Shown here one piece after another: positions 1-64,000 of a DNA stretch of 64,000 nt. Source of the DNA: an uncultured bacterium (GTDB taxonomy: Bacteria > Patescibacteriota > Minisyncoccia > SW-4-49-11); contig CALMJI010000018.1 of NCBI GenBank assembly GCA_937864235.1, forward strand, positions 8,939-72,938, in the 5' to 3' direction. Below the pieces are notes generated by a model. The model saw nothing but the letters and a program-made list of their open reading frames with translations, did no database searches and had not been told where the DNA came from. A program made the position numbers and the translations under genes. How positions within the stretch are numbered: the stretch's first letter is position 1; every line of letters begins with the position of its first letter.

Positions 1-110
1 AATAGACTTAATATTATCCCAAATATGGCTAAAATTTTATATTTCTTATGCATATTTATTGATTAATTTTATACTTACTTATTATACCATATAGTTTTGC
101 CGCTTTTCTA

Positions 111-1100
111 TCATATAATTGTGGATAAGTCGGTCTTAGATGATTTATATACTATTAAATCATTGGGTAAATTTGATGAAAATGTATATTCTTTACCTAA
201 ATATTCAAATTTTAATTTACTTGCATGTAAGAATTGTCTACTTATAGAATTCTTATCTTTTTTCTCTAATTTGCCACCGTATAGCTTATCGCCTATTATA
301 GGGTGTCCGATAGATTGCATATGTACGCGAATCTGATGAGTTCTACCTGTATGTATAACTACTTTCAAAATAGTACTATCCGTATACCTTTCTAGAACCC
401 AATATTCACTATGTGCTGTTCTTTGTTTGCCTCTAGATTGTTTGTTAGATATTACCGCTACTCTTTTGGTATGGTCTAATTTTGACCTGATAATGGGGTA
501 TGTTATATTACCATAGTCATTTTTGACTATACCTCTTACTAAACAAATATACTCTTTATAAACCTGTCTATCTTTAAACAGTTTCTTTAAATTGACTAAA
601 GCATTCTGATTACGAGCTATAATTACTAAGCCACTGGTATCTTTATCTATTCTATGGACTATGCCATATCTATGTTGTGCTATTGCTTCTGAGTTTTGCT
701 CTGGATCTACTGCTTGTTTGATTTCTGGGTATTGTGAAATTAGTATATCAACAAGAGAATAAGAGTTAATATTATTCGTTTTATGCATTAATAGTCCAGC
801 CGGTTTATTGACTATCAAAAAGTCTGGGTGTTCAAATATTATTTGCACTTGTTTTGCTAAATCTTTCTTGATACTATCATCCATTGTGATTGATTTTTGC
901 TTTATTTTTATAGTATTTACTTCTATAATATCTCCTATAGAAACTAATTCTTTAGGTTTTGTGATAATTTGACCATTTTTAGAGACTAAATTATTTTTGA
1001 TCAAAACCTGAATTTGTTGTCTAGATATATCCTGCAAAAATTTTGCTAGAAATTTATCTATTCGAGTAGGGATATCTCTATGGTATTGAGTTTTGAACAT
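111..1100 (-). CDS. rluD: 23S rRNA pseudouridine synthase, RluA family (RluD-like), with N-terminal S4 domain
   Basis: S4-like N-terminus (DKFLAKFL...LIKNNLVSKNGQ). Catalytic HRIDKDTSGLVIIARN motif typical of the RluA/RluD family. Confidence 0.75.
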   Translation of the reverse strand: MFKTQYHRDIPTRIDKFLAKFLQDISRQQIQVLIKNNLVSKNGQIITKPKELVSIGDIIEVNTIKIKQKSITMDDSIKKDLAKQVQIIFEHPDFLIVNKPAGLLMHKTNNINSYSLVDILISQYPEIKQAVDPEQNSEAIAQHRYGIVHRIDKDTSGLVIIARNQNALVNLKKLFKDRQVYKEYICLVRGIVKNDYGNITYPIIRSKLDHTKRVAVISNKQSRGKQRTAHSEYWVLERYTDSTILKVVIHTGRTHQIRVHMQSIGHPIIGDKLYGGKLEKKDKNSISRQFLHASKLKFEYLGKEYTFSSNLPNDLIVYKSSKTDLSTII

Positions 1101-1161
1101 AATAATCTTGACTTTTATGATATAACTGTTACACTTATATTAATTATAGTTTAATATATAT

Positions 1162-2061
1162 ATGAAAAAAATTCAATTTTCTTCTTTCATTTGGATAGAT
1201 ATTAACCCGGATATTCAGGCTGATCTGGATAATTTGGATAATATTATCAATCTCAAAGATACTACTGAGCAAACTCTCAAATCTCCTATTCATCTACAAA
1301 GATTAGAGGAGTACCCTGATTATATGGCGGTAATATTACATTACCCCTTATATGATAAAAAATTAAGAAAAAATCAAGCAGTTGAAATAGATTGTATTTT
1401 AAGTCAAAGTTATTTTGTCACTTCACACAAAGAAAATGTACATTTTATAGATAATATGATGACTAATATAGAGGGAAAAACCTCTCGATTTAATAGTCCT
1501 GTGGATTTGTATATTCACTTGATTGAAAAAATGTTATCTTCTTGTATGACTCCACTTAATCGTATAGCGGGTAAAATTGATTTTATTGAAGAGGAAATAT
1601 TCAAAGGGAATGAGAAAGATATGATATCTGAAATCTCTATTGTCAAAAGAGATGTACTAGATTTTCGTAAAACTATTAGACTACATAAATCTGTTATAGA
1701 TTCATCTATTAGATTAATTCCTCAGTATTTTCCTGATAATCAAGTCAAATCTAAGCATATCACCGATATTGTATCTAGCAATATTCATATTTGGAATATT
1801 ACAGAGAATTTGAAAGAAGCTATTGAAGCCTTTGACCAGACTAATCAGACACTTTTATCTCATAAATTGAACAAAAATATTAAGACTTTAACTACATTCT
1901 CTACGACATTAGCACCTTCCACACTTTTTGTTGGGTTATTAGGTATGAATGCTAGGATGGAATTTTTGAATAATAGTTTAGCATTTTTTATAGCTGCAAT
2001 GATAGCTTTTAGTATATCTTTAGTTTTATATCTATACTTTAGAAGTAGAGATGTGATTTAA
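1162..2061 (+). CDS. corA: CorA-family Mg2+/Co2+ transporter
   Basis: C-terminal two TM helices with a GMN motif (LLGMNARMEF) and a soluble N-terminal domain of CorA length. Confidence 0.65.
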   Translation: MKKIQFSSFIWIDINPDIQADLDNLDNIINLKDTTEQTLKSPIHLQRLEEYPDYMAVILHYPLYDKKLRKNQAVEIDCILSQSYFVTSHKENVHFIDNMMTNIEGKTSRFNSPVDLYIHLIEKMLSSCMTPLNRIAGKIDFIEEEIFKGNEKDMISEISIVKRDVLDFRKTIRLHKSVIDSSIRLIPQYFPDNQVKSKHITDIVSSNIHIWNITENLKEAIEAFDQTNQTLLSHKLNKNIKTLTTFSTTLAPSTLFVGLLGMNARMEFLNNSLAFFIAAMIAFSISLVLYLYFRSRDVI

Positions 2062-2086
2062 CAAAATTGAATTAAAAAATATTATC

Positions 2087-3355
2087 TTAAAGTGAATCGT
2101 AGTCTCTTATAATAATCTGAGAATCTATTTGTTTCATTGTCTCAAGAATGACTGATACTACAATTAACATACTTGTACCTCCAATAGTAAGAGATTGATT
2201 ACCTGTAAACCCTGTCATTATAAATGGTAATACTGCAATTAAACCTAAGAAAATAGCTCCAAATATAATAATTCTATTAGATACATATTGTAAATATTGA
2301 GCTGTTTTCTCTCCTGGCCTGATACCTGTGACAAATCCGCCTTGTTTCTGTAAATTCTCAGCTACGGCTTTAGGTTCAAATACTATAGTAGTATACACAT
2401 AGGTGAATATCAAAACTAATACAAAGTATATACTTGCATAAGCGACTTGATTAGCTAAAAATGTATTGATATTAGTAGCAATATTCACTACCCAATCAAT
2501 ATTAGTCTGTAATAATAAATTAGCAATAACTTGAGGAAATAATACTAAGGAAACTGCAAATATAATTGGCATCACCCCTGCTTGGTTGACTTTCATTGGA
2601 AGATAAGTATCAACTTGACTATTGACCAATGCTCCTCTGGACTTCTTACTATAAGAAATTGGTATATTTCGCTGTCCTTCAGTAATAATTATAATAGCAT
2701 AAATTACTGCTATTATAATTGCTAAATATATCAAATAAGTAGGTACATCAGCTCTGTTAAAATTAAGTCTGAATTGATTAATAGTAGTGGGTAGGCTAGC
2801 AATAATACCTGCAAAAATAATCAGAGATATTCCATTACCCACTTTCTGATTGGTAATAATCTCTCCTAACCACATCAATCCCATAGTTCCAGCTGTCAAT
2901 AAAGCTATTACTGTAATTACTTGTAAACTAGTAATTTCTTGCACCACCCCAGCACTTCTTAATAATGTCAAAGTAGACATACCTTGTACAATAGCCAAAG
3001 GTACGGTTAACATTCTAGTATATTGATTGAATATTTGTCTTCCCTGCTCTCCCTCTTCCTTATACAAACTATTAAGAGAAGGTACAACCATTGTAAATAG
3101 CTGCATTATAATAGAAGCTGTAATATATGGACCAACTCCTAAAGCTACTAAAGAAAAATTAGAAAACCCACCGCCAGAGAATATATCTAGTAGTCCAAAT
3201 ATCTGATTGGATGATGCAAATTCCTTAATACGATCTACATCAATAGCTGGGATAGGTACTGAGGCTATTAATCTATATATAATTAAAAGTCCTAAAACTA
3301 ATAATAACTTATTTCTTAATTCTGGGGTTTTAGCTATATATAGCCACCTTTTCAT
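2087..3355 (-). CDS. secY: Preprotein translocase subunit SecY
   Basis: 10-TM protein with a SecY-like N-terminus (IAKTPELRNKLLLVLGLLIIYRL..), positioned directly after rplO. Confidence 0.9.
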   Translation of the reverse strand: MKRWLYIAKTPELRNKLLLVLGLLIIYRLIASVPIPAIDVDRIKEFASSNQIFGLLDIFSGGGFSNFSLVALGVGPYITASIIMQLFTMVVPSLNSLYKEEGEQGRQIFNQYTRMLTVPLAIVQGMSTLTLLRSAGVVQEITSLQVITVIALLTAGTMGLMWLGEIITNQKVGNGISLIIFAGIIASLPTTINQFRLNFNRADVPTYLIYLAIIIAVIYAIIIITEGQRNIPISYSKKSRGALVNSQVDTYLPMKVNQAGVMPIIFAVSLVLFPQVIANLLLQTNIDWVVNIATNINTFLANQVAYASIYFVLVLIFTYVYTTIVFEPKAVAENLQKQGGFVTGIRPGEKTAQYLQYVSNRIIIFGAIFLGLIAVLPFIMTGFTGNQSLTIGGTSMLIVVSVILETMKQIDSQIIIRDYDSL

Positions 3356-3415
3356 ATCTATGTCTTAATCTAATATTAGTCTTACAGCCTATAAAATATA
3401 TCTAAATCAAAAGGT

Positions 3416-3880
3416 TTAGATACTATATAAATCTTGTACTGTTTTGGAAGTTACTAAACCTTCAAAGGTAAATTTTTTGGAAATTAACTCACCTGTATTT
3501 TTAGCTAAAACCTTTACTTTGGTTACATTATTAGATACCAATTTAGCTTCAACTAAACTGTTCAAATTAATAACAGATTTATCATCAAATATATTTGCAA
3601 TTGACTCAATATTAACTATTTTATAGCTTATTTTACCTTTTACATTACCAATTCTGTGATGTCCTTGTACCGGAGATTGTCCTCGTCTTTTATGAATAAC
3701 TCGACTCCCTTGACCAGCTAAAGCAGCACTACCTCCTGTAAATAGAGGAGATATTTTGGCTCCTGATCGAGACTTTTGTCCTTTTTGTCCCTTCCCACTA
3801 TAAGTACCCCGTTTTCCACCACGGCCAATACGCTTACGAGACTTTTGTGATAAATTTGAAGATAATGTGTGAATATGCAT
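3416..3880 (-). CDS. rplO: 50S ribosomal protein L15
   Basis: GRGGKRGTYSGKGQKGQKSRSG glycine/lysine-rich L15 signature; position between rpsE and secY. Confidence 0.9.
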   Translation of the reverse strand: MHIHTLSSNLSQKSRKRIGRGGKRGTYSGKGQKGQKSRSGAKISPLFTGGSAALAGQGSRVIHKRRGQSPVQGHHRIGNVKGKISYKIVNIESIANIFDDKSVINLNSLVEAKLVSNNVTKVKVLAKNTGELISKKFTFEGLVTSKTVQDLYSI

Positions 3881-3881
3881 A

Positions 3882-4343
3882 CTATTGTGTCTTTAATAAA
3901 GCTTTTACAGTGGCTCTGGCGTTATTTAGCTTATTATTACCACCCAACATTTTTGCAGTTATATTTTTGATACCTACTAAATCTACTACTATTCTAGTAG
4001 CTCCTCCAGCTACAATTCCTTTTCCTTCTTTAGCTGGTTTTAGAATAACCTTAGCACTTCCAAATTTAGCAGTTTCATCCACTGGCACTGTACCTGTATT
4101 AACATCAATTTTTACTAATTTTTTCTTAGCAGCATTAATAGCTTTATCAATAGCAATAGAGGTATCAGCTCCTTTACCTACACCTACACCTACTTTACCA
4201 TTTCTATCCCCTATAACTACAGCAGCTCTAAATGAAAATCTTCTTCCTCCTGCCATAACACGGGCTACTCTTGCTATATCAAGTACTTTATGATCATATT
4301 CTCTTTTTTCTGGCTGTCGTGATTGTTGTTGACGCTTTGACAT
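3882..4343 (-). CDS. rpsE: 30S ribosomal protein S5
   Basis: VVIGDRNGKVGVGVGKGADTSIAIDKAI motif. Directly followed by rplO with no intervening rpmD (L30). Confidence 0.9.
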   Translation of the reverse strand: MSKRQQQSRQPEKREYDHKVLDIARVARVMAGGRRFSFRAAVVIGDRNGKVGVGVGKGADTSIAIDKAINAAKKKLVKIDVNTGTVPVDETAKFGSAKVILKPAKEGKGIVAGGATRIVVDLVGIKNITAKMLGGNNKLNNARATVKALLKTQ

Positions 4344-4348
4344 AATTA

Positions 4349-4705
4349 TTAAACTATTAATCCTGATTTACGAACTCCTTCAGCAAAAGCAGCTATTTTA
4401 CCTGTATATTTACGACCTCTTCTATCAAATACAGCTCGATGAATGTTTTTTTGAAGAGCCATCTCTGCTAATTTTTGACCTAATTTTTCAGATTCACTTA
4501 CAGTAATATTATTGGAGCTTGTAATTGCTTTACTATGAATTCCGATCAAAGTAACTCCTTTAATATCGTCTATTAACTGAGCATAGATACTAGTATTGCT
4601 CTTAGATACAGCTAATCTAGGAATAGTAGAGGTTCCAGAGATTTTACCTCTAACTCTTACTTTTCTTCTTGCTAATCTACTCTGTTTATCCAAAATTTCT
4701 TTCAT
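4349..4705 (-). CDS. rplR: 50S ribosomal protein L18
   Basis: L18 sequence and size (118 aa), in operon order. Confidence 0.9.
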   Translation of the reverse strand: MKEILDKQSRLARRKVRVRGKISGTSTIPRLAVSKSNTSIYAQLIDDIKGVTLIGIHSKAITSSNNITVSESEKLGQKLAEMALQKNIHRAVFDRRGRKYTGKIAAFAEGVRKSGLIV

Positions 4706-4758
4706 ACTATATACATTATAAACAATACTATATCATATTTAACTTAATATTTCAAGTA

Positions 4759-5295
4759 TTAAGAAGATGTCTTCTTACCTACTTTCATTCTTACAAATTC
4801 ATCATCATATCTGACACCCTTACCTTTATAAGGTTCTGGTGGTCTGGTAGATCTAATATTTGCAGAAACCTGTCCAACTAATTCTTTATTAATACCCTTT
4901 ACTAAAATGGTATTTTTTTCTACTTCAAAGGTTATTCCTTCTGGAGCAGTTACTTCAATAGGATGTGAATATCCTAGATTAAGAACCAAAGTCTGACCTT
5001 GTAGAACTACTCTATATCCTACTCCTTCAATTCTTAATTTTTTTGTAAATCCCTCAGTTACTCCTGTAATCATATTCTGAAGTAAAGCTCTATATAATCC
5101 CCAAAAAGCACTAACATTTTTGATTTGCTCTTTAGGAGTTACAAAAACTTTATTTTCTCCTATTTCAAAGGAAATTGGATGGCTTACTACTTGTTGTAAA
5201 CTACCTTGAGGTCCAGTAACTTTTAAAATGTTATCTTCTAATATTACTGAGACATCTTTAGGGATTTGGATTGGCTTTTTACCTACTCTTGACAT
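4759..5295 (-). CDS. rplF: 50S ribosomal protein L6
   Basis: MSRVGKKPIQIPKDV L6 N-terminus. Confidence 0.9.
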   Translation of the reverse strand: MSRVGKKPIQIPKDVSVILEDNILKVTGPQGSLQQVVSHPISFEIGENKVFVTPKEQIKNVSAFWGLYRALLQNMITGVTEGFTKKLRIEGVGYRVVLQGQTLVLNLGYSHPIEVTAPEGITFEVEKNTILVKGINKELVGQVSANIRSTRPPEPYKGKGVRYDDEFVRMKVGKKTSS

Positions 5296-5316
5296 AATCT
5301 TATATTTACCTTATTA

Positions 5317-5724
5317 CTACCAAACTTGACAGATAATTTCACCTCCCAATTTTTCTCTCTTGGCGGTATTGGCATCAATAATACCTTTGGAGGTAGACAC
5401 TACTACAGTACCTTTTCCATACTTAAATTGAGTAGGCAAATCTTGTGCTCCAGAATAAACTCTTCTACCTGGCTTACTAACTCTATCTATACCTTTAATA
5501 CCATCTTTTTTGAGAGTGATTACAATTAAAGGGAAGCCTTTTTCTTGCTCTTGCTTTTCTACAGCTGTTACAAATTTTCTAGTCTTTAATAATTTAGCAA
5601 TTTCAAATTTAAGCTTAGAGAAAGGAATAAGAACCTCTCTCTTATTAACAAGCTGAGCATTACGAATTCTGGTTAACATGTCTGCAATAGGGTCTGAAGT
5701 ATTCATATATCTTATAATTACCAA
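5317..5724 (-). CDS. rpsH: 30S ribosomal protein S8
   Basis: [14 protein letters not shown]8 signature. Confidence 0.9.
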
Positions 5725-5903
5725 CTAGATTTTTTAACACCTGGAATTACTCCTTGTGAAGCCATTTCTCTAAAACAAATTCTACATAATCCAAAGTCTC
5801 GCATATAACCTCGATGTCGTCCACAACTAAAACATCGATTTACTCCTCTAGTCATAAATTTTTGCTTCTTCTTAGATTTTGCAATGTGTGCTTCTGTAGC
5901 CAT
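5718..5903 (-). CDS. rpsZ: 30S ribosomal protein S14 type Z (zinc-binding)
   Basis: 61 aa with CxxC...CxxC ([23 protein letters not shown]). Confidence 0.9.
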
Positions 5904-5914
5904 ATAGTATAATA

Positions 5915-6454
5915 TTATTGTTTAAATGGGAATCCCATTGATTTTAATAAATAAAGACTTTTTTCCTTATTAGAATTAGAAATTGTAATATTAACTTGCA
6001 TCCCAAAGTTAATACCAAGCTCTTCATTAGATAATTCTGGAAAAATAATCTGTTCCTTAATACCAAAGTTTACATTACCCTTAGCATCAATTTTAGTAGA
6101 TTCGATACCTTGAAAATCTCGAGTTCGAGGAAGAGCAATACTAATCAATCTATCTAGAAAATCATACATTCTATCCCCTCTCAAAGTAACTTTAAGAGCT
6201 ATAGTCATACCTTTTCTAGTTTTAAATTGAGCAATTGAGCTTTTAGCAGCTACTGAAATTGGATATTGAGCTGCAATTGTAGTTAAGACAGATTTAACTT
6301 TCTCAAATTTTTGTACATCACGAAAATTCTTTCCAGTTCCAACATTGAGAGTAATTTTCTCTATTTTAGGGGCTGCAAATACATTAGTTACACCAAACTC
6401 TTTCATTAGCTCTGGCTTCAAACTTTCTTGATAACGTGTTTTCAAACTTGACAT
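5915..6454 (-). CDS. rplE: 50S ribosomal protein L5
   Basis: L5 sequence and size, in operon order. Confidence 0.9.
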
Positions 6455-6455
6455 A

Positions 6456-6761
6456 CTACAATTCTTTATTCAACTTATGACTATATCGCACTTTTTTTCC
6501 CTCTAATAATTTATATGAAACTTTAGTACGAGTAGAGGTCTCTGAATCTACAAAAGCTACATTTGAAATGTGTATAGTAGAAGGCTTCTCTATAATAGTT
6601 CCAATCTCTCCATTTTGACGAGGTTTCTGATGTTTTTTGACTAGCATTACGCCTTCAACACGAACTCTATTTCGAGATGGAATAACTTCTATAACCTTAC
6701 CTCTCTTACCTTTATCTTTCCCGGTTATAACCTCTACAATGTCATTTTTACGAATCTTCAT
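6456..6761 (-). CDS. rplX: 50S ribosomal protein L24
   Basis: KIRKNDIVEVITGKDKGKRGKV KOW motif. Confidence 0.9.
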   Translation of the reverse strand: MKIRKNDIVEVITGKDKGKRGKVIEVIPSRNRVRVEGVMLVKKHQKPRQNGEIGTIIEKPSTIHISNVAFVDSETSTRTKVSYKLLEGKKVRYSHKLNKEL

Positions 6762-6774
6762 ACTATTACTATAA

Positions 6775-7143
6775 TTACAACACTTCTGGTGCTAATGATA
6801 CGATTTTCATATATCCAGACTCTCTGATTTCTCTAGCAATTGGTCCGAATACACGAGTACCTACAGGTTCTTTATTACCATTAATAATAACTGCTGCATT
6901 CTCATTAAATCTAATATAAGAACCATCGGCTCTACGATATTCTTTACATTGTCTCACAATAACAGCTTTTACAACATCTCCCTTTTTGACAGTTGCTCTT
7001 GGTTCTGCGCTTTTAACAGAAGCTACAATAATATCCCCTAATTGAGCATATCTTTTACGAGTTCCACCTAAAACATTGAAACATTCAATAATTTTTGCTC
7101 CTGAATTATCAGCTACTTTTAACTTAGTCTCTTTCTGAATCAT
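6775..7143 (-). CDS. rplN: 50S ribosomal protein L14
   Basis: [18 protein letters not shown]14 N-terminus. Confidence 0.92.
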
Positions 7144-7144
7144 A

Positions 7145-7402
7145 TTATTGTATTACTATCCATCTCTTATGCTTAGACATAGGCTTTGATTCTCTAATCA
7201 TTACCTCATCTCCAACTTGAATTGAATCATTCTCATTATGTGCTTTATACTTTTTGGTAACAGTATATCTCTTTTTATAAAGAGGATCTAATTTAGTCTT
7301 GTTTACAGCAACAACTACAGTCTTTTGCATAGCAGTAGATACCACTTTACCTTTTAGAGTTCTCTTATTAGCTGTATTAGATGTGATTATAGTATCGGAC
7401 AT
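7145..7402 (-). CDS. rpsQ: 30S ribosomal protein S17
   Basis: S17 sequence, 85 aa, in operon order. Confidence 0.88.
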
Positions 7403-7404
7403 AA

Positions 7405-7596
7405 TTATTTCGATGATTGATTCAATAATGTTTTAATGCGGGCAATATCTCTTCTAAGTGTTGTCAAAGATGAACTATTAGTTTTTTGAGATGGATCACT
7501 TTTTATAAAAGTCAACTTACCTAATTCTACTTGTTTGTCAGATAGAATATTACGTAATTCTTCTTGTGACTTATTATTGTATAGTTCCTTACTCAT
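7405..7596 (-). CDS. rpmC: 50S ribosomal protein L29
   Basis: 63 aa coiled-coil L29-like protein, in operon order. Confidence 0.85.
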   Translation of the reverse strand: MSKELYNNKSQEELRNILSDKQVELGKLTFIKSDPSQKTNSSSLTTLRRDIARIKTLLNQSSK

Positions 7597-7674
7597 AACC
7601 TATGATCTTCTTAACACATTAATATAGCATAAAGAATATTATATCTAATTTTTTAGCATAAGTCAAGCCTTTTA

Positions 7675-8094
7675 TTAGTCTTTACTAATAAATTTGGTCT
7701 TAACAGGTAATTTTGCTCCTGCTCTTCTCAAAGCTTCGGCCGCTACTTCAGGAGAAACACCATCAATCTCAAAGAGAATTTTACCAGCTTTAAGGTTAAC
7801 CACATAGTGATCAACGGCTCCTTTTCCTTTTCCCATACCTACTTCGGCACTTTTAGCAGTAATAGGTTTATGTGGGAAAATTCTAATCCAAACCTTACCT
7901 CCTCTAGAAGTATATCTAGTGATAGCTCTTCTGGCTGATTCAATTTGTCTTGCGGTAATCCACTTAGCTTCAGTAGCTTTGAGTCCATATGAACCAAATG
8001 ATAGCTCTATACCTCTTGAAGCAGGGCTAAGCTTATCTGAAGGCTTTCCTTTATGAACTTTTCTATGCTTGGTCTTTCTTGGTGCTAATAACAT
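7675..8094 (-). CDS. rplP: 50S ribosomal protein L16
   Basis: [17 protein letters not shown]16 N-terminus. Confidence 0.92.
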
Positions 8095-8113
8095 AATACT
8101 ATTCTTAAGTTAA

Positions 8114-8761
8114 TTAATTCTCATCTGCTACTACATCGCCTTTATATATCCAAACTTTAATTCCTGTAGTTCCATACTTGGTATAAGCAGTTTTTTTAGC
8201 AAAATCAATATTAGCTCTAAGAGTAGCTAGAGGAATTTTACCTTTAGTCAAATATTCTGCTCTGGACATCTCAGCACCATCTAGTCTACCACTTAATAGA
8301 ATTTTTACTCCCTTTACATTATGACTTTGATAAACATTATCTATGGTTTGCTTCAAAACTCTTCTAAATGGAATTCTTTTTTCTAATTGCTCAGCAATAT
8401 TTTCTCCTATAATAGAGGCATTTTCATTAGGATTTTTTATTTCTTCCACAGTTAATCTAAGGTCAATTTGAGTTCCTATTAATTGCTTAATATTTTTCTT
8501 CAAAGCCTCAATTCCAGCTCCACCTCTTCCAATAATCATACCAGCTCTTGAGGTATGTATAATAATATTAATCAGTCTTGGACTTCTTTCAATATCAATA
8601 TTACTTATGCCTGATTTAGGTAAAGTTTTATTGATATATTTACGGATTTTAGCATCTTCCTGTAAATCTTTAGGTAAATTACGAGTAGTACCGAACCAAC
8701 GAGAGTTCCAATTTTTGGTAACTCCTAATCTATATAAATTTGCTGAAATCTTATTTCCCAT
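8114..8761 (-). CDS. rpsC: 30S ribosomal protein S3
   Basis: MGNKISANLYRLGVTKNWNSRWF S3 N-terminus with KH domain. Confidence 0.92.
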   Translation of the reverse strand: MGNKISANLYRLGVTKNWNSRWFGTTRNLPKDLQEDAKIRKYINKTLPKSGISNIDIERSPRLINIIIHTSRAGMIIGRGGAGIEALKKNIKQLIGTQIDLRLTVEEIKNPNENASIIGENIAEQLEKRIPFRRVLKQTIDNVYQSHNVKGVKILLSGRLDGAEMSRAEYLTKGKIPLATLRANIDFAKKTAYTKYGTTGIKVWIYKGDVVADEN

Positions 8762-8770
8762 ATATCTAAA

Positions 8771-9292
8771 TTATTTATCGCTAACGGTTTTTTTGGTAGC
8801 TTTACTAGTAACGGCTTTTTTAGGTACAGTAGTTTTTTTGGTACTTTTAGCAACTGTAGCTTTAGGCTTAGATGATTTTGTTTCAGACTTAGTTGCTACA
8901 ACTTCTTTTACCACTTTCTCTTCTGTCTTCTCTGTCTTTAATTTACGCTTCTTGACAATATCTAATTCGGTTAAAGTCAAACTAATATGTGAACTTCTTT
9001 TACGGATGGTATAAGCTCTTCCAAATGCACGTGGTCTAAATCTTTTTAATGTCATTCCAGCATCTACAAAAATCTTATCGATTTTTAATTGAGATTCTAA
9101 TACAGAGTCTTGTTTTTTAGCATTAGCTACAGCTGATTGAATTAGTTTCTTGACTGGTAAACTAGATTTTTTATAAACAGTATCAAGTATCAAAATAGCT
9201 TCTCGCACTGATTTACCACGCACAGCATCTACTACAAGACGAGTTTTTCTTGGGCTGATTCTAAGATTTTTAAGAGTTGCATTCCATTCCAT
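8771..9292 (-). CDS. rplV: 50S ribosomal protein L22 with an approximately 60-aa Lys/Thr-rich C-terminal extension
   Basis: L22 core (ISPRKTRLVVDAVRGKSV...) followed by a KKRKLKTEKTEEK...KKTVSDK low-complexity tail. Confidence 0.88.
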   Translation of the reverse strand: MEWNATLKNLRISPRKTRLVVDAVRGKSVREAILILDTVYKKSSLPVKKLIQSAVANAKKQDSVLESQLKIDKIFVDAGMTLKRFRPRAFGRAYTIRKRSSHISLTLTELDIVKKRKLKTEKTEEKVVKEVVATKSETKSSKPKATVAKSTKKTTVPKKAVTSKATKKTVSDK

Positions 9293-9300
9293 AAAGATAC

Positions 9301-9567
9301 TTATTTAACTTTCTTACCTCCGTGACCGATAAATTTACGAGTTGGGGAAAATTCTCCTAATTTATGACCAACCATATCTTCTTTAACATAAACTGAGATA
9401 TGAGTTTTTCCATTGTGTACTCCAAAGGTAAAACCTACCATTTCTGGGGTAATTGTACTATGACGAGCCCAAGTTTTGATAATAGTAGAGTCTCCTGGTT
9501 TCAAGGCTGAAACCTTAGCAATAAGCTTTTCATCAATATATGGACCTTTTTTAAGACTTCTTGACAT
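9301..9567 (-). CDS. rpsS: 30S ribosomal protein S19
   Basis: S19 sequence, 88 aa. Confidence 0.9.
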
Positions 9568-9577
9568 ATACTTATAA

Positions 9578-10405
9578 TTATTTTCTTCTACTTATAATAA
9601 ACTTGTTACTAGACTTATTCTTCTTACGAGTCTTTTTACCTAGAGCAATTTTACCCCAAGGAGTCTTAGGAGATTTAAGACCAATTGGTTGTCTTCCTTC
9701 TCCTCCTCCATGTGGATGATCCACCGGATTCATAGCACTTCCTCGAACAGCTGGTCTAACACCTCGCCATCTATTTCGTCCAGCTTTTCCAATATTTTCT
9801 AACATATGAGATTCATTGCTAACTCTGCCAATGCTAGCATATACTGTTTTATGTACTTTTCTTACTTCACCTGAAGGTAATTTTACAAGAGCATAATTCT
9901 CTTCAACTGCAAGCACTTGACCTGCACTACCAGCTGAGCGAATTATTTGACCTCCCTTACCTGGGAATAGTTCCAAATTATAAATTTCGGTACCAACTGG
10001 AATATACTCAAGAGTTAAACGATTTCCAGCTACTAATGGAGCTTGTTTACTAAAAGTTAGTTTTTGCCCCACAGATAATTTAGATGGAGCCAAAATATAT
10101 GACTTAACACCATCAGTATATGTAATAAGTGCAATAAATCCAGAACGATTAGGATCATATTCTATAGACTTCACAATAGCATCAATATCAAATCGCTTCT
10201 GCTTGAAGTCAACTAATCTATACATTCGCTTATTGCGTCCTCCTTTATGTCTAACAGTTATAACTCCTCTTGAGTTTCTACCTGACATAGAGTTAATTGG
10301 AGCTAATAGAGACTTTTCTGGAGTAGTTTTAGTTAAAACAGCTCGATAGTCGACTACTGAACTTTTTCTTCTTCCTGAAGTGGTAGGTTTACGGTGCTTA
10401 ATCAT
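9578..10405 (-). CDS. rplB: 50S ribosomal protein L2
   Basis: L2 sequence, 275 aa, with GGGEGR and [13 protein letters not shown] motifs. Confidence 0.92.
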
Positions 10406-10410
10406 ACTTA

Positions 10411-10737
10411 CTAAATAGTGATACTATATCCTTCTTGTAGGGAAACAATAGCTTTTTTATAACTACTGGTCTTTCCTTTTTTACCTCGAACGAATACATT
10501 TCTTGGTTTAATATTAATAACTCTTACTTGAGAAACCTTGACATTATACAACAATTCTACAGCTTTTGCAATCTCTTGTTTGTTAGAGGCTTTACCTACT
10601 TCAAAAGAATACTTTCTATTCTGAAATAGAGAATAACTTTTTTCAGTAATAATAGGTTTAATCAAAACCTGATAAGACCCAACATTATGACTTAATTCTT
10701 GTATAGATTCATTGTTAACTTCTTTCTTCTTTGCCAT
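10411..10737 (-). CDS. rplW: 50S ribosomal protein L23
   Basis: L23-like (LIKPIITEKS...), in operon order. Confidence 0.88.
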   Translation of the reverse strand: MAKKKEVNNESIQELSHNVGSYQVLIKPIITEKSYSLFQNRKYSFEVGKASNKQEIAKAVELLYNVKVSQVRVINIKPRNVFVRGKKGKTSSYKKAIVSLQEGYSITI

Positions 10738-10748
10738 ATCTTGAAAAA

Positions 10749-11378
10749 TTAATTACTATAAATACTCTTAATACTTTCAACTGAAGCAATGTCGGTTAAA
10801 ATTGTATCTGACTTCAAAATATCTATTAGATTCAATGAATCAGAAGGAATTAGTGAAACATTAGGAATATTAGAGAATGACTTTTCAATATTCTTATCCT
10901 TACGGTCAAATACAACTAAAGTTTTAGTAGAGTCTAATTTGAGATTATTTAGAATTGATAAAGCCTCTTTTGTCTTCATCTGAGATAGAGCAAATTCATC
11001 TAATAACACAAATTTATCATTAGAAACTCTTGATGATAGAGCCATAAATAAAGCTTTTCTCTTCATTTTTTTATTCACTGATATAGCAAAGTTTCTCAAA
11101 CTAGTAGGACCAAAAGTAACACCTCCTGTACGCCAAATTGGTGATCTAGTGGATCCATGACGAGCTCGTCCAGTACCTTTCTGCTTCCAAGGTTTTTTAC
11201 CACCTCCACGAACTTCAGACCTATCTTTGGTATGAGCTACTGGATACAGGGTATTAAGAACCTGATATCTATAAACTTGATGAACTAAAGTATCATTGGT
11301 ATCAAGACCAAATATCTCAGCTGGCAATTCATATTGCTCTTTTGCTTCTCCCTTAGTATTAACTACTTGAATCTTCAT
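10749..11378 (-). CDS. rplD: 50S ribosomal protein L4
   Basis: L4 sequence with RGGGKKPWKQKGTGRAR motif. Confidence 0.9.
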   Translation of the reverse strand: MKIQVVNTKGEAKEQYELPAEIFGLDTNDTLVHQVYRYQVLNTLYPVAHTKDRSEVRGGGKKPWKQKGTGRARHGSTRSPIWRTGGVTFGPTSLRNFAISVNKKMKRKALFMALSSRVSNDKFVLLDEFALSQMKTKEALSILNNLKLDSTKTLVVFDRKDKNIEKSFSNIPNVSLIPSDSLNLIDILKSDTILTDIASVESIKSIYSN

Positions 11379-11386
11379 ATAATTAT

Positions 11387-11965
11387 CTAACCAACAATTT
11401 GTAATAATCCATTATTAGGACCAGGAATCGCTCCTTTTAATAATAATTGATTATTTTCTACATCAATATCAACTATTCTTATATTTTTGAGAGTTTGAGC
11501 TTTGAATCCAGTTCTACCTGGCATTTTACGACCTTTCAAAACATGCTCTGGATACCCAGATCCAATTGATCCTCCAGCTCTTTCGGTATGCTTTGTTCCA
11601 TGAGTAGCATTGGCTCCTGAGAAATTATGTCTTTTGACAACTCCAGCAAAACCCTTTCCCTTAGATATACCTTTAACAGTTAAAATATTACCAACTTCAT
11701 ATTGAGATATATCTAAAGCAGAACCTAATTCTATAGCTGGAAGCTCATCAACTCTAATTTCTTTCATAATTCTTGGAAGCACAGAGTCTTTCACTTTTTT
11801 AGTGTATTTAGCACCAACTTGCACGGCATTATATCCATTTTTAGAAGCTTCGATGAGAGCTTGTACTTTTACATCTGGATATAACTCAACCTTAGTGACA
11901 GGTATTACTTTACCTCCCTCAAAAATTTGAGTCATTCCAATCTTTTTAGCAAACGAAAATTTCAT
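11387..11965 (-). CDS. rplC: 50S ribosomal protein L3
   Basis: GMTQIFEGGKVIPVT L3 N-terminus. Confidence 0.9.
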   Translation of the reverse strand: MKFSFAKKIGMTQIFEGGKVIPVTKVELYPDVKVQALIEASKNGYNAVQVGAKYTKKVKDSVLPRIMKEIRVDELPAIELGSALDISQYEVGNILTVKGISKGKGFAGVVKRHNFSGANATHGTKHTERAGGSIGSGYPEHVLKGRKMPGRTGFKAQTLKNIRIVDIDVENNQLLLKGAIPGPNNGLLQIVG

Positions 11966-11987
11966 ACTTATACTCTCACCTTAACTA

Positions 11988-12320
11988 CTAATTCAAATAT
12001 TTGATAGATATATCTACTCCTACAGGCAAATTCAGATTCATAAGAGCGTCGATAACCTTAGAATTTGGCTCTGCAATATCTATTAATCTTTTATGCACTC
12101 TCATTTCGAATTGATCTCTAGAATCTTTATGCACAAAAGTAGATTTTAATACTGTATATTTTTTAATAGAGGTAGGTAGTGGAATAGGTCCCACAGCATT
12201 AGCTCCAAATTTTAAAGCAGTATTAATAATTTGCACAGCGGATTGATCTGCAATCTTATAATCATAAGCTTTGATCTTAATCCTAATTATCGACTTGTAC
12301 TCTTCTTTTTTAGATGACAT
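11988..12320 (-). CDS. rpsJ: 30S ribosomal protein S10
   Basis: [22 protein letters not shown]10 signature. Confidence 0.92.
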
Positions 12321-12340
12321 ACCTTTTTCTTACGGAGAAA

Positions 12341-13537
12341 CTACTTAATAATTTTTGTTACAACTCCAGCACCAACGGTATGCCCACCTTCTCTAATAGC
12401 AAATCTTTGTTGATCGCTAAGAGCAATAGGAGCTACCAAGGAAACCTTTACAGTAACAGTATCTCCTGGCATAACTAATTCAGATCCTTCAGATAAAGTA
12501 ATCTCACCAGTTACATCAGTAGTTCTGATATAGAATTGAGGCTTATATCCTGATACAAATGGAGTGTGTCTTCCACCTTCTTCTTTTGTCAACACATAGA
12601 CTTCAGCTTCAAATTCAGTGTGAGGAGTAATAGAACCTACCTTAGCAAGAACTTGACCTCTCTCAACATCTTCTTTTTTGATACCTCTAAGAAGAAGACC
12701 AACATTATCTCCAGCCATACCTTCATCAAGAAGCTTCTTGAACATTTCAACTCCAGTTACAACTGTTTTTTGAGTGTCTTTTAGACCTACAATTTCTACT
12801 TCAGAGTTTACCTTGATGATTCCTTTTTCAATTCTTCCAGTAACAACTGTTCCTCTTCCTTCAATTGAGAAAATATCTTCAATAGGCATCAAGAAATCTT
12901 GGTCAATTTCTCTTACTGGTTCAGGAATAGCTTCATCTAAAGCATCAATAAGCTCTAAGATTGGCTTAGCATCAGCTGAATTAACATCTGTTGTCTCAAG
13001 AGCTTTAAGAGCTGAACCCTTTACAATTCTAGCATTATCTCCGTCGAAGCTATATTTGCTTAACAACTCTCTAACTTCAACTTCTACCAACTCTACTAGC
13101 TCAGGATCATCAACTTGGTCAACTTTATTCAAGAAGACTACAATTTGAGGAACTCCAATTTGATTTGCTAACAAAATATGCTCACGAGTCTGAGGCATAG
13201 GACCATCGGCAGCAGATACCACCAAGATAGCTCCATCCATTTGAGCTGCTCCGGTGATCATGTTCTTGATATAGTCAGCATGTCCTGGACAATCAATATG
13301 AGCATAATGTCTTGTGTCTGACTCATACTCAACATGAGCTACAGCAATGGTAATACCTCTTGCCTTTTCTTCAGGAGCTGCATCAATTTCATTAACAGCT
13401 TTTTTGGTAACTACATTTCCTCTTAAGTTAAGTACATTAAGAATAGCTGCGGTCAAAGTTGTCTTCCCATGATCTACGTGTCCAATAGTTCCAACGTTTA
13501 CATGGGGTTTTGTGCGCTCGTATTTCTCTGTTGCCAT
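12341..13537 (-). CDS. tuf: Elongation factor Tu
   Basis: [11 protein letters not shown]-loop, DCPGHADY and NKVD motifs; full-length 398 aa. Confidence 0.97.
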
Positions 13538-13605
13538 AGAAGTGTTATTTAATTATTATTGTTTAACCTAATAAAAACTTAGATGAGTCAAACATACTCT
13601 TGCCT

Positions 13606-13634
13606 ATTATAAACTATATCTGTAATTTAGTCAA
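13606..13634 (-). promoter_or_regulatory. Consensus sigma70 promoter for tuf and the S10 operon
   Basis: Read on the minus strand: TTGACT (13629-13634), a 17-nt spacer, then TATAAT (13606-13611), about 69 nt upstream of the tuf start. Confidence 0.6.
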
Positions 13635-13680
13635 GTGTTTGTTTGTAATTATGAATTATGGGTTTTGAATTTTAAGTTAT

Positions 13681-13930
13681 AGTGACAACACCTCCCCCGA
13701 GGGAGGACAGTTACGTCTGTCCCTCGTCGGGGCGCGAAGGGTGGCAAGGAGTGCCGGGTTTGAACTGAGCGAAATTCCCCTCTTGAGGGGTGCCCGTAGG
13801 GCGGGGTGGATAAAATTAAAACTATAGTATGAACTTTAACCAATATCCACCTCCGGCCTAAAGGCCACCTCCTCCAAAGGAGGACAGAAATACCACAGAA
13901 TACTGTAGGAATAAACTCTACGCTACGAAA
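13681..13930. repeat. GC-rich island of REP-like hairpin repeats (GTAG/CTAC-flanked stems) plus one copy of a conserved 46-nt hairpin element (13845-13890)
   Basis: Local GC far above the roughly 30% background. Short perfect stems (CCTCCC-CCGA-GGGAGG; GGACAG-TTACGT-CTGTCC; CCCCTC-TT-GAGGGG; GGCC-TAAA-GGCC). GTAG at 13796 and CTACGCTACG at 13918-13927. No ORF with homology. Confidence 0.6.
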
Positions 13931-13935
13931 AATAT

Positions 13936-15546
13936 TTACTCAATTATTCCTTTACCTAGAATATCTAATAGTTTAGTATGGAACCTAGTATCTTGGATTT
14001 TATATGGGTGTGGTAGTAATTGTTTTTGAGAGATACAGTATACTTCATCAATTTGAATCCTTTCTAAAAAGTCTAATGAGTGTGAGACTACTATTAATGT
14101 CCCTGTATAGTTCAATAACCCTTGTATGATGGCATCTTGGGTTTGTATATCTAGATTATTGGTTGGCTCATCTAGTAATAGCATATCTACTGGGCTTAAA
14201 CTAATCATAGCAAAAGCTAGTCTAGCTACCTGACCTCCTGATAAATCTCCTGCTAATTGATTAACTTGATAATCGTCCCAAAATAAAAATTCTCTTAATT
14301 TTTGTCGAATTGTCATTAGAGAAGCTTTCGGATTATAGACCTTCATATTATCTATAATAGTAAGATTTGGTTTTACTATACTATAGGTTTGATCCATATA
14401 GACTATATTGGTTTTATCGCTAATTGTTATCTCTCCTGAGGATAATTGTTTTTGAGCAAGTAATTTTAAAAATTGACTTTTACCTGTACCATTAGCTCCT
14501 AGAATAGCTATTCTCTCGCCTTCGGTCAGGCTTAATCTAATATTATTGATTAGTTGATTCTTATCTACTTGTATCACTCCACTTCTAATATCTAAAATTA
14601 TATCTGTAGTTGGTCTAGGGATATGATTGACTATATACTGTACTGTCTTCTTGATTTGTGGTTCTAGTTCATTAAGAATATCTTTATTTTCTTGTATTCT
14701 AGAGTCATACATTTGTTTCTTTTGTCCGGCTCTAACTTCGGCTTTGCTTTTGAGATAGCCTCTATCCATACGAGACATACTTCTATCTTGTCTGGCTTTG
14801 ATTCCTACTTGTATATTTTTCTCTTGTCTTTTGGCTTCTAGCTGTAGTGATTTGTCTAATCTTTTTTTATCCTTTAGAGCTACTTCATAACGGCGGAGTC
14901 TAGCTTCATTTTCCAATCTTTTTTGTTCTCTATAAAAAGATACATTGCCTCCAAACTCTCTAATATAACCATCTTCCAATTCCCAGACTCTATTGACTAC
15001 TCTATCAGCAAAAGAGGTGTCATGTGAGGCAATAATAACACTGTCTGGATAATTCTCTATTCCTTTAATTAACCACTCTTTGGCTTGAATATCTAAATGG
15101 TTTGTTGGCTCATCTAATAGTAAAACTTGTGGCTTTATATAAAATATAATTCCTAAATGTAATTTGACTAACTCTCCCCCACTTAAACTTGATATGGTTC
15201 TTGTAGTGTCAATTTGCAAATTGAATTCATTTTCTACCTTTACAATTACTTCCCACCATTCCTCAACCAAACTAGCTAAATATTCCGATATAATTAAATT
15301 TGAACTTAACATATCTAGATGTAATTGAGGGAAATACCAAACTGTAGCCAATTCCTCTATTTTACCTCTAGTTGGTTTGATTAGATTAGCTATAATTTTG
15401 AGTAAGGTTGTCTTTCCCGCTCCATTATTACCGACCAAGGCAATTTTATCTCCTTTGTGAATTGTAATAGAGATATCTTTTAGAATATGCTTCAGTCCAC
15501 TTTTAAATCCAATTGAATTGCTAGCGATATACAGTTTTTTCGACAT
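13936..15546 (-). CDS. ABC-F family ATPase (tandem ABC domains, no TMD), EttA/Uup-like
   Basis: Two Walker A motifs (GNNGAGKTTL and GANGTGKSQ) and two LSGG signatures, with a charged linker between them. Confidence 0.85.
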   Translation of the reverse strand: MSKKLYIASNSIGFKSGLKHILKDISITIHKGDKIALVGNNGAGKTTLLKIIANLIKPTRGKIEELATVWYFPQLHLDMLSSNLIISEYLASLVEEWWEVIVKVENEFNLQIDTTRTISSLSGGELVKLHLGIIFYIKPQVLLLDEPTNHLDIQAKEWLIKGIENYPDSVIIASHDTSFADRVVNRVWELEDGYIREFGGNVSFYREQKRLENEARLRRYEVALKDKKRLDKSLQLEAKRQEKNIQVGIKARQDRSMSRMDRGYLKSKAEVRAGQKKQMYDSRIQENKDILNELEPQIKKTVQYIVNHIPRPTTDIILDIRSGVIQVDKNQLINNIRLSLTEGERIAILGANGTGKSQFLKLLAQKQLSSGEITISDKTNIVYMDQTYSIVKPNLTIIDNMKVYNPKASLMTIRQKLREFLFWDDYQVNQLAGDLSGGQVARLAFAMISLSPVDMLLLDEPTNNLDIQTQDAIIQGLLNYTGTLIVVSHSLDFLERIQIDEVYCISQKQLLPHPYKIQDTRFHTKLLDILGKGIIE

Positions 15547-15567
15547 AAATTATATTATTTCTGGCTG

Positions 15568-15576
15568 ATTATATCA
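15568..15576 (-). promoter_or_regulatory. Possible extended -10 promoter (TGaTATAAT) for the ABC-F gene
   Basis: Read on the minus strand: TGATATAAT within the 54-nt gap between the HK stop and the ABC-F start. The -35 element is weak. Confidence 0.3.
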
Positions 15577-15600
15577 TATTATTATTAAAAAAGCTATTTT

Positions 15601-17265
15601 CTAGGATTTTGATTGGTTTGAAAGTGGGTTAATATATTTAGGTATAGTTAATGTAAATGTACTACCCTTATTCAATCCATCTGATTTTACAGTAATATCT
15701 CCTCCATGTTGGGATATTATTTGTTTAGCCAAATATAGACCTAGCCCTGAACCATTTGGATTAATTTGAGGCGATTTTTTACCTCTCTCAAATTTCTTCC
15801 ATATTTTTTTGGAGTCAGCTGCTGTAATCCCAATACCATTATCTTTGATTGATATAACAAAAAATTCATTAAGAGTATAATCAATTACAATATCTATTTG
15901 CCCCTTACCATAGAATATAGCATTATCAAAAATATTATTAATAGCTTCTTTAATTTTGGTACGATCTATAGTTGCGGTTGTATTTTTACCCTTAATCTTT
16001 AAGTTAACTGTAGCTGATTTACTTGATAATAATTCTTTTTTTTCATAAATAATTGACTGTATCAACTGCTTTAGATCAATATTTTTATCCACAATATTCA
16101 CTCCAAACTTACCAGTGTTAATATCATTGGCTGCCAATACATCATTAATAATATCATTTAAATTTTTCGCACTAATATAAGTTTTATTCAGATCCTCTAA
16201 TGCCAATTTATTAAGTTCATATTTAGAATTTTCTTTATTTATAATCATACCTAAATAACCCAATATAACCGTAAGTGGCGTTCTAAACTGATGAGAAGAA
16301 TTCTTGAGAAAATTATTTTTAGAGTCTAGAGCAACTTCTAGCTCTTTCTTTTTTATGTCAAGCAATAATTGTTTTTTTAATCCCATATATACTTCTCTGG
16401 TTAAAAATATATAAATACCGCTGAACATAAAGATGAATAATATATTGGTTTGTAACTGCTCCAGTATACGACTATCTATTATGGAGAATCTCATTATTAA
16501 CAAAATAAGGGTTATAATTAGCGTTAATAATAAGCTAATTATATGTAGTTTGATATAAAATAATTTATATTTCAATATACCAATTAGGACTGTAATAACT
16601 AGTATTAACATAAATACTGGACCATAATATATAAGACTTGTATTTTGATTCAAGAATGGGATTATGATATTAGTTATCAAGGATAATATTATGGCTAAAG
16701 ATGGTAATATTAAAAATAATTCTATATTATTTTTCTCATTTTTCAATCTAACTATACTATATTTATGAAGTAATATTTTGATATATAAAATAAAGTGAGA
16801 AATAGTATATAAAGCAACTATATAATAAGGTATTGAATTATAAGCAATAGGATTTATAGAATCTAACCTTAACAACCCAATTTGTGGAATTAGAATTAAA
16901 ACTAAAATAAATATATATGGATAATATAGAAATTTATATTTTTTAGGAATTTTGGTATTAACAAATAATGATATTGCAAAAAATACAAAATTTTGAATAA
17001 TAGTTATAAAAGAAAAATAGATAAAAATATTATTTATATAAATTAAATATATATTATCTAAAGGTAGAATATATAATGTTTGTATTATAATCCATAAAGT
17101 CCAATTAAATACACCAAAAAAAATATATGTTAAGTACTTAGCTGAAATATGGTTTTTATTAGATAATTTATATACAAATAAATATATATATATTCCTATA
17201 ACTAAACTAGCCAATCCACTGAATATAATCAAACCTATTGGGATTAGTTGATTTGTATATTCCAT
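15601..17265 (-). CDS. Sensor histidine kinase with a large polytopic N-terminal domain of roughly 300 aa; no adjacent response regulator
   Basis: H-box SSHQFRTPLTVILGYLGMI. HATPase_c motifs (IFDNAIFYG; DNGIGI; GSGLGLYLAKQII). About 8-10 predicted TM helices at the N-terminus. Confidence 0.85.
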   Translation of the reverse strand: MEYTNQLIPIGLIIFSGLASLVIGIYIYLFVYKLSNKNHISAKYLTYIFFGVFNWTLWIIIQTLYILPLDNIYLIYINNIFIYFSFITIIQNFVFFAISLFVNTKIPKKYKFLYYPYIFILVLILIPQIGLLRLDSINPIAYNSIPYYIVALYTISHFILYIKILLHKYSIVRLKNEKNNIELFLILPSLAIILSLITNIIIPFLNQNTSLIYYGPVFMLILVITVLIGILKYKLFYIKLHIISLLLTLIITLILLIMRFSIIDSRILEQLQTNILFIFMFSGIYIFLTREVYMGLKKQLLLDIKKKELEVALDSKNNFLKNSSHQFRTPLTVILGYLGMIINKENSKYELNKLALEDLNKTYISAKNLNDIINDVLAANDINTGKFGVNIVDKNIDLKQLIQSIIYEKKELLSSKSATVNLKIKGKNTTATIDRTKIKEAINNIFDNAIFYGKGQIDIVIDYTLNEFFVISIKDNGIGITAADSKKIWKKFERGKKSPQINPNGSGLGLYLAKQIISQHGGDITVKSDGLNKGSTFTLTIPKYINPLSNQSKS

Positions 17266-17320
17266 ATAGTTTTTTTTATTAATTGTTTCTATTATATCAT
17301 AGATTGAGAATAAAAATAAG

Positions 17321-17641
17321 CTAACGCATCATTTCTCTTTTGACCTTATCTTGCATTACATTAATTACAGCTTGAGTTGAGTCTGATTCACTTAAAACAT
17401 TCTGCTTTACGACTTTACAAAGACCACATTCGTGAATAACAAATTTAGCCTCCCCTCCTCTAGTGATAATATCTATAGGTCCCATCAATCCATTACATAG
17501 TTCTTGTCTATCACCTGGATATTTATCTACATGTAAAGAGTATAGACAACTTGGACAATGATTGGTATAACCATTTCCTTCTACAGCTTGATTGCAATTT
17601 TTACAGACAAAATTTTCTTTGTTCCGAGTAAATTTTCTCAT
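17321..17641 (-). CDS. Small zinc-ribbon protein, RNHCP-domain-like
   Basis: Four Cys pairs (CKNC...HCPSC...C..C) and a TNHCPSC motif resembling the RNHCP domain family. Confidence 0.4.
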   Translation of the reverse strand: MRKFTRNKENFVCKNCNQAVEGNGYTNHCPSCLYSLHVDKYPGDRQELCNGLMGPIDIITRGGEAKFVIHECGLCKVVKQNVLSESDSTQAVINVMQDKVKREMMR

Positions 17642-17661
17642 TGAATGAGATTATATATGTA

Positions 17662-18210
17662 TTAAACTTTCTTAATTTGAAGAGAATCTAATTCTACTGG
17701 AGTATTCCTTCCAAACATATTCACTAAAACTTTCAATTTTCCTTTAGATTCATCTACCTCAGAAACTTTTCCCTCAAAATCTTTAAATGGACCATCAATA
17801 ATCTTAACTAAATCATCTACATCTACATTGAGTGTATATTTAGGCTCTTCTTTGTTAGTCTTTTTGGTAATAAAATTCATCTCATCTGGAGAAACAGGAA
17901 TAGGTGTAGTCCCTGCCCCAATGAACCCGGTTACATTGGGTGTGTTTCTGACGACATACCAAGAATTATCGGTCACAATCATCTCTACGAACACATATCC
18001 TGGATAAATTCTCTCTTCTACTGTTACTCTTTTTCCATTTTTTACCTTAATCTTCTTCTCCTTAGGGACAATTACATCAAATATATAATCTTCCATAGAC
18101 AAAGACTCTATTCTTTTCTTTAGATTCTGAGCTACGTTATCTTCTAGACCTGATATACTATGGATTACATACCAATTTTTTTCAGTACTAATAGGGTGTT
18201 GTTTTGCCAT
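17662..18210 (-). CDS. nusG: Transcription termination/antitermination factor NusG
   Basis: NGN domain (NWYVIHSISGLEDNV) and C-terminal KOW (VKIIDGPFKDFEGKV); follows secE. Confidence 0.9.
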   Translation of the reverse strand: MAKQHPISTEKNWYVIHSISGLEDNVAQNLKKRIESLSMEDYIFDVIVPKEKKIKVKNGKRVTVEERIYPGYVFVEMIVTDNSWYVVRNTPNVTGFIGAGTTPIPVSPDEMNFITKKTNKEEPKYTLNVDVDDLVKIIDGPFKDFEGKVSEVDESKGKLKVLVNMFGRNTPVELDSLQIKKV

Positions 18211-18226
18211 ATAGAGAAAGTATAAG

Positions 18227-18412
18227 TTATAAAATAAATTGAGTCAGAATATAATTAAATAATATATCTAAACCTCCTAATATAATTGTCGATGCAATGG
18301 ATATAATCACGACAATAGCTGTATATTGTAGTGATTGTTTTCTAGAGGGCCAAGTGACTTTTTGAATTTCTACTTGAGCTTCTTTGATATATTGAATAGG
18401 CTTAGTTATCAT
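18227..18412 (-). CDS. secE: Preprotein translocase subunit SecE
   Basis: 61 aa with a single C-terminal TM; conserved secE-nusG order. Confidence 0.8.
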   Translation of the reverse strand: MITKPIQYIKEAQVEIQKVTWPSRKQSLQYTAIVVIISIASTIILGGLDILFNYILTQFIL

Positions 18413-18490
18413 TATATTCTTTAATAGTACAAATAATATTACCTTATATTTTGAATCTTGTCAAAATTTTATATTTAACATACTTATATA

Positions 18491-19582
18491 CTAGTAATCT
18501 CTTAGCTTTCTAATATTAATATGCTCTCTTATTTTTTCCAAGGCTTTTACCTCAATTTGTCTTATACGCTCTCTAGTTACATTAAACTCAGCTCCAACTT
18601 CTTCTAAAGTATGGGTTATTCCGTCTTCTAGGCCAAATCGCATTTGTAGAATTTTTTGTTCTCTATCATTCAAATCATCTAGAATTTCTTGTAAATGTGA
18701 CCTTAGAAGATTACGACTAGCAGTTTGAGTTGGACTTAGAGAATCTGTATCTTCTATGAAATCACCTAAAGAGCTTCCATCCTCATCCCCAACAGGAGCT
18801 TGTAGAGAAATTGTATCTTGATTAATTTTAATAATCTGATGAACTTTTTCTACCTCTAAATCCATTTCTGCAGCAATTTCTTCTGGTAGAGGTTCGCGTC
18901 CTAGTTCTTGAACTAAATTACGGACAACTTGAGAATATTTATTAATTGTTTCAACCATATGAACTGGAATACGAATAGTTCGAGATTGGTCAGCTAATGC
19001 TCTAGTGATAGCTTGTCTAATCCACCAAGTTGCATAGGTAGAAAATTTGAAACCTTTTGAATAGTCAAATTTTTCTATAGCTTTAAATAAACCTAAATTA
19101 CCTTCTTGAATTAAATCTAATAAGGTAAGGTTGGGACTACGACCGACATATTTTTTAGCAATAGACACTACCAATCTCAGATTGGCTTCGGCTAATTCTT
19201 TTTTGGCATCTTCATCTCCTTCGAGCACTCTTTTTGAAATATAAATTTCTTGTTCTTTACTAAGAAGTGGAATGCTTCCAATTTCTTTTAGATATATATT
19301 AACTGGATCTGGTAACTCTTCCTCCCATTTTTCTAACTGGGTATGAGATTCTCCATCCTCTATTCCATCTACAGTAACTAGTGGTAAAAATTCTAGCTCA
19401 TCCTGTATTTTGATTCCCCTTTCCTTTAGAGCATCATATACCTCTTCTAACTGTTCTAAATTATCTTCGATATTTGGTAAAGCATACATAATCTCTGTTT
19501 CTGTAACATAACCCCTTGCTTTGCCCTGAGAAACAAGTGACTTAATAATTTTTTCTAAAGATGAGTTGGTAGATTTTTTCAT
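18491..19582 (-). CDS. rpoD: RNA polymerase sigma factor RpoD (sigma-70)
   Basis: Regions 2-4 ([18 protein letters not shown]; [14 protein letters not shown]; [20 protein letters not shown]), immediately after dnaG. Confidence 0.92.
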
Positions 19583-19607
19583 ATAAAATAAGTTGATTAG
19601 ATGATAT

Positions 19608-21362
19608 TTAAGTAAATGTCTTATACTTTTTAAGAATTTCTTGTATTTTAGTATTGTCTCCTACTTTCTTTGCCTCTTTTAATTTCTTTAGCAAAGTTTT
19701 ACGGGCAAGACTCTTGTATTGATTTTTTAAAAGTAGTATATTTTCTTGAATTGTTTGTTGAGTTTGTAATTCACTGGGTTGTAATTGTTCAATTTTATAT
19801 AATATTGGTAATAACAATTCTTCAAGGGTTGTATACTCAACTTCTGAGAGAAATTGTTTACATTCACCTAAACTCAATTTTTGTGGAGAGTTTTGAATGC
19901 AATATTCTCTTAATTTAATAAATAAGTCTCTCAATTTAGGCTGAGTAAATAAAGATTGCTCTAATATAAGAATATCATGATTTGTAGGTTTGTAAAGTAG
20001 ATGTGCAATAATCTGTTTTTGTAATTTTATCAAAGGGGTTTCAATATTATGGTTTTTGACATTTACCTCCCCCTGGATATTCTTTGTTTTTAGCTGACTA
20101 TATATATCTTTTTCTGACATATTTAATAAATCAGCTAATCGCTTTATGTAATAATTTTTAGTAATTGGATCATTTATATCTTGTATCCAAGCTATTAAAA
20201 TTTGTAAAGCTTGATTTTTGGCTGGAGTATCCTCTGACTTAATCTTAGACACTATATTATTAATATAGTATTCAATAAAGTCAGAGGCTTGCTCAATGGC
20301 ATTAATCCATAGATCTGAATTCTCTCTTACTAGATCAGCAGCATCCTTGCCTCCATTTATAGTAATCACCTTGACTATACCACCCTTTTTAGTTATTAGT
20401 GCGGCGGATCTAAGACAAGCACTAATACCTGCTTTGTCATTATCAAAAGCTAATATAAATTTATTTGTATATCTTAATAATGTTGTAATATGTTGTTCTG
20501 TTAGAGCCGTTCCTGAAACAGCAACCACCTCTTTAACTCCTGCCTTATGAGACATAATAACATCCATCTGTCCCTCTACTATAATAACCCTATTATTACT
20601 CTTGATAGCTATTTTGGCTTGTGATAAACCAAACAATATTTTACTTTTGTCAAAAACAATAGTCTGAGGAGAATTTACATATTTACCCATTTTACCGTCC
20701 TCATATTCTGGTAAAACTCTACCTGTAAATCCTACTATTCGACCCAAGGTATCTTGAATTGGGATCATAACTCTACCTCTAAATCTATCATAAATATTAT
20801 TTTTATCACTACTAATCACCATACCAGAAGATTCGATATCGGTATTAGAATATTTTTGTGATAATTTTTTACTTAAAGTATGATAACTTTGAGGAGCTAA
20901 ACCAATTTCAAACAAATCTATTAACTCATCAGTGATACCGCGAGAATTTAGATAATCTCTACCTCTTTGACCATATTGCATATGTTTTAAAATAGCGTGA
21001 TAAATTTTGGTGCTATCACTGAGAATTTGAAGTAAAGTTTTTTTATTATCTACTTGGAATTCAGTATTTTTACTATAAGACTTAAGAGATATGCCTGCTT
21101 TTTGGGCTAATATATTGAGAGCTTCTGGGAACGATACCCCCTCCATATCCATAATAAATTGGAATATATCCCCTGATTTGTCTCCACCAAAATCCTTATA
21201 GATTTGAAGCTCTGGACTTACTATAAAAGATGGGGTTTTTTCATTACGGAATGGAGACAGAGCTTTATAATTGGAGCCCGCCGGAATTAGGGTAATATAT
21301 TCTCCTATAATATCTACTATATCTAATTTTTGCTTGATTAAATCTTTTGTCTCATTATTCAT
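19608..21362 (-). CDS. dnaG: DNA primase DnaG
   Basis: Zn-ribbon and RNA polymerase domains plus TOPRIM (IIVEGQMDV); dnaG-rpoD arrangement. Confidence 0.9.
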
Positions 21363-21396
21363 AAAAAATTTACCAACTTTAAAGCCACCTATTCAT

Positions 21397-22200
21397 CTAT
21401 TTAGTATGTGCAGACTTATATCTTATCAATAACAGCCCTATAGTTGTTAGTATTATAATAAATATTGCAATTAACTGAGTGATAGTAAGCCCATTAATTC
21501 TTAATATACTATATTGGGGGTCTGTAGTTTGCCAAAAATCAGTAATAAAATGAATTAAAGAAACTCCTACTACAAAGAAGGCTGTCAAATATCCTGACCT
21601 TCTAAAATCATAGAACTTATTATATAAAAATGACATTATAATAAACAAAATTATGTAACCAAAAGCTATATATAATGCCCAAGGATGCACATAAGTATCT
21701 CCAACTAGCAATAACCATGGATATTCATTTGTTGATATAGCACCTTTATCTATAGTTATAAATAATAGTACAATATATCCAAATATCATTCCTATAGGGA
21801 TAATAGGTAAAAATGTATCAAAAAATCTTAACCATGACATACCAGATCTTTTGATAGCATCAAATCCTTGTAAATAAAACCATCCCCCTACCCAACCACC
21901 TAAGTAACCACCTATGATATTGAGTTTTCCATCATAAAAAATTTCACCCCAACTTAATATATTAACCCAATCCAAATCAACTTGTACAGTAGCTAAATAC
22001 AACATTCTAGCCCCTAGCATACTAGATATAGCAACAATACTTACTAAATTAAATATATCCTTAGTAGGGACACCTTTTCTAGTAGCTTTTTCTAAAGATA
22101 AAATCAAAACTAAACTATAAGCAAATAAAAATGATATCCCCCAAATTGGTAAATTAAGGTTATATTCACTCAAAAATTCTAAGAATTGTAAATTGAGCAT
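21397..22200 (-). CDS. lgt: Prolipoprotein diacylglyceryl transferase
   Basis: Polytopic membrane protein with Lgt-like blocks (LVSIVAISSMLGARMLY; IIGGYLGGWVGGW; HPWALYIAFGY). Confidence 0.7.
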   Translation of the reverse strand: MLNLQFLEFLSEYNLNLPIWGISFLFAYSLVLILSLEKATRKGVPTKDIFNLVSIVAISSMLGARMLYLATVQVDLDWVNILSWGEIFYDGKLNIIGGYLGGWVGGWFYLQGFDAIKRSGMSWLRFFDTFLPIIPIGMIFGYIVLLFITIDKGAISTNEYPWLLLVGDTYVHPWALYIAFGYIILFIIMSFLYNKFYDFRRSGYLTAFFVVGVSLIHFITDFWQTTDPQYSILRINGLTITQLIAIFIIILTTIGLLLIRYKSAHTK

Positions 22201-22229
22201 AGTTAGATTTATATTTTACAATATTATAT

Positions 22230-22499
22230 TTAGGCTGGAAAAACTTGCTCCCCTGTCTCATCATATAGATAAATAGCTGCGGTTGGACAAGACTGTGCTG
22301 CCAAAAGTAAAGTATCATCATCAACAGAGCTTACATCAAGAGCGGTAATATCTGTTCTATCTGAGGTAACTTCTCCACCTTTGAGCTTGAGAACTGCTTT
22401 AGCCTCTTCGTCAATTTCAAAAACATCTGGGTAAACAGCTACACAACTAGCAGCTCCTATACATTGGTCTCGGTCTATTGCTAAGGTTTTAATTGCCAT
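22230..22499 (-). CDS. Small single-cluster ferredoxin
   Basis: CIGAASC...AAQSCPTAAI cysteine pattern; 89 aa. Confidence 0.7.
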   Translation of the reverse strand: MAIKTLAIDRDQCIGAASCVAVYPDVFEIDEEAKAVLKLKGGEVTSDRTDITALDVSSVDDDTLLLAAQSCPTAAIYLYDETGEQVFPA

Positions 22500-22501
22500 A
22501 T

Positions 22502-22765
22502 TTATTTACTTAAATGATAATTATGATCTGGACTATCTTTATTATAATATATATTCTTAATTTTGTCACCACATACTTCACGAAGTTTATTTTCAACCAC
22601 CACTCCAAAGGTAATAGACGACATAGGACATCCTGAACAAGCACCTAGTAAGTTCAAGGTAAGATTACCATCTTTGAACTCTAGTATCTCTACACCACCT
22701 CCATCAGCCTCTAGCATAGGGCTAATTTCTTCTAAAACTTCTTGTATTTTGGTATATACATCCAT
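22502..22765 (-). CDS. NifU-like (Nfu) Fe-S cluster scaffold domain protein
   Basis: CSGCPMSS motif and Nfu-type fold signature; 87 aa. Confidence 0.75.
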   Translation of the reverse strand: MDVYTKIQEVLEEISPMLEADGGGVEILEFKDGNLTLNLLGACSGCPMSSITFGVVVENKLREVCGDKIKNIYYNKDSPDHNYHLSK

Positions 22766-22786
22766 AACTAGATGTAGAATATATTA

Positions 22787-23098
22787 TTATAAAGTAATAT
22801 CTGTAATTTCAACTTCAGTATAAGGTTGTCTATGTCCATTTTTAACACTATATCTAGTTTTATTCTTATATTTAAAAACTATCTGCTTTTTTCCTCTACC
22901 TTGAGTTAGTACTTTAGCTGTAACTTTAGCCTTCTCAACTTTAGGTGTACCAACGGTAATATCTGAAGCATTCTCTATTAATAAAACATCATCAAAAACT
23001 AATTCTGACCCTGCTTCTTGATCTAATTTCTCAATCTTTAAAACTGTTCCTTTTTCAACAGAATATTGTTTTCCACCGGTACGAATAATTGCAAACAT
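22787..23098 (-). CDS. rplU: 50S ribosomal protein L21
   Basis: MFAIIRTGGKQYSVEKG L21 N-terminus. Confidence 0.9.
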   Translation of the reverse strand: MFAIIRTGGKQYSVEKGTVLKIEKLDQEAGSELVFDDVLLIENASDITVGTPKVEKAKVTAKVLTQGRGKKQIVFKYKNKTRYSVKNGHRQPYTEVEITDITL

Positions 23099-23176
23099 AC
23101 TAATTAATTATCTAACATTAAAATTTATTATACAATGATCGATGCCTTTTGTCAATATTAAATTAGAGATTATTTA

Positions 23177-25468
23177 TTAAATAAAATGCTTTTGGATTAA
23201 ATCTATTTCTGTATTTACTTCTTCGTCTGAAAGTGATTTATCTAAATCTCTAAATTCTAGATGGAAAGTATAGTTAGTAAAATCTCCATTTTGGAATTTA
23301 TCTCTAAAACCTATATAGTAACATCTTGGGGAGACTAAAGTTTGAATTATATTATATATATCTTGAGCTGAACTTGTATTTGGCACTGTTACTGTAATAT
23401 CTCTTTTTACAGCTGGATATTTTGGAATTGATTGATATTTCTCCATCATTGTAGATAAAATATTAACCAGAACAGTTAAGTCTATTTCTATTATACCGGA
23501 TGCATCTACCCAACCAACTGGTTGTTCTGAATAATGAATAATATTATTAGATTCAATCAATTTAGTAGAAAACTTGGTGTAATCAAAACCTAGTTGAGCG
23601 ATTACTCTTAGAAAATCTGTATAGGTTTGGTTAGCATTAATATTATTATCATTTTCTTTATAATAATAACCTAAGCTCAAATGTAAATGTTGCTCCGAAG
23701 TAAAGACATTACTAATTTCAAATAATTTTAGGGTATCTGTATATTTTGCATTATTATCTATTGCTTTTGTCATAGACTTGATTAGATTTTGTCTTAGATA
23801 TGGCTTTGTCTCATCTACTGGATTTACTAATTGTAGAGAGCCTTCTCCAGTATATGGATAGGTTAAGATTTCTGTATAACCAATTTTAGCCAATTCTTCA
23901 GATAATTGTCGTTTGAAATTAAATACCATATCTGATTTATTTTGTATTTTAGTAATATCTAATTTAGCTGGGATATTATCATATCCGTATATTCTTGCTA
24001 TTTCTTCAATATATTCTTCTGGGGTATTTAGATCTAATCTCCAATATGGAGCTGTTAGATTATATTTTTTGGAACCAAATGCTTTATGTGCTTCTATATT
24101 TAATGATTTTAATATCTGATTAATATCATTATCACCAATATCTGTTCCTATATATTTTCTAATATAGTCATAATCTAAATGAACTATTGAGTGCTCAGTT
24201 CGATTATCACCATGATTATTATAACCAAGAGTTTCTAATCCAGATTTTTCAACTAGATTAATAATTCTCTGAATTGCAACATCGGCAAGTTCGACTGGAA
24301 TTTGTCTCTCAAATCTTTTGGCTGATTCGGTTAAGAGTTTTAATCTTCTGGCTGTTTTACGAATGCGACTATGGTCAAAATTAGCACTTTCAATCAACAC
24401 ACGAGTAGTGCCATCTCCTACTGATGTAGAGAGACCACCCAGGATTCCAGCTAGAGCTATAATTTCCTCTGAGTCACAAATCACAATATCTCCATCTTCT
24501 AGTAATATTTCGGCTCCATCTAGAGCATTCAAGATCTCTCCCTTCTTAGCCTCTCTTACTATAATGCTATCCCCCTTGACTTTTTCAGCATCAAATATAT
24601 GTACTGGTTGACCTGTTTCAAACAGAATATAATTACCTAGATCAACAGCTGGATGGTGAGTCTTCTGGTTTAAAATAGCTAAAGTTTGATGAATATTAAA
24701 ATCTAATTTGAATATATCAGTTTGTACATACAAATCTACTCTATATGTACCTTTACTTAATATATTGGAGTCAAATTTATATTTACTAAGTCCTGAAAGT
24801 TCTAATAGTGAATAATACTGACATAAATTAGTCTTAATTTTAATGTTTTTTTTGAGTTTTTGTTTAAATGGAATTGGAGACAATTCCATTGGTTGCAATT
24901 GGTTATTTGTAATTAAAGCAACTTCTCTTGCTACACCATAAAACGATGATGAGTCGCTAGCTCGAGTTCCTAGTCCTTTATTATCTATGTCAATAATTAC
25001 CTCATTCAACCCTAGAACCTCTGCTACTGGAGTCCCAACCTCAGCAAGACCTGGTAAAACTAAAATTCCATCTGATGCATCTTGCAATCCTAGTTCTTGG
25101 GCGGAACAAATCATTCCAAATGAATCTTGTCCTCTTAAATTTACAGCTTGAATATTAAGGCCATTTGGTAGAGTCGCTCCAATTTTAGCTACTGCCACTT
25201 TCTGGCCTAATTCTATATTCTTAGCTCCACATACTATAGTCAAAGCTTCATTATTTCCTACTGATACTTCGGCAATATTGAGCTTGTCAGCATTAGGATG
25301 TGGAGTTACTTTTTGTATATGGCCAACTACTACATTCTTGAGAGCCTCACCTGGATTATAAACTGAGTCAACTTCGTAACTTTTGAGTGTTATTAAATCT
25401 GCTAATTCTTCTGGTGACTGCTTTAATGTTGGAACAAAGTTTTTTATAATTGAGTATGGAATTTTCAT
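23177..25468 (-). CDS. pheT: Phenylalanine--tRNA ligase beta subunit
   Basis: tRNA-binding N-terminus, B3/4 and B5 domains; 763 aa; overlaps pheS by 4 nt. Confidence 0.9.
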   Translation of the reverse strand: MKIPYSIIKNFVPTLKQSPEELADLITLKSYEVDSVYNPGEALKNVVVGHIQKVTPHPNADKLNIAEVSVGNNEALTIVCGAKNIELGQKVAVAKIGATLPNGLNIQAVNLRGQDSFGMICSAQELGLQDASDGILVLPGLAEVGTPVAEVLGLNEVIIDIDNKGLGTRASDSSSFYGVAREVALITNNQLQPMELSPIPFKQKLKKNIKIKTNLCQYYSLLELSGLSKYKFDSNILSKGTYRVDLYVQTDIFKLDFNIHQTLAILNQKTHHPAVDLGNYILFETGQPVHIFDAEKVKGDSIIVREAKKGEILNALDGAEILLEDGDIVICDSEEIIALAGILGGLSTSVGDGTTRVLIESANFDHSRIRKTARRLKLLTESAKRFERQIPVELADVAIQRIINLVEKSGLETLGYNNHGDNRTEHSIVHLDYDYIRKYIGTDIGDNDINQILKSLNIEAHKAFGSKKYNLTAPYWRLDLNTPEEYIEEIARIYGYDNIPAKLDITKIQNKSDMVFNFKRQLSEELAKIGYTEILTYPYTGEGSLQLVNPVDETKPYLRQNLIKSMTKAIDNNAKYTDTLKLFEISNVFTSEQHLHLSLGYYYKENDNNINANQTYTDFLRVIAQLGFDYTKFSTKLIESNNIIHYSEQPVGWVDASGIIEIDLTVLVNILSTMMEKYQSIPKYPAVKRDITVTVPNTSSAQDIYNIIQTLVSPRCYYIGFRDKFQNGDFTNYTFHLEFRDLDKSLSDEEVNTEIDLIQKHFI

Positions 25469-26445
25469 AATTGTATTTTACCTAATTGAGATGCAAATCT
25501 AATATCAGCAGAGTGTATTAATCTAATGTCATCAATACCATATAAAATCATAGCTAATCGCTCTACACCAAAACCGAAGGCAAATCCTTGTATATTGGGA
25601 TCAGTAATTCCTCCATTCTCTAATACCTTACGATTCACCATCCCAGCCCCAGCAATTTCTAGCCATTTATCCTCTAGCCAAATATCTATTTCAAAACTAG
25701 GTTCCGTAAAAGGGAAATAGCTAGGCCTTAGTCTAATTTTGACATCTTGTTGAAATAATTCTTTGAAAAAGTAATTAATTACTCCTTTGAAAGTGGAAAT
25801 ACTAGCTTTATCATCCAGACACAAACCCTCTACCTGATGAAATACTGTTTCATGAGTAGAGTCTGTAGCCTCATAACGATATACTTTTCCAGGAGCTATG
25901 ATTCTAATTGGAGGCTTATTATTTTCCATATAATGAATCTGTACTGGAGAAGTGTGAGTACGAAGTAAAGATTTTATTCCTGCTGGATTTTGAACCCATA
26001 TAGTATCCCATACATCTCGAGCAGGATGGGATTCAGGGATATTCAACATATCAAAATTATACTTCTCAGATTCTAATTCTGGTCCTACTGCAACAGAAAA
26101 GCCAAGCCCAGCAAAAATATCTTGAATTTTGAATATTAATCTTGAAATAGGAGATAGCCCTCCCAACCTAGACTGCATATCTAATCGATTAATTGGATAA
26201 ATCTCTATATTAGACTCTATTTCTTGAGTTTTATTTTTGGCGACATACTCCTCAATGTCTTGCTTTAATTCATTAAGCTTCTGTCCATAAGCTGATTTTT
26301 TTTCTGGAATAATATCTTTAATTCCTTTAAATAACTCAGCAATATAACCCTTACGAGATAAATATTTATGCTCTAACTTATCTATATCTAAGGAATCCTT
26401 TTTATCATCTTTATATTCTTTTATAACCTCTTCAATTGATATCAT
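25465..26445 (-). CDS. pheS: Phenylalanine--tRNA ligase alpha subunit
   Basis: Class II aaRS motifs (FRPSYFPFTEPS; GAGMVNRKVL); 326 aa. Confidence 0.92.
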   Translation of the reverse strand: MISIEEVIKEYKDDKKDSLDIDKLEHKYLSRKGYIAELFKGIKDIIPEKKSAYGQKLNELKQDIEEYVAKNKTQEIESNIEIYPINRLDMQSRLGGLSPISRLIFKIQDIFAGLGFSVAVGPELESEKYNFDMLNIPESHPARDVWDTIWVQNPAGIKSLLRTHTSPVQIHYMENNKPPIRIIAPGKVYRYEATDSTHETVFHQVEGLCLDDKASISTFKGVINYFFKELFQQDVKIRLRPSYFPFTEPSFEIDIWLEDKWLEIAGAGMVNRKVLENGGITDPNIQGFAFGFGVERLAMILYGIDDIRLIHSADIRFASQLGKIQL

Positions 26446-26458
26446 ATTCTAAAATTTA

Positions 26459-26845
26459 TTATTTATTCTCTTGAGCGATAAAGAAAAATTCAAGTAAAAA
26501 TATCGCTATTGTTAATATTGTAGCACTAAGTATATTAAAAAGCAAAAAACCCTGTAAAGCTAATTGTAATCCAAATAAAATTCCTAAAAGTAAACCTTGT
26601 CTTTGAGATCTGAGTGCAATATAGCTGGTATCTCGATTTTTAAATAAATTATGGGATAAAAATAACCTTGTAGCATATCCTAAATATGCCGTTATAGACC
26701 ATACTATAATCACTATACAAACTAATAAAACCCAAACTAGAGATATAGGTACTTCAGTAGGATTTATCCTAAATATTATATAATAAGCTCCTCCACTTGC
26801 AATTAATAGTAATATACTATTTAACCACAAAAATAGCTTTGTCAT
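26459..26845 (-). CDS. Hypothetical 4-TM membrane protein
   Basis: Hydrophobic ORF with no recognisable motif; tightly packed between pheS and ppa. Confidence 0.5.
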   Translation of the reverse strand: MTKLFLWLNSILLLIASGGAYYIIFRINPTEVPISLVWVLLVCIVIIVWSITAYLGYATRLFLSHNLFKNRDTSYIALRSQRQGLLLGILFGLQLALQGFLLFNILSATILTIAIFLLEFFFIAQENK

Positions 26846-26850
26846 AATTT

Positions 26851-27387
26851 TTATTTATTGTCATAGGCTTGAGCACCTTTGATCAAAATTTGTTTAGCCT
26901 CTTCTCTATCTCCAAAGCCTTCAATTTTGACAAATTCATATTTACCTGGCTCTAATTTTTTATAGTCAGCCATAAATAATTCTATCTCTTTAATTAGATG
27001 TAATTCGATATCTTCTAAATCTTGAATGTGAGCTAATCGAGGATCTAACTTTGCTACAGGAACACAAATTAATTTGTGATCTATTCCTGCTTCATCACTC
27101 ATCTTAAGAACTCCTACTACTCTTGATTTAACCACACATCCTGCAAAAGTTGGCCTAGTAGCTAAAAGAATAGCATCCAAAGCATCTCCATCCTCTCCAT
27201 GTGTTTGAGGTATAAACCCATACTCAAATGGATAAATTAAAGGAGAATACAAGGTTCTGTCTAATTTAAAGTATCCTCCCTTTTCATCATATTCAAATTT
27301 GGAAGTAGAGTGCATAGGGATATCTACCACTATATTAAATTCTTCTGGTAAAGATTCTAATCTTGGTACATCAGTATATAGATTCAT
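26851..27387 (-). CDS. ppa: Inorganic pyrophosphatase (family I)
   Basis: DGDALDAILLAT and ADYKKLE motifs; 178 aa. Confidence 0.88.
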   Translation of the reverse strand: MNLYTDVPRLESLPEEFNIVVDIPMHSTSKFEYDEKGGYFKLDRTLYSPLIYPFEYGFIPQTHGEDGDALDAILLATRPTFAGCVVKSRVVGVLKMSDEAGIDHKLICVPVAKLDPRLAHIQDLEDIELHLIKEIELFMADYKKLEPGKYEFVKIEGFGDREEAKQILIKGAQAYDNK

Positions 27388-27417
27388 ATGTTTCTTTATT
27401 AATTAATTATTTAATAA

Positions 27418-28674
27418 TTATGCTTCAGACTCTGTATTATTGGTGGTATTTTCCTTCACAGCTACTGTCTCTGAAGTTTCATTTACTAACTCTTGAGCCG
27501 GAGTTATAGAAGACAAATCTTCAACCACTGGAGCTGATTCATTTTTAGATTCTGGATTAAGATTAATATCATAGCCAGTTAACCTAGAGGCCAATCTCAC
27601 ATTCTGCCCTGATCCTCCAATAGCCAAAGACAATTGATCCTTAGGTACAATTACAGTAGCTTGTCTATTATTCTCATCAATAGTAATATTTTCCACTTGA
27701 GCAGGGGCAATAGCTGCTTTTATATAGTCTTGTAAATTGTCTGAATACTCTATAATATCAATTTTCTCTCCACCTAATTCATTAATCACAGACTGGACTC
27801 TAGTTCCTCTCTGCCCTACACAAGCTCCAACCGGATCTATTCCTTCACCTTTAGCTTTTACAGCTAATTTGGTTCTGATTCCGGCATCCCTGGCAACAGA
27901 TACAATTTCTACAGTTCCTCCAAATATTTCTGGCACCTCTAAAGCAAACAAAGATTTCACAAAGTCCGTACTTCTTCTTGATAGCACAATATTAGGCTCT
28001 CTCTCTGTAGTCTCAACACTTTGAATCAAGAATTTATGCCTATTACCAACACGATAATTATCAGCATATACTTGCTCAGATGGGAATAGTAGCCCCACTC
28101 CCTTACCAAGGTCAACAAATATAATACCTCTATCCATTCTCTGAATTGTACCTGTAATAATCTCTCCGACTCTGTCCTTATAAGCCTCAAAAGCAGTGGT
28201 TCGCTCAATTTCACGAATTTTCTGCATTAATACTTGTTTGGCAGTTTGAGCAGCAATTCTACCAAAATCCTCTTTTGGCTCTAGCTCCTCAACAATTTCC
28301 TCTCCTTCTTTTATCTCTGCTTGAATAGCCTGAGCATCAGTAAGAGAAATATGTCTATCAGGATTGAATCTAATTCTTCTAACTCCATCAGAACCCTCTT
28401 CCTGAGCAGAACCAAAATCCTCAGCATTCTGGTCATCACTTAGTATAACATAACCTTCATCGTCTACATTTACTACAGTTTTATGTCTAAAGATAGAGAA
28501 AACCCCTGAATCTCTATTCAACTTAGCTTTAATAACTTGACTCTTTTCTCCATAATCTTTTTTATAAGCGGCAGCAATAGCAGTCTCAATTACTTCAATA
28601 ATTTTATCTTCTGGGATGTTTTTTTCTTCTGCGATTTGGGTGATAGCAAAAGTAAATTGTTTAGCATTCAACAT
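27418..28674 (-). CDS. nusA: Transcription termination/antitermination protein NusA
   Basis: N-terminal domain, S1 and two KH domains (GACVGQRGTRVQSV). Confidence 0.9.
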   Translation of the reverse strand: MLNAKQFTFAITQIAEEKNIPEDKIIEVIETAIAAAYKKDYGEKSQVIKAKLNRDSGVFSIFRHKTVVNVDDEGYVILSDDQNAEDFGSAQEEGSDGVRRIRFNPDRHISLTDAQAIQAEIKEGEEIVEELEPKEDFGRIAAQTAKQVLMQKIREIERTTAFEAYKDRVGEIITGTIQRMDRGIIFVDLGKGVGLLFPSEQVYADNYRVGNRHKFLIQSVETTEREPNIVLSRRSTDFVKSLFALEVPEIFGGTVEIVSVARDAGIRTKLAVKAKGEGIDPVGACVGQRGTRVQSVINELGGEKIDIIEYSDNLQDYIKAAIAPAQVENITIDENNRQATVIVPKDQLSLAIGGSGQNVRLASRLTGYDINLNPESKNESAPVVEDLSSITPAQELVNETSETVAVKENTTNNTESEA

Positions 28675-28879
28675 ATTAATATTCTTAATGTTATTATAAT
28701 AATACCATATGAAATAAAATAGATCTACTCTTTATTAAAAAAAGCAGATCTATCATAAATTTAGCCATATCATATAAAAATATTATATACTCATAATACT
28801 CAATTGTCAAATTAAAACTAGTATAAAATCTAAAAATAAGGTAATATATATTTATAAATTATTTAACCAGAATTGGTAT

Positions 28880-30106
28880 ATGAGTAAAATTATTGTAGAT
28901 GAAAAAGCTATAGATGAAATATTATCTCGTAGTATTGCCGAGATACTTCCCTCTAAAGAAGCTCTAAAAAAAGAATTGATGTCTGGGAGACAATTAAGGC
29001 TTTATATCGGAGCTGATGCTACTGGACCTGCTCTACATATTGGTCATGCCACTAATTACATATTATTAGAAAAAATTAGGAAATTAGGTCATAAAATTAT
29101 ACTTTTAATCGGAGATTTTACAGCTAGAATTGGAGACCCTACTGACAAAACTGCAACCAGAGTTCAATTGACTCGAGACCAAGTAATTGAAAATACCAAA
29201 ACTTGGATTAAGCAATTAAGTCCTATAATTTCTTTTGATGATAAAAATAATCCTGTAGAAATTGTCTATAACCATAATTGGTTGTCTAAAATGAATTTTG
29301 AGGATGTAATAGACTTAGCTTCTAATTTTACAGTACAGAGAATGTTAGAGAGAGATATGTTTGAGAAAAGATTAAAAGAAGAAAAGCCTATTTATGTGCA
29401 TGAATTTTTTTATCCCCTAATGCAAGGTTATGATAGTGTTTATCTTGATGTAGATGCCGAAATATGTGGAAATGATCAAAAATTCAATGCTCTATGTGGA
29501 AGAACTCTTTTACAAAGATATAAGCAAAAAGAAAAATTTGTGATAATCACAACTCTTTTGGAAAATCCTATCACCAAGGAAAAAATGATGTCCAAAAGCC
29601 TTGGGACTGGAGTGTTTCTAAATATGAGCTATATTGATATGTATGGAAAAATAATGGCTCAACCCGATGAGAATATATATCAGCTTTTTGTAGATTGTAC
29701 TTATGAAAGTTTAGAAAATATTGAAAAAATACGAAAAGATTTAAAGCTAAATCTAGTCAATCCAAAAGACTTAAAAATGAAATTAGCCTTTGAAATTACC
29801 AAAATTTATCACGGCGATGAATTAGCTCAGAAAGCTCAAGAATATTTTATCAATACATTTCAAAATAAAGATATTCCAACTGAAATCAAAGAGTATAAAA
29901 CTGATAAATCTAAGGTATCCTTAATTGAAATTTTACTTGAAACAGGCTTAGTTGAAAGTAAAGGAGAAGCAAAAAGAGTAATAGAACAAAATGGGATAAA
30001 AATTGATGGTAAAACAGTCAATTCCAATCCAGAGCTTATAATCACCCAGCAAGGATTAGTTTTACAAAAAGGAAAAAGGAGTTTTGTGAGGGTAATTTTG
30101 AAATAA
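28880..30106 (+). CDS. tyrS: Tyrosine--tRNA ligase
   Basis: YIGADATGPALHIGHA (HIGH), KMSKSLG, and a C-terminal S4 domain. Confidence 0.88.
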   Translation: MSKIIVDEKAIDEILSRSIAEILPSKEALKKELMSGRQLRLYIGADATGPALHIGHATNYILLEKIRKLGHKIILLIGDFTARIGDPTDKTATRVQLTRDQVIENTKTWIKQLSPIISFDDKNNPVEIVYNHNWLSKMNFEDVIDLASNFTVQRMLERDMFEKRLKEEKPIYVHEFFYPLMQGYDSVYLDVDAEICGNDQKFNALCGRTLLQRYKQKEKFVIITTLLENPITKEKMMSKSLGTGVFLNMSYIDMYGKIMAQPDENIYQLFVDCTYESLENIEKIRKDLKLNLVNPKDLKMKLAFEITKIYHGDELAQKAQEYFINTFQNKDIPTEIKEYKTDKSKVSLIEILLETGLVESKGEAKRVIEQNGIKIDGKTVNSNPELIITQQGLVLQKGKRSFVRVILK

Positions 30107-30152
30107 TTGTCCCTTTGTATAAACTTTAGTAAAGTTTATTGCTCAATCGTCT

Positions 30153-30200
30153 ATCCACCTCCGGCACTCCGTGCCACCTCCTCCTAAGGAGGACAAAAAA
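30153..30200. repeat. Second copy of the conserved hairpin element ATCCACCTCCGGC-hairpin-GCCACCTCCTCC-AAGGAGGACA
   Basis: Near-identical to 13845-13890. The internal hairpin differs between copies (GGCC-TAAA-GGCC versus GGCAC-TCC-GTGCC) while pairing is preserved. Confidence 0.6.
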
Positions 30201-30252
30201 TTAAGAGTATCAATCCCCTCTTAAACTGGTAAGGACAAGCCTTGGACTAACT

Positions 30253-30270
30253 GTCTCCCTTTGGAGGGAG
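30253..30270. repeat. 18-nt exact repeat GTCTCCCTTTGGAGGGAG (hairpin CTCCC-TTTGGA-GGGAG); second copy at 55789-55806
   Basis: Identical 18-mer found at two distant intergenic sites. Confidence 0.6.
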
Positions 30271-30284
30271 AAAAATAAAAATAC

Positions 30285-31445
30285 TTACAACCCAAATCTT
30301 CCTCTTGCTGCGTTGAAGTTATGTTGTATTTCACTTAAAGACAATACTCTATTATAAATTTGTAATGAAGAAATATTCCCTCTATAGGCCTGGATATCTC
30401 CAGACTGCCTTACCCCTAAGTAGTTGTTATCTGTAGTGATTGCTGGGGTATTTAATCCATTAGTATTAAATACCAGAGGAGAGTTGTTCCAATACATATT
30501 AAAATTAGATATATTTGTACTTCCAGACCCCATATATGTTATCGTTAACATTCCCCATAGATTTGGGGTGGGATAAAATGAAGTTTTTGCTTTTACCCAA
30601 CCATTATTATTTGCAATATAAAGTCCTTCATATCCAGAATTTAGTTGATTTACATAAGCAATTCCAAGAGTAGATGTACCAGATGATCTTAATGTAATCA
30701 TTCTATGAAAATCAGCTTGAGTTCCCACTTTGGGTTTTGGATTAACACTCATCCATAAATTTATGGTAAATGGATTAGAAGTTGATATAAAATAAGAAGA
30801 TCCTAAATTAATAAAATCATCAACTCCATCAAAAACCAAACTACCTAGATTAGCACTATTATATCCAACCCCATTCACAAGTGTTACATTATTATTTCCA
30901 CTAAGATCAAACCAAGTTGTCCCTGTCCCTGGATAGCTTGCTGCATTCCCTGCATCTAGGTGTAAAACTAGTCCATTATTTATTACATATGGATTAATTG
31001 AAATTAATCTATTCTCTGATAAATCTGCAGATACTCCTACTTTATTATTATTAGGATTTATTACTACATTATATCCTGTATTTGCTCCTGTTGCTTGGGG
31101 GTCTTTTGGGATGCCTGCTATGTATGTTGGGACTAATTCTCTCAAATCTGCTCTATCAGTACAGTTTGTTGATCCTCCTACCTGCTCTACTCCTGTATTA
31201 CATATATATCTAGGCGTTGTACTTATACTATTTGGATATCTTCCATTATCTATTAGATATTGTTCTAAGGCTTTATATATTGTATTTACATCTGACCTTC
31301 TTTGTGCATTCCTTGCTTGGGCTATTTGCCTGTTTGGATTTATGGCTACTAATACTATTGCTGCTAATATTCCTATTGCTGCTATTACTAAGAGTATCTC
31401 TAATAATGTAAATCCTTTTCTTGTTCTTTTATGATTTTGTATCAT
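30285..31445 (-). CDS. Type IV pilin-like protein with class III signal/N-methylation site and a C-terminal LamG (concanavalin A-like lectin) domain
   Basis: N-terminal RKG-FTLLEILLVIAAIGILAAIV (G/F cleavage site, Glu at +5). C-terminal roughly 230 aa with LamG-type beta-sandwich motifs (LVFDGVDDFINLG; NISSLQIYNRVLS). Confidence 0.8.
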   Translation of the reverse strand: MIQNHKRTRKGFTLLEILLVIAAIGILAAIVLVAINPNRQIAQARNAQRRSDVNTIYKALEQYLIDNGRYPNSISTTPRYICNTGVEQVGGSTNCTDRADLRELVPTYIAGIPKDPQATGANTGYNVVINPNNNKVGVSADLSENRLISINPYVINNGLVLHLDAGNAASYPGTGTTWFDLSGNNNVTLVNGVGYNSANLGSLVFDGVDDFINLGSSYFISTSNPFTINLWMSVNPKPKVGTQADFHRMITLRSSGTSTLGIAYVNQLNSGYEGLYIANNNGWVKAKTSFYPTPNLWGMLTITYMGSGSTNISNFNMYWNNSPLVFNTNGLNTPAITTDNNYLGVRQSGDIQAYRGNISSLQIYNRVLSLSEIQHNFNAARGRFGL

Positions 31446-31616
31446 ATATGTATATTAGTTTATATTGCTTTCTATATATTATTTTACCCCCCCGGAGCTT
31501 TTGTCAAGTTTTTTGAATGGTTTTTATATATATTTTTTGTTATATACCTTAGTTTGGGTTTTGGCAACGGTTGCAATTGTGGATATGTTTGGGTTGTAAT
31601 TGTGAATATTAAATTA

Positions 31617-31720
31617 TCTACCCTACCTCTTCGGGGACTTACTCCTAAGGGGAACAGAAAGCAAGCTACAAAAACAGCCCCCTCCACCTGCGGGTAATCC
31701 CTCCAAAAGGAGAGAAAACA
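31617..31720. repeat. GC-rich degenerate member of the CCTCC/GGAGG hairpin-repeat family in the pilin upstream region
   Basis: CTACCCTACC, CCTCTTCGGGG, and CCACCTGCGGG...CCCTCCAAAAGGAG, which resembles the 13845/30153 element. Confidence 0.4.
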
Positions 31721-31724
31721 AATA

Positions 31725-34223
31725 CTAAGATATAATAATAACTATCTTTTTAGCTTGATTAACTATAATTTTTTTGGGAGTATTGGAGTTTAGGATTTGC
31801 TGTACTTTGGGTGAATTTAGAACTTGGGCTTGAATACCATGTTCAGTTGCATCAGCTGAGACTGTAACTATATCTCGCATTTTACCATTAATATGAATTT
31901 GATAATCTATTTTGCTCTGCACTAGTTTTGTCTCATCATATTGAGGCCACTGAGATTGATGTATGCTTGTTGTCTCTCCTAACATTTCCCATAATTCTTC
32001 TGCTAAATGTGGGGCAAATGGAGCTAAGAGCTTGAGGTATTGTTTGATATAATCTATTTGAATATTTTGTTTTTGATAAGAGTTCAAAAATTCCATTAAG
32101 CTACTAATACAGGTATTGTATTTTTGATTATCTATATCTTGAGTTATTTTTTGAATTAAATAGTTAATATCATAGTCTAGCTTATTCTGATCTTGAATCG
32201 GCTCCAGATTATCGGATTTGATATCTTCTACCCATTGATAGACTCTCTTTAAAAATCTACTGCACCCGATTAAGCCTTTGGTGTCCCAAGCAATAGCTTC
32301 ATCGTATGGCCCCATAAACATTTCATAAACTCGCAAGGAGTCAGCACCAAATGATTCTACCATTTCAATTGGATCAACAGTATTACCTTTGGATTTTGAC
32401 ATTTTGACTCCTCCTTCGGCTAAAATCATACCGTGCTTAATTCTGGTCTGATATGGCTCTTGTGTTGGTACTACTCCGATATCATATAAAAATTTATGCC
32501 AAAATCTTGAATACAAGAGATGTACTGTAACATGTTCCATTCCTCCATTATACAAATCTACTGGTAGCCATTCTTGTAGTAAATTTTTATCAGCTAAAAC
32601 CTCGTCATTATTAGGGTCAATATACCTAAGATAATACCAAGAGCTTCCTGCCCAATTTGGCATAGTATCTGTCTCTCGCATTCCCTCTACCCAAGTATTA
32701 TCTGGTCTTGGATTTTGTCTTGAGATTGCCTGTCCTGTAATAATATTATACCAAACTTCCACCCAATCTTTGGCTTGAGCTAAAGGTCCATCTCCTAAGC
32801 CTTGTGGAATATATGACTCAATTTCTGGTAATTCTAATGGTAAATCTGAGATGGCAAGTGGGACTGCATATTGTAATATATCATCTACTTCTCTAGTAAT
32901 TGCTTTTGGGGGTAGGAATTCAGTAATCTCACCTGATAACATTTTATAATCATGCTCACTAATCCATACTATTGGGAATGGTTCGCCCCAATATCTTTGT
33001 CTAGAGAATACCCAATCTCGAAGTTTATATTGAATTTTTTGCTGACCTAGATTCTGATTTGTTAATTCTTGAGTTAATTGTAGTTTAGCTTCGGTTGTAG
33101 ATAAGCTATTATATGACTCTGAGTTCTCTAGGATATTTTGCTCTGTAATGACATTAATAATTTCTAAATTATATTTCTCGGCAAATTCTCTGTCTCGCTC
33201 ATCATGAGCAGGTACCGCCATTACAGCTCCGGTTCCATAATTCATAAGTACATAATCGGCTGTCCAAATTGGGATTTGCTTGCCGGTAAGTGGATGTATT
33301 GCATAGGCTCCCGTAAATACTCCTGTTTTATATTTTTCTTGCTGACGGTCTAAGTCACTTTTGGATTTGGTTTGCTCATGATATTGTTGGACTTGACTCT
33401 GATATTCTGCTGTTGTAATTTTATTCAAAAGTGGGTGCTCAGGGGCTAATACCAAGAATGTCACCCCAAACAAAGTATCTATTCTGGTGGTAAAGACTTC
33501 TACAAATTGAGTTGAGTTAGCAATTTGGAATTTTAATTGCACTCCTTCACTGCGGCCTATCCAATTTCTCTGTTGAGTTTTGATAACTGATAAATAGTCG
33601 ACTGTCTCTAAGTCTTTGTCCAATCTATCTGCATATTTGGTAATAGCTAGCATCCATTGTCTTAATGGAACTCTGGTACAAGGATGTCCTCCTCTCTCGG
33701 ATTTACCGTCTATAACTTCTTCATTGGCAAGGACGGTTTTTAGTTCTTCACACCACCAAACTTGGGTTGTATCCTGATAAGCAAGTCCTGCTTTGAACAT
33801 TTGCAACCAAATCCATTGTGTCCATTTATAATATTTAGGATCAGTGGTGTTTATCTCTCGGCTCCAATCAAAAGACAGTCCCAAAACTGCTAATTGTTTT
33901 TTAAAATTATTTATATTATCTGCAGTAGCTATAGCTGGGGAGATATTATTTTGTATTGCATAATTCTCTGTTGGTAAACCAAAAGCATCCCAACCAATTG
34001 GATATAATACTTGTTGCCCTTGCATACGATACATACGAGCCTTGATATCTTGAGCTACATAACTTCTAATATGCCCTACATGTAATCCTGCACCTGAAGG
34101 GAATGGGAATTCTACTAGAATATATTTTTTATCATCAGAAATCTGTTTATCCAAACTATAGTCTACAAAGCCTTCTGCCCATTTCTGAATCCACTTCTGT
34201 TCAATAATTCTATGATTATACAT
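31725..34223 (-). CDS. leuS: Leucine--tRNA ligase
   Basis: HVGHIRSY (HIGH), VKMSKSKGN, CP1 editing domain; 832 aa. Confidence 0.93.
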   Translation of the reverse strand: MYNHRIIEQKWIQKWAEGFVDYSLDKQISDDKKYILVEFPFPSGAGLHVGHIRSYVAQDIKARMYRMQGQQVLYPIGWDAFGLPTENYAIQNNISPAIATADNINNFKKQLAVLGLSFDWSREINTTDPKYYKWTQWIWLQMFKAGLAYQDTTQVWWCEELKTVLANEEVIDGKSERGGHPCTRVPLRQWMLAITKYADRLDKDLETVDYLSVIKTQQRNWIGRSEGVQLKFQIANSTQFVEVFTTRIDTLFGVTFLVLAPEHPLLNKITTAEYQSQVQQYHEQTKSKSDLDRQQEKYKTGVFTGAYAIHPLTGKQIPIWTADYVLMNYGTGAVMAVPAHDERDREFAEKYNLEIINVITEQNILENSESYNSLSTTEAKLQLTQELTNQNLGQQKIQYKLRDWVFSRQRYWGEPFPIVWISEHDYKMLSGEITEFLPPKAITREVDDILQYAVPLAISDLPLELPEIESYIPQGLGDGPLAQAKDWVEVWYNIITGQAISRQNPRPDNTWVEGMRETDTMPNWAGSSWYYLRYIDPNNDEVLADKNLLQEWLPVDLYNGGMEHVTVHLLYSRFWHKFLYDIGVVPTQEPYQTRIKHGMILAEGGVKMSKSKGNTVDPIEMVESFGADSLRVYEMFMGPYDEAIAWDTKGLIGCSRFLKRVYQWVEDIKSDNLEPIQDQNKLDYDINYLIQKITQDIDNQKYNTCISSLMEFLNSYQKQNIQIDYIKQYLKLLAPFAPHLAEELWEMLGETTSIHQSQWPQYDETKLVQSKIDYQIHINGKMRDIVTVSADATEHGIQAQVLNSPKVQQILNSNTPKKIIVNQAKKIVIIIS

Positions 34224-34274
34224 ATAATAAAAAGTTTAATTATACTATTATAGCATAGTTTTTAATTTTATTAA

Positions 34275-34955
34275 TTATTCAAGTGTAGATTGTGTTGACA
34301 CTCCTGTATTGTAATCATATTCTAATACTACCGCTTGAGAAGGGTTAATATTAAATTTAATGGTGTCTTCAATAGATAGTTTTTGAAAATACTTTAATAT
34401 AGATCGAATACTATCATGATGAGCTACAATCAAGACATTTTCATTTTTCTCTAAAATTGGTAATAAAGTATCCAGTATAAAAAGTTCTACTCTAGCATAT
34501 ACATCTTTGAGACTTTCTACTGAAGGTAAATTTTCTGGCGGAATACTAGCATATCTTCTATCTTGACTAGGGTGGTATCTATGATCTATTGCAATTGGAT
34601 TAGCTGTTTGGTCCCAGCTAGCATTAATCTCATTAATATTAGGATATTTTAAAAGAGCCTCTTGATAAGTTAAGCCTTGTACTGCACCATAATGTCTTGG
34701 GTTTAATCTCCAATCATGAATTTCTTTAATCCAAGAATGATACATACTATTCATTATAGTCCAAGCACTAACAATTGACCTTTCTAAAACTGAGGTTATA
34801 ACTATATCTATATCTGTATTATTATTTATTAATACATTTCCAATAGACTTTAAGACATCTTTTTGCTCCAGTAAAGGTACATCAGCCCAACCTATAAATC
34901 TATTTTCTTGGTCCCATTGACTATCCCCATGTCTTACTAATATAATCTTTGACAT
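34275..34955 (-). CDS. Histidine phosphatase superfamily protein (divergent dPGM-like paralogue)
   Basis: LVRHGDSQWDQENRFIGWADVPL catalytic His motif; second His (HHDSIR) present. Confidence 0.7.
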   Translation of the reverse strand: MSKIILVRHGDSQWDQENRFIGWADVPLLEQKDVLKSIGNVLINNNTDIDIVITSVLERSIVSAWTIMNSMYHSWIKEIHDWRLNPRHYGAVQGLTYQEALLKYPNINEINASWDQTANPIAIDHRYHPSQDRRYASIPPENLPSVESLKDVYARVELFILDTLLPILEKNENVLIVAHHDSIRSILKYFQKLSIEDTIKFNINPSQAVVLEYDYNTGVSTQSTLE

Positions 34956-34958
34956 AAT

Positions 34959-35714
34959 TTATTTTGACTTAAAAATAGACTTTATTTTCTCTAAGAAGGT
35001 AGCTTTTCTGTCTGTACCACCTATAAGATAATATTTATTCAATACTTTCAAAGTATTTTCTTCTAATTCATATACTAATGGATTACCAGTAGGAATCTCA
35101 ATATCTATAATTTTATCATCTGAAATATTCTCCAAAAACTTAAGCATAGCCCTCAAACTATTACCATGAGCAGAAATTATTAGTCTTTTTCCTGATAAAA
35201 TAGCTGGCTTCAATTCCGACTCCCAATACGGTTGCACTCTATCTAGGGTATCTTTAAGAGACTCTCCGATTGGTAATTGCTCTACGGGGATATCATCATA
35301 TCGCTCATCATTGGCAGGATATCTAGAGTCATATTCAGATAATAAAGGTGGTTTAATTGAAAAGGCTCTTCTCCAAACTTTTACCTGATATTCACCAAAT
35401 TCTTCTACTGACTCTGCTTTATTCTTACCTTGTAGTCCTCCATAATGTCTTTCATTAAGATGCCAATCTTTGATGACAGGAATCCAAGTCATATGAGCTC
35501 CCTCTAGTGCATACTGTAAAGTATCTATCGCTCTATCCAACATAGAGGTGTAGGCTATATCAAATACAAATCCATTTTGTAATAAAGTTACTCCTGCTAC
35601 CCTAGCTTCTTGAATGCCAGTCACAGACAATTCTACATCAGTCCAACCAGTAAACTTATCTAGTTGATTCCAGACACTTTCTCCATGCCTCATTAGAACT
35701 AATGTATAGGCCAT
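34959..35714 (-). CDS. gpmA: 2,3-bisphosphoglycerate-dependent phosphoglycerate mutase
   Basis: LMRHGESVWNQLDKFTGWTDVELS and SAHGNSLRA motifs; 251 aa. Confidence 0.85.
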   Translation of the reverse strand: MAYTLVLMRHGESVWNQLDKFTGWTDVELSVTGIQEARVAGVTLLQNGFVFDIAYTSMLDRAIDTLQYALEGAHMTWIPVIKDWHLNERHYGGLQGKNKAESVEEFGEYQVKVWRRAFSIKPPLLSEYDSRYPANDERYDDIPVEQLPIGESLKDTLDRVQPYWESELKPAILSGKRLIISAHGNSLRAMLKFLENISDDKIIDIEIPTGNPLVYELEENTLKVLNKYYLIGGTDRKATFLEKIKSIFKSK

Positions 35715-35716
35715 AA

Positions 35717-36790
35717 TTATTCTTCATCTGAATTAGGAATGACACTATCGTCTACATCTGAAGTATCCATATTAGCATCTTCTTTAGCTAATACTTCTTT
35801 ATATAATTTATCCAATGTCTCTGGATTATCTCTAAGAGACTTACGAGCCGACTCTAATCCTTGCCCTATAGTATTACCTTCTAAATCTTGAATATAAGTT
35901 CCTTTCTTTTTAAGAACACCAACTTTAAGAGCTAAATTAATCAAATCTGTCTCTAGGGAAACCCCCTCATTATACATAATATCAAACTCTGCAACTTTGA
36001 AAGGAGCTGCAACTTTATTTTTTACAATCTTAGCTTTTGTTCTTGCTCCAATTACTTCTTCTCCTTTTTTGATCTGAGCCACTCGTTTAATCTCTATTCT
36101 AACAGAGGCATAAAATTTCAAAGCTTTACCTCCTGGTGTTTCAACTGGACTACCATACCCCATAGCTCCAATCTTCATACGAGTTTGGTTAGTGAATATA
36201 ATAGTAGTATTAGCTTTAGCAGATATAGCTGTCAACTTACGTAGAGCTTGTGACATTAACCTAGCTTGAATAGCTACATGAGAGTCTCCCATATCTCCTT
36301 CTATTTCCGCTTTAGGCACTATAGCTGCCACAGAGTCAAGAACAATAATATCTACATTGCCTGAATGCACTAAAGCTTCTACAATTGACAAAGCTTCTTC
36401 TCCAGTGTTAGGCTGAGAAATTAACAAATCGTCAGTATTTACTTTGAGCTTTTTGGCATATTCAGGATCTAGAGCATGCTCTGTATCAATAAATGCAGCA
36501 ACTCCACCTTCTTTTTGAGCATTCGCGATTACTTGTAAACAAATTGTAGTTTTACCACTAGATTCTGGTCCATAAATTTCTATAATTCTACCTTGAGGCA
36601 TCCCTCCAATACCAAGAGCTCTATCAAGAGAAATTGAACCAGTCGAATAAGCTTTGATATCAACTTTCTTGACATCTCCTAACTTCATCATTGACTCATC
36701 TCCGAATTTACTTTTAATATCTTCTAAGACTGATTGTATTTTCTCATTTTTACTAATCTTATCTGTGGATTTAGATTTATTCTTTGCCAT
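35717..36790 (-). CDS. recA: Recombinase RecA
   Basis: GPESSGKTT Walker A; L1/L2 loops; 357 aa. Confidence 0.95.
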
Positions 36791-36856
36791 ATTACTTCTT
36801 ATTTAATATTAAATTAATTATATCATATAAATGATTTACCTTCAAATATTAAAAAT

Positions 36857-37717
36857 TTATCCCTGAAATCCGTATTCTAGAGCTGATTTACCTAATATAT
36901 AAATTTTTTCTCTTTTAGAGGTTCTTGCTCTTTTGGTCAAAACATCATAATTATTTTGCTCAATCTTATCTAGAATAGCTTCATACATACGGCTGGCCAT
37001 AATTACTGCAAATCTACCTCTTTTATTGAGATATTTGAGACCACTATCAGACTGTCTATACAAATTTCTAGCTCTTTTGATTTCAAATTTTATTAATTTT
37101 ATAAAATCTGCATTAATTTTATTATCTCTGATATTATTTTCTGTTACATTATATTTATGCATATCTTCTTGTGGCAAATAGATTCTTCCCCTTTCTTTAT
37201 AATCCTCTCCAATATCTCGAATAAAATTAGTTAATTGCATTGCCTCCCCCAAATATGGGGCATATTCCAGAGCTTTGATATTATTAAACCCAATTATATA
37301 ACTCATCATCAATCCTACCACTGAGGCTGAACCATACATATATGCTTGCAAGTCGGCATAGGTTTGATATCTATTCGTATACACATCCTGCTTCATAGCT
37401 GTAAGAAAATCCAGACTATATTGATAGGGAATTTCATATTTCCTAAAGACCTCAGCCGTAATATTCAAAACCGGATATTTTGTCTTATCCCCTGCATAGG
37501 CTTGATGCCACATTGCTTCCCAATCCTCTAACTCTTGTAATATGGCTTCTGGATTTTGGTTAATAGCATTATCTACAATTTCATCTGGAATACGAAAAAA
37601 ACTATATAAAGCATAAGTGGCTTGCCTTAAATTCATAGGCAAAAATCTAGTTGCAAAATAATAACTAGTCCCAAATTGCTTGGTGACAGCTTCTACTGCT
37701 TGAGTGTATTTGTCCAT
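36857..37717 (-). CDS. Squalene/phytoene synthase family enzyme (CrtB/HpnD-like)
   Basis: Two Asp-rich motifs (FRIPDEIVD; RDIGEDYKERGRIYLP) and YMYGSASVVG substrate-binding block. Confidence 0.75.
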   Translation of the reverse strand: MDKYTQAVEAVTKQFGTSYYFATRFLPMNLRQATYALYSFFRIPDEIVDNAINQNPEAILQELEDWEAMWHQAYAGDKTKYPVLNITAEVFRKYEIPYQYSLDFLTAMKQDVYTNRYQTYADLQAYMYGSASVVGLMMSYIIGFNNIKALEYAPYLGEAMQLTNFIRDIGEDYKERGRIYLPQEDMHKYNVTENNIRDNKINADFIKLIKFEIKRARNLYRQSDSGLKYLNKRGRFAVIMASRMYEAILDKIEQNNYDVLTKRARTSKREKIYILGKSALEYGFQG

Positions 37718-37721
37718 ATTT

Positions 37722-38783
37722 TTAATAACCTCTATTCTCTATATATTGAATCAGTGAATTGAGCGCTAATTTAGTCTCGGGAGTAATATGTTGTTCTGTG
37801 GCTGTGATATTCTTAGCCTGTTCCAAATACTTATTTACTTTATCTCTAGTATAATCAAGAGCTCCGGTCTTTTGGAAAATCTCTATAATTTGAGCTTGGT
37901 CATTATCTGTAATATTAGGATTGCCCCAATATTTTTTTAATTCTTGTATATCTTTAGCATTAGCATTTTCTAAGACATATTGGGTTAAAAAGGTATGTTG
38001 ATGTTCTCTTATATCTGATAAAATAGATTTTTTAATAACCTTAGGATCAGCAATAATATCTAAAATATCATCCTGAGTTTGGAATGCAAGTCCCAAAGCT
38101 GTACCAAAATCCACACAGAATTTCAAAAGCTCTTTTTGCTTCCCAGCCAGAGTCACTCCTATTTGCATTGGTCTTACAAAGGTATACCCAGCGGTTTTGA
38201 GTCTCATCTTAGTCTCCACCAAGCTCATATCAATAGCCTCTCTGGTAATAACATTAACATCTATCATCTGGCCTATAGCCACCTCATCTATCATCTGATA
38301 AAATACCTTCCAAGCCTCAGCATAATTTGGCAAATGATTAAATTGATGGAATCTACCAATAGCCCATGAGAATAGCAAATCTCCTACTAATATAGCCTGA
38401 GAATGACCATAGTGTATTCTATTAGCAACATTTCTATGATTGTCGTGCATACCCTTGGAGACAAAAGTATGTAGGGTATCTACTCGATGCCTCATCTTAC
38501 CCTCATCAATAACATCATCATGTATTAAAGCAAAAGCATGAAAGATTTCCAATGAGACTAATAAGTCCATTATTTCTTCCCTATTATCACAACCTAAAGT
38601 TTCATACAAGGTATATGCCATATAAGGCCGTATACATTTACCTCCTCCAATAATAGATTTAGCATAATTGATAATTTTTAAAATTTCTGCATCTTGAGTA
38701 TATACAGCATATTCCTCAAATTTAGACTCAATAGCTTTTGCTAATACAGACTGAAATGCAGTCTTAAATTCAACTATATTCAT
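37722..38783 (-). CDS. Polyprenyl (isoprenyl) diphosphate synthase
   Basis: First and second DDxxD motifs (LIHDDVID; FQTQDDILD). Confidence 0.85.
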   Translation of the reverse strand: MNIVEFKTAFQSVLAKAIESKFEEYAVYTQDAEILKIINYAKSIIGGGKCIRPYMAYTLYETLGCDNREEIMDLLVSLEIFHAFALIHDDVIDEGKMRHRVDTLHTFVSKGMHDNHRNVANRIHYGHSQAILVGDLLFSWAIGRFHQFNHLPNYAEAWKVFYQMIDEVAIGQMIDVNVITREAIDMSLVETKMRLKTAGYTFVRPMQIGVTLAGKQKELLKFCVDFGTALGLAFQTQDDILDIIADPKVIKKSILSDIREHQHTFLTQYVLENANAKDIQELKKYWGNPNITDNDQAQIIEIFQKTGALDYTRDKVNKYLEQAKNITATEQHITPETKLALNSLIQYIENRGY

Positions 38784-38846
38784 ATTTAACTAAGGGTATA
38801 ATTTATCAAGTTTTATTTATTTTATACTATATTTGTAATCTTTACA

Positions 38847-38871
38847 ATAAAAACCGGGAATACCGGCTTTT
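38847..38871 (-). terminator. Rho-independent terminator downstream of the 79-aa gene
   Basis: Read on the minus strand: CCGG-tattc-CCGG stem-loop followed by T5, flanked by an A-run. Confidence 0.45.
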
Positions 38872-38898
38872 ACTGTAACAAAACTAAAACAAATTTTA

Positions 38899-39138
38899 CT
38901 ATTTCTTATCTTCTTGTAATTTTTGAAGTTCTTCTTGTTGCTGCTTCTGTTGTTGTTCTTGCTTATACTCTTGATATGAAGTTAATCCCAAATATGACAA
39001 TGCGAATAGAACTTGATACAGAACTAAAGTAACTGTAACCAAAATTACCATTGCTTTTAATGCATAACGGGTTATAATCTCAGTCTTATAAATAAACTCT
39101 TTGTGACTTGGATGCTTTTCTAATAGTTTTTTACTCAT
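38899..39138 (-). CDS. Small membrane protein with a Q/E-rich C-terminal tail
   Basis: One TM (AMVILVTVTLVLYQVLFALSYL) followed by QEYKQEQQQKQQQEELQKLQEDKK. Confidence 0.45.
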   Translation of the reverse strand: MSKKLLEKHPSHKEFIYKTEIITRYALKAMVILVTVTLVLYQVLFALSYLGLTSYQEYKQEQQQKQQQEELQKLQEDKK

Positions 39139-39278
39139 ATTTATAATATATTAATTATTATAAATTAATTATATCACATTTTATATTTTTTGTCCAATAA
39201 AAAATTCACTGTATATACAAAACACAAAATATAAGTTATAATATATATAATAATGATAGTAATTTAATTATAAAATAT

Positions 39279-39740
39279 ATGTCCTATGGTAAACTAAGGA
39301 AAAATGTACTGGCAATCATATTTGATAAAGATGGAAATGTATTAATTGTCTCCAGAGCCAATGATCCTCTACATTGGCAATTTCCCCAAGGTGGGGTGAA
39401 TGAAAATGAGACTAATGAAGAAGCTATTATTAGAGAATTAGGAGAAGAACTAAATACTACAGACTTTACAATTTTAGATAAATGTCCCGAAAAACACACC
39501 TTTTATTTCCCTAAAAGATTGATTAGAGATGAGAATTTGGGACAAAAACAAACCATTATATTGTTAAGATTCAATGGGAGCACTCAATCAATAAGAGTTG
39601 ACCGTCGTGAATTGGGTGGATTTTTGTGGGTTTCACAAGCACAAATTGGAAAGTTTTTACACGAGTATCGTAAGCCAGTCTGGTATATTGTAATGAAATA
39701 CTTTTCACCAGAAAAAATAACCGAATTGCTTAATAATTAA
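39279..39740 (+). CDS. Nudix hydrolase
   Basis: Nudix box GGVNENETNEEAIIRELGEELN. Confidence 0.85.
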   Translation: MSYGKLRKNVLAIIFDKDGNVLIVSRANDPLHWQFPQGGVNENETNEEAIIRELGEELNTTDFTILDKCPEKHTFYFPKRLIRDENLGQKQTIILLRFNGSTQSIRVDRRELGGFLWVSQAQIGKFLHEYRKPVWYIVMKYFSPEKITELLNN

Positions 39741-39745
39741 ATACC

Positions 39746-40960
39746 ATGTATCAGTCTAACCTCATCTCCAAAACTAGAAAACAAATTTCTCAAACAGAAG
39801 AGTCTTTGAATGCACAAATACTCATAAAATCTGGATATATCGAACAAGTTATGGCTGGGGTATATGCTTATTTACCTCTAGGATATAAAGTATTAAAAAA
39901 TATTGAGCAAATAGTTAGAGAAGAACTCAATAAAATATCTGCACAGGAGCTGCTCTTGCCTGCACTACACCCAAAATCTTATTGGGAGAAAACTGGAAGA
40001 TGGGAGAGTTTAGATGTATTATATAGATTTAAATCTTATTATACTTCTACCGAATTAGCTTTAGGATCTACTCACGAGGAAATTATTACTCCAATTGCTA
40101 AGAATTTTATTCAATCATATCAAGATTTACCCTTTGCTACTTATCAAATTCAAACTAAATTTAGGGATGAAAAAAGAGCAAAGTCTGGAATTTTGAGAGG
40201 TAGAGAGTTTATTATGAAAGATTTATATTCATTCCACAGCTCAACTGATGATTTGGATAAATATTATGAACTAGTAACTCAAGCATATCTGAATATCTAT
40301 AAAAGACTTGGAATAGGAGATATTACTCTTAAGACTTATGCTTCTGGAGGAACATTTAGTAAGTATTCACACGAGTTCCAAACTATATCAGATATTGGAG
40401 AGGATACTATTTTTGTGTGCGAGAAATGTAATATTGCAATTAATAAAGAAATTATCGAAGAACAAAAAACTTGTCCAGAATGTGATAATTCTGACTTGAT
40501 TCAAAAACAGTCTATTGAAGTTGGAAATATATTTAAATTACAGACTAAATATTCTGAAGCTTTTGATTTGGAATTTACTGATGAGAGTGGGGTAAATAAA
40601 CCCGTTATTATGGGATGTTATGGAATTGGAATCTCTCGATTAATGGGGACTTTAGTAGAAGTCTTTGCCGTGAATGAATCTAAAATGTTATGGCCAGAAT
40701 CTGTTGGTCCATTTGATATACATTTAATAACTCTTAATACAGACTCTGAGGAAGTGGTCAAAAAATCAGAAGAATTATATATTATGTTGCAGAAAGAAGG
40801 GAAAGATGTCTTATTTGACAATAGAAATGAAAGACCTGGTATAAAATTTGCAGAAGCAGATTTAATTGGAATTAATAAAAGAATTATTATTAGTTCCAAA
40901 ACCATAGCCCAGAATGGAGTAGAGATTGATGGACAAATAATTCCATTCGACAAAATATAA
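39746..40960 (+). CDS. proS: Proline--tRNA ligase (compact form lacking the editing insertion)
   Basis: ProS N-terminus (ILIKSGYIEQVMAGVYAYLPLGYKVLKNIEQIVREE); class II motifs; CxxC...CxxC zinc motif; 404 aa. Confidence 0.8.
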   Translation: MYQSNLISKTRKQISQTEESLNAQILIKSGYIEQVMAGVYAYLPLGYKVLKNIEQIVREELNKISAQELLLPALHPKSYWEKTGRWESLDVLYRFKSYYTSTELALGSTHEEIITPIAKNFIQSYQDLPFATYQIQTKFRDEKRAKSGILRGREFIMKDLYSFHSSTDDLDKYYELVTQAYLNIYKRLGIGDITLKTYASGGTFSKYSHEFQTISDIGEDTIFVCEKCNIAINKEIIEEQKTCPECDNSDLIQKQSIEVGNIFKLQTKYSEAFDLEFTDESGVNKPVIMGCYGIGISRLMGTLVEVFAVNESKMLWPESVGPFDIHLITLNTDSEEVVKKSEELYIMLQKEGKDVLFDNRNERPGIKFAEADLIGINKRIIISSKTIAQNGVEIDGQIIPFDKI

Positions 40961-40980
40961 AGTAATCTATCTTATATATT

Positions 40981-42162
40981 CTACTTAGATTTAATAATCT
41001 CTATTGCTTTATCTAGTTGTGGATCTTTTTCTGCCTTAATATCATCAGATGTTAACTTGATTTCAAAATCTGGCTTAATACCCTCTTTATTAATAGCTAG
41101 TCCCGATGGGGTCACCCATTCTGCAATAGTATATTTTAAGACTGAACCATCAGCAAATTCTTTGGTACTTTGAACTAACCCTTTACCAAAAGTCTGCTCT
41201 CCTACCAATTTCACATCTTTTATATCTCTTAAAGCCCCAGCTACTATTTCAGAAGCACTGGCTGAGCCTTGATTAACTAATAAGACTAGTTTTATATCTT
41301 CATATTTAGGATTCTTCTTTGTTTTTAATTCTTTCACCATATCAGACTCTTTACCTTTTTCTATAACTGCTATTGATCCTTTTGGTGTAAATAGCTCCAC
41401 TACTTCTACGGCTGATTGTAAATATCCTCCAGGATTATTTCTTAAATCTAAAACTATCTCATCGATTCCCTTTTCTTTTAATTTTGATATCTCTAAATCT
41501 AATTCACTAGCTGTTTCTAACTGAAATTGAGACATAGCTATAACCCCAACTCCATCTTTTTCTTCCACTTCAATATTTGGGACATCTATAATATCCCGAA
41601 TAATCTTAAATTCTAATAAATCTGACTCCCCCTCACGTGCAATTTCTAATTTAACTTCTGTTCCTTTTTCTCCTCTAATTTTAGTGACAGCCTTCTCTAC
41701 ACTCAATCCAAATGTACTTTCTCCATTTATGGAAACTATAGCATCTCTTGGCAATAATCCAGCCTTACTAGCTGGAGTACCTTCAATTGGACTGACAACT
41801 ATTAACTGATCTTCTCTTAAACCAATTTCTGCTCCAATCCCTTGAAATTGACCCTCCAAACTTTCAGAAAAATCGCTATATTCTTTTTGTGATAAATACA
41901 CAGTATATGGATCTTCTAGAGATTCTACCAAACCTTTAATTGCACCCAACTCTGCTTCTGATTTATTGTTTATCTTATCTGGATAAAGATATTCTTTTTG
42001 TAAGAAATCATATACTTTTTGTAAAGAAGCTGTATTTACACCATTTGAAGTAGGATTATTTTGAGAAATGAAGCTATAAACATAATCTTGGAAATAAAAA
42101 CCTCCCAATACAAAAGATATTATTAAAAGAATAGCTGTAAATACAAAGTTAGAAAATTTCAT
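40981..42162 (-). CDS. ctpA: Carboxyl-terminal processing protease (S41, CtpA-like) with PDZ domain
   Basis: N-terminal TM; PDZ; S41 catalytic region (NQGSASASEIVAGALRD). Confidence 0.85.
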   Translation of the reverse strand: MKFSNFVFTAILLIISFVLGGFYFQDYVYSFISQNNPTSNGVNTASLQKVYDFLQKEYLYPDKINNKSEAELGAIKGLVESLEDPYTVYLSQKEYSDFSESLEGQFQGIGAEIGLREDQLIVVSPIEGTPASKAGLLPRDAIVSINGESTFGLSVEKAVTKIRGEKGTEVKLEIAREGESDLLEFKIIRDIIDVPNIEVEEKDGVGVIAMSQFQLETASELDLEISKLKEKGIDEIVLDLRNNPGGYLQSAVEVVELFTPKGSIAVIEKGKESDMVKELKTKKNPKYEDIKLVLLVNQGSASASEIVAGALRDIKDVKLVGEQTFGKGLVQSTKEFADGSVLKYTIAEWVTPSGLAINKEGIKPDFEIKLTSDDIKAEKDPQLDKAIEIIKSK

Positions 42163-42179
42163 AGTATATTAGAGATTAA

Positions 42180-42998
42180 TTATTTATGTGGATTAGGTTT
42201 ACCCCAAGTTTTTATGAAAAACTTGATACCATCTTTAATATGTATCCAATAGATTTTTTTAAATAATAGATTCAACACAAAACCATTTTGGCTAGATTTG
42301 CGATGATAATGATACATCTTTACCTTAGGATAATAAACTACTTTATATCCAGCAGACCAAACCTGCCAGGCAAAATAAGTATCTGATAGATATAAAAACA
42401 TATCTTCGTCAAGATAGTTTATTTTTTCTACTAAAGTTTTAGGAAACATATAGGCCGCCCCCAAAATCCAATCTACTTCCCTAATAGATTTATGATCCCA
42501 ATCTGACATCTTAAATCTATCAACAGCTTTCTTTGCAAATGGGAATAATCCAACTGGAGTTCTGCGATATAATGCTATCAATGGTGTCAAAAATTTATAA
42601 GTAGATTCTTGTACAGAACCGTCAAAGTTTAGTAACTGAGGTCCAATAAGACCTACTGATGGATTTTTTTCTAAATAATCTACCATTTTTTCAACCATAT
42701 CAGCTTCCAAAAAAGCATCAGTATTTAGATTAAATATATAATCAGATTGAGCATATTTAGCACAAATATTAACCCCTTTAGTATAACCATAATTTTTGGT
42801 TTGCTTTAAAAACTCAACTAAAGGATACTGATTTTTGATATCTTCTTCCAATTCATCAGCATCTTTTGAAGCATTATCTAACACGATTACCTGAAAAGGA
42901 ATGGTAATATTTGCTTGATAAATTTTTTTCAGACAATATAAGAGTAAGTCTTTTGTATTATAGTTTACAATGGTGAGAGCGACCTTATATTTTTGCAT
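42180..42998 (-). CDS. Glycosyltransferase family 2
   Basis: VALTIVNYN...VLDNASKD and DxD-type GT-A fold motifs. Confidence 0.8.
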   Translation of the reverse strand: MQKYKVALTIVNYNTKDLLLYCLKKIYQANITIPFQVIVLDNASKDADELEEDIKNQYPLVEFLKQTKNYGYTKGVNICAKYAQSDYIFNLNTDAFLEADMVEKMVDYLEKNPSVGLIGPQLLNFDGSVQESTYKFLTPLIALYRRTPVGLFPFAKKAVDRFKMSDWDHKSIREVDWILGAAYMFPKTLVEKINYLDEDMFLYLSDTYFAWQVWSAGYKVVYYPKVKMYHYHRKSSQNGFVLNLLFKKIYWIHIKDGIKFFIKTWGKPNPHK

Positions 42999-43000
42999 AT

Positions 43001-44050
43001 CTATCGTTGAAGTTCTGTAATTTCAGTACCAAATATACCCTGTATATCTTTTTGGAAAGCTGTAAAATTACCACTTCTTGGAATAATTACATAACCTATA
43101 TCAGGTAGGGTTTGTGAAGTAAATGGACCATCATTAGATGTGTCATATCCTTTTTGAATCATATTATTCATATCCAAGGTGCTAACAGTATCTACAGCAA
43201 TTCTTAATTCTTCAACTGTCATTGTAGTTCTAACATTAGTTCCAAAATTCTCTAAAAGATTAAGCATAAAAATAGGATTTTTAATAGCACCACTCTGTTC
43301 AGCCTTATCTTTAATAGCTGTCATAACTTCTCTTTGCCTACGAGAGCGATCAAAATCATTACTCGTTAATCTAGCTTGAACATATTTAAGAGCTTTATCA
43401 CTGTCTAGCTCATTCAATCCTTTCTTGACTCTAATACCACCATCATAATTAGGGTCATAAAAATTACTTTCAGCATTAACTGTAATACCGCCAAGAGCAT
43501 CAATTATCCCCTTAAAAGCAATAAAATCAACACTAACCCCATAATGCATTGGCATACCTGTAACATCTTCTAAAACCTGCATAGTATATTGCAAACCTTG
43601 TGGAGGCTTTTGTCTAAAACCAATAGCATGAGCTGCGTTGAGCTTGCTATAACCTTTAGTCCCTGGAACTGTTACTCTTAAATCTCTAGGGATTGAGACC
43701 ATAGCTATTTTTTTTGACTCCTGTTGCATAGAAAGGATCATTATAGAATCAGCCAATAGCCCACCGTTTGGATCATTCTCCCCCCTCATACCAAGAAGCA
43801 CTATATTAGTTCTACCATTATCTGATTTTAACTGCTTGTTGGTAGCTCCAGATAATAATGATCTAGCTGTATCAAAAATAGATTGATTCTCCCCAGTAAT
43901 ATTATTAATAGATTTATTAGCTCTATAGGCAAAATATCCAAATACAGAAGCCCCAATAAAAAAGATAATACCAAAGGTAATCAAAAGCTTTTTCTTCCAT
44001 GGCTTCATCTTCTTCTTAGATTTTTGATCATTAGGTATAATTTTTTTCAT
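43001..44050 (-). CDS. LytR-CpsA-Psr (LCP) family cell-envelope phosphotransferase
   Basis: N-terminal TM and LCP core (NIVLLGMRGENDPNGGLLADSIMILS). Confidence 0.85.
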   Translation of the reverse strand: MKKIIPNDQKSKKKMKPWKKKLLITFGIIFFIGASVFGYFAYRANKSINNITGENQSIFDTARSLLSGATNKQLKSDNGRTNIVLLGMRGENDPNGGLLADSIMILSMQQESKKIAMVSIPRDLRVTVPGTKGYSKLNAAHAIGFRQKPPQGLQYTMQVLEDVTGMPMHYGVSVDFIAFKGIIDALGGITVNAESNFYDPNYDGGIRVKKGLNELDSDKALKYVQARLTSNDFDRSRRQREVMTAIKDKAEQSGAIKNPIFMLNLLENFGTNVRTTMTVEELRIAVDTVSTLDMNNMIQKGYDTSNDGPFTSQTLPDIGYVIIPRSGNFTAFQKDIQGIFGTEITELQR

Positions 44051-45165
44051 AGTGAATTTACTTCCTTTATAACTTGTATAGTTTCCTTAGCGCAACGATT
44101 CCAAGAAAATTCTGACACCCTTTCTAATCCCTTAACTCTCATTGTTTGCCTCAAATCTGGATTACTTATTATATTGTCTAATACTTTTGCCATATCGTCA
44201 ATATTATGTGGGTCAAAAGATAGACTGGCCTCTCCCCCAACTTCAACCAGACTAGGAGTATTAGATACTACTGTAGGCACTCCACAGGCCATTGCTTCTA
44301 AAATTGGCAATCCAAACCCTTCGTAGAAACTAGGCAATACAAATAAATCTGATCCCCATAGAAGTGGAGATAATTCTGCATCCTCAAATCTACCAGTAAA
44401 AATTATATCTTCCCTATAGTCATCTCCAATTTCCTTCATTACATCTTCTACCAACCAAGCTTTGGCTCCTGCAATGACTAGCTGATAATTATGATCAGTA
44501 GTTTTTCTGAGTTTCTGATAAGCCTTGATTAGACCTTGAATATTTTTCCTAGGCTGAACATTTCCAATATATAAAATATATGGTTTGGTAATATTATATT
44601 TTGACTTTACATCTGCTACCAAATTTTCTTCTCCTTCTTGCATTAGTCGAAATCTATCCTTATCCACACCGTGATAAACAACGGTAATTTTATCTGGATT
44701 AATTTTATAAAATTTAATAATATCTTGCTTGGTAGCCTCAGTAATAGCAATTAAATGGTCAGCTTTTGTAATTGCTTCTCTTACATAAAGTTTATGCAAA
44801 AAAGCATCCTTAGCAGGGAAAGTTTCAGGATATAAAAGAAAAGCTAAATCATGAATAGTGACAACAGACTTTTGATTTTTTGCCTTCAAAAATGGAAGCA
44901 TTTGAATTGGCATAAACAATACATCTGACCTGTCTCGCCTTAATAAAAATGGGAATACTCGCTGAGTCCACATAAAAGGAGCTTGCTGTACTTTATGCTC
45001 AAAGTTCGGAGCTTCAACTTTTTTATTACTAGGTTTATTATAATAAAAAGTATATTGATTTATCTTATCAATCTCACGAATGGATCGAAATAAATTTAAA
45101 ATATAAGTCTGATTTCCATCCTCCCGCTCTTGACACAAATGTGAACCGTGTACTGCTATTCTCAT
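44047..45165 (-). CDS. Glycosyltransferase family 1 (GT4-like)
   Basis: EGFGLPILEAMACGVP motif; 372 aa. Confidence 0.85.
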   Translation of the reverse strand: MRIAVHGSHLCQEREDGNQTYILNLFRSIREIDKINQYTFYYNKPSNKKVEAPNFEHKVQQAPFMWTQRVFPFLLRRDRSDVLFMPIQMLPFLKAKNQKSVVTIHDLAFLLYPETFPAKDAFLHKLYVREAITKADHLIAITEATKQDIIKFYKINPDKITVVYHGVDKDRFRLMQEGEENLVADVKSKYNITKPYILYIGNVQPRKNIQGLIKAYQKLRKTTDHNYQLVIAGAKAWLVEDVMKEIGDDYREDIIFTGRFEDAELSPLLWGSDLFVLPSFYEGFGLPILEAMACGVPTVVSNTPSLVEVGGEASLSFDPHNIDDMAKVLDNIISNPDLRQTMRVKGLERVSEFSWNRCAKETIQVIKEVNSL

Positions 45166-46232
45166 ATATCTAAATTATTATTTTCTAAAGCTATAATTCC
45201 AGGTAATTGACCTTGCTTGGCAATATATTCTAACATTGCTCCACCGCCAGTTGATATAAAGTCTATTTTAGACTCTTGATGTAGATTATGAACCTCATCT
45301 ATAGTCTCCCCACCACCTATCACAGAATAACTTTCCTCATTCTTAGCAATAGCTTGAGCTATTGCTCTAGTCCCTTCATCATAAGGCTTTTGTTCAAACC
45401 AACCCATTGGACCATTCCAAATTATAGTTGATGCCTTAGCAATATATTCAGCAAATAATTCCCTCGTTTCAATACCAATATCATATCTATCGGCCTCAAC
45501 AAAATCTACAGGCAAAATAATTTTCTCACTTTGAGCAATTTTGTACTCATCTATATATTCATTAGCAATCTTCCCACCTACCAAAATATAGTCAAAGCTA
45601 GATTCTAAGACCTGAATGACTGGTAACTTAGTAGATATCTTTGCTCCTCCTATAATAGCAACAGCCGGCTTATTAGGATTAGTCAAAATATAATCTAAAG
45701 CTGCTAATTCTTGCTCTAAAACAAGACCTCCAAAGCTAGGTAAAATCTTGGTAATAGCATCAACTGAGCTATGTTTACGATGCATCACTGAGAAAGCATC
45801 ACTCACATACAAATCACCAAATTGAGCTAGAGTTTGGGCAAATTCCTGACTATTTTCTTCTTCTTTCGCATCAAATCTAAGATTCTCTAGACAAATCACT
45901 TCCCCATCAGAAATATCATAGCTAATATTAGGATTAACTTCAGCAATATCATCTGCAATAAAATTAATCTTAAATCCACCCAACTCAGCTAGCTTCTTTA
46001 TAATTAGACTAAGCGACAAGCCCGCTCTACCCTCCTTTTGTGGATCGCCCAAGTGAGCTATGAGCACAATCTTAGCCCCAGCCTGCCTGAGAAAATTAAT
46101 AGTTTGCGAAGCCTTAGCTATACGAAAGGTATCCTGAGGGAATCCCCTCTCATCCACCGGTTCATTGACATCGATTCTTAGTAAAAATCGCTTCCCCTCT
46201 AATAAGGTTTTATAATCTTTTATATATCTCAT
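45162..46232 (-). CDS. pgk: Phosphoglycerate kinase (compact)
   Basis: GKRFLLRIDVNEPV N-terminus; AHLGDP; GGAKISTK; GGGA motifs; 356 aa. Confidence 0.85.
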   Translation of the reverse strand: MRYIKDYKTLLEGKRFLLRIDVNEPVDERGFPQDTFRIAKASQTINFLRQAGAKIVLIAHLGDPQKEGRAGLSLSLIIKKLAELGGFKINFIADDIAEVNPNISYDISDGEVICLENLRFDAKEEENSQEFAQTLAQFGDLYVSDAFSVMHRKHSSVDAITKILPSFGGLVLEQELAALDYILTNPNKPAVAIIGGAKISTKLPVIQVLESSFDYILVGGKIANEYIDEYKIAQSEKIILPVDFVEADRYDIGIETRELFAEYIAKASTIIWNGPMGWFEQKPYDEGTRAIAQAIAKNEESYSVIGGGETIDEVHNLHQESKIDFISTGGGAMLEYIAKQGQLPGIIALENNNLDI

Positions 46233-46286
46233 ATGAAAATATTATATCATAAACTCAATAAATTGTGAATTGCAAATTATATCATC

Positions 46287-46475
46287 CCTTCGTAGCGGAG
46301 GCTTTTAGTCTATCCCATACCTTGTTTGGGATGGGGTTTATCCCTCCATTTTTTCGTAGGAGCATGACACCCCCCTCCTAAAGAGGATAAAAGCTCCAGT
46401 ACAAAAATACCTCGGGCGACATAAGGCCGCCCCTACAAACACAAAACACAATTGAGGGACTTAAAGCCCTACGAT
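46287..46475. repeat. Cluster of REP-like elements: two forward GTAG-hairpins and two inverted hairpin-CTAC units (BIME/REPIN-like)
   Basis: GTAG at 46292 and 46356. GGTTTATCCCTCC at 46335-46347 matches the RAYT-internal hairpin. Hairpin GGGCG...CGCCC followed by CTAC at 46433; AGGG...CCCT followed by CTAC at 46470. Local GC is about 50%. Confidence 0.65.
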
Positions 46476-46540
46476 TACAAGAATAATTTATATTTCTTAA
46501 CTTTTAATTCTTAATTCTAGCCCGCCCTCTACTACAAAAT

Positions 46541-46569
46541 TTGCTATTTTTGGTATTTTATGCTATAAT
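46541..46569 (+). promoter_or_regulatory. Sigma70-like promoter for the tandem GspE / tsaE / fem operon
   Basis: TTGCTA (46541-46546), 17-nt spacer, TATAAT (46564-46569). The ORF-track start at 46541 is a TTG inside this promoter. Confidence 0.5.
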
Positions 46570-46591
46570 AATAATATATACTTTTATATTT

Positions 46592-49591
46592 ATGAGTTCA
46601 GTATTAAAACAAAAAAAATCTAATCGTCAAAGCTTTAGAGACAAATTGCATTCTGATAATGCAGTTGAGCTTAATTTAGCGGTAATTCACAAAAAAGAAG
46701 AAGAACTTAATACTCAAAGATTAGCTGACAATCTTGGTATGGCTTATCTGAATTTGCAATTTATTCCTATCAATCCCGATGCTTTGAAAATATTAACCAA
46801 AGAACAGGCTCAAAAGGCTAAAATGATTATTTTTCAAAGATCTGGACTACATCTCAAGATAGCTATACAGGATATATCTAATCCTGTTGCTAAGACTATT
46901 TTACAAAAATTATATCAAAATAAATATGAATTAGATTTATATTTGGTGTCAAAGTACAGTCTAGAAAAGGGATATAATGCTTACGCATTTTTACAAGATA
47001 GGAGTGAAGTTGTCAAAGATAAATTAGTAATTCCTTTTATGATGCTGGAGGATGTAAGGCAAGGAGTAGTAAATTTAGATGATTTTGCTAGTAAAATTAA
47101 CTCTGTTGACACTTCTGAATTAATTCAAATAATTTGTGCCGGAGCTATTACCTCTTTGGCTAGTGATATTCATATAGAGCCCAAAGGAGATATTACGCGT
47201 CTTAGATATCGTATAGACGGTGTTTTGCAGGATATTCTGAATTTTGATAATGCATTATATGAGTTGCTAATCTCAAGAATAAAAAATCTAGCTTCCCTTG
47301 TGTTGAATATTAAAAGCACCTCTCAGGATGGTAGATTTAGTATTATTATTCAAGAGGAAAATGGAAGGGTTAAAAAATCTATTGATGTAAGAGTTTCTAT
47401 ATTACCAAGTAAAACTGGGGAAATTATTGTGATGAGATTATTGAATGCTGAAATTCATAATCTAGATATTTATAGTTTTGGCATTCGAGAATCCTTTTTG
47501 AATACTATAGTTAGAAACTTGGATAAACCACAAGGTATGATTATGTTATCAGGGCCAACTGGATCTGGTAAAACAACTAGCCTTTATTCATTCTTAAATT
47601 ATGTGAATCGATCTGAGACCAATATTATTACTATTGAGGACCCAATTGAATATAGATTACCTAATATAAATCAAACTCAAGTGGATACTAAAAAAGGTTA
47701 TGATTTTGCAAATGGGCTAAAGGCTATTGTAAGGCAAGACCCTGACATAATTATGGTAGGTGAAATTAGAGATAATGAGACTGCGAATATAGCTGTAAAT
47801 GCCTCTATTACTGGACATTTGGTGTTTTCTACTATTCATACGAATGACTCTGTGGGTATTGTGACAAGACTAAAAGAATTTGGCTCTACTCCTCAACTTA
47901 TTATCTCAGCTATGAATTTATTTATTGCCCAGAGATTGGTAAGAAAATTATGTGAATGTAAAGAGGAATATATTCCTACTGAGTCAGAAGTTGACTTAAT
48001 CAAAAAGACTTTAGCTATTATTTCACCTAAATCTAATCTTACTCTCCCTCAGGAAATCAAAAAACTATATAAACCTAAGGGTTGTGTGAAATGTTATGGA
48101 ATTGGTTATAAAGGTAGAATTGCTTTATATGAATTGTTCGAGGCTAAGGATAATATTAGAGATTTAATTATTAATAATATTCCAGAATTTAAAATATTCC
48201 GTAAAGCGGTTGAAAATGGGATGGTGACTTTATTTCAAGATGGAGTTTTACATACAATAGACGGAGAAACTTCGCTTGAGGAAGTTTTATCTGTGGCAGG
48301 AGATATAGGGTATATAGACGAGATTTATGAGTCTACTCTAAGCTCGGCTTTATCTAGAGGAATTCATATCAAAAAATCAAGCAATACTCTGCCTGAAATT
48401 ACCCATCTCTCTGAATCTATGTCTATTGATGATCAGTTAACTGCTATTACCAATGCTGCTCTTGTAAAAAGAGCTACGGATATTCATCTTGAGCCTGATA
48501 TGGCTGATTTGATTATCAGATTTAGAATTGATGGAGTTTTGTATGAGGAAGCTCGTGTACCAAAATCTCTATACCCGCAAATTCTAACTCAAATTAAAAT
48601 TTTTACAGGACTACCTCTTGATATTGCTAATAAAATTCAAGAAGGAAGATTTACTATTTTTGCTGATAAAAACTTTGATGTGAGAGTCTCTATAATTCCA
48701 GGAGGCTATGGACAAACCATCGTACTTAGAATATTAAGGTCAGATATTGCCAAACTCAAATTGCAAGATCTCGGTATGGATGAATATAATATTAATCTCC
48801 TACAAGAGCAATTACAAGCTACTACCGGACTTATTTTGGTTACAGGACCTACTAGTGCTGGTAAATCTACTACTCTATATGCTACCCTTAATACTCTCAA
48901 TCAGCCTGGGGTAAAAATTATTACTATTGAAGATCCGATTGAATATAAATTATCTGGTATTTTGCAAACTAGCATCAATGAAGAGACTGGATATAGTTTT
49001 CCCAATGCTATTAGAGCTTTACTTAGACAGAATCCTAATATTGTCTTAATGGGAGAGATAAGAGATACCGAAACAGCTAAGGTAGCTATGCAAACTGCTG
49101 CAACGGGGCATCTTTTGTTATCTACCCTACACACTAATGATGCCGCCTCTGCCATTTTGAGATTATATGATTTAGGAGTTGGATTGTCTGAGATAGCTAC
49201 TTTTGTGAATGTAACTATAGCCCAGAGAATTATTAGGAAAATTGATCCAGAAACTGCTACTACTATCAACCTATCACAGGAGCAAAAAGAGATTATTAAA
49301 TCTAAATTGCCAGACAGATACCATAATTTAATTCCAGACACTATCCTAGAGGCTAATGCTAGTCCCGATCATCCAAATGGATATTATGGTATCACAGCCA
49401 TTTTTGAAGTTTTAGTATTGACTCCTAAAATTAAAGACGTTATTATCCAGCAAGCTTCAACGGCTAATATCAAAAAACTGGCTATTGAAGAGGGAATGAC
49501 AACTTTGGAAGTTTCTGGTATTCTAAAAGTATTAGACCATACTACTGATTTTGCCGAATTGGAAAGAGTATTGGGGATAAAAGTATTATAA
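46592..49591 (+). CDS. Tandem-fused double GspE/PilB-family secretion ATPase (two complete N2 plus ATPase modules in one 1009-aa polypeptide)
   Basis: Module 1 has Walker A GPTGSGKTT, Asp box IEDPIEY, Walker B MVGEIRD, His box GHLVFSTIHTN and a CxC...CxxC zinc motif. Module 2 has GPTSAGKST, IEDPIEY, LMGEIRD and GHLLLSTLHTN but no Cys tetrad. Each module is preceded by a GspE N2-like domain. Confidence 0.85.
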   Translation: MSSVLKQKKSNRQSFRDKLHSDNAVELNLAVIHKKEEELNTQRLADNLGMAYLNLQFIPINPDALKILTKEQAQKAKMIIFQRSGLHLKIAIQDISNPVAKTILQKLYQNKYELDLYLVSKYSLEKGYNAYAFLQDRSEVVKDKLVIPFMMLEDVRQGVVNLDDFASKINSVDTSELIQIICAGAITSLASDIHIEPKGDITRLRYRIDGVLQDILNFDNALYELLISRIKNLASLVLNIKSTSQDGRFSIIIQEENGRVKKSIDVRVSILPSKTGEIIVMRLLNAEIHNLDIYSFGIRESFLNTIVRNLDKPQGMIMLSGPTGSGKTTSLYSFLNYVNRSETNIITIEDPIEYRLPNINQTQVDTKKGYDFANGLKAIVRQDPDIIMVGEIRDNETANIAVNASITGHLVFSTIHTNDSVGIVTRLKEFGSTPQLIISAMNLFIAQRLVRKLCECKEEYIPTESEVDLIKKTLAIISPKSNLTLPQEIKKLYKPKGCVKCYGIGYKGRIALYELFEAKDNIRDLIINNIPEFKIFRKAVENGMVTLFQDGVLHTIDGETSLEEVLSVAGDIGYIDEIYESTLSSALSRGIHIKKSSNTLPEITHLSESMSIDDQLTAITNAALVKRATDIHLEPDMADLIIRFRIDGVLYEEARVPKSLYPQILTQIKIFTGLPLDIANKIQEGRFTIFADKNFDVRVSIIPGGYGQTIVLRILRSDIAKLKLQDLGMDEYNINLLQEQLQATTGLILVTGPTSAGKSTTLYATLNTLNQPGVKIITIEDPIEYKLSGILQTSINEETGYSFPNAIRALLRQNPNIVLMGEIRDTETAKVAMQTAATGHLLLSTLHTNDAASAILRLYDLGVGLSEIATFVNVTIAQRIIRKIDPETATTINLSQEQKEIIKSKLPDRYHNLIPDTILEANASPDHPNGYYGITAIFEVLVLTPKIKDVIIQQASTANIKKLAIEEGMTTLEVSGILKVLDHTTDFAELERVLGIKVL

Positions 49592-49595
49592 TTTT

Positions 49596-50033
49596 ATGGA
49601 GAAGATAATTTCAAAATCTAGTCTAGAGACCCAAGAAATAGCTAAAAATATAGCTCAAGAAATCATAGCAAACAAAAGAGCTAATGTTGTGCTATTAGAA
49701 GGAGAATTAGGTGGAGGGAAAACCACCTTTAGTCAAGGATTTTTGGCTAGTCTAGGAGTAACTCAAGCAGTGACCAGTCCTACCTTTGTGATTATGAAGT
49801 CTTATGCTATACCCTCATCAGAATATAAAGTATATCATCTAGACTTATATAGACTCAATCAAGAATGGGAGGTGCTAGACTTAGGTATTATGGATATAAT
49901 TTCTAACCCCAATAATATTGTATTAATCGAATGGGCTAGTAAAACCGCTAAAATATGGGAAAATCTACCTCATACCAAGATAAGCTTCGAGGTCATTAAT
50001 TCAAGTGAGAGAAATATTAATATTAACCCTTAA
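49596..50033 (+). CDS. tsaE: tRNA threonylcarbamoyladenosine biosynthesis protein TsaE
   Basis: LEGELGGGKTTF P-loop and SPTF motif; 145 aa. Confidence 0.85.
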   Translation: MEKIISKSSLETQEIAKNIAQEIIANKRANVVLLEGELGGGKTTFSQGFLASLGVTQAVTSPTFVIMKSYAIPSSEYKVYHLDLYRLNQEWEVLDLGIMDIISNPNNIVLIEWASKTAKIWENLPHTKISFEVINSSERNININP

Positions 50034-50038
50034 TCAAT

Positions 50039-50995
50039 ATGTATTATCAATGTGCTGTAATTGGAGATATCACTTTAGATAGATTTTTATTATTATCTAA
50101 TTTAGATATATTAGAATCAGATATTAATCCTGGTAATTTTGTAGTGAATTTAGAAATTGGACATAAAATCCCAGTCTCAGAAATGCATGAATATATTGGG
50201 GGGAATGCCTATAATGTGACTTATGGTTTGAGTTTACTCGGTATTAATACAGCTTTGGTATCATCTGTGGGGTCGGATGACATATCTCAGTATGTTCTAG
50301 AGGCCTTGAGAGAGGCAAATCTCAATACAGAACATCTAGTATCTAGTCCAAAATCTGGAATTAATCAATCTACAATTTTATCAATAAATGGAGAGAGAAT
50401 AGTTTTGTCCCATCATAAAGATAAAGATTATACTAATTTGAGCCTACCTGAGACTGAATGGACATATATTACATCTCTGAGTAAGGGAAGTGAGGATTTG
50501 TTGAGACAATTAATTAATAATACTACCAATAAACTTGTCTTTAACCCAGGATCATATCTGCTCAAAAATAATCTTGATTTGATTCATCAAATTTTACCAA
50601 AAACTGAACTACTGTTTGTCAATAAAGAAGAAACTCAATATATAATAAATTCCACCGAAGAATATATTCCTAATTTAATTAAAGGCTTACATAATATGGG
50701 GGTAAATCTTATTGGTTTGACTGATGGGAACAATGGGGCTTATGTTAGCGATAAGAATACTATCTTATATTTACCAGCCAGAGTAGTAGAGAAAAGAGAG
50801 ACTACTGGAGCTGGGGATGCTTTTGCTGCTGGATTTTTAGCTAATTTTATTCAATCGCAAGATATATCTGAAGCTTTAAAATGGGGTATTATACAAAGCT
50901 CCTCAGTATTGCGAGAAATAGGTTCAGTCAATGGACTTGCCACTATGGATGAAATTATTGAAATATCTAAAACTTTAGAGCCACAGTCCATATGA
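50039..50995 (+). CDS. pfkB-family carbohydrate kinase (ribokinase-like)
   Basis: GGNAYNV N-terminal motif and TGAGDAFAAGFL C-terminal motif. Confidence 0.8.
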   Translation: MYYQCAVIGDITLDRFLLLSNLDILESDINPGNFVVNLEIGHKIPVSEMHEYIGGNAYNVTYGLSLLGINTALVSSVGSDDISQYVLEALREANLNTEHLVSSPKSGINQSTILSINGERIVLSHHKDKDYTNLSLPETEWTYITSLSKGSEDLLRQLINNTTNKLVFNPGSYLLKNNLDLIHQILPKTELLFVNKEETQYIINSTEEYIPNLIKGLHNMGVNLIGLTDGNNGAYVSDKNTILYLPARVVEKRETTGAGDAFAAGFLANFIQSQDISEALKWGIIQSSSVLREIGSVNGLATMDEIIEISKTLEPQSI

Positions 50996-51993
50996 TATTA
51001 TTACCAGAACAGCCATCCCCCACTCATATACCAGAATATTATCAGCTTTTAGATTGGGCTCATCTGATCAAAAAAGATTATCTTAGTCTAGAAAGAATAA
51101 GCATAAAAGATAAAAATGGAGATACTATAATTTTTGCTCAAGTTTATATTTATAAGCTAATTTACAAATATACACAACTTTATATACCTCGAGGACCCAT
51201 TTTATATACCGACAATATATCACAAGCTCAAATTCAAGAATTTTGGCAAGATATTGAGAGCATTGTCGCTAAATATAAAGCTATATTCACTTTAATAGAA
51301 CCTGCTCAAGATTTATATAATAATTGTAATGATTTATTGGATGAGTATTCCCAAAATACTATAATTGAGAGATTGCCTCATCAAACTCAAGTCCTAGATC
51401 TGAGTTTATCAGAGGAAGATTTACTCCAAAATATGCATCCCAAAATGAGATATAATATTAGGCTAGCCAAGAAAAAAAGAGTTGGAATTCAGACCATATC
51501 TAAAAATCATCTGGAATTTGAAAAATATTTTGATATCTTTTTTGAATTGATGCAGGAGACTGCCAAAAGAGGAGATTTTGCAATTCACCCTAAATCTCAT
51601 TATAGACATTTATTACAACATTCTTCTGAGAATATTACAGTATCCCTAATAATAGCAGAATATGAGCAGAATGTCTTAGCTGCTAATATGATTCTTGACA
51701 CCATTGAGCAGAGAGTTTACTTGCATGGAGCTTCTAGTAGTCAAAATCGTAATCTAATGGCACCTCCCCTATTACAATGGGAAGCGATTTTAGAGGCTAA
51801 AAAACTTGGGAAGCAAGTATATGATTTTTGGGGAGTCTCAAAAACTAAAAAATCTTGGCAAGGAATTTCTAGATTCAAAACTCAATTTGGAGGTAGCACA
51901 ATAGATTATCCTGATAGCAGAATAGCTATTCATAACAAAATAATCTTTACTTTGTATGGTCTATTTCGTAAAATAAGGGGCAAAGTAATTTGA
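50992..51993 (+). CDS. FemAB-family peptidyltransferase (peptidoglycan interpeptide bridge formation)
   Basis: FemAB/MurM-like blocks (HPKMRYNIRLAKKKRV...; FGGS) and GNAT-like fold length. Confidence 0.7.
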   Translation: MILLPEQPSPTHIPEYYQLLDWAHLIKKDYLSLERISIKDKNGDTIIFAQVYIYKLIYKYTQLYIPRGPILYTDNISQAQIQEFWQDIESIVAKYKAIFTLIEPAQDLYNNCNDLLDEYSQNTIIERLPHQTQVLDLSLSEEDLLQNMHPKMRYNIRLAKKKRVGIQTISKNHLEFEKYFDIFFELMQETAKRGDFAIHPKSHYRHLLQHSSENITVSLIIAEYEQNVLAANMILDTIEQRVYLHGASSSQNRNLMAPPLLQWEAILEAKKLGKQVYDFWGVSKTKKSWQGISRFKTQFGGSTIDYPDSRIAIHNKIIFTLYGLFRKIRGKVI

Positions 51994-52041
51994 TAATATA
52001 TTCAAGCTATAGTAAAATATAATAGAAAATATGTAGTGTCT

Positions 52042-53685
52042 ATGAAATCATTTTGGAAAAGAGCTAAACTACCCACTATAATCCTAGCTATATTGCTAGT
52101 GGTAGTTTCTATTACTGTTGGCGGAGTAGCCTATGCTTATCGTGATTCTGTATACCCTAAAGTATCTGTACAGGGTTTAGATATCGGGTCTAAAACTTTA
52201 AAAGAAGCCTTTAGTATACTAGATGAAAAGAATAAAAACCTCGGTACCAAAAATATTATTCTTACTTATGAAGAACAAGAATATAATACAACTTTAGAAG
52301 AGTTGGGTATAAAATTGAATACTGACGAGACTTTAATTCAAGCCTATCGAATCAAAAGGAAAAATAACATTCTATCTAGCTTGCCCCAAATATTTCAAAC
52401 AACTGATACTAATTGGATCTATACTAGTGATAATGAAGTGTTAGAATCTGTCCTTGGAGCTAAAATCAACCCAGCTCTTAAGACTATGGCCGATGCCAAA
52501 TTAGACTATAAAGATGGACAGATCATAATCATACCTGAACAAGATGGGGAGAGTTTAGATGTATCTAAAATAGCTTCTTCGATAATGCCCATAATTACCA
52601 AAGAAGAAGTTAAATTAGAAACTCCCCTAATCAAAGAAAGTCCTTCAATATCTACGAGTTCATGGGAAACTCAAAAATCTGATTTAGAATCATTAATAAG
52701 AGAACATAATATATTCTTTAATGATACCAATATCAAAATCACTCCGGAGGAAATAGTAACTTGGATTACAATTGATCAGACTACTAAAAAAATTGATATT
52801 TCCCAAGACACTATCAAAGAATACCTAGAATCAGTACAGAAAACTCTAACCAGCCAGCCAGTCAATGCTAAATTAAGATTTAACCCGGAAACTCAACAAA
52901 TTGAAATCTTAGAGCCCGGTAAAGAAGGAACTAAATTAATGATGGAAGAAAGTTCTAAGAGAATTAGAACTGATATTCTAGCAGGGGTAACAAAAACTGA
53001 ATTGTTTGTAGCGGTCACATCCCCACTAATTGATGAATCTCAATTTGACGCTCTAGGAGTGAGAACCCTTCTAGGTAAGGGTGAATCTAACTTTAGAGGA
53101 TCTAGTCGAAGTAGAGTTAAAAATATTAATGTAGCTGCTAATAAAATTTCAAGCACACTTTTGAAACCAGGAGAAGAGTTTTCTTTTGTCAACACTCTTG
53201 GAAAAGTAGATGCCCGTAATGGATATTTACCTGAATTAGTAATAAAAGGGAATAAAACAATACCAGAATATGGAGGAGGAATTTGCCAGGTATCCACTAC
53301 CCTATTCAGAGCTGCTCTCAATGCGGGACTGCCCATTACTGAAAGAAGAGCTCACTCCTATGTAGTTAATTATTATGGAAAACCAGGACTTGATGCTACC
53401 ATTTATCTACCAAAACCTGACTTTAGATTCCAAAATGATACAAATCATCATATTTTGATTCAACATTATATTGTAGGAACAGTTCTATACTATGAAATTT
53501 ATGGAACCTCCACTGGAAAAACAGCCAAAACCATCGAGCCAGTAATCTTAGAATCCAGCCCAGACGGATCAATGAAAACGGTAGCCTATAGAGAGATTTA
53601 TGAAGGAGATGTAATGATAAAAAGAGATGCCTTCTACTCTACTTATCGACCACCTAATAAAGTCACTTCCAACCCATTACAATAA
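52042..53685 (+). CDS. VanW-domain protein (YoaR-like)
   Basis: N-terminal TM and VanW core (GGGICQVSTTLFRAALNAGLPITERRAHS). Confidence 0.8.
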   Translation: MKSFWKRAKLPTIILAILLVVVSITVGGVAYAYRDSVYPKVSVQGLDIGSKTLKEAFSILDEKNKNLGTKNIILTYEEQEYNTTLEELGIKLNTDETLIQAYRIKRKNNILSSLPQIFQTTDTNWIYTSDNEVLESVLGAKINPALKTMADAKLDYKDGQIIIIPEQDGESLDVSKIASSIMPIITKEEVKLETPLIKESPSISTSSWETQKSDLESLIREHNIFFNDTNIKITPEEIVTWITIDQTTKKIDISQDTIKEYLESVQKTLTSQPVNAKLRFNPETQQIEILEPGKEGTKLMMEESSKRIRTDILAGVTKTELFVAVTSPLIDESQFDALGVRTLLGKGESNFRGSSRSRVKNINVAANKISSTLLKPGEEFSFVNTLGKVDARNGYLPELVIKGNKTIPEYGGGICQVSTTLFRAALNAGLPITERRAHSYVVNYYGKPGLDATIYLPKPDFRFQNDTNHHILIQHYIVGTVLYYEIYGTSTGKTAKTIEPVILESSPDGSMKTVAYREIYEGDVMIKRDAFYSTYRPPNKVTSNPLQ

Positions 53686-53692
53686 TTGTATT

Positions 53693-55108
53693 ATGATTAG
53701 ACTTTATAATACACCAACTAGAGGTATAGTGCCATTCAAGCCAATACATCCAAAGAGAGTGTCAATTTATAGTTGTGGCCCCACAGTATATGATAGACAA
53801 CATATTGGAAATTTGAGAAAGGCTTTATTTGATGATTTACTAAAAAGAACCCTGCAATTACATAATTACAATGTTTACTCGGTTACTAATATTACTGATG
53901 TAGGACATTTAGTTAGCGATGAGGATGCTGGGGAGGATAAATTAGAAAAAGGAGCTAAAAGAGAGAAAATAACCGCCCAAGAAGTCGCTCTCAAATATAC
54001 CAAACTCTGGCAAGAGGATTTAGCTAAACTCAATATAATCCCCTCCGACCATTACCCTAAAGCCACAGAATATATAAGAGAGCAAATTAACCTCATCAAA
54101 AGATTAGAACATAAAGGCTATACCTATATTACCAGTGACGGAGTATACTTTGATACTACTAAATTCCCAGAATATGCTAATTTTGCCCATCTCAAGCTTA
54201 ATGCTCAGGAAGCAGGAGCTCGAGTAGAGATGGGAGAGAAGAAGTCTAACTCAGATTTTGCACTCTGGAAATTCTCACCCAAAGGAGAGACAAGACAAAT
54301 GGAATGGGATAGCCCTTGGGGAATTGGTTTCCCAGGATGGCATTCGGAATGTGTAGTGATGGCTGATTCTCTACTCCACGCGCCTTTTGATATACATACC
54401 GGAGGCAAGGATCATATCCCAATTCATCACACCAATGAAATAGCTCAGTTCAAAGCAGATACTGGCAAATCAATGGCAAATTATTGGCTACATAGCTATT
54501 TTCTGACCGTCAACACAGCCAAGATGTCCAAGTCTGCTGGGACTTTTATCACGCTTGATGAGATTATTGGAGAGGGTTATTCCCCACTAGATTTAAGATT
54601 ATTAGTATTGATGGCACATTATCGCTCTGATATAGACTTCTCTTGGGAAGCTTTGACTCAAGCCAAACAAACCCGCCAGCGAATTATAGACTTTATCAAT
54701 AGAGTGAATGCTATCAAGCCACATCGCAAAAACCCAAAACTCCAAAAGTTAATCCGAGATACTTATAATAATTTCAAAAAATCCCTATTCTCCGACCTAG
54801 ACTCACCCAAAGCTATTGCCCTTATGTTTGAGTTTATCAAAGAAGTAAATAGCTCAATAGATGCTGGAGACCCCATCCCAAGAAGGCATATAATCAAATT
54901 ATTCCAGAGACTAGAGCGAGTCTTGGCACTAGATTTACCACTTACCAAAACCTCAATCCCCACTGAGATAATAGAGATTTTCAATCAACGCAATCAAGCC
55001 CGAGCTAATAAAGACTTCGCACAAGCTGACAAATTAAGACAGGAATTGCTCAATTTAGGCTACACAATCCAAGATAAAGACGGGCAAAGTGTGATTATCA
55101 AGACATAG
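53693..55108 (+). CDS. cysS: Cysteine--tRNA ligase
   Basis: CGPTVYDRQHIGN (HIGH), WHSEC zinc ligand, KMSKSAG. Confidence 0.9.
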   Translation: MIRLYNTPTRGIVPFKPIHPKRVSIYSCGPTVYDRQHIGNLRKALFDDLLKRTLQLHNYNVYSVTNITDVGHLVSDEDAGEDKLEKGAKREKITAQEVALKYTKLWQEDLAKLNIIPSDHYPKATEYIREQINLIKRLEHKGYTYITSDGVYFDTTKFPEYANFAHLKLNAQEAGARVEMGEKKSNSDFALWKFSPKGETRQMEWDSPWGIGFPGWHSECVVMADSLLHAPFDIHTGGKDHIPIHHTNEIAQFKADTGKSMANYWLHSYFLTVNTAKMSKSAGTFITLDEIIGEGYSPLDLRLLVLMAHYRSDIDFSWEALTQAKQTRQRIIDFINRVNAIKPHRKNPKLQKLIRDTYNNFKKSLFSDLDSPKAIALMFEFIKEVNSSIDAGDPIPRRHIIKLFQRLERVLALDLPLTKTSIPTEIIEIFNQRNQARANKDFAQADKLRQELLNLGYTIQDKDGQSVIIKT

Positions 55109-55160
55109 CAAGCTTATATGAACCTATTGATAATTTAATTATTTTATAGTATACTCTCAC

Positions 55161-55700
55161 TTGCAAACTCAACCAGAGAGACTTATGGATCCTCTATCTA
55201 AAATTAATGGTTTAATTTTTGGTCATACAGGAGAGTTTCGGTTAGAAACAGAAATTAGAGAAAAAATTAGAGAAAAAATAAATATGGCTAGAAAAAGCCA
55301 GGTGTCACTATGGACACTAAAACACAATACGCACATAGTAGATACTTTAATAATACTTTATAAAATAGTGTCTCCTTGGTCCGACATGAGTAATGAGATT
55401 GCAGAACTAATGTCTGACATACAAAAGATAAATAACTTGGGTAGATACAATGATATTTATACAGCATTAGAAAATATGGTTAAAACTAAACCTATGAGAG
55501 AAGCATTTGGTATAAACAGAACAATACCTGGAGAAACCCCAGATATTTATACAATATTTATTAATGATAAGCCCTTGGTAGAATATAATAATAATATCGA
55601 CTCAAAAACGCAGGAAGAAATATCAAAGGTTATCAATAAAATCCATGGGGAATTTCTACCCCCTCTTAATGGTTTAGTAAATTGTAGAAAATATTACTGA
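55161..55700 (+). CDS. Hypothetical protein
   Basis: ORF with no recognisable motif; followed by a terminator. Confidence 0.45.
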   Translation: MQTQPERLMDPLSKINGLIFGHTGEFRLETEIREKIREKINMARKSQVSLWTLKHNTHIVDTLIILYKIVSPWSDMSNEIAELMSDIQKINNLGRYNDIYTALENMVKTKPMREAFGINRTIPGETPDIYTIFINDKPLVEYNNNIDSKTQEEISKVINKIHGEFLPPLNGLVNCRKYY

Positions 55701-55709
55701 CCCAATCAA

Positions 55710-55741
55710 AGCCCCACAAGTAACTAGCGGGGCTTTTTTCT
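55710..55741 (+). terminator. Rho-independent terminator
   Basis: AGCCCC...GGGGCT stem followed by TTTTTTCTTTTT. Confidence 0.55.
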
Positions 55742-55749
55742 TTTTCCTT

Positions 55750-55870
55750 CGTAGGGGCGACCTTGCAGTCGCCTGTATTTGATATTTTGTCTCCCTTTGG
55801 AGGGAGTCCCCGTAGGGGGAGGTGGTCCCTCCAATACTTTGTTTGGGAGGGGACGGAGGAGGACTATACC
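55750..55870. repeat. REP-like GTAG-hairpin elements plus the 18-mer GTCTCCCTTTGGAGGGAG
   Basis: CGTAGG-GGCGAC-cttgca-GTCGCC (55750-55774). 18-mer identical to 30253-30270 (55789-55806). CGTAGGG-GGAGG-tggtc-CCTCC (55811-55832). GGAGGAGG-rich tail. Confidence 0.65.
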
Positions 55871-55931
55871 CCATTTGACAAAAATAGAAAATTTTAATAC
55901 TATAAATAACACTCTCAATGAGGAAAAACTA

Positions 55932-56282
55932 ATGTCAATTCCCTGCAAATACTCTAAAAAGAATTGGGAGAATATTTTAACCCTACTACAAAGGGCAAGA
56001 GGTTCAAAAAGTCAATCTGTAGAGAGGTACTATGGTTTTAGAAAGAGAGAAGCCCAAAAAGACACGAATGATATAGGGCAAACTGGGAATTCTATCAGAA
56101 CAATCGATTTAGCAATCAGTCAAATACGTCATAGCATTGAACAAGAAAATGAATCTGATCATATAATGATATTATTAGACATCAACATGTATCACTTAAT
56201 CGAAAGGTTAAGACGCAGAAAATTAAAGCTCAAAAAAATAAGAAGACAATACAATAATTCAATCACCACCCCGCTAAATTAG
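55932..56282 (+). CDS. Hypothetical protein with a strongly basic C-terminus
   Basis: GAGGAAAA RBS 8 nt upstream of ATG 55932. C-terminal RLRRRKLKLKKIRRQ. The track ORF from 55779 runs through the repeat region and is rejected. Confidence 0.5.
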   Translation: MSIPCKYSKKNWENILTLLQRARGSKSQSVERYYGFRKREAQKDTNDIGQTGNSIRTIDLAISQIRHSIEQENESDHIMILLDINMYHLIERLRRRKLKLKKIRRQYNNSITTPLN

Positions 56283-56294
56283 CGGGATTTTTTC
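56270..56294 (+). terminator. Rho-independent terminator overlapping the stop codon
   Basis: CCCGCTA-AAT-TAGCGGG perfect 7-bp stem followed by ATTTTTTC. Confidence 0.65.
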
Positions 56295-56303
56295 TTACTA
56301 GTA

Positions 56304-56332
56304 TTGCTCTAGTTGCTATTTTAGACTATACT
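56304..56332 (+). promoter_or_regulatory. Sigma70-like promoter for tRNA-Thr
   Basis: TTGCTC (56304-56309), 17-nt spacer, TATACT (56327-56332). The mature tRNA 5' end lies 8 nt downstream. Confidence 0.55.
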
Positions 56333-56340
56333 GAAGATGT

Positions 56341-56417
56341 GCCAATGTAGCTTAGTCTGGCAGAGCAATGCATTCGTAACGCATAGGTCGTGGGTTCGAT
56401 CCCCACCATTGGCTCCA
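56341..56417 (+). tRNA. tRNA-Thr (anticodon CGT), CCA encoded
   Basis: Cloverleaf folded by hand. Acceptor GCCAATG/CATTGGC. D stem GCTT/GAGC with a 9-nt loop. Anticodon loop TTCGTAA (CGT at 56375-56377). T stem GTGGG/CCCAC with TTCGATC loop. Discriminator T plus CCA. Confidence 0.85.
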
Positions 56418-56437
56418 CAATTTATTACAAAAAATTT

Positions 56438-57883
56438 ATGAATTACAATATCCCGGCTCATATCATATTCATCCTACATACCTTAGAAGAGGCTGGATTT
56501 GAGGCTTTTATCGTGGGTGGTAGTGTGCGAGATTTAGTACTAGGAAACAAACAACCTGTAGATTGGGATATTACTACCAATGCCCTACCTGATCAAATTC
56601 AGGAGCTATTCCCGGATTCAGTGTATGAGAATACTTTTGGTACGGTGGGGGTTAAATATCGCCGTCCTGATGATACTACAGAGATTATTGAAGTGACTAC
56701 TTATCGCAAAGAAGCTCAATACACAGATAACAGACATCCTGAGCAAGTTGAATTCGTCTCCGAACTTTCCCAAGATTTAGCTCGAAGAGACTTTACGGTG
56801 AATGCTCTAGCTATGGACAAACAAGGTCAAATTAAAGATTACTTTGGTGGACTAGATGACTTACAGTCTAGAATTATCCGTACTGTGGGTGAGCCTAAAG
56901 ACAGATTCAGTGAAGATGCCTTGAGATTAATGCGAGCGGTGAGATTTGCTATACAATTAGATTTCACTATTGAGCCACAGACTTTAGAGGCTATCCAAAA
57001 TCTTGCTCCCAATCTCGAGCATATTGCCAAGGAGAGAATTAGAGATGAGCTCACCAAGATGATGCAAACTCCAAGAGCAATGAATGGATATATTCTACTG
57101 CGAGATACCAATTTATTGCAGTTTATAATGCCAGAATTATTGGAAGGAATTGGGGTTGAGCAAAATGGGCATCATATTTATGATGTCTGGGAGCATCTTT
57201 TACGGACTATGCAACATGCTTGTGATATGGACTGGAGTTTTGACCTGAGAATGGCGGGACTGCTCCATGATATTGCCAAACCGAGAACTAAAGAAGGTAC
57301 GGGCAAAACTTGTACTTTTCATAATCATGAAATAGTGGGAGCCAGCATGGCTTATGAGATTTTGGGTCGCCTACATTATCCTAAGAAATTTGCAGCTAGA
57401 ATTTCAAAATTAGTGCGTTATCATATGTTTTATTATGATACCAATGAAGTGACTGAAGCTTCTATTCGTAAGCTTATTCGTAATGTAGGGTCAGATAATA
57501 TAAAGGACCTGATTAAACTCAGAGAATGTGACCGCATAGGTTCAGGAACTCCGAAGGCAAGACCCTATCGCTTGAGACATTTTGAATATATGACTGAGAA
57601 GGTTTTATTAGACCCAATTGATTTATCTATGCTCAAAATAGATGGGAATGTCCTGATTAAAGAGTTAAACATTCCAGCAGGACCTATGATAGGTATGATT
57701 CTCAATGTATTATTAGCTGAAATTCTTGAAGACCCAAGTAAGAATAATGTTGATTATCTCAAGTCACAAGCTCAGATTCTAGCTGCCAAAGACCTAAAAG
57801 ATTTAAAAATCAAAGCTATCAATTTAATTGAAGAGAAGCAAAGAGAACAAGACGAAAACATCCGCAAAAAGTTTTTTGTGTAG
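56438..57883 (+). CDS. cca: CCA-adding tRNA nucleotidyltransferase with HD domain
   Basis: GGSVRDLVLG...DWDITT polymerase-beta head motif; HD domain (LLHDIAKP). Confidence 0.85.
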   Translation: MNYNIPAHIIFILHTLEEAGFEAFIVGGSVRDLVLGNKQPVDWDITTNALPDQIQELFPDSVYENTFGTVGVKYRRPDDTTEIIEVTTYRKEAQYTDNRHPEQVEFVSELSQDLARRDFTVNALAMDKQGQIKDYFGGLDDLQSRIIRTVGEPKDRFSEDALRLMRAVRFAIQLDFTIEPQTLEAIQNLAPNLEHIAKERIRDELTKMMQTPRAMNGYILLRDTNLLQFIMPELLEGIGVEQNGHHIYDVWEHLLRTMQHACDMDWSFDLRMAGLLHDIAKPRTKEGTGKTCTFHNHEIVGASMAYEILGRLHYPKKFAARISKLVRYHMFYYDTNEVTEASIRKLIRNVGSDNIKDLIKLRECDRIGSGTPKARPYRLRHFEYMTEKVLLDPIDLSMLKIDGNVLIKELNIPAGPMIGMILNVLLAEILEDPSKNNVDYLKSQAQILAAKDLKDLKIKAINLIEEKQREQDENIRKKFFV

Positions 57884-57894
57884 GGATATTTTGT

Positions 57895-58443
57895 ATGAAA
57901 AGGCAGTATAATAGATTATCTAAAGAGCTTTATACTGGTGGTTTTTGGTATTTTGTGACTATATGTACAGATGATATGAAATGTATATTTGTAGCGGAGG
58001 GTTTATCCCTCCAAGACAACAAATTTATACTCAATTCTTTGGGTAAAATAGTGGAACAAGAAATTTTGAATTTGGAAAATAACTTTCGTAAAACAAAAGT
58101 TGAAAATTATATTATTATGCCCAATCATACTCATTTGATTATTTCTATTGATGAAGGTGCTACTAGAGTTAATTTTCAAAAAATGATTTCCTTAGGGGAT
58201 GTTGTTGGTTTATTAAAAGCATATACTCAAAAAAGGGTCAGAGATGAGTTAAATAAAAATGGAGGGATAAACCCTCCGCTACGAAATATTAAAGGAGTTA
58301 ACTTTAATAAAATTTGGCAAAAATCTTTTTATGATCATATCATTCGTAATGATAATGATTTACTAAGAATCCAAGAATATATTATAAATAATCCTATAAA
58401 CTGGGAGTTAGACTCTCTCAACCCCACCAATCTCAAAAAATAA
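57895..58443 (+). mobile_element. REP-associated tyrosine transposase (RAYT; IS200/IS605 TnpA-like Y1 HuH enzyme), single domesticated copy
   Basis: HuH motif (NHTHLII) and catalytic Tyr block (WQKSFYDHIIRND). 182 aa. No flanking IS ends. Starts 11 nt after the cca stop. Confidence 0.8.
57991..58012. repeat. GTAG-hairpin (GTAGC-GGAGGG-TTTAT-CCCTCC) inside the RAYT coding sequence; perfect inverted partner at 58261-58282
   Basis: The two 22-mers are exact reverse complements, 248 bp apart. Both lie in-frame within the ORF and match the intergenic elements at 46292 and 46335. Confidence 0.7.
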
Positions 58444-58472
58444 TTGACAAATTTCAATCTCTAGACTATAAT
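58444..58472 (+). promoter_or_regulatory. Perfect consensus sigma70 promoter driving the V/A-ATPase operon
   Basis: TTGACA (58444-58449) begins immediately after the RAYT stop. 17-nt spacer, then TATAAT (58467-58472), 21 nt before ATG 58494. Confidence 0.6.
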
Positions 58473-58493
58473 GAGTTGTATTTATAAACACCT

Positions 58494-58760
58494 ATGAAAC
58501 AACTTGTTGAATTGATTGAAATTGAAAAGTCTTTTAATCGTAAGAAAAAATCTTTACAAAAAGACTATACTTCCCAATCTCAGGACTATATTGCTCAGAC
58601 TAAAGAGAATATTGCAGTCCTTAAAAAAGAGATTTTGAACAAGAATCAAATTGTAAATGAAAGATTAGCTTCTTTTGAAAAACAATCTAATGATTCTACC
58701 CCTACTGAAATCAAATTAGACACTCAAAAAATCAAAAAACTTATTTTAAGTCAGTTATAA
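58494..58760 (+). CDS. Small coiled-coil protein, possible V/A-ATPase peripheral stalk subunit (G/H-like)
   Basis: 88-aa charged helical protein at the position occupied by the stalk subunit in bacterial ntp/atpV operons. Confidence 0.35.
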   Translation: MKQLVELIEIEKSFNRKKKSLQKDYTSQSQDYIAQTKENIAVLKKEILNKNQIVNERLASFEKQSNDSTPTEIKLDTQKIKKLILSQL

Positions 58761-58795
58761 AGTTAATAATATTACTTGTAAATAGATAAATTTAT

Positions 58796-60838
58796 ATGGG
58801 AGTTAAAGCATCTAAACTAATTCAAATCACTGTCAACAATAATGATAGGTTAACTTTATTATCCTATCTTCAGAAAAATGCCATAGGTCAAATTATAGAA
58901 AAAATAGAAACTACTCCTCTTGATAAAGATTCAATTGAATTACAGCAAGATTTATTAGAAAAACTTGATATTATTAATAAAACAATTGATATATATAAAA
59001 TTTATCAACCTACTAAAAAATCGATTTGGGATAACTTTATTGACAATAAAATCCCCATAACAGAAAATATTCTTCATCATTATGAAGACAATATGATCGA
59101 TATTATAGCAAAAGCAGTCATAATAAATGATATTGCTGAAAGAAAAGATGATTTAATAGATAGACAAGATGTATTGAAAGACATTATTTCCCGAGTAGAA
59201 CCTATTAAAGATATTGAGATAGACATATTTGGATCATACAAATTTTTATCTTTTTTACCATTTTTGGTTGATGAATCTCGTGCTCATATTGTTACAAAGC
59301 AATTAAAAGAAAGTATATCATCAATTGTACTAGAGTCTGTTAAAAAAATTGGGACTGATTATCTTTATGTATTAGCAGTACCAAATTCTGAAACAAAAAT
59401 AGCTCACGATATACTTGAGAGTAAAACTACTCTCATAAATTTCCCATCTCAAGTTTCTGGCTCTTTTTATGATATTTATCATAAAAGCTTAAAGGAATTG
59501 CAAGATAATAAAAAAACTCTAAACTCTTTAAATAAGAATCTTAAATCAGCTAATGTGAATTTAAAAGATTTATATATAGTTAGTGATATAATAACCTCTA
59601 ATCTGAATCTGATTTCCTATCTTCACATGTTTACTAACAAAATAGAGGGTAAAGCTACTTTAGACCTATGGGTTGATGGTGATAAGCTAGACCAGATACA
59701 GAAGGAGCTGACATCCGTTATAAAAGACTGTGGATTGAACACAGCTCATCAATCTAAAAAAGTTGCCCCTGTGATAGTAAAAAACTCAGTAATTATTAAA
59801 AACTTTGAAACTATTACAAAAACAATGGGATTACCCAAAGGGAATGCTATTGATCCTACCTCATACCTGCTTCTATCCTTCCCTATTATGTTTGGGATTG
59901 CACTATCTGACGCAGGATATGCTCTTCTTTTTCTAGCTGTTACTGGAGTTGCATTACTACATCCTAGATTGAAATCAAATATTAGGAATATGTTTGTAAT
60001 AATTTTTGTTTCATCAATATTTAGCTTTATTATTGGAGCTATTACAGGTAATTGGTTTGGTTTAGTTCCTGATAAAGTAGATATGGCGACGGCATTACCA
60101 CATGTATTGTGGTTGGAATCAATCGGTTTACTAGGTTTTTTACAAGCCATTCATATTGTTGATCCTCTAGAGCATGTTGTAGGATTTATGATATTAACCG
60201 CCTCAATTGGAGTTATTCATATATCATTTGGGCTTGTATTAGGATTTGTTCAATCACTAAAAAAACAAGATTTTTGGGAAGAAGGCATAGAGTCAGTAGC
60301 ATGGTTTTGTGTTCTTGTGTTTGGAATATTGCTTTTATTGGCAAATCAAGGAATTCTTGGTAAAGATTTAAATAACCTTACTCAAATTCTGAAAATAGTA
60401 TATGGAATTATAGTTTTAGCAAGTGTTTATATATTGGGTCGTAATATGAAATCATTCCCTGCTAAAATTGGAAAGGGTCTATATGAATTATTTTTTGGAG
60501 TTATAGCCTATGTGTCTGAAATTTTATCCTATACTCGTCTTGTGGCTTTGGGTCTTGCTGGAAGTATTATTGCAGAAGTTGTAGGAACATTAGCTGGTCT
60601 TGCTGGTGGAGGTTTGGCGGAAAAAGGTGGAGTTTATTTTATACTAGGATATATAATTATAGTTATAATATTCTTAATAGGAAATATATTTAATATAGTC
60701 CTCTCTCTCTTAGCTACATATATCAATGTTGGTAGACTTCATTTTGTAGAATTCTTCAGTAAGTTTTTTAAAACTGGAGGAGAGCCCTGGACTCCAGTTT
60801 CAAGAAGTCATCAATATAGTATAATAGAGAAATCTTGA
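58796..60838 (+). CDS. V/A-type ATPase subunit I (a-subunit)
   Basis: Soluble N-terminal half plus roughly 8-TM C-terminal half with the conserved Arg (SYTRLVALGLAGSII). Confidence 0.85.
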   Translation: MGVKASKLIQITVNNNDRLTLLSYLQKNAIGQIIEKIETTPLDKDSIELQQDLLEKLDIINKTIDIYKIYQPTKKSIWDNFIDNKIPITENILHHYEDNMIDIIAKAVIINDIAERKDDLIDRQDVLKDIISRVEPIKDIEIDIFGSYKFLSFLPFLVDESRAHIVTKQLKESISSIVLESVKKIGTDYLYVLAVPNSETKIAHDILESKTTLINFPSQVSGSFYDIYHKSLKELQDNKKTLNSLNKNLKSANVNLKDLYIVSDIITSNLNLISYLHMFTNKIEGKATLDLWVDGDKLDQIQKELTSVIKDCGLNTAHQSKKVAPVIVKNSVIIKNFETITKTMGLPKGNAIDPTSYLLLSFPIMFGIALSDAGYALLFLAVTGVALLHPRLKSNIRNMFVIIFVSSIFSFIIGAITGNWFGLVPDKVDMATALPHVLWLESIGLLGFLQAIHIVDPLEHVVGFMILTASIGVIHISFGLVLGFVQSLKKQDFWEEGIESVAWFCVLVFGILLLLANQGILGKDLNNLTQILKIVYGIIVLASVYILGRNMKSFPAKIGKGLYELFFGVIAYVSEILSYTRLVALGLAGSIIAEVVGTLAGLAGGGLAEKGGVYFILGYIIIVIIFLIGNIFNIVLSLLATYINVGRLHFVEFFSKFFKTGGEPWTPVSRSHQYSIIEKS

Positions 60839-60930
60839 TATCCTTTCTTCTATATGGCTAGTTATTAACTAGAAATATAGTGGAAAGGATACCAAAAGAG
60901 TATCCTCAATTATGAATTTAAGATAAATTT

Positions 60931-61410
60931 ATGGAAGTATTAGGAATTAGTCTAGCAGTATTAGGGGCATCTGTTGCAGCTGGTCTTGCTGGCGTTGGAT
61001 CAGCGATTGGAGTTTCAAAAGCTGGGCAATCTGGTTCAGGACTCATTGTAGAAGATGCGACACAATTTGGTAATGTATTGTTATTACTTGCTCTACCTGG
61101 ATCTCAAGCTATATATGGTTTGTTAGCTGCTCTACTCATTCTACAAAATATTGGGATTTTGTCAGGAGAGTTTTCTGAGATTAGCTGGCAAAAGGGACTT
61201 ATATTAGCTTTCTCATCTATCCCTGTAGGTTTAACTGCTTTAGCCTCTGGTAAGTATCAAGGGGATCTAATTGCTAGTGGAATACAAATTATATCAAAAG
61301 ATAAAAGTAGATTGGGTCAAGTAATTATTCTGGCTGCTTTAGTTGAAACATTTTCTGTATTCGGACTTTTGATATCTATTCTTATTATTAATGGAGTTCC
61401 TCTTACATAA
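60931..61410 (+). CDS. V/A-type ATPase proteolipid subunit K (c)
   Basis: Duplicated hairpin of four TM helices, Gly/Ala-rich, with the conserved Glu in the last helix (ALVETFSVFGL). Confidence 0.85.
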   Translation: MEVLGISLAVLGASVAAGLAGVGSAIGVSKAGQSGSGLIVEDATQFGNVLLLLALPGSQAIYGLLAALLILQNIGILSGEFSEISWQKGLILAFSSIPVGLTALASGKYQGDLIASGIQIISKDKSRLGQVIILAALVETFSVFGLLISILIINGVPLT

Positions 61411-61412
61411 CT

Positions 61413-61949
61413 ATGGATTTAAGTAAATATATTCAAGATAAAGTAGATATTGAGTTAAATAAGCTCAGAGAAAGTTTAGAGCTTGAATTTAATGATACTA
61501 AACAATATTGGGATAGAGAGTTAGCATCTGTTAAAAAAACACATAATGATGAGATTGATCAAGAAGTTAATATTAATATTAACTTCAAAAAATTCCAAAA
61601 TAGCAAAACTAGTAAATTCAATTCTGGCTATGCTATACAATCCCAATTAGAGCAAATTTATACTGAATCTTTACCAGAAATTCTAGCTTCTAACTTTGTA
61701 AAAACTTTAATTCAAGACACTCTTCAGGATATTCCACAGAACACAACTTTAAACATAACTGGACAATATAGCAAAAATTTAGAAACTATTATCAGTAGCT
61801 TTGGGTATAAATCTAATTTAGTTGAAAATAATGCTAGTTTAGGTAAAATCACTGCCTCATTAAATCATATTAGTCTAGAAATTACTGTTGAGGACATTTT
61901 AGATGCTGTAAAGAAAAAAACATTAGCTTACATAATCAAGGAAATATGA
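61413..61949 (+). CDS. V/A-type ATPase subunit E
   Basis: Position and size in the operon; helical N-terminal segment. Call is by synteny. Confidence 0.6.
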   Translation: MDLSKYIQDKVDIELNKLRESLELEFNDTKQYWDRELASVKKTHNDEIDQEVNININFKKFQNSKTSKFNSGYAIQSQLEQIYTESLPEILASNFVKTLIQDTLQDIPQNTTLNITGQYSKNLETIISSFGYKSNLVENNASLGKITASLNHISLEITVEDILDAVKKKTLAYIIKEI

Positions 61950-62887
61950 GTTTACAACTTCCTATAACTAGCGTTACTAGTAGGTATTTAGTTAGGTTAG
62001 AGCGCATACCATCATCTAATGAAACTAAAAGTTTGTTTAATATAGATAATATTGACTATTGTATAAGTTTAATTAAAGAATCTTTCGGACTATTGGATGT
62101 GAATCTGGATAATGTTATATTAAAGCTTAATGACTATTATAATCAACAGATAAGTGAGGTTTTGTCTTTGTTGCCAGCAAATTCTGCTTCCTTTATATAT
62201 CTAAACCTATCACAAGATTTTGAGAAGCTCAAAAACATAGCTATTAATAAAACTATTTATGGAGAACCTCTGGGAGAAAAAGGGTTTGAACAAATGATAA
62301 ACGAAACTCCTGGTAAGTTATATTATTCAGATAAGTTTAAATCAAAATTATTAGCTAAAGAGGAAAAATTAATTCACTCTCACGATAGCTTTAGCCTCAT
62401 TTCTTATTTAGAAGAAATATTTTTAACCCTATTATTTGAAAATTTAAAAGATGGGAATAAAATTATGAAAGACTTCATTTTAGCTAAAATAGATAGCTAT
62501 ACCCTACTCAATGTTTTAGCTAGAACTCAAAAAGGTCAATCTAAAGAGCATATTTTAAGACACTTATTACCAATTCAAGGAAGTTTTGCTATCAATGCGG
62601 TAAAAGGATTTAGTTTTGGAGACGTGTTAGGAGATATTGGTCAATATTTAAATTTAGCTCCTGTAGATATAAATACCATCAATATTGAAAACACCCTTAT
62701 TAAAAATGAAATCAAGACCATAAATAGAGCTCAATTTAGCGGTATGTCTGGAGATAGAATTATTCAATATACCGAGAGATTACAATATGCTATTTCAAAC
62801 TTTAAATTACTGATTTTACAGCATTCTAAGAAATTTGATTCCAAGCAAGCTAAACTAAGATTTATAGATTATTCCAATATATGTTAG
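61946..62887 (+). CDS. V/A-type ATPase subunit C (V0 d-type)
   Basis: Roughly 310 aa helical protein between E and F. Call is by synteny and size. Confidence 0.6.
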   Translation: MSLQLPITSVTSRYLVRLERIPSSNETKSLFNIDNIDYCISLIKESFGLLDVNLDNVILKLNDYYNQQISEVLSLLPANSASFIYLNLSQDFEKLKNIAINKTIYGEPLGEKGFEQMINETPGKLYYSDKFKSKLLAKEEKLIHSHDSFSLISYLEEIFLTLLFENLKDGNKIMKDFILAKIDSYTLLNVLARTQKGQSKEHILRHLLPIQGSFAINAVKGFSFGDVLGDIGQYLNLAPVDINTINIENTLIKNEIKTINRAQFSGMSGDRIIQYTERLQYAISNFKLLILQHSKKFDSKQAKLRFIDYSNIC

Positions 62888-63204
62888 ACTATAAAAAACC
62901 AGTTATAATTGCCGATGCTGATATAACTTTATTATTCAAGTTATTTGGGTTTGAGACTTTGAATAGCAATGAATTAGAAATGGATCAAATTATCGTTAAT
63001 ATTCAAAAGGATGCCGAAATGTATGCTATTATATTTATAGCCTCTAATATAATATTAACTCCTAAACAAAGAAAACTCCTTAACTCACTCAATATACCTA
63101 TTTCGCAGATACCTATTAGCTCAGATAGCAATTCCGTTGAGGAGTTAAAGCATCTCACCGAAAAAGCAGTAGGTATGAGCCTAGACAAATTATTCACCTC
63201 TTGA
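62881..63204 (+). CDS. V/A-type ATPase subunit F
   Basis: 107 aa ([20 protein letters not shown]) immediately before the A subunit. Confidence 0.7.
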
Positions 63205-63218
63205 TTAAACTAATTACT

Positions 63219-64000
63219 ATGAATACAGGAAATATTATCAAAATATCAGGACCATTAGTTATCGCTGACTCTATGACTGGAGCTAAAATGTATGATTTAG
63301 TCAAAGTTGGAAATTTGGAATTAATGGGAGAAATTATTGAATTAAAAGGTAGTACCGCCTCAATTCAGGTTTATGAGGATACCTCTGGTTTGGTAGTAGG
63401 AGAGCCAGTTGTCTCCACAGGAGAGCCTCTTAGTATAGAATTAGGCCCAGGACTATTAACAGCTGGATTATTCGACGGAATTCTAAGACCACTCAATGTA
63501 ATAGCTGAGAAAGCTGCCGCTCAGGGACTCAATTCTGAATATATTACAAGAGGTTTGACCGCTCCTAGTCTAGACAGAGAGCTAAAATGGGAATTCAAAC
63601 CAGTAGTACAAAAGGGAGATACAGTCCAAGCTGGAGATATATTAGGAACAGTACAAGAGACTGAGCTAATCGTTCATAAAATTTTAGTACCATTTGGAGT
63701 AGAGGGAATAATCACTGAGATTAAGTCAGGAGCATTCACAGTCACCGAGACCGTAGCTAAAATTGCAGATACAGAAGTACAATTGATGCACAAATGGCCA
63801 GTTAGAACTCCAAGACCATATAAAAATAAACAAATCCCTACCACCCCACTTATTACCCAACAGAGAATTATTGACACCTTTTTCCCAATTCCAAAAGGAG
63901 GAGCTGCTGCCGTACCAGGACCATTCGGAGCTGGAAAGACAGTTATTCAACACCAATTAGCCAAATGGTCAGATGCTGATGTGGTGGTTTATGTTGGTTG
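63219..64000 (+). CDS. V/A-type ATPase catalytic subunit A (5' partial; runs off the window end)
   Basis: N-terminus [28 protein letters not shown]...GEIIELKG typical of V/A-ATPase A subunits. Open to the window end and not in the ORF track because it has no stop. Confidence 0.85.

Follow-up and report, generated by a model that had tools for sequence, protein, structure and literature searches.

A probable REP/REPIN-like family of two-hairpin extragenic repeats in a clade of Paceibacteria (CPR)

Introduction

The REP/BIME sequences and REPINs of E. coli and Pseudomonas consist of many copies of short, imperfect palindromes that are found strictly outside genes (PMC3116915, PMC5581495; the definitions of REP, REPIN and RAYT used here are taken from these papers). 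The 46-nt element analyzed in this work, which we call an arm, resembles them in all these respects. It also resembles REPINs in that the predominant arrangement of the arms is an inverted doublet around a short spacer, accompanied by mosaic clusters, that the pairing of the stems is conserved, and that singlet arms look like decayed remnants. As in REPIN-RAYT systems, a RAYT-family gene is found at a conserved syntenic position, and companion modules carry a 5' GTAG followed by a hairpin. However, unlike a REP or REPIN, each arm has two hairpins and long invariant blocks (GGAGGAGGTGG and GGAGGTGGAT), and the invariant GTAG is missing. Unlike in REPIN-RAYT systems, the arms are not located beside the RAYT gene, and GTAG modules are located inside the RAYT reading frame and not beside it. 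The host also differs from the E. coli and Pseudomonas hosts of REPs, as it is a CPR bacterium with a small genome of 32% GC.

The second group of similar elements are the MITEs (Correia/NEMIS, ERIC, RUP and the cyanobacterial Nezha). Their counterpart here are composites of about 280 bp in a sister MAG, which are non-coding, have many near-identical intergenic copies, and carry terminal inverted repeats and probable 5-bp target duplications. Unlike in MITEs, the copies in our DNA are without terminal repeats, the unit conserved across genomes is the 46-nt arm and not the whole composite, and a parent insertion sequence was not found in the fetched loci. A third comparison concerns the small dispersed repeats (SDRs) of heterocystous cyanobacteria, reportedly described by Elhai and co-workers in 2008 (cited in PMC3116915). 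They are said to share with the repeats studied here the nesting of very small hairpin modules (about 19-40 nt), in our case in hairpin loops, and the differences between close relatives; in contrast, sequence and host are unrelated, and nesting was seen here at few loci (L031 versus L087, and window 46289-46392). Finally, intrinsic (Rho-independent) terminators are also GC-rich hairpins downstream of genes, but the T-tract is missing after the hairpins of the arms. The genomes of CPR/Patescibacteria are small, streamlined and usually described as repeat-poor, and a full-text literature search found no description of extragenic palindromic repeats in them.

In this work we analyzed the arms in a 64-kb stretch of DNA (the window) and in loci of related genomes (designated by L numbers). 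We conclude, with a probability of roughly two in three, that the 46-nt element is the arm of a family of extragenic palindromic repeats dispersed in the genomes of one lineage, that this family resembles REP/BIME and REPINs, with a MITE as its largest form, and that its arms would be non-autonomous mobile DNA, or remnants of it, served by a putative enzyme.

Results

Arms, doublet and clusters in the window

The two copies of the element that had been reported in an earlier note were found again upon re-reading of the sequence (Table 1), with common flanks, a common second hairpin, and first hairpins that pair perfectly in both. Copy 1 consists of ATCCACCTCC (13845-54), hairpin 1 GGCC-TAAA-GGCC (13855-66), ACC, hairpin 2 TCCTCC-AAA-GGAGGA (13870-84) and CAGAAA, and copy 2 of ATCCACCTCC (30153-62), hairpin 1 GGCAC-TCC-GTGCC (30163-75), ACC, hairpin 2 TCCTCC-TAA-GGAGGA (30179-93) and CAAAAAA. 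The chance expectation for a motif common to both copies, as estimated from shuffles, was 0.00. The plus strands of copies 1 and 2 were predicted to fold into both hairpins, with z = -3.3 and -3.6, respectively, and the arms form GC-rich islands in the intergenic DNA of a window with 32% GC. The gene context was also described correctly as the 3' ends of convergent or tail-to-head genes: copy 1 is located in the ABC-F/tuf spacer, with the stop of the ABC-F gene (13936) on one side and the tuf promoter on the other, and copy 2 lies between two convergent genes, tyrS (stop at 30106) and a pilin-like gene (stop at 30285). The distance from the stop codon to the arm was 47-50 nt.

The count of two copies turned out to be too low. 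A repeat search combined with a covariance model of the arm (CM R1) revealed additional arms and fragments in the window, and many more matches were found in related loci (see below). A third, degenerate copy, proposed earlier at 31681-31715, does exist (31674-31719), but it is weak (11.3 bits, E 0.12), and its neighbor at 31614-31659 scores slightly better (16.1 bits). Three points were absent from the earlier note: that copy 1 is half of an inverted doublet, that there is a large clade-wide family, and that the window contains a gene for a RAYT-type transposase.

Copy 1 forms the right half of the inverted doublet 13773-13889, in which it is arranged head-to-head with the arm 13773-13813 on the minus strand. 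The first hairpins of these two arms are not complementary to each other, which indicates that each arm folds locally. Mosaic clusters, with units in alternating orientation, were found in the window at 13687-13929, 46289-46476 and 55748-55866, and also in L191.

Table 1. Repeat units and the transposase gene in the window (CM, covariance model; hp1, hairpin 1)
Feature	Position	Strand	Evidence and remarks
Arm copy 1	13845-13890 (CM match 13843-13889)	+	CM R1 67.6 bits, E 4e-18; fold; sequence
Doublet partner arm	13773-13813	-	CM 17.9 bits, E 0.0015; + strand is TTCCCCTCTTGAGGGGTGCCCGTAGGGCGGGGTGGAT, hp1 GCCC-GTA-GGGC
Doublet spacer, AT-rich	13814-13842	.	29-nt gap between CM matches; spacer class as in L046 and L087
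Third, degenerate "X-arm"	13715-13767	-	CM 7.7 bits; related by eye to CCTCGCTGGCGAGGGTGGCACAAAGTGCCGGGTGTGGAC in L087
Fragment like hairpin 2 (CCTCCCCCGAGGGAGGACAG)	13687-13713	+	Repeat family D1; partial CM match 13690-13707
GTAG-type REP-like module	13903-13929	-	Minus strand is TTCGTAGCGTAGAGTTTATTCCTACAG; between ABC-F stop and arm copy 1
Arm copy 2	30153-30200 (CM match 30151-30198)	+	CM 75.6 bits, E 2e-20; singlet, partner arm absent within 120 nt
Hairpin-2-only fragment (TGTCTCCCTTTGGAGGGAGA)	30252-30271	+	Opposite orientation; same hairpin as 55787-55806
Degenerate arm	31614-31659	+	CM 16.1 bits, E 0.005
Degenerate arm (third copy of the earlier note)	31674-31719	+	CM 11.3 bits, E 0.12
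Four clustered GTAG-hairpin modules, two in each orientation, and nested inserts	46289-46476	.	Sequence, motif search
Arm-like hairpin-2 piece within the 46289-46476 cluster	46338-46392	+	CM 10.5 bits
GTAG-hairpin REP-like module TTCGTAGGGGCGACCTTGCAGTCGCC	55748-55773	+	Perfect 6-bp GC-rich stem after GTAG; also inside the ~280-bp composites
Arm, opposite orientation, hp1 CCCC-GTA-GGGG	55785-55829	-	CM 16.7 bits, E 0.003
Shortened arm-like remnant (TCCCTCC...GGGAGGGGACGGAGGAGGAC)	55826-55866	+	Directly upstream of promoter; compared with L186 7926-7975
RAYT-type (Y1/HUH, IS200-like) transposase gene, 182 aa	57895-58443	+	Pfam, PDB match, homologues, motifs

Size, spread and consensus of the family

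The consensus of the arm comprises ATCCACCTCC, a variable hairpin of 3-6 bp, CCACC, the conserved TCCTCC-N3-GGAGGA hairpin, and ACAAAA. With its 46-48 nt and two local hairpins it is a short imperfect palindromic unit within the size range of REP/BIME (about 20-60 bp). We scanned genomes, one per species, with the exact pattern GGAGGAGGTGG-N6-18-GGAGGTGGAT; the matches listed included 49 genuine copies, all of them intergenic and each preceded by TGTCCTCCTTT. Pattern matches in high-GC genomes were glycine-rich coding sequence and were rejected as arms. Among the matches listed, genuine arms were present in at least 8 species-level CPR MAGs, with many arms in each, the maximum being about 18, as counted with the exact pattern in the sister MAG JBEAQD01. 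According to their record titles, these MAGs are labeled Parcubacteria, Paceibacteria, Paceibacterota or "Saccharibacteria".

The covariance model gave at least 115 matches in 391 kb of family-bearing loci, although these loci (8-20-kb pieces of relatives) were chosen for at least one arm, so that densities and doublet fractions are biased upward. As a negative control, 471 kb around tuf of the relatives that EF-Tu retrieved from JGI metagenomes, all with EF-Tu identity of 76% or less, yielded 0 matches, which indicates that the family is clade-restricted. The arm family is thus multi-copy, strictly intergenic and limited to one clade (Paceibacteria/Parcubacteria, CPR). One contig of the sister MAG (JBEAQD010000050, L005) is 94.8% identical at the nucleotide level to window 39179-46280, and the window therefore comes from the same species as the Parcubacteria MAG JBEAQD01, or from a very close one.

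In the loci selected for arms, 34 of 43 adjacent pairs of matches were arranged head-to-head at their ATCC ends, and 79 of 115 arms occurred in pairs. The gap within doublets had a mode of 16 nt, with further classes of 27-29, 36-39 and 47-58 nt; facing arms were usually separated by an AT-rich spacer of 20-60 nt, and the doublets clustered and nested with GTAG-plus-hairpin modules.

Covariation of the first hairpin

In the alignment of 115 members, of which 107 are distinct, both sides change in every one of the five base pairs of hairpin 1, as exemplified by a pair with A-U in 37 and C-G in 31 members, and hairpin 2 and the flanks are nearly invariant. The proportion of paired cells was 89.6%, compared to 82.9% in shuffles (reached in 0/500) and to 65% or less with the partner slid; the alignment was fitted to the model structure, and these pairing values are therefore somewhat inflated. 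The exact-pattern set, in which hairpin 1 was left free, gave the same picture of covariation. The covariance-model check proposed in the earlier note thus returned a family of more than two copies with structural covariation, and its view that the pairing is under constraint, and not in random decay, is supported by the five covarying pairs. Copies 1 and 2 themselves represent two subfamilies, CC-TTTA-GG and CAC-GGA-GTG. As both recur in several genomes, the difference between the first hairpins of the two copies reflects an old split between subfamilies, and not a compensatory substitution from one copy to the other, as had been thought.

Turnover at orthologous sites

The occupancy of orthologous sites varies: a cluster may be there, be missing or differ, even between genomes with about 95% nucleotide identity. 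In L193, where ABC-F is 79% identical, the order of ABC-F and tuf, the end of ABC-F, and the promoter and leader of tuf are all kept, and the spacer is free of repeats and measures 156 nt versus 398 nt in the window. L191 (85%) and L192 (80%) have other clusters after ABC-F and another downstream gene. Past window position 46280, L005 contains a wholly different cluster, including a full doublet, at the place where the window has a cluster of GTAG modules; an arm of this doublet is 97.7% identical to window copy 2. The near-identical orthologous loci L031 and L087 differ by three clean insertions: 103 nt in the hairpin 1 loop, a 19-nt hairpin within the hairpin 2 loop, and a 37-nt module further downstream. 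In addition, a patch is replaced in a third arm. No duplications were visible at the loop insertions.

The more distant but syntenic L186 carries arms in the spacer downstream of CysS that is orthologous to window 55.7-55.9 kb, as well as an extra doublet. The first hairpin of the arm orthologous to 55785-55829 reads GCC-TGCAA-GGC in L186 versus CCCC-GTA-GGGG in the window. Arms can thus persist at some orthologous sites of diverged genomes, which could also be explained by a host function.

One such function would be that of double-stranded DNA sites bound by a host protein (nucleoid, gyrase-like or regulatory), with GGAGGTGGAT and GGAGGAGGTGG kept for recognition. The invariance of the flanking blocks next to a variable stem of hairpin 1, the absence of a strand preference, and the persistence of arms in this one orthologous spacer of diverged genomes are consistent with such a role. 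However, the binding of a duplex needs no covariation of hairpin stems, arms were gained and lost between genomes that are 95% identical, and a candidate binding protein was not found, so we consider this explanation very improbable.

Possible roles in RNA

Alternatively, the arms might act in RNA: transcribed as part of mRNA ends, they could terminate transcription, protect the 3' end from exonucleases, or form a switch in which CCUCC and GGAGG exchange partners. The short distance of the copies from stop codons and their stable (z about -3.5), covarying hairpins would be in line with this. It is also known that E. coli REPs stabilise upstream mRNA. The sites of the arms are convergent or co-directional more often than divergent (18 co-directional, 7 convergent and 2 divergent), which could be taken in the same sense, but corresponds to the usual REP-like avoidance of promoter regions.

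Against a role in RNA, no T/U-run follows the arm hairpins on either strand, and a terminator scan left the arms unflagged. Canonical hairpin-plus-T-run terminators were found elsewhere in the same genome (e.g. 55711-55745), as were ordinary promoters of the TTGACA-N17-TATAAT type, one for tuf at 13634-13606 (minus strand, TTGACT-N17-TATAAT), downstream of the cluster, and one at 58446-58474. The 55.7-kb cluster follows a canonical terminator and precedes the next promoter, and is therefore probably little transcribed. Moreover, the arms occur in both orientations, which are mixed relative to the genes, and folding is without strand asymmetry (fold energy of the doublets by strand, 22 vs 12, p = 0.23). 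The orthologous site in L193 is without the cluster, with gene ends and promoter kept. The arms had no match in Rfam: tRNAs were all that reached the gathering score, both in the window and in the 9 related loci searched, and a relaxed search around copy 1 (E of 10 or less) gave nothing credible. Taken together, we regard a primary role in RNA as quite unlikely.

Two further ideas were discarded. The impression from three copies in the window that arm orientation follows gene direction was not upheld in 34 doublets. The asymmetry of G.U versus A.C, considered as a sign of the transcribed strand, was ambiguous by eye due to alternative registers of hairpin 2, and null in terms of energy.

The GC-rich block 13680-13890 could in principle also be a gene. 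It might encode a small structured RNA, or correspond to the 64-aa ORF 13649-13843 on the minus strand, whose start immediately follows GGAGGTGGATA. An SD-like GGAGG is located 6 nt before the TTG start codon of this ORF, and the block folds with z of about -3.5 on both strands. However, the ORF is without a Pfam match and is built entirely of repeat modules, the block is missing from the orthologous site in L193, and the relaxed Rfam search was also negative. We find it hardly credible that the block is a gene. Mimicry of SD/anti-SD sequences driving this small ORF was likewise considered and rejected; the ORF is familyless and repeat-built, and tuf is without an SD and has its own promoter.

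Composites of about 280 bp

Composite repeats of about 280 bp with the doublet at their core were found in JBEAQD01 and JBIKWJ01, conserved among the copies of one genome as well as across genomes. Their terminal inverted repeats (TGTAYGAGATGAGG ... CCTCATCTTATTCA, with ends that read TGTAYGAGATGAGG...ATCGTAGACAA and its inverse) are of the TG...CA type, have a length of about 14-30 nt and contain a GTAG motif. In the 9 elements compared, all with AT-rich flanks, the 5-nt outer flanks matched in 5/5 positions in three cases and in 4/5 in two, compared to 4% of permuted pairs with at least 4 matches, which makes 5-bp target duplications probable.

These features suggest another explanation, in which the arms are nothing but the interior of a MITE of a DDE transposase, the copies in the window are remnants of ~280-bp elements, and the RAYT is irrelevant. 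Besides the terminal repeats and probable target duplications, it is favored by the occurrence of the composites in a sister MAG of the window's own species, and by the left terminal repeat that adjoins doublets in L031 and L087. However, a motif search found the terminal repeat nowhere in the 64-kb window, including copies 1 and 2, and many doublets are located outside composites. Modules also enter hairpin loops with no visible duplications, and the GTAG motif is found within the terminal repeats themselves. An autonomous element with these ends was not found either, as no pair of terminal repeats surrounded a gene-sized segment in the fetched loci, which cover a small part of each genome. 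We therefore consider an origin purely from a DDE-type MITE to be unlikely.

RAYT-type transposase gene and GTAG modules

The 182-aa product of the transposase gene in the window matched PF01797 (Y1_Tnp) with 20.8 bits, which is below the cut-off of 23. Its best match in the PDB was E. coli TnpA-REP (4ER8), with an alignment that spans the HUH and catalytic-Tyr regions, and many of its 695 homologues have PF01797 or are named "REP element-mobilizing transposase RayT". YFVTICT, MPNHxH, WQKSFYDHIIR and Tyr162 were invariant among 13 aligned homologues. The gene appears to be single and is syntenic in relatives, with the CCA-adding enzyme on one side and V-ATPase genes on the other, and their copies are 55-76% identical; a conserved gene position despite divergence is the behavior described for RAYTs (PMC5581495). 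No further RAYT copies were detected by tblastn in the fetched CPR loci, and the covariance model found no arms flanking the gene within about 2 kb of 57895-58443.

Two inverted GTAG hairpins are located in frame inside the RAYT ORF, at 57991-58012 and 58261-58282. They carry GGAGGG/CCCTCC in the window, and in L186 both are replaced, at the same positions, by a different hairpin with GTCGGCG/CGCCGAC. Arms co-occur with modules composed of GTAG and a GC-rich hairpin, which are REP-like in the classical sense (e.g. 55748-55773). An invariant GTAG is present in these companion modules and absent from the arm consensus, where it was found only in the loop of hairpin 1 of one subfamily. The RAYT may be the enzyme that mobilises the GTAG modules; that it would also mobilise the arms is more speculative.

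One could go further and propose a distinct REPIN-like system in CPR, in which GTAG-less two-hairpin arms would be a new class of substrate, copied via single-stranded DNA insertion targeted to hairpin loops. The partner RAYT would carry its own inverted pair of GTAG hairpins in frame around the HUH-coding core, and this pair would be exchanged in concert between lineages. Such a concerted exchange would point to a transposase gene that is regulated or edited by the repeats it carries. We put this system forward tentatively, as a possibility with the odds clearly against it.

Discussion

Among the options that had been offered for the element (terminator-like, protein-binding or mobile), a mobile nature fits best, and a terminator-like one is not supported, given the missing T-run and the negative terminator scan. 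The arm is half of a small hairpin repeat scattered between genes, and it most likely represents selfish mobile DNA of a known type rather than a gene switch or a terminator. If the arms are non-autonomous mobile DNA or remnants thereof, the singlet copy 2 and the degenerate copies may be decayed leftovers. Recognition of folded single-stranded DNA offers the best explanation for the covariation of the hairpins: a copying enzyme that recognises this form would cause the hairpins to be retained. Candidates for such an enzyme are the RAYT and a putative DDE transposase that would act on the composites via their terminal repeats. Effects on neighboring genes, e.g. on the stability of mRNA 3' ends, would then be secondary. 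Since the arms lack both an invariant GTAG and a position beside the RAYT gene, the copies in the window have no terminal repeats, and movement is deduced from sequence, we assign the family only to the general kind of dispersed extragenic palindromic mobile repeats.

The analysis reveals an abundant, nested and fast-turning-over repeat family, together with a RAYT-type gene, in several freshwater Paceibacteria. It explains GC-rich "structured" islands in AT-rich intergenic DNA, which might otherwise be taken for small ORFs, small RNAs or riboswitches. The arm clusters mark breaks of synteny, and likely also breaks in MAG assemblies, and they could be used as strain-level markers. If the link to the enzyme is confirmed, the REPIN-RAYT picture would be extended well beyond Proteobacteria.

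Composite elements and nested modules

A non-coding composite element of approximately 280 bp was found in L012, L014, L055, L065, L093, L101 and other loci of related Paceibacteria/Parcubacteria genomes, and its core was formed by the arm doublet, in which two copies (arms) of the approximately 46-nt two-hairpin repeat are arranged head-to-head around an AT-rich spacer. The ends of the composite were terminal inverted repeats, TGTAYGAGATGAGG and ATCGTAGACAA, and its 5-bp flanks matched, at four or all five positions, in 5 of 9 cases. The window itself lacked the composite, but the sister MAG of its species carried it.

Modules were also nested within one another. In the alignment of the near-identical orthologous loci L031 and L087, modules of 19, 37 and 103 nt had been inserted cleanly into loops formed by the hairpins of other modules. 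An obvious target duplication was seen at none of these insertions in the aligned loci; the 103-nt module had further copies in L005, L065 and L066. In the window, the GTAG-hairpin (a REP-like module of GTAG plus a GC-rich hairpin) at 46293 (region 46293-46345) was interrupted by a 33-nt insert, and the loop of the one at 46357 (region 46357-46397) contained an arm fragment.

Repeats within the RAYT-type gene

The RAYT-type (REP-type Y1/HUH) transposase gene of the window contained two inverted GTAG-hairpin repeats, both in frame, which bracketed its HUH-coding core. At both corresponding positions, the homologue in L186, a more distant syntenic relative, carried a different hairpin, GTAGAGTCGGCGACCCCGCCGAC. 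The usual RAYT gene has its own repeats on its flanks and is not interrupted by repeats.

Coordinates of genes, repeats and signals in the window, except where a locus is named
Feature	Position	Strand	Remark
64-aa ORF, TTG start	13649-13843	-	wholly repeat modules
1016-aa ORF	46541-49591	+	two T2SSE (type II/IV secretion ATPase) family stretches matched
RAYT-type transposase gene	57895-58443	+	syntenic homologue L186 10001-10561
First in-frame GTAG-hairpin	57991-58012		GTAGCGGAGGGTTTATCCCTCC
Second in-frame GTAG-hairpin	58261-58282		reverse complement of the GTAGCGGAGGGTTTATCCCTCC copy
Composite, example	L055 1769-2063		
Sigma-70 promoter	13634-13606	-	
Sigma-70 promoter	58446-58474	+	
Ordinary hairpin-plus-T-run terminator	55711-55745	+	

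Repeat clusters and gene order

The repeat clusters between pgk and the pilB-like gene in the window (46281-46540) and in the sister MAG (L005 7205-7770) had nothing alignable in common, despite 94.8% identity of the two across 7.1 kb. Since L005 terminates within this cluster, the repeats of such clusters may cause breaks in MAG assemblies. The cluster after ABC-F (window 13538-13935) coincided with a synteny break: the next gene was tuf in the window and L193, and a pilin-like or 661-aa gene in L191, in L192 and on the P0125-encoding contig. No recognisable Shine-Dalgarno sequence was found upstream of the tuf ATG in the window. The 64-aa ORF, preceded by a strong SD-like GGAGG, had no Pfam match and was missing at the orthologous site of L193; it is therefore probably spurious, and could be picked up by gene callers.

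As far as 46232, nearly all long ORFs were encoded on the minus strand; from 46541 onward, nearly all lay on the plus strand. The spacer at this strand switch (approximately 46230-46540) was repeat-rich, and the switch could mark either an origin of replication or simply the boundary between divergent operons. The 1016-aa ORF, with its two matched T2SSE stretches, was about twice the usual length, an arrangement kept in L186 (999 aa).

Near-consensus sigma-70 promoters (TTGACT/TTGACA-N17-TATAAT) were present in the window's CPR genome. Several doublets and composites were located approximately 20-250 nt from tRNA genes (L031, L087, L040 and L101). The repeat family may have a preference for tRNA-adjacent spacers.

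Follow-up and report, generated by a model that had tools for sequence, protein, structure and literature searches.

Modular type IV pilins, in which a prepilin module is extended by an additional C-terminal domain, have been documented as a class, and the combination of IPR012902 with PF13385 is their most frequent architecture, counting 229 proteins and having a representative in the CPR (Ca. Magasanikbacteria) (Raynaud et al., 2021; PMC8179133). Among lectin-bearing pilins, the modular minor pilin PilC of S. sanguinis carries a ConA-like lectin module for which glycan binding has been proven, and the protein has been modelled within a tip complex (PMC9934059). In the Saccharibacteria (TM7x), the lectin-like minor pilins PilX1 and PilX2 have been implicated in sugar-inhibitable host binding (PMC11623550).

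The gene considered here, from an ultra-small bacterium of the CPR/Patescibacteria, lies in a window of 64 kb (the word denotes the whole stretch of DNA analysed, 64,000 nucleotides) and shares the architecture of the first of these classes exactly, an N-terminal prepilin module followed by one C-terminal LamG domain, with N_methyl and PF13385 meeting at a junction at aa ~151 as in modular pilins sensu Raynaud et al. (2021); it is thus another member of the LamG modular pilins, a class already documented. That study, however, is an InterPro census, and the aspects that are new here, namely a common carrier with interchangeable heads, a phage-related head and a mosaic core cassette, are not reported there (PMC8179133). 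Judged by its sequence, the gene is a fusion of a complete LamG domain of phage virion family to the last residues of a complete major (pseudo)pilin-like module. We put the probability at roughly 60% that it encodes a modular type IV pilin acting as a pilus-displayed adhesin, and this adhesin most likely carries a phage-type receptor-binding cassette. The features on which this reading draws are collected in Table 1.

S. sanguinis PilC, likewise a pilin module joined to a ConA-like lectin module, is by analogy the best experimental model for how the window protein probably acts. No sequence relationship to it was detected, PilC being absent from the profile-versus-PDB matches and from the 50 Foldseek matches listed. 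Its pilin moiety is unusually short and needs PilA for stability, whereas the window carrier is a complete GspG-like pilin of ~140 aa, and its gene lies within the pil locus, in contrast to the window gene, a singleton among housekeeping genes. PilX1 and PilX2 are, by description, CPR pilins extended at the C-terminus by a beta-jelly-roll or lectin-like domain, as is the window pilin, but they come from another class of CPR and their genes lie in T4P loci, and the PilX1 domain is not recognisable by CD-Search, whereas the window head is a clear PF13385/phrog_24074 member.

Table 1. Positions in the window of the pilin gene, its modules, the candidate motor and the flanking elements.
Feature	Position	Strand	Basis
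Modular type IV prepilin gene	30285..31445	-	Uninterrupted ORF, 386 aa plus stop
Class III signal-peptide leader, aa 1-11, MIQNHKRTRKG	31413..31445	-	Sequence, 69-homologue alignment, TIGR02532
Mature pilin carrier module, aa 12-151	30993..31412	-	alpha1 14-67, Cys82-Cys95 loop, small beta-sheet
LamG (ConA-like) beta-sandwich head, aa 152-386	30285..30992	-	Pfam, Foldseek, PHROG, alignment
Head core cassette, aa ~205-365	30351..30833	-	Hypervariable among same-carrier pilins, common to phage genes
Candidate pilus-assembly motor, 1016-aa tandem GspE/PilB-type ATPase fusion	46541..49591	+	Pfam T2SSE twice, N-terminal MshEN
Promoter-like site TTGACA-18-AATAAT, 11/12	31478..31507	-	Consensus scan only
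REP-like GC-rich hairpin cluster, leuS stop to pilin promoter	31596..31724	-	Fold energy, repeat families
REP-like hairpin cluster between convergent stops of pilin gene and tyrS	30136..30284		Hairpins, D1 copy, fold

The prepilin N-terminus reads MIQNHKRTRKG/FTLLEILLVIAAIGILAAIVLVAI, with Gly-1, Phe+1 and Glu+5, and has the form of a class III signal peptide, in which a short basic leader ending in Gly(-1) is followed by ~20 hydrophobic residues including Glu+5. The protein scored 26.3 bits with N_methyl (Pfam cut-off 21.2) and 28 bits with TIGR02532 (cut-off 16.3), and a database search found 2797 homologues. Across 69 homologues G11, F12, T13, L14 and E16 are invariant and K10 is (nearly) invariant, and the prepilin peptidase is predicted to cut after Gly11. 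No second prepilin motif occurs in the 64-kb window. A canonical prepilin N-terminus had been called in an earlier sequence-only reading of this DNA, which also turned on whether a prepilin peptidase site would appear on alignment, and both are borne out by these residues, their invariance and the scores.

The AlphaFold model of the whole protein (mean pLDDT 86, pTM 0.77) places a long N-terminal alpha-helix on an antiparallel beta-sheet, the pilin fold, and the carrier ends at an I-S-I-N junction. It is closest in fold to the major pseudopilin EpsG, and also to PulG, C. difficile PilA1 and Thermus PilA4; the pseudopilins GspG and GspH are its best family models, GspG being the best in NCBIfam. 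Assignment as a GspG equivalog (TIGR01710) was rejected, the score being 47.7 bits against a cut-off of 88.85, over residues 10-73 only, with no T2SS genes in the window; in contrast to GspG, EpsG and PulG, the window pilin lacks a T2SS context, and its family is set apart by the Cys82-Cys95 pair and the C-terminal head. The same ~150-aa carrier bears at least five other heads, among them PA14/GLEYA, fibrinogen-C, FGE-sulfatase/C-type-lectin-like and Gly-rich ones, and related genomes hold several differently headed paralogues each, together with short pilins of 167-171 aa with almost identical alpha1. The carrier-head junction is the point where the short pilins terminate and standalone LamG proteins begin.

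Such a carrier raises the alternative that the LamG pilin forms the bulk of a "furry" pilus, as its major subunit or as an abundant co-major one, with a LamG head on every subunit along the filament, which would yield multivalent lectin fibres and not a tip adhesin. The likeness to major (pseudo)pilins, the presence of Glu+5, a strong promoter match and the lack of any other pilin gene in about 82 kb of contig all speak for it. On the other hand, the filament body is more plausibly built from the short pilins of related genomes, which have almost the same alpha1, the presence of several paralogues with different heads in one genome suits accessory subunits better, and a rigid 26-kDa head on each subunit may clash sterically, all of which leaves this alternative unlikely. 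The pilus-displayed adhesin has difficulties of its own: Glu+5 and a major (pseudo)pilin-like carrier do not by themselves separate a minor from a major subunit, and the junction is modelled at pLDDT of about 86-96 with no low-confidence linker, and a rigid bulky head could limit the positions possible in a filament, which counts against it.

The identity of the head is supported from several sides. Over residues 206-374 Laminin_G_3 (PF13385) scored 41.4 bits (cut-off 27.6), and the model shows a jelly-roll beta-sandwich at ~159-364 followed by a C-terminal helix, the head therefore comprising ~235 aa, which agrees with the C-terminal LamG/concanavalin-A-like domain of ~230 aa called from the sequence beforehand; the checks by Pfam and structure prediction that had been proposed with that call thus gave both N_methyl and Laminin_G_3 above cut-off, and both a pilin and a LamG fold. 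Foldseek on the head returned LamG-like lectin domains with a probability of 1.00 and E values of 8e-11 to 1e-8, the neighbours including the lectin-like domains of trans-sialidases, AbnA domain 4 and the BoNT/TeNT Hc region, and the profile search matched 4qvs (E 8.8e-18) in the PDB, as well as pentraxins, neurexin LamG and pappalysin. The score and the fold together put the head within the LamG/concanavalin A-like superfamily. A GH16-like glycoside hydrolase was considered and discarded: inspection of the sequence by eye showed no E-x-D-x-x-E motif, and the domains nearest in structure are lectin-like ones that lack catalysis. Two points weigh against the adhesin: no ligand-binding residues of the head were identified, and LamG domains can bind proteins as well as glycans. 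Of the roles suggested from the sequence alone, that of a DNA-uptake pilin is unsupported, the family of the head being one of lectins or phage virion proteins and not of DNA-binding proteins, and the adhesive role is the best reading.

Within the head, variation is concentrated in the core. Among same-carrier pilins mean pairwise identity is 0.16 at aa 216-355, compared to about 0.6 in the carrier and the head edges, core identity is uncorrelated with carrier identity (r = 0.02), and the sliding-identity plot shows a crossover. The core of the window head shows no relationship to the heads found on 68 homologues with the same carrier, and it is the hypervariable part that constitutes the putative binding core. 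Diversification of DGR type was set aside, since the variable region spans ~140 aa of the LamG fold, no reverse transcriptase was seen in the window and the pattern appears to be one of cassette replacement. A metagenome scan for near-identical pilin loci with a different head gave no close relatives among the matches listed.

Relatives of this head are found in phages. The closest is a standalone LamG gene in the phage tail module of locus L093 (72% aa, 79% nt over 597 nt, blastn), where neighbouring tail proteins were recognised at E values of 1e-65 and 1e-74, and the core is 73% identical over 483 nt (blastn) to the podophage gene L089:6745-7566. The head matched phrog_24074 (E 4.5e-33) and phrog_8510, annotated as "virion structural protein" (E 7.5e-13), among the PHROG profiles, and aligned nearly without gaps, end to end, with 14 standalone LamG proteins of ~240 aa, its identity being 28-34% to cultured phages and 45-72% to metagenomic standalone proteins. 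Relatives occur on at least 191 IMG/VR contigs, and the tail-module LamG genes adjoin tail-fibre or tail-tubular genes, as in the L089 podophage, the L092 myophage, L093, and the Flavobacterium and S-PM2 phages. By its PHROG match and its co-linearity with tail-module members, among them the C-terminus of cyanophage S-PM2 p176 ("virion structural protein") and gp050/gp051 of Flavobacterium phage immuto, the head falls into the phage virion/tail-module LamG family. These phage homologues are named "structural" or lie in tail modules, and a receptor-binding role for them is putative, which is a further reservation about the adhesin. Phage LamG domains are either standalone (~240 aa) or form the C-terminus of a long fibre-like protein, whereas in the window the domain is fused to a pilin. 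P0018, a protein with another prepilin carrier, bears a head 69% identical to this one and is encoded directly after pilC/T2SSF. On comparison of these sequences, the head core is a mosaic cassette common to phage tail-module genes.

The route by which the cassette reached the pilin bears on its function. Had the head been captured from a phage infecting this very bacterium, it could serve in phage defence or competition, for instance by masking the phage receptor on the cell itself or on its sister cells or by self-aggregation, and not in host attachment. The closest head does sit in a phage tail module with a GC content of 31.5%, compared to 32.5% in the pilin-bearing genome, a match to be expected of a phage whose host is similarly low in GC, and in physical terms a phage would most easily trade genes with the very cell it infects. 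However, the same cassette is present in the L089 podophage as an AT-rich island (GC 32-39%) in a genome of 61% GC, whose host cannot be the low-GC bacterium, no defence gene neighbourhood was seen, and the many unrelated head folds on the same carrier suit a general adhesin repertoire better, which makes such a defensive role improbable. A broader possibility, which we advance tentatively and regard as somewhat less likely than not, is that a single pool of receptor-binding heads may supply both CPR (Paceibacteria-type) bacteria and phages and be actively exchanged between them. The carrier would take complete phage tail-module domains, LamG in the window gene and PA14/GLEYA, fibrinogen-C, FGE-sulfatase/C-type-lectin-like and Gly-rich ones in paralogues, and the LamG core would recombine at conserved edges among pilins, low-GC phages and a GC-rich podophage.

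The assembly machinery is represented in the window by a single candidate, the tandem ATPase, both halves of which score best with GspE/PilB models and not with PilT. The sequence-only reading had called this fusion unusual, a description that does not hold for the lineage: 118 of its 120 best database matches are likewise tandem GspE/PilB proteins of ~1000 aa, and such full-length forms are found in Parcubacteria, Moranbacteria, Falkowbacteria and Minisyncoccia, the tandem form being common in CPR. No T4P genes other than the ATPase occur in the window or its 10-kb extensions on either side; across these roughly 82 kb of contig neither Peptidase_A24 nor PilC, a search for which had been recommended, was found, nor were PilM/N/O or a short major pilin, which counts against the pilus-displayed adhesin. 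The processing and assembly set out below are therefore drawn from knowledge of the family. Conserved synteny was examined as a further guide and rejected, the closest full-length homologues (46-49% identical) lying in unrelated housekeeping contexts in species genomes; tyrS or leuS adjoins a pilin in two metagenome loci, in orientations that differ from those in the window.

This isolation invites the view that the protein is no filament subunit at all, the signal peptide merely anchoring a surface lectin, tethered or released, or serving a short device of pseudopilus type. It would account for the missing assembly genes next to the pilin, for homologues scattered singly among housekeeping genes and for pseudopilins as the best family models of the carrier. 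Yet the full globular pilin fold and an invariant Glu+5 are conserved, as would be expected only of a protein for which polymerisation is important, carrier-type pilins stand in operon-like proximity to PilB ATPases on other CPR contigs (at 13 metagenome loci the PilB-type ATPase gene lies 4-5 kb upstream of the pilin), and P0018 adjoins pilC. We regard a role outside a filament as rather unlikely, a little more so than that of a major subunit.

For the adhesin pilin, the following sequence of events can be proposed. A PilD-type peptidase would cut after Gly11 and methylate Phe+1, and the mature protein would co-polymerise with short paralogous pilins into a type IV pilus, because its Glu+5 and alpha1 are nearly identical to theirs. 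The motor would be a PilB-type ATPase, for which the tandem ATPase at 46.5 kb is the candidate. The LamG pilin would probably be a subunit of low abundance that displays its 26-kDa head at the filament tip or surface. CPR bacteria are episymbionts, and the head may bind a glycan or some other structure on the surface of the partner cell. Its specificity might shift by recombination at the conserved head edges, near the FDG motif and the YNR...NFNA..GRFGL tail, the incoming heads presumably stemming from a pool common to phage receptor-binding proteins.

Host recognition and attachment in CPR/Patescibacteria are largely unknown, and for most lineages so is the host. The gene offers a tangible way to approach the host question, its head being a nearly intact phage-type module with close copies in phage tail clusters, one of them an AT-rich segment recently inserted into a GC-rich podophage. 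If a pilin and a phage protein with a common head bind the same receptor, phage hosts that are known or can be predicted would reveal the attachment partners of uncultured CPR, and if phage and episymbiont share targets in this way, head-sharing could predict CPR hosts from metagenomes. Two first impressions of the locus are corrected as well, the fused ATPase being normal for the lineage and the supposed leader being a dispersed repeat.

The region upstream of the pilin had been described as a long structured leader, 280 nt with GC-rich hairpins of a repeat family. The hairpins are there in the distal part, directly after the leuS stop, and not in the proximal 150 nt adjoining the start codon, which are AT-rich and unstructured (z +0.5). 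The distal cluster folds at -41.3 kcal/mol on the minus strand (z -2.2 versus shuffles; plus strand z -0.25), compared to z -0.84 for the whole 279-nt region, which is no better than shuffles. The promoter-like site, of sigma-70 type and near consensus, is located 33-62 nt before the pilin ATG and downstream of the hairpins, a position that would imply a 5' UTR of ~25-30 nt. Promoter-like sites as a class were not enriched over shuffles, and the promoter call therefore rests on the quality of the match and on the same layout, hairpin cluster, A-rich spacer and promoter, at other window genes, namely the 398-aa gene at 12341-13537, by its size and position putatively EF-Tu, and a small ORF at 55933-56282.

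That the hairpins form a cis-regulatory leader, an attenuator or riboswitch-like element controlling pilin expression, might be argued from the distal 129 nt, which fold better on the sense strand than shuffles and far better than the antisense strand, and from a further hairpin cluster upstream of the ATPase gene (46283-46443). It is nonetheless highly improbable: the best promoter match is downstream of the hairpins, which directly follow the leuS stop, structure is absent from the proximal 150 nt, Rfam gave only a tRNA-Thr in the whole window and no match in the vicinity of the pilin, unrelated genes (the 398-aa gene, tyrS and the small ORF) are flanked by these repeats as well, and the close full-length homologues examined (46-49% identical) have only 32-112 nt upstream, without the hairpin element. 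The region accordingly does not classify as a leader or riboswitch, and the description as a long structured leader is not supported; together with the points above, the sequence-only account is confirmed in part as to what it observed on the gene and its upstream region and supported in part as to how it interpreted them. The hairpins were also considered as intrinsic terminators and rejected, the scan detecting no such site in the intergenic regions on the two sides of the pilin gene; its sole match lies on the antisense strand inside the pilin coding sequence, and the U-runs come before the hairpins, not after. Elsewhere in the window, stem-loops followed by T-runs, resembling terminators, were seen by eye at about 55711-55745 and 56268-56297.

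Sequence comparison within the window identifies the hairpins as a dispersed REP-like family of intergenic regions and not a pilin leader. Five intergenic GC-rich clusters occur in this window of 32% GC, 7 of 12 perfect GC-rich hairpins fall within the non-coding 9.5%, and the repeat families D1 and I3 connect the clusters. The upstream cluster belongs to the direct-repeat family D1 and is 83% complementary to 55785-55825; the cluster between the pilin gene and tyrS contains perfect hairpins at 30177-30192 and 30254-30271 and a D1 copy at 30173-30199 that is 93% identical to the reference copy (fold z -1.4 on the minus and -2.4 on the plus strand). The flanking hairpins are thus short, GC-rich, imperfect palindromes, multi-copy and intergenic, as is typical of REP sequences, and GGCGAC-loop-GTCGCC inverted pairs are present in related genomes. 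The pilin would then be transcribed from its own promoter, with the flanking hairpins as REP-like elements punctuating operons. A RAYT-like ORF at 57895-58443 matches NF047646, a REP-associated tyrosine transposase (E 1.9e-16; 60 bits, below the 80-bit cut-off), and two inverted GTAGC-GGAGGG...CCCTCC units lie inside this ORF and not flanking it. GTAG adjoins some of the repeat units, not all, and the pilin-adjacent copy has GCAG.

The pilin gene (Table) almost certainly encodes a pilin with a LamG head, namely a C-terminal LamG domain (aa 152-386) on an N-terminal pilin module, the carrier. Both N_methyl (26.3 bits, cut-off 21.2) and Laminin_G_3 (residues 206-374; 41.4 bits, cut-off 27.6) are recognized by Pfam, TIGR02532 likewise exceeds its cut-off, and GspG is the top named pilin model, at a score far under its equivalog threshold. 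In an AlphaFold model made with 69 full-length homologues (mean pLDDT 86, pTM 0.77), a long helix at the N-terminus (14-67) is followed by a small sheet (79-150), then by a beta-sandwich (159-364) and, at the C-terminus, by another helix. A Foldseek search with the whole model brings up LamG-like lectin domains at E 8e-11 to 1e-8, including those of trypanosomal trans-sialidases (lectin-like domain), AbnA (domain 4) and clostridial neurotoxins (Hc region). Compared with PDB sequences, the family profile finds geopilin, GspG, PilA and PilE on the pilin side and 4qvs (8.8e-18), pentraxins, neurexin and pappalysin on the LamG side. Because of these scores and matches, the prepilin N-terminus and C-terminal LamG domain proposed in the sequence-only reading are borne out, and the protein survives both challenges to it, one to the LamG or lectin fold and one to the prepilin site.

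Features of the window discussed in the text
Feature	Position	Strand	Remarks
Pilin ORF	30285-31445	minus	Real; 386 aa; N-terminus MIQNHKRTRKG/FTLLEILLVIAAIGILAAIVLVAI
Promoter-like site TTGACA-18-AATAAT	31507-31478	minus	11/12; the region's top consensus match, nothing beyond consensus
Intergenic GC-rich hairpin cluster	13679-13885	co-oriented with local genes	~13.7 kb
Intergenic GC-rich hairpin cluster	30141-30271	co-oriented with local genes	~30.2 kb
Intergenic GC-rich hairpin cluster	31600-31720	co-oriented with local genes	~31.65 kb
Intergenic GC-rich hairpin cluster	46283-46443	co-oriented with local genes	~46.3 kb
Intergenic GC-rich hairpin cluster	55743-55875	co-oriented with local genes	~55.8 kb
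GspE/PilB-type tandem ATPase	46541-49591	plus	1016 aa, two units; each half scores best to PilB/GspE, not PilT
182-aa ORF	57895-58443	plus	HUH-like motif (NHTHLII), FYDH; NF047646 "REP-associated tyrosine transposase", E 1.9e-16, 60 bits, below the cut-off of 80

Patescibacteria/CPR MAGs (Paceibacteria, Parcubacteria, Minisyncoccia) supply the great majority of homologues; other phyla are given in a few third-party MAG titles. Modular pilins have been defined by Raynaud et al. (PMC8179133), in whose Dataset S1 the IPR012902-PF13385 architecture is the commonest (229 proteins), with a CPR bacterium as its figure representative. The ConA-like lectin pilin PilC of S. sanguinis binds glycans and is modelled within a tip complex (PMC9934059), and Saccharibacteria possess lectin-like PilX pilins, with sugars inhibiting host binding (PMC11623550). 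Given this census and the PilC and PilX precedents, the LamG pilin belongs to an already documented class, of which it is an ordinary representative.

The ~150-aa carrier serves as a common chassis for several heads: in proteins that are 66-75% identical to it up to residue ~151, the head is a PA14/GLEYA, fibrinogen-C, FGE-sulfatase, Gly-rich or unknown domain. Several such paralogues occur within single genomes, along with short pilins of 167-171 aa stopping exactly at the junction. FGE-sulfatase (PF03781) sits on the carrier in homologues P0094, P0102, P0114, P0116 and P0119 and at loci L011, L030 and L031; this domain has a C-type-lectin-like fold, as targets of diversity-generating retroelements typically do. 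A block that runs from glycosyltransferase through a 363-aa protein, phosphorylase and L27 to a TraG-like ATPase and, further on, a class Ib aaRS is syntenic in the related genomes L084 and L085, and their LamG pilin genes lie at different places within it, which suggests that pilin genes are gained, lost or relocated singly.

Among the 69 full-length LamG homologues, pairwise identity is about 60% in the carrier and both head edges and 16% in the 140-aa core (216-355), and core identity is uncorrelated with carrier similarity (r = 0.02). The core of this pilin is 60-92% identical, in 25-residue windows, to proteins that lack this carrier. P0010, a standalone LamG protein of 242 aa, matches the head at 72% aa overall and 79% nt over 597 nt, and its gene stands in tandem with a second LamG gene on a 31.5% GC contig, where two adjacent genes encode tail proteins of phages (phrog_5939, E 1e-65 and 1e-74). 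P0018 (69% to the head) has a different prepilin carrier, its gene lying right behind pilC. The gene for P0045 (63%), L089:6745-7566, belongs to the structural module of a podophage contig (Logan SRR21722015) that has 61% GC and whose structural genes are BPP-1/T7-like; its codons 1-90 have 62% GC, and codons 91-240 form an island of 32-39% GC (GC3 0.10-0.27) whose DNA is 73% identical to pilin nt 613-1095, the head core. It appears that a GC-rich phage acquired this island recently from a low-GC donor. Farther standalone copies (49-50%) adjoin tail-fibre genes in one myophage contig and form a tandem in a contig of 153 kb. Among cultured phages, cyanophages and phages of Flavobacterium have the domain at 28-34% identity in "virion structural" or tail-fibre-adjacent genes. 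Full-length relatives are encoded in at least 191 IMG/VR contigs, phrog_24074 matches the head at E 4.5e-33, far better than Pfam LamG does, and the standalone proteins begin only a few residues from the pilin-head junction. Given the variable core, the phage-gene matches and these start points, the pilin gene looks like the product of a fusion of two complete proteins, a pilin and a phage-type LamG protein, with later exchange of the latter's core. One alternative is that a phage-derived head would serve self-binding or defence. A putative receptor-binding core that appears to circulate among pilins of CPR and tail modules of phages is a useful addition to the known class, with evidence at the DNA level, and because of this sharing hypotheses on host recognition become testable. 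Gly_rich_2 (PF21722) is a second head type common to phages and carrier pilins: a myophage has a gene for it (L092:10950-11333) in its tail region, directly behind the LamG gene, and the domain forms the C-terminal head on the carrier in P0100, P0105 and P0111.

The mechanism we favour, with a probability of roughly 0.6 as a whole, is that the prepilin would be cut at Gly11, the LamG pilin and a short paralogous pilin would co-assemble into a type IV pilus, the filament would show the LamG head, the head would bind a surface structure of a partner cell, and recombination at the conserved head edges would renew specificity. The mosaic structure as such is demonstrated. The chances are about even that the LamG pilin is a minor or tip subunit and not an abundant one, the alternative being a major pilin decorated with heads. 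The pilin gene has the sole prepilin motif of the 64-kb window (GC 32.5%), the window content is housekeeping with nusA, tyrS, leuS, recA and pheST as neighbours, and PilD, PilC and PilMNO genes are absent from the window and from 10 kb past either end; a surface lectin outside any filament is a further alternative to the favoured pilus. At 13 metagenome loci a PilB gene has a carrier-type pilin downstream of it, and the tandem ATPase may power assembly of the LamG pilin. In nearest relatives this ATPase is 85-92% identical, against 59% for the pilin, so by this comparison the motor is conserved and the pilin is evolving fast. Once described as unusual, the fused GspE turns out to be ordinary in CPR, 118 of its 120 best database matches being full-length proteins of ~1000 aa, spread over many CPR groups at identities down to about 40%. 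The contig also has an operon for a V/A-type ATPase (subunits I, c, F, A, B and D), which occupies 58796-63204 and extends beyond (L087).

A long structured leader had also been proposed for 31446-31724. GC-rich hairpins of the repeat family are present in its distal part, confined to 31596-31724 right behind the leuS stop codon (minus strand -41.3 kcal/mol, z -2.2; plus strand z -0.25), and absent from the 150 nt adjoining the ATG, which are without structure (z +0.5). The promoter match lies downstream of the hairpins, the complete 279-nt region folds at z -0.84, an Rfam scan of it gave no match, and three 46-49% identical full-length homologues have just 32-112 nt upstream, all of which speaks against the alternative of a true regulatory leader. 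The same hairpin/promoter layout recurs 5' of a 398-aa gene (12341-13537), which we take from size and position to be EF-Tu, and of a small ORF (55933-56282). The hairpin family is spread over the five intergenic clusters, which comprise CCTCC-loop-GGAGG, GGCGAC-loop-GTCGCC and CCCC-GTA-GGGG types in a 32% GC genome. Non-coding DNA, 9.5% of the window, holds seven of the 12 hairpins that are perfect and GC-rich. Because the 182-aa ORF resembles the NF047646 transposase, we read the hairpins as REP-like elements, a description they fit in part; a literature search turned up no paper linking REP/RAYT elements with CPR. The 182-aa ORF contains, and is not flanked by, a pair of inverted GC-rich units of 26 nt (GTAGCGGAGGGTTTATCCCTCC; 57988-58013 and 58260-58285; 96% complementary), and near-identical GGCGAC-CTTACA-GTCGCC units occur as inverted pairs in the related genomes L085 and L086. 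The small ORF (plus strand), scanned within the longer ORF 55779-56282, matches no Pfam family; it encodes a basic protein of ~116 aa just upstream of tRNA-Thr. A promoter-like site of its own (TTGACA...TATAAA) lies at ~55876, and inspection by eye shows a terminator of the stem-loop-plus-T-run kind at ~56268-56297.

Follow-up and report, generated by a model that had tools for sequence, protein, structure and literature searches.

A conserved PilB/GspE-class ATPase with two motor modules in one polypeptide in CPR bacteria

Results and discussion

The two-module ATPase gene and its surroundings

A gene for a two-module PilB/GspE-class ATPase occupies positions 46592..49591 on the forward strand of the window, the whole 64-kb stretch of DNA that was analysed. 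It is defined by the list of open reading frames (ORFs), by Pfam and NCBIfam matches that fall in two stretches of its product, and by homologues of 996-1024 aa. The reading frame extends from a TTG at 46541 or an ATG at 46592 to 49591 (forward strand) with no stop codon or frameshift, and from the ATG it encodes 999 aa plus the stop, a length that agrees with the homologues. A promoter-like site (TTGCTA-17-TGnTATAAT, with an upstream TG before the TATAAT), identified solely by consensus scan, covers 46541-46569 of the forward strand just 5' of the ATG, and because this site sits at the TTG, that codon appears to be a spurious start. The GC-rich spacer between pgk and pilB had no match to a known RNA in Rfam. 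Downstream, tsaE (49596..50033, forward strand; Pfam TsaE) begins 4 bp after the ATPase gene and is followed by pfkB, FemAB, VanW, and cysS, with 4-bp gaps or overlaps between the genes, as expected from the operon proposed in a preliminary description of this DNA. Besides the ATPase, the window encodes just one type IV pilus part, a type IV prepilin on the reverse strand (30285..31445; motif KG/FTLLE from a motif scan) with a C-terminal ConA-like lectin domain (Pfam N_methyl and Laminin_G_3), which carries the single prepilin motif found in six frames and is the lectin-domain pilin that had been noted 15 kb away. PilC, PilM/N/O, PilD, and PilT were not found among the scanned ORFs of the 64-kb window, and pilC, pilM/N/O, and pilD had likewise been described as missing. 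A search for hidden type IV pilus genes in unannotated ORFs of the window also found none; these ORFs include RluD-like, CorA-like, and SecY proteins.

The ATPase consists of an N1 domain, a first N2-CTD core (module 1, or a), a linker of ~45 aa, and a second N2-CTD core (module 2, or b). The Pfam T2SSE family (PF00437) matches it with 692 bits over two stretches, and the NCBIfam GspE and PilB models likewise match in two stretches, which, together with the uninterrupted 999-aa ORF, upholds the original reading of one polypeptide with two complete GspE/PilB modules. The N1 domain (MshEN/GSPII-like, residues ~40-135; 46709..46996, forward strand) is supported by a weak Pfam MshEN match over residues 48-125 (23.9 bits against a cut-off of 23.1), by the alignment of PilB structures with the ATPase from residue ~35-41 onward, and by a confident AF2 fold. 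It occurs as a single copy at the N terminus, giving one N1 per two cores.

Module 1 comprises an N2 domain (residues 176-300; 47117..47491, forward strand), in which R205, R207, R267, and R282 are invariant, and a C-terminal ATPase domain (residues 301-570; 47492..48301, forward strand) with a Foldseek TM of 0.9 against PilB chains. The motifs of the ATPase domain, invariant in 119/119 homologues, are Walker A (321 GPTGSGKT; 47552-47575), the Asp box (345 IITIEDPIE), Walker B (386 IIMVGEIRD; 47747-47773), and the His box (414 TIHTN). They are followed by a tetracysteine loop (47951-48094) whose residues Cys454/456/498/501 are all invariant in the alignment of homologues and whose first pair is C-x-C rather than C-x-x-C. 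The linker (residues 571-614; 48302..48433, forward strand), supported by conservation, AF2 secondary structure, dN/dS, and a junction common to the main clade, begins with a conserved helix at residues 573-587 (Y579 invariant, L587 and R589 nearly so) and continues as a variable coil, and its distal half is homologous to the segment before the N2 domain of module 1 (hhalign probability 90%). Module 2 comprises an N2 domain (residues 615-735; 48434..48796, forward strand) with invariant R643, R645, R686, R698, and R713, and a C-terminal ATPase domain (residues 736-999; 48797..49588, forward strand) with Walker A (752 GPTSAGKS; 48845-48868), the Asp box (776 IITIEDPIE), Walker B (817 IVLMGEIRD; 49040-49066), and the His box (845 TLHTN). 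All four motifs are thus intact in each module, as first described. The loop of module 2 that is equivalent to the tetracysteine loop contains zero cysteines.

Modules 1 and 2 share 36% identity over 395 aa, and both keep the acidic pore-loop residues after Walker B and the N2 arginines. Some invariant N2 residues are complementary, with R203, R229, and Q245 in module 1 only and R686 in module 2 only. Each module aligns end to end with the N2D and CTD of solved PilB/GspE structures, and the AF2 model superposes on PilB and PilF chains in Foldseek with TMt 0.88-0.94 and rmsd 2.1-3.3 Å. The AF2 monomer has pLDDT 85 and pTM 0.51, so that the placement of the modules is of low confidence, and a sub-construct of CTDa, linker, and N2b reached pTM 0.68.

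The fusion is conserved and under selection

At least 219 two-module homologues, each ~1000 aa and with 40-93% identity, come from Paceibacteria, Parcubacteria, and Moranbacteria assemblies, so a search for the same fusion in related genomes, suggested at the outset, was positive. In both modules, Walker A, the Asp box, Walker B, and the His box are invariant throughout the alignment of 119 homologues, and over 96% of the 219 proteins have them. Module 1 has dN/dS values of 0.045-0.08, module 2 of 0.03-0.09, and the linker of 0.07-0.2. Judged from these sequences, strong purifying selection acts on the linker as well as on each module, and every class of ATP-binding and hydrolysis residue is retained in both modules.

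A fusion seen in a single contig could in principle arise from neighbouring pilB genes if a stop codon or frameshift between them, near 48.2-48.4 kb, had been missed, a reading for which we found no supporting evidence and whose probability is negligible. This ~1000-aa gene recurs in 11 GTDB species-representative MAGs that come from various studies and were built with various assemblers, and its products make up more than 200 protein clusters; the fusion is therefore not a read-through artefact. All ten close orthologues examined (10/10) are in frame and free of stops, which together with the independent MAGs rules out an assembly error. Against that reading there are also the conservation of the linker, which is under purifying selection, and the fact that module 2 has neither its own N1 domain nor its own start context. 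An apparent stand-alone module 2 gene (P0126, 416 aa) proved to be a fragment cut off by a contig edge and followed by the same genes. Neither artificial read-through nor loss of the module 2 motifs on realignment, the two outcomes named beforehand as fatal to the fusion, was found: the gene recurs in independent MAGs and the motifs are invariant.

The zinc motif of four cysteines was initially described as confined to module 1. This holds for the protein in the window, but not as a general trait, because 182 of the 219 two-module homologues have it in both modules. Loss of the module 2 zinc motif is, on this distribution, a derived trait of the sub-clade to which this protein belongs.

Both modules belong to the PilB/GspE class

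Scored separately against profile models, both halves fall in the PilB/GspE class. Modules 1 and 2 score 437 and 363 bits with the NCBIfam GspE model and 432 and 345 bits with the PilB model, far above the 168 bits per half obtained with each of ComGA and PilT, and the module 2 motifs hold up on realignment and do not vary within the family. Each half misses the equivalog cut-offs for PilB (TIGR02538, 675.65 bits), GspE (TIGR02533, 630.25 bits), and PilT/PilU (TIGR01420, 319.1 bits, against 168 bits per half). The whole ATPase scores 764.8 bits with TIGR02538, which exceeds the cut-off because the two stretches add up. The features of the PilT/GspE class, a motif set with a GE.RD Walker B and the N2D-CTD fold (AF2/Foldseek), are present, the motif set twice. 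Of the features typical of PilB, the N-terminal N1 domain of GSPII/MshEN type is found through its weak match above cut-off; the tetracysteine loop has four cysteines in module 1 and none in module 2 here (four in 182/219 homologues); and the usual context of PilC, PilM/N/O, PilD, and pilin genes is lacking near the gene, with one pilin 15 kb off. The combination that marks PilT/PilU, an AIRNLIRE motif with no N1 and no zinc loop, does not describe this ATPase: a motif search found no AIRNLIRE-like motif in either module, and module 2 has a C-terminal subdomain that aligns to PilB rather than to PilT.

Comparison with solved structures gives a similar picture. Each module shares 39-42% identity, with a TM of about 0.9, with canonical PilB from G. 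metallireducens (5TSG/5TSH/6OLJ), M. xanthus (3JC8), and G. sulfurreducens (5ZFR). The ATPase resembles these proteins in its N1 domain and N2D-CTD core, Walker A, Asp box, atypical Walker B, His box, tetracysteine loop (in module 1), and pore-loop acids. It differs from them in having two N2D-CTD cores per chain, a conserved ~45-aa linker, one N1 per two cores, a module 2 without the cysteines, a gene outside any pil operon, and halves that score below the TIGR02538 cut-off. GspE/EpsE (V. cholerae 1P9R/4KSR, V. vulnificus 4PHT) provides the top NCBIfam model and the top PDB sequence match for module 1, and has the same motif set and the same zinc loop. Unlike GspE/EpsE, the ATPase has a tandem core and no GspL or GspF gene nearby; no Gsp genes were found among the window ORFs around it. 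To our knowledge, CPR bacteria have neither an outer membrane nor a type II secretion system. PilQ has been reported as absent in CPR (PMC6744442).

Two related proposals would make the modules functionally unequal. One module could be a non-catalytic regulatory or structural pseudo-ATPase, comparable to alpha in F1 alpha3-beta3, or, as a variant, the protein could join PilB and PilT as an extension and retraction motor. Module 2 lacks the zinc motif, like PilT, and evolves faster than module 1, and an unrelated, independent tandem fusion from outside the CPR (P0134) has a degenerate first module, its Walker A having decayed (K to T). Because P0134 shows that loss is possible in principle, the intactness of both modules here is informative. 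Their catalytic motifs are invariant (119-219 homologues), dN/dS is equally low in both, and most family members have zinc motifs in both. The PilB-PilT variant is ruled out by the scores of module 2 (363/345 bits with GspE/PilB against 168 with PilT) and the absence of AIRNLIRE. As far as sequence can tell, both proposals are largely refuted, and we consider them very improbable. The ATPase is instead probably a PilB-type (pilus-extension class) motor of an ultra-small CPR bacterium (Paceibacteria/Parcubacteria), inherited vertically, a grade that applies jointly to the whole explanation developed below.

The duplication looks recurrent

The architecture suggests that an N2-CTD core was duplicated internally in tandem, which would give N1, the first N2-CTD core, the conserved linker, and the second core. 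Some CPR lineages have a single-module PilB at the same locus (P0153, in the order DHH/PilB/ruvB, and P0140, tsaE/PilB/ruvB), and no second-module remnant was found after the single-module orthologue in L020. Within the large main clade the junction motif is shared and module 1 resembles module 1 of other proteins more than it resembles module 2. Module 2, which evolves faster in these module comparisons, has an identity to other copies of module 2 (43%) that is barely above the identity between modules 1 and 2 (43%), so the main support for a single origin of the main clade comes from its shared junction and from module 1. A neighbor-joining tree of the modules, which has no bootstrap support, was used only alongside the identity tables.

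Two proteins at the same locus, P0131 and P0128, have modules that are self-similar within one chain (75% and 56% identity, respectively). Gene conversion was considered first for these proteins, given the shared locus, but is less likely because their junctions are unlike that of the main clade. Independent duplication is favoured, though not proven, for P0128 and P0131, and the duplication looks recurrent.

Genomic context and possible function

The ATPase locus is conserved, linked to tsaE and ruvB, and lies outside any pil operon. tsaE is the sole neighbour linked to the ATPase across the whole family (L001-L011, L013-L016, L018, L019, and L022). In most lineages the gene lies among DNA-metabolism genes (ruvB, a DHH phosphoesterase, polA, ruvA/ruvC, holA), whereas in this window its neighbours are cell-wall and tRNA genes. 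Because the neighbours are housekeeping genes and tsaE alone is conserved family-wide, the operon says little about what the ATPase does. PilC, PilM/N/O, PilD, and PilT were absent within 10 kb on either side of the gene in ~10 lineages. With no other pilus genes nearby, what ties the ATPase to a pilus machine is its family membership and the lectin-domain prepilin, a candidate substrate of the ATPase. In L021, a related single-module PilB gene is immediately followed by a pilin of the same type.

This context allows for a motor that drives another role of type IV filaments, for example in DNA uptake or protein secretion, with a canonical operon-encoded PilB serving the pilus. Such a division of labour would fit a gene that is never in a pil operon and has DNA-metabolism neighbours in most lineages, and the halves score slightly higher with the GspE than with the PilB model. 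CPR genomes have also been reported with co-localised pilB/pilT/pilC/pilM/N/O operons and widespread ComEC (PMC6744442). However, the neighbours are housekeeping genes whose linkage may reflect inherited synteny with no functional meaning, those in this window are cell-wall and tRNA genes, and the close single-module relative stands directly upstream of a similar lectin-domain pilin. We regard a separate, non-pilus role as quite unlikely.

A possible six-module ring

The best explanation as a whole, which we hold with moderate confidence, is a PilB motor with a duplicated core that forms a three-chain, six-module ring and powers type IV pilins. Three chains would assemble into a ring of alternating a and b modules, carrying only three N1 domains and, in this sub-clade, three zinc sites. 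Such a ring would work like the PilB hexamer on a PilC-type platform encoded elsewhere and would polymerise type IV pilins, for example the lectin-domain pilin 15 kb away. In PilB, each packing unit pairs the N2D of one chain with the CTD of the next, and firing occurs at two opposite sites simultaneously (PMC5424180). Under this C2 rotary scheme, opposite positions in an a-b-a-b-a-b ring would always be one a and one b. Because such a pair would fire together, neither module could decay without stalling each step, and an alternating ring would explain why both modules have stayed intact.

The preliminary description took the covalent dimer to imply an obligate trimer of dimers. A trimer-of-dimers ring is plausible, but a covalent dimer alone does not imply one, and the chains may instead form stacked rings, as in other tandem P-loop ATPases. 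In a stacked double ring of six chains, the a-modules would form a PilB-like hexamer with six N1 domains and the b-modules a second ring below, an arrangement known from KaiC and type II AAA+ proteins. KaiC and type II AAA+ proteins resemble the ATPase in having two P-loop ATPase modules per chain, and their tandem domains do form stacked rings, which is the usual outcome for natural tandem P-loop ATPases. Their folds and the logic of their linkers differ, which makes them a structural rival and not a relative. The side-by-side docking of modules by AF2 is not confident (pTM 0.51 and 0.68), and the faster evolution of module 2 and its loss of the zinc motif in this sub-clade would suit a ring with a different job. 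Yet a distal ring would be out of reach of PilC and the membrane, whereas module 2 retains its pore-loop acids, catalytic residues, and N2 arginines, and the complementary N2 residues (R203, R229, and Q245 versus R686) fit heterotypic a:b interfaces better. We know of no stacking in the PilT/GspE class, and the PDB relatives that we found are all single rings. Stacked rings are therefore fairly unlikely in our view.

Returning to the alternating ring, we put forward more tentatively, as a possibility that falls short of probable, that the ATPase is a natural covalent heterodimer serving as an extension motor, perhaps the sole one, of Parcubacteria-type CPR bacteria. It would form an a-b-a-b-a-b ring held by three N1 anchors, would have arisen more than once at the same locus, and would be drifting toward asymmetry through the loss of zinc from module 2 and complementary changes in N2.

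Relation to other ring motors

The accepted picture of a PilB/GspE motor is a ring of six identical subunits, with a firing order that is debated among C2, C3, and C6 schemes. A full-text literature search, with most subscription journals outside its coverage, found no published description of a tandem or fused PilB/GspE protein. The two-module PilB is real and conserved, a form of this well-known motor that has apparently not been described before, and it is maintained across a large bacterial radiation with both sites intact. If the ring is correct, the tethered motor would provide an asymmetric ring whose alternate sites could each be mutated separately, something that has so far needed engineering, and in other ATPase classes. 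If the heterodimer reading is also true, it would offer a natural test of two-fold versus three-fold firing in PilB-class motors. Type IV pili are regarded as key to host attachment by CPR episymbionts and to their uptake of DNA. The automatic label "PilB/GspE" hides an architecture that would halve the N1 anchoring domains per ring, and counts of pilB genes and models of CPR pilus machines should allow for the two-module form.

Thermus thermophilus PilF (6F8L, 913 aa) is likewise an overlong PilB-family motor made by internal domain repetition. PilF repeats N-terminal GSPII/N1-type domains and has one ATPase core; in contrast, the ATPase described here repeats the core itself and has a single N1. 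If the trimer model holds, the ring would resemble F1/V1 alpha3-beta3 and A3B3 as a six-site ring of two alternating, anciently duplicated modules, and it would be a naturally tethered counterpart of engineered single-chain ClpX pseudohexamers. The alternate sites of F1/V1 are non-catalytic and come from separate genes; the ATPase is of another class, its two sites both look catalytic, and its modules are covalently linked. Across the proteins examined, module counts of 1, 2, and 3 were the only ones seen, the three-module form as one singleton, and all are divisors of six.

A single chain with two complete PilB/GspE-class modules

The gene pilBB, at window positions 46592-49591 (+), is a single open reading frame without interruption. 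The Pfam T2SSE, NCBIfam GspE, and NCBIfam PilB models each cover the protein in two stretches, and a direct motif search found paired Walker A motifs (residues 321, GPTGSGKT, and 752, GPTSAGKS), Asp boxes (345 and 776), Walker B motifs (386 and 817), and His boxes (414 and 845), with four cysteines (C454, C456, C498, and C501) in module 1 only. With Pfam, a weak match to MshEN/N1, yet above threshold, lies at residues 48-125, and no second N1 domain was found. The two stretches, the paired motifs, and the single N1 give the layout N1, [N2-CTD]a, ~45-aa linker, [N2-CTD]b, so that the tandem of two complete modules in one chain proposed in the preliminary description is borne out in every detail. 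The modules share 36% identity across 395 aa. Run separately, both halves are GspE/PilB-class, with PilT far lower: module 1 scores 437 bits for GspE, 432 for PilB, 234 for ComGA, and 168 for PilT, and module 2 scores 363, 345, 216, and 168, respectively. Each half alone misses the GspE and PilB equivalog cut-offs, which the whole protein exceeds because its two stretches sum. The AIRNLIRE motif is absent from the protein. An AF2 model from a 99-sequence alignment had a pLDDT of 85 and a pTM of 0.51 for the monomer (0.68 for a CTDa-linker-N2b construct); its best PDB matches were single PilB, PilF, and GspE chains (TMt up to 0.94), and none of the PDB relatives found is a solved structure with two cores.

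The mechanical start of the reading frame is a TTG at 46541, which belongs to a promoter-like site found by consensus scan (TTGCTA-17-TGnTATAAT, 46541-46569, +), where it opens the first hexamer; a start at ATG 46592 yields 999 aa, the modal homologue length. The 360-bp spacer between pgk and pilBB contains three GC-rich hairpins (e.g. GGGCGGCC...GTCGCCC; window 46287-46432) in a genome of 32% GC. The hairpins have no match in Rfam, and conservation of the spacer with L001, the locus of the closest relative, is limited to the promoter-proximal 115 nt.

Distribution of the two-module gene

Among 5.8 billion protein clusters, a first search found >100 of 988-1055 aa that matched at 95-100% query coverage and 40-92% identity, a second search added ~100 further clusters, and local domain calling identified two full modules in 222 proteins. 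Among GTDB species representatives, the same gene is present in nine MAGs of Paceibacteria/Parcubacteria (80-93% identity) and in two of Moranbacteria (42% identity), which come from differing projects and assemblers. The fusion thus recurs in >200 clusters and 11 MAGs from different projects, and with 10/10 close orthologues in frame, the artificial read-through of adjacent genes raised in the preliminary description does not hold: the gene is not an assembly artefact. One apparent stand-alone module 2 (a 416-aa match) was rejected: it is a fragment at the edge of a contig, and the same tsaE-pfkB-FemAB genes come after it.

After clustering at 50%, two modules occur in ~15 of the best 150 representatives, among 12,306 matches at E ≤ 1e-30. 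Outside CPR (which includes Paceibacteria, Parcubacteria, and Moranbacteria), the only two-module protein found was a sporadic case, P0134. Public annotation labels two-module proteins "PilB" or "GspE/PulE family protein", and full-text literature searches yielded no account of a PilB or GspE in tandem form. The fusion is a conserved, lineage-wide architectural change to a well-understood motor, and is of clear value for experiments.

Conservation and selection in both modules

On realignment of 119 two-module proteins, module 2 keeps its motifs: no protein departs, in either module, from the Gly, Lys, and Ser/Thr of Walker A, the glutamates of the Asp box, the GE.R of Walker B, or the histidine of the His box. 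Strict regular expressions recover all four motifs in 211/219 proteins for module 1 and 215/219 for module 2. Four pairs of N2 arginines are likewise invariant (R205/R643, R207/R645, R267/R698, and R282/R713), and the acidic pore-loop residues past Walker B are kept in both modules. Among close relatives, Nei-Gojobori estimates of dN/dS fall at 0.045-0.08 in module 1, 0.03-0.09 in module 2, and 0.07-0.2 in the linker; dS is saturated in several pairs, and pairs with dS ~0.5 agree with the rest. By these sequence comparisons both modules are maintained. R203, R229, and Q245 are invariant in module 1 only and R686 in module 2 only, a complementary asymmetry between the modules. The tetracysteine asymmetry noted earlier is real in the query but is a derived state: 182/219 two-module proteins carry the four cysteines in the module 2 loop as well, and the 36 that lack them there form the query's own sub-clade.

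Over codons ~351-650 (from the last part of CTDa through the linker into the beginning of N2b; window 47642-48541) nucleotide identity to L001 is 73-87%, compared with mostly 92-99% over the rest of the gene, and dS is ~1.0-1.5 compared with 0.06-0.26 elsewhere, pointing to a recombination tract or else a chimeric bin.

Origin of the duplication

Single-module PilBs occupy the same locus in other genomes: P0153 (565 aa) lies in the order DHH/PilB/ruvB and P0140 (554 aa) in the order polA(-) tsaE(-)/PilB/ruvB/bPH_2. No remnant of a second module was found downstream of P0153. The two-module gene is therefore a derived form of a conserved CPR PilB locus that stands outside any pil operon; pilC, pilM/N/O, pilD, and pilT are absent within 10 kb of the gene in ~10 lineages. 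Main-clade proteins, which have one common inter-module junction, share the motif G-D..YI..[LI]Y....S.L.RG, which forms a predicted helix (573-587). The linker's distal half has its homologue in the stretch before N2a (hhalign probability 90%). Module 1 of the query is nearer to others' module 1 than to their module 2 in all main-clade comparisons; module 2, the faster-evolving of the pair, is nearer to others' module 2 in most. P0128 and P0131, at the same locus, each carry two modules most closely related to one another (56% and 75%, respectively), with junctions unlike that of the main clade, which suggests that their duplications were independent and later. The 1460-aa protein P0028 (L013 10001-14383) contains three complete modules, of which 2 and 3 are 58% identical, and the family junction motif occurs in it twice; it is a singleton from one contig of one sample.

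A possible ring of three chains

In the PilB hexamer, the packing unit is the N2D of one chain with the CTD of its neighbour, and the ring has C2 symmetry: two opposite sites turn over at the same time, with PilC in the pore (PMC5424180). Three two-module chains could build one closed six-module ring, in which the ~45-aa linker should span to the neighbouring position. If modules alternated, opposite positions would always hold one a and one b, so that two-fold firing would require both module types to be active at each step, matching the invariance of both. Modules stacked in separate rings are a less likely alternative, disfavoured by the conserved pore loops of module 2 and the complementary N2 changes between modules. 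For the single six-module ring, the module counts seen (1, 2, and 3, the last in a single case) are all divisors of six and offer weak backing.

P0134 (1047 aa; L023 10001-13144), an independent fusion from a non-CPR context, begins with a T2SSF-like (PilC-like) domain, continues with a T2SSE domain in which Walker A (Thr for Lys) and the Asp box (EDPVQ) are degenerate, and ends with an intact T2SSE domain. It is a singleton; the T2SSF-T2SSE proteins of its family are ~615 aa long, with Brocadiia as the annotation of one. Its relatives, including P0363, P0367, P0378, and P0391, have a PilC-type domain in place of N1. Its one decayed Walker A indicates that decay is possible where constraints differ.

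We infer that the query is a pilus extension motor from its family membership, a prepilin with a lectin domain (window 30285-31445), and a related PilB beside the same type of pilin: at L021 763-3348, the single-module PilB P0137 (553 aa) lies 25 bp upstream of a pilin that combines N_methyl and Laminin_G_3, the same architecture as the window pilin. A role in DNA uptake or with another filament is possible.

Locus and neighbouring genes

Both the window and its close relatives carry the genes in the order pgk(-) | pilBB tsaE pfkB FemAB VanW cysS, in keeping with the preliminary description's placing of pilBB with the genes tsaE to cysS. Distant members have tsaE(-) [DHH] pilBB ruvB, a small ORF, bPH_2, and an LTD/PKD protein; these members are the Moranbacteria L010/L011, L013, and L014 (on a 683-kb contig), and the short contig L016 holds the tsaE(-) pilBB portion. 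Across the whole family, the only constant neighbour of the PilB locus is tsaE (window 49596-50033; L010, L011, L013, L014, L015, L016, L018, L019, and L022), either immediately downstream in the same orientation or upstream and transcribed divergently; all others vary. It also adjoins single-module orthologues. We are not aware of any functional connection between a t6A-synthesis ATPase and a pilus motor.

In the Moranbacteria-type arrangement, a Lamin-tail/PKD protein of ~680-750 aa is conserved a few genes downstream of pilBB (L010 15454-17490; L013 5864-8131; L014 15362-17398), as is a bPH_2 protein, and both could be surface or filament-associated partners.

Elsewhere in the window, positions 58796-63204 hold a V/A-type ATPase cluster (subunit I and proteolipid c subunit), then several ORFs without Pfam matches. 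Two TTG-start ORFs of 179 and 167 aa (55161-56282), also without Pfam matches, are conserved in close relatives at 31-56% or not at all, have terminator-like hairpins between them, and may not be genes. The mechanical GTG start (56390) of the CCA-adding enzyme ORF falls within a tRNA gene (56341-56414, 63 bits), and the true start of the enzyme must therefore lie downstream of it.

Follow-up and report, generated by a model that had tools for sequence, protein, structure and literature searches.

Can the gene for a REP-associated tyrosine transposase (RAYT) carry, within its own reading frame, the sites that its product recognizes? The question is raised by an ORF of 182 amino acids at 57895..58443 on the plus strand of the 64,000-nucleotide stretch of DNA that we analyzed (the window), whose host is a CPR bacterium, Parcubacteria-like. 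An earlier note on this DNA had seen in the ORF a 22-mer and its exact reverse complement bracketing the HuH motif, both of which are there, and had suggested that the gene may carry recognition sites for its own product. We consider this suggestion plausible, and we think it probable, though well short of certain, that the gene is a subclass-2.4 RAYT with cognate REPs inside its own ORF, functional for its own product and kept as linked resident copies.

The ORF encodes a RAYT-type Y1/HuH protein with the fold, the HuH motif, the catalytic tyrosine and the GTAG-binding residues. The curated models fall just short of their thresholds. Pfam Y1_Tnp (PF01797) scores 20.8 bits (E 4.5e-4), narrowly missing the cut-off of 23, although many close homologues have a precomputed PF01797 match, and NCBIfam REP_Tyr_transpos (NF047646) scores 60.3 bits, below the equivalog cut-off of 80, but with an E value of 1.9e-16. 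With these cut-offs missed, we base the family assignment on the profile match to 4ER8, the predicted fold and the motifs. A profile of 29 homologues matches E. coli TnpAREP (PDB 4ER8) at E 2e-9, and the AF2 model of the 182-amino-acid protein (pLDDT 89, pTM 0.85) is matched by Foldseek at probability 1.0 to 2XM3, 4ER8 and 2VJV, with ISDra2 TnpA among the matches.

Alignment to 4ER8 places the HuH motif at codons H78-T79-H80 in MPNHTHLII (58126..58134, plus strand), on strand 78-91 of the AF2 model. The earlier note had read the ORF as a RAYT with HuH and catalytic tyrosine motifs, and the motifs, the fold and the 4ER8 match agree with this reading in all but the position of the tyrosine. The catalytic residue is Y162 in EYIINNP (codon 58378-58380; YIINNP at 58378..58395, plus strand), the equivalent of Y115 of 4ER8, within the subclass 2.4 signature YIxNNP, while in the same alignment the tyrosine of WQKSFYDH is part of the GTAG-binding motif and not catalytic. 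H78, H80 and Y162 are invariant in our alignment A1 of 29 homologues. In E. coli TnpAREP the residues that bind the 5' GTAG are W94, Q95, W99, E100, H101 and R104 (PMC6006769 Fig S11 legend; PMC3479197). Their counterpart by HMM alignment is WQKSFYDHIIR (58315..58347, plus strand), where W141, Q142, Y146, D147, H148 and R151 take these positions, two of the six being conservative replacements. The protein fits TnpA_REP subclass 2.4 of Quentin et al. 2018, which is group 4 of Bertels et al. 2017: the motifs listed for the subclass in Table 1 of PMC6006769 are NH[IFV]H, WQ and YIxNNP, and the window has NHTH, WQKSF and YIINNP, with NHIH in the relatives L081 and L102.

By its ORF coordinates the gene begins 11 nt 3' of the cca stop codon, just as the earlier note had it. 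We compared the window with relatives' loci, which are labelled here by L-numbers. The order cca, RAYT, an 88-amino-acid gene and a V-type ATPase operon is found in L081, L083-85, L088/89, L102 and L157, and the RAYT proteins are 98% (L088/89), 76% (L081) and 55% (L083-85) identical to that of the window. The dN/dS of the gene between the window and L081 is 0.23. L095, a more distant relative, has no RAYT at this locus, only 27 nt between cca and the next promoter, so the gene shows presence/absence variation. Looking for terminal hairpins or duplicates of the RAYT gene, we found none at what is a single, syntenic locus. We therefore rejected an IS200/IS605 insertion sequence, for which flanking subterminal hairpins are missing, and the absence of IS ends that had been noted before stands; the gene is a single-copy, vertically inherited domesticated resident, not an IS, and in several relatives it keeps its place between cca and the V-ATPase operon. 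A REP/RAYT system had been called unexpected in a genome of this type. RAYT homologues turned out to be common in CPR MAGs, among them Moranbacteria, Jacksonbacteria and Parcubacteria as well as others, so a RAYT in a CPR host is not surprising. That the host belongs to the CPR follows from its EF-Tu, which has 97% identity to a MAG labelled Candidatus Parcubacteria. The scan of reference-genome contigs returned RAYT relatives at no more than 38% identity.

The 22-mer GTAGCGGAGGGTTTATCCCTCC lies at 57991-58012 on the plus strand, with its exact reverse complement at 58261-58282. One further base pair also matches, which brings the perfect inverted repeat to 23 bp (gene nt 97-119 and 366-388), and we refer to its arms as REP-L (57991..58013, plus strand) and REP-R (58260..58282, minus strand). 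Arms of 23 bp are short for RecA. The HuH codons lie between the two, with an arm spacing of about 246-248 nt. Each arm consists of a GTAG head, a 1-nt spacer, a 6-bp GGAGGG/CCCTCC stem and a 5-nt loop, and the DNA folds of the two arms (-6.2 and -6.5 kcal/mol, z -4.6 and -5.3) bear out the hairpins that the earlier note had drawn. When up to three mismatches are allowed, the 22-mer has two matches in the window, which are the arms themselves, and none of 100 dinucleotide shuffles gives any. The ORF runs through both arms uninterrupted: REP-L is in frame as VAEGLSLQ (V33-Q40) in the beta1/alphaA loop, and REP-R as GGINPPLR (G123-R130) in the loop after helix alphaC. Both copies are internal, and there is no GT[AG]G-hairpin within 150 nt of either gene end.

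The arms recur, in varied form, across the relatives. The REP-L site is also occupied by a REP in L081, L082, L083, L086, L087, L163 and L166, and each homologue has its own arm pair; in L082, for example, an identical loop-base change is present in both arms. At the equivalent arm sites L083, L086 and L087 have a different hairpin, GTCGGCG...CGCCGAC, which we call the type-B hairpin, GTAGAGTCGGCGACCCCGCCGAC. The R site holds one to three copies across the relatives, with half copies too, and L086/L087 have two to three in tandem. The arms of L166 belong to two different REP subfamilies, and each of them has a sibling outside the gene. We also considered an inversion switch and rejected it, the inner segment being in coding orientation in the window and in L081, L088, L089, L102 and L157.

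Both 22-mers are true GTAG-REPs, members of a low-copy dispersed REP family of the lineage. A metagenome scan for GTAGNGGAGGGTTTAYCCCTCC gave 80 copies at 73 loci, including about 25 singleton copies in AT-rich contigs (GC 0.29-0.37). The flanks of most singletons read tttcGTAG...CCCTCCatt, with TTTC on the 5' side and A/T-rich sequence on the 3' side, and the in-gene arms are alike in this respect. A 270-nt inverted doublet occurs at only 3 of the 73 loci (L102, L154 and L157), and by their arm flanks, their spacing and their synteny with the window we assigned these doublets to the RAYT gene; the rest are single or in direct orientation. Two extragenic copies are present in the window. The blocks GTAGCGGAGG (46292-46301) and GGGTTTATCCCTCC (46334-46347), correctly matched to the arms in the earlier note, are a single REP on the plus strand (46292..46347) interrupted by a 32-nt insert at 46302-46333, and a search for this insert in all of the compared relatives' loci did not find it. 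The other, GTAGCGTAGAGTTTATTCCTAC at 13905..13926 on the minus strand, has decayed by 4 mismatches, whereas its orthologues in L099 and L149 are intact. The 64-kb window thus holds one decayed and one interrupted extragenic copy of the 22-mer REP and none that is intact, so REP activity in the host genome may be low or extinct. At some sites a REP copy is found in one relative and missing from another. Extragenic REPs are type-A only at type-A RAYT loci and type-B only in the type-B MAG (L086/L087), and the inner type of the RAYT was the type of the extragenic REPs in every locus examined.

Whether the 22-mers are conserved beyond what the protein demands had been posed as a check, and we found that the arms are indeed conserved at the nucleotide level beyond coding constraint. 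If only positions with a conserved amino acid are counted, the arm codons are identical in 14/14 cases in comparison with L081 and in 11/11 in comparison with L082, versus 85/121 and 49/92 in the rest of the gene (Fisher p 0.01 and 0.002). Where the stems of the two arms differ from each other, in L009, L028, L040 and L163, all of the pairs are compensated within one arm, and the remaining arm-to-arm differences are confined to loops. It appears from this compensation that selection acts on each arm's own local hairpin, and not on a long stem between the arms. Some of the arm identity among close relatives may reflect recency, since the L157 RAYT has a premature stop at codon 18 and yet both of its arms are perfect. 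Re-insertion or gene conversion from other REPs could also mimic purifying selection. The constant orientation of the arms (REP-L plus, REP-R minus) could be imposed by the peptides that the loops tolerate, VxEGLSL being strand-like and GGINPPLR loop-like, with no DNA-level function.

That REPs can be inserted in frame within tnpAREP genes of subclass 2.4 has already been described (Quentin et al. 2018, BMC Genomics 19:475, PMC6006769), so the core phenomenon is known. In that study the inserts keep the frame and are 'generally' located between HuH and Y, in a variable region that was modelled as peripheral, and the authors propose that they are tolerated because of this peripheral position. 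Other work examined only the flanks, or REPs in other genes (Nunvar 2010; Bertels 2011/2017; Di Nocera 2013). The window gene resembles the subclass in its NHxH, WQ and YIxNNP motifs, its in-frame REPs, the GT[AG]G head and canonical long stem of these REPs, and its wide taxonomic spread, and its product has 182 amino acids versus a subclass median of 194. It differs in that the published insert sits in the beta3/alphaC loop just after HuH and is accompanied by REPs flanking the gene, and in that the published inserts are viewed as tolerated passengers, while the window arms are under nucleotide-level constraint in a CPR host. What seems new here is that both arms are intragenic with no REPs flanking the gene, that they are in the beta1/alphaA and alphaC/beta4 loops rather than in the published beta3/alphaC loop, that they are conserved beyond protein constraint, that stem changes in relatives are compensated within each arm, and that a syntenic relative has a different inner segment together with a different REP type.

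A survey of 80 distant relatives extends the picture beyond the immediate lineage. At least one intragenic GT[AG]G-hairpin is present in 61/80, a REP between the HuH and WQ motifs in 60/80, and a hairpin before HuH in 20/80. The density of these hairpins is 2.7 per kb in the genes versus 0.23 per kb in distant flanks, a 12-fold difference. In Clostridial and cyanobacterial relatives it is the beta3/alphaC loop that holds the downstream REP, and the upstream one is 3-4 codons off the CPR position. Given that the arms are at non-homologous codons in the CPR and Clostridial clades, we infer that the layout with one REP before and one after HuH arose more than once.

Rickettsia palindromic elements are small palindromic repeats that are inserted in frame in protein genes and tolerated in loops. 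Like the window arms, the intragenic REPs of Di Nocera et al. 2013 (PMC3733652) are small palindromes, in frame and tolerated in loops. Both kinds of element differ from the window arms, whose host gene is itself the presumed REP enzyme and whose sequence is conserved above the neighbouring codons. The REPtron of E. coli TnpAREP (Ton-Hoang 2012; Messing 2012, PDB 4ER8) shares with the window the fold, the HuH motif, the catalytic tyrosine helix and the GTAG-binding residues, at about 18% sequence identity, as well as a single-copy gene and REPs in which a hairpin comes after a 5' GTAG. In E. coli there are hundreds of REPs, which are longer, have a bulge in the stem and flank the gene, whereas those of the window have perfect 6-bp stems, are low in copy number and are intragenic. 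The Pseudomonas REPIN-RAYT system (Bertels and Rainey 2011) also has an inverted REP pair foldable as one long hairpin and a vertically inherited single-copy RAYT. In REPINs, however, the spacer measures tens of nt and it is the doublet that spreads, in contrast to the 246-nt coding spacer of the window, which includes HuH, and to the singleton extragenic copies. We therefore do not regard the arms as a REPIN, that is, an inverted pair with a short spacer, spreading as a unit. The other proposal of the earlier note, that an ancestral REPIN was absorbed into the coding sequence, we rejected, as it fits poorly with arms in separate loops, with extragenic singletons, with the mixed subfamilies of L166 and with the tandem copies of L086/L087.

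The serious rival to our reading is the interpretation of Quentin et al. 2018, that the arms are passive passengers, REPs inserted by chance in tolerant loops and without a role for the RAYT, which we judge possible but rather unlikely. Of the internal loops in the AF2 model, the one with the REP-R peptide is the least confident (pLDDT 75), REPs of the same family are found inside other genes (in L086 hsdS at 7895 and in an ORF at 9490), and the variable region is peripheral in the model of PMC6006769, all of which such insertions would lead one to expect, as they would the varying copy number at the R site and the arms of different subfamilies in L166. Passengers are harder to reconcile with the synonymous sites of the arms, which are unchanged while 30-47% of the conserved-residue codons elsewhere in the gene have changed, or with the compensated stems. 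The orthologous extragenic copy at 13905 has decayed, but the in-gene copies are perfect; the 12-fold excess of REPs in the genes over the flanks and the repeated origin of the before/after-HuH pair in the CPR and Clostridial clades also argue against chance residence. A different possibility is that the arms pair with each other in mRNA or single-stranded DNA, as a 23-25 bp duplex with a 246-nt loop that throttles expression (for instance as an RNase III target) or acts as a REPIN-like hairpin. A 25-bp inter-arm stem is indeed present in both the MFE and the centroid structure of the 351-nt RNA (-97.5 kcal/mol, z -7.0), and most relatives in which HuH has an arm on either side show perfect complementarity between the two. 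Despite this favourable fold we rejected the long stem as a selected feature and hold it to be very unlikely: the changes in L009, L028, L040 and L163 preserve the local hairpins while breaking the inter-arm duplex, the arms of L166 are unrelated hairpins, and the extra TTTC/GAAA complementarity is also seen beside extragenic singletons, which makes it a property of the REP or of its target rather than of a selected stem. We regard a chance resemblance or an artefact of assembly as practically negligible, given that 0/100 shuffles produce a match, that independent assemblies of different samples share identical arms (L081, L088, L089/L154, L102 and L157), and that the exact window protein is present on 8 contigs from 4 sources.

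A further reading concerns the syntenic allele of L083, in which the gene is a mosaic. The window and L083 are 80-95% identical in cca, in the first 96 nt and the last ~130 nt of the gene, and in the next gene, but only 45-58% identical between the arms. A max-chi2 analysis delimits the inner segment at 57995..58313 (plus strand), from the hairpin of REP-L to just before W141, with a mismatch of 0.51 inside and 0.14 outside, a score reached in 0/200 permutations. In amino acids, the identity between the window and L083 is 97% in the N-terminal, 31% in the inner and 88% in the C-terminal segment. The inner segment of L083 has 61% amino-acid identity to the type-B L086, versus 31% to the window, while its N-terminal segment is 97% identical to the window, versus 64% to L086; and the REP of L083 is the extragenic REP of the type-B MAG (L086 16686). 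These data would suit inverted REPs that end an exchangeable specificity cassette, made up of the HuH core, helix alphaC and the cognate REPs, which is swapped to switch the REP type. The left breakpoint, 57995, comes directly after GTAG, and the hairpin contacts of E. coli TnpAREP (R78, K82 and R97) are in or next to alphaC, within the swapped part (PMC3479197). The exchange might be catalysed by the RAYT itself, through strand transfer at the GTAG sites. We nevertheless find this account doubtful, and equally doubtful its corollary that during such a swap, as in the L083 lineage, the part with GTAG-binding and the catalytic tyrosine and the chromosomal locus stay unchanged. A single exchange event is seen, the left junction is inside 13 nt (TGTATTTTCGTAG) that are common to all alleles, and mosaic tracts occur in neighbouring genes too. 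The right breakpoint (~58313) lies beyond REP-R by 30 nt, where the highly conserved WQKSF codons begin, a place at which ordinary homologous recombination between alleles would end; such recombination suffices as an explanation. We made the same comparison of inner and outer segments in 17 genes of Clostridial relatives, whose identity of at most 0.81 makes them too diverged.

Returning to the reading that we prefer, in which the REPs inside the gene serve its own product, the in-gene hairpins would be bound, and possibly cleaved, as single-stranded DNA by their own RAYT, on the model of E. coli TnpAREP, which requires GTAG and a specific hairpin (PMC3479197). The arms would be tolerated because they are located in peripheral surface loops, and would act there as protected resident 'master' copies that keep the enzyme and the REP type linked, in a locus with almost no intergenic space around the gene. 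The case bears on how RAYTs and REPs stay matched in the long term, a question of REP/REPIN biology. Were the in-gene hairpins functional, the gene would be a minimal self-contained REP system, with enzyme and substrate inherited as one ORF; if the arms are merely tolerated, it is an ordinary addition to the inserts of Quentin et al. 2018, extended to CPR bacteria. Synonymous recoding of the arms could separate the function of the DNA hairpin from that of the protein, and the locus, with its type-A and type-B alleles, offers a natural pair for locating the part of the protein that reads the hairpin.

GTAG-hairpins are enriched in the window, which contains 5, versus 0.04 expected. A scan of the window for such hairpins gave GTAGGGGCGGCCTTATGTCGCCC at 46414..46436 on the minus strand and GTAGGGGGAGGTGGTCCCTCC at 55812..55832 on the plus strand. 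The Rfam gathering scan of the window returned tRNA-Thr only, so its GC-rich hairpin clusters are not known RNAs. One intergenic GC-rich cluster contains the GTAG-hairpin GTAGGGGCGACCTTGCAGTCGCC (55751..55773, plus strand), which is conserved in L083 and L095. Just upstream of this hairpin, L102 and L095 have an extra type-A REP where the window is without a copy, near 55735.

In a locus from a relative (L095 4899-4927) that is syntenic to window 57884-58435, the RAYT gene, which encodes the REP-associated tyrosine transposase, is absent between cca and the 88-aa gene, and the cca gene there has 77% nucleotide identity to that of the window. Although it has no RAYT gene at the cca locus, L095 still has a type-A' REP, which is intact and lies in the intergenic region upstream. 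In another fetched locus, L157, the RAYT orthologue lies on the minus strand, is interrupted at codon 18 by an in-frame stop and shows an altered C-terminus, but both of its inverted GTAG-hairpin arms are perfect (at 5472 and 5742). Directly 3' of the RAYT gene in this CPR genome is a complete V/A-type ATPase operon (window 58796 onward), which is also found in L083 (10914-19170).

The genome is 32% GC, and stacked GC-rich hairpins form four intergenic islands in the window, at 13684-13890, 30154-30272, 46292-46540, and 55750-55865. Whole hairpin units have been inserted or deleted at these islands between the window and close relatives, and none of the four matched a family in Rfam. The intergenic regions of this lineage also carry a second small GC-rich repeat, CCACCTCCGGC-N6-GCCACCTCCTCC(T)AAAGGAGGACA, that does not have the GTAG head; we found it at window 13848-13888 and 30157-30197, and in other fetched loci at L097 2005, L143 6901, and L150 7140 and 7446.

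At 46292-46347, the 5' stem arm of a type-A REP (GTAG followed by the GGAGGG/CCCTCC hairpin) is split by a 32-nt insert (46302-46333) that has a hairpin of its own, ATCCCA...TGGGAT, and no second copy of this insert was found in the 162 loci searched for it. A mechanically called ORF at 55779-56282 begins within a REP cluster, and its N-terminus, LPLEGVPVGGGGPS, consists of translated hairpins; conservation with L083 begins at the ATG at 55933, which is probably the true start of the gene. In L099, the orthologous intact REP is followed directly by a segment (3682-4055) whose homologue lies far away in the window (31233-31622), in the gene at 30285-31445 and the sequence 5' of that gene's start; this is a rearrangement or gene duplication adjacent to a REP.

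The 22-mer core of the type-A REP was also observed in contigs with a GC content of 0.37-0.52 (L092, L106, L107, L110, L111, L120, L125, L129, L155, L162, and others), with other, longer conserved flanks of the forms cgcGTAG...CCCTCCgc..agagccat and ggcGTAG...gaaagcgaagcc. Because these contigs carry it with different flanks, the REP core seems to be common to unrelated organisms. The metagenome-assembled genome GCA_032117235.1 has two RAYT paralogues, each located within a type I restriction-modification operon just 5' of hsdR (L086 4945-13862 and L087 4869-13868). The REP of these paralogues is also found inside the hsdS gene (L086 7895), and there is a copy in the ORF preceding the RAYT gene as well (L086 9490).
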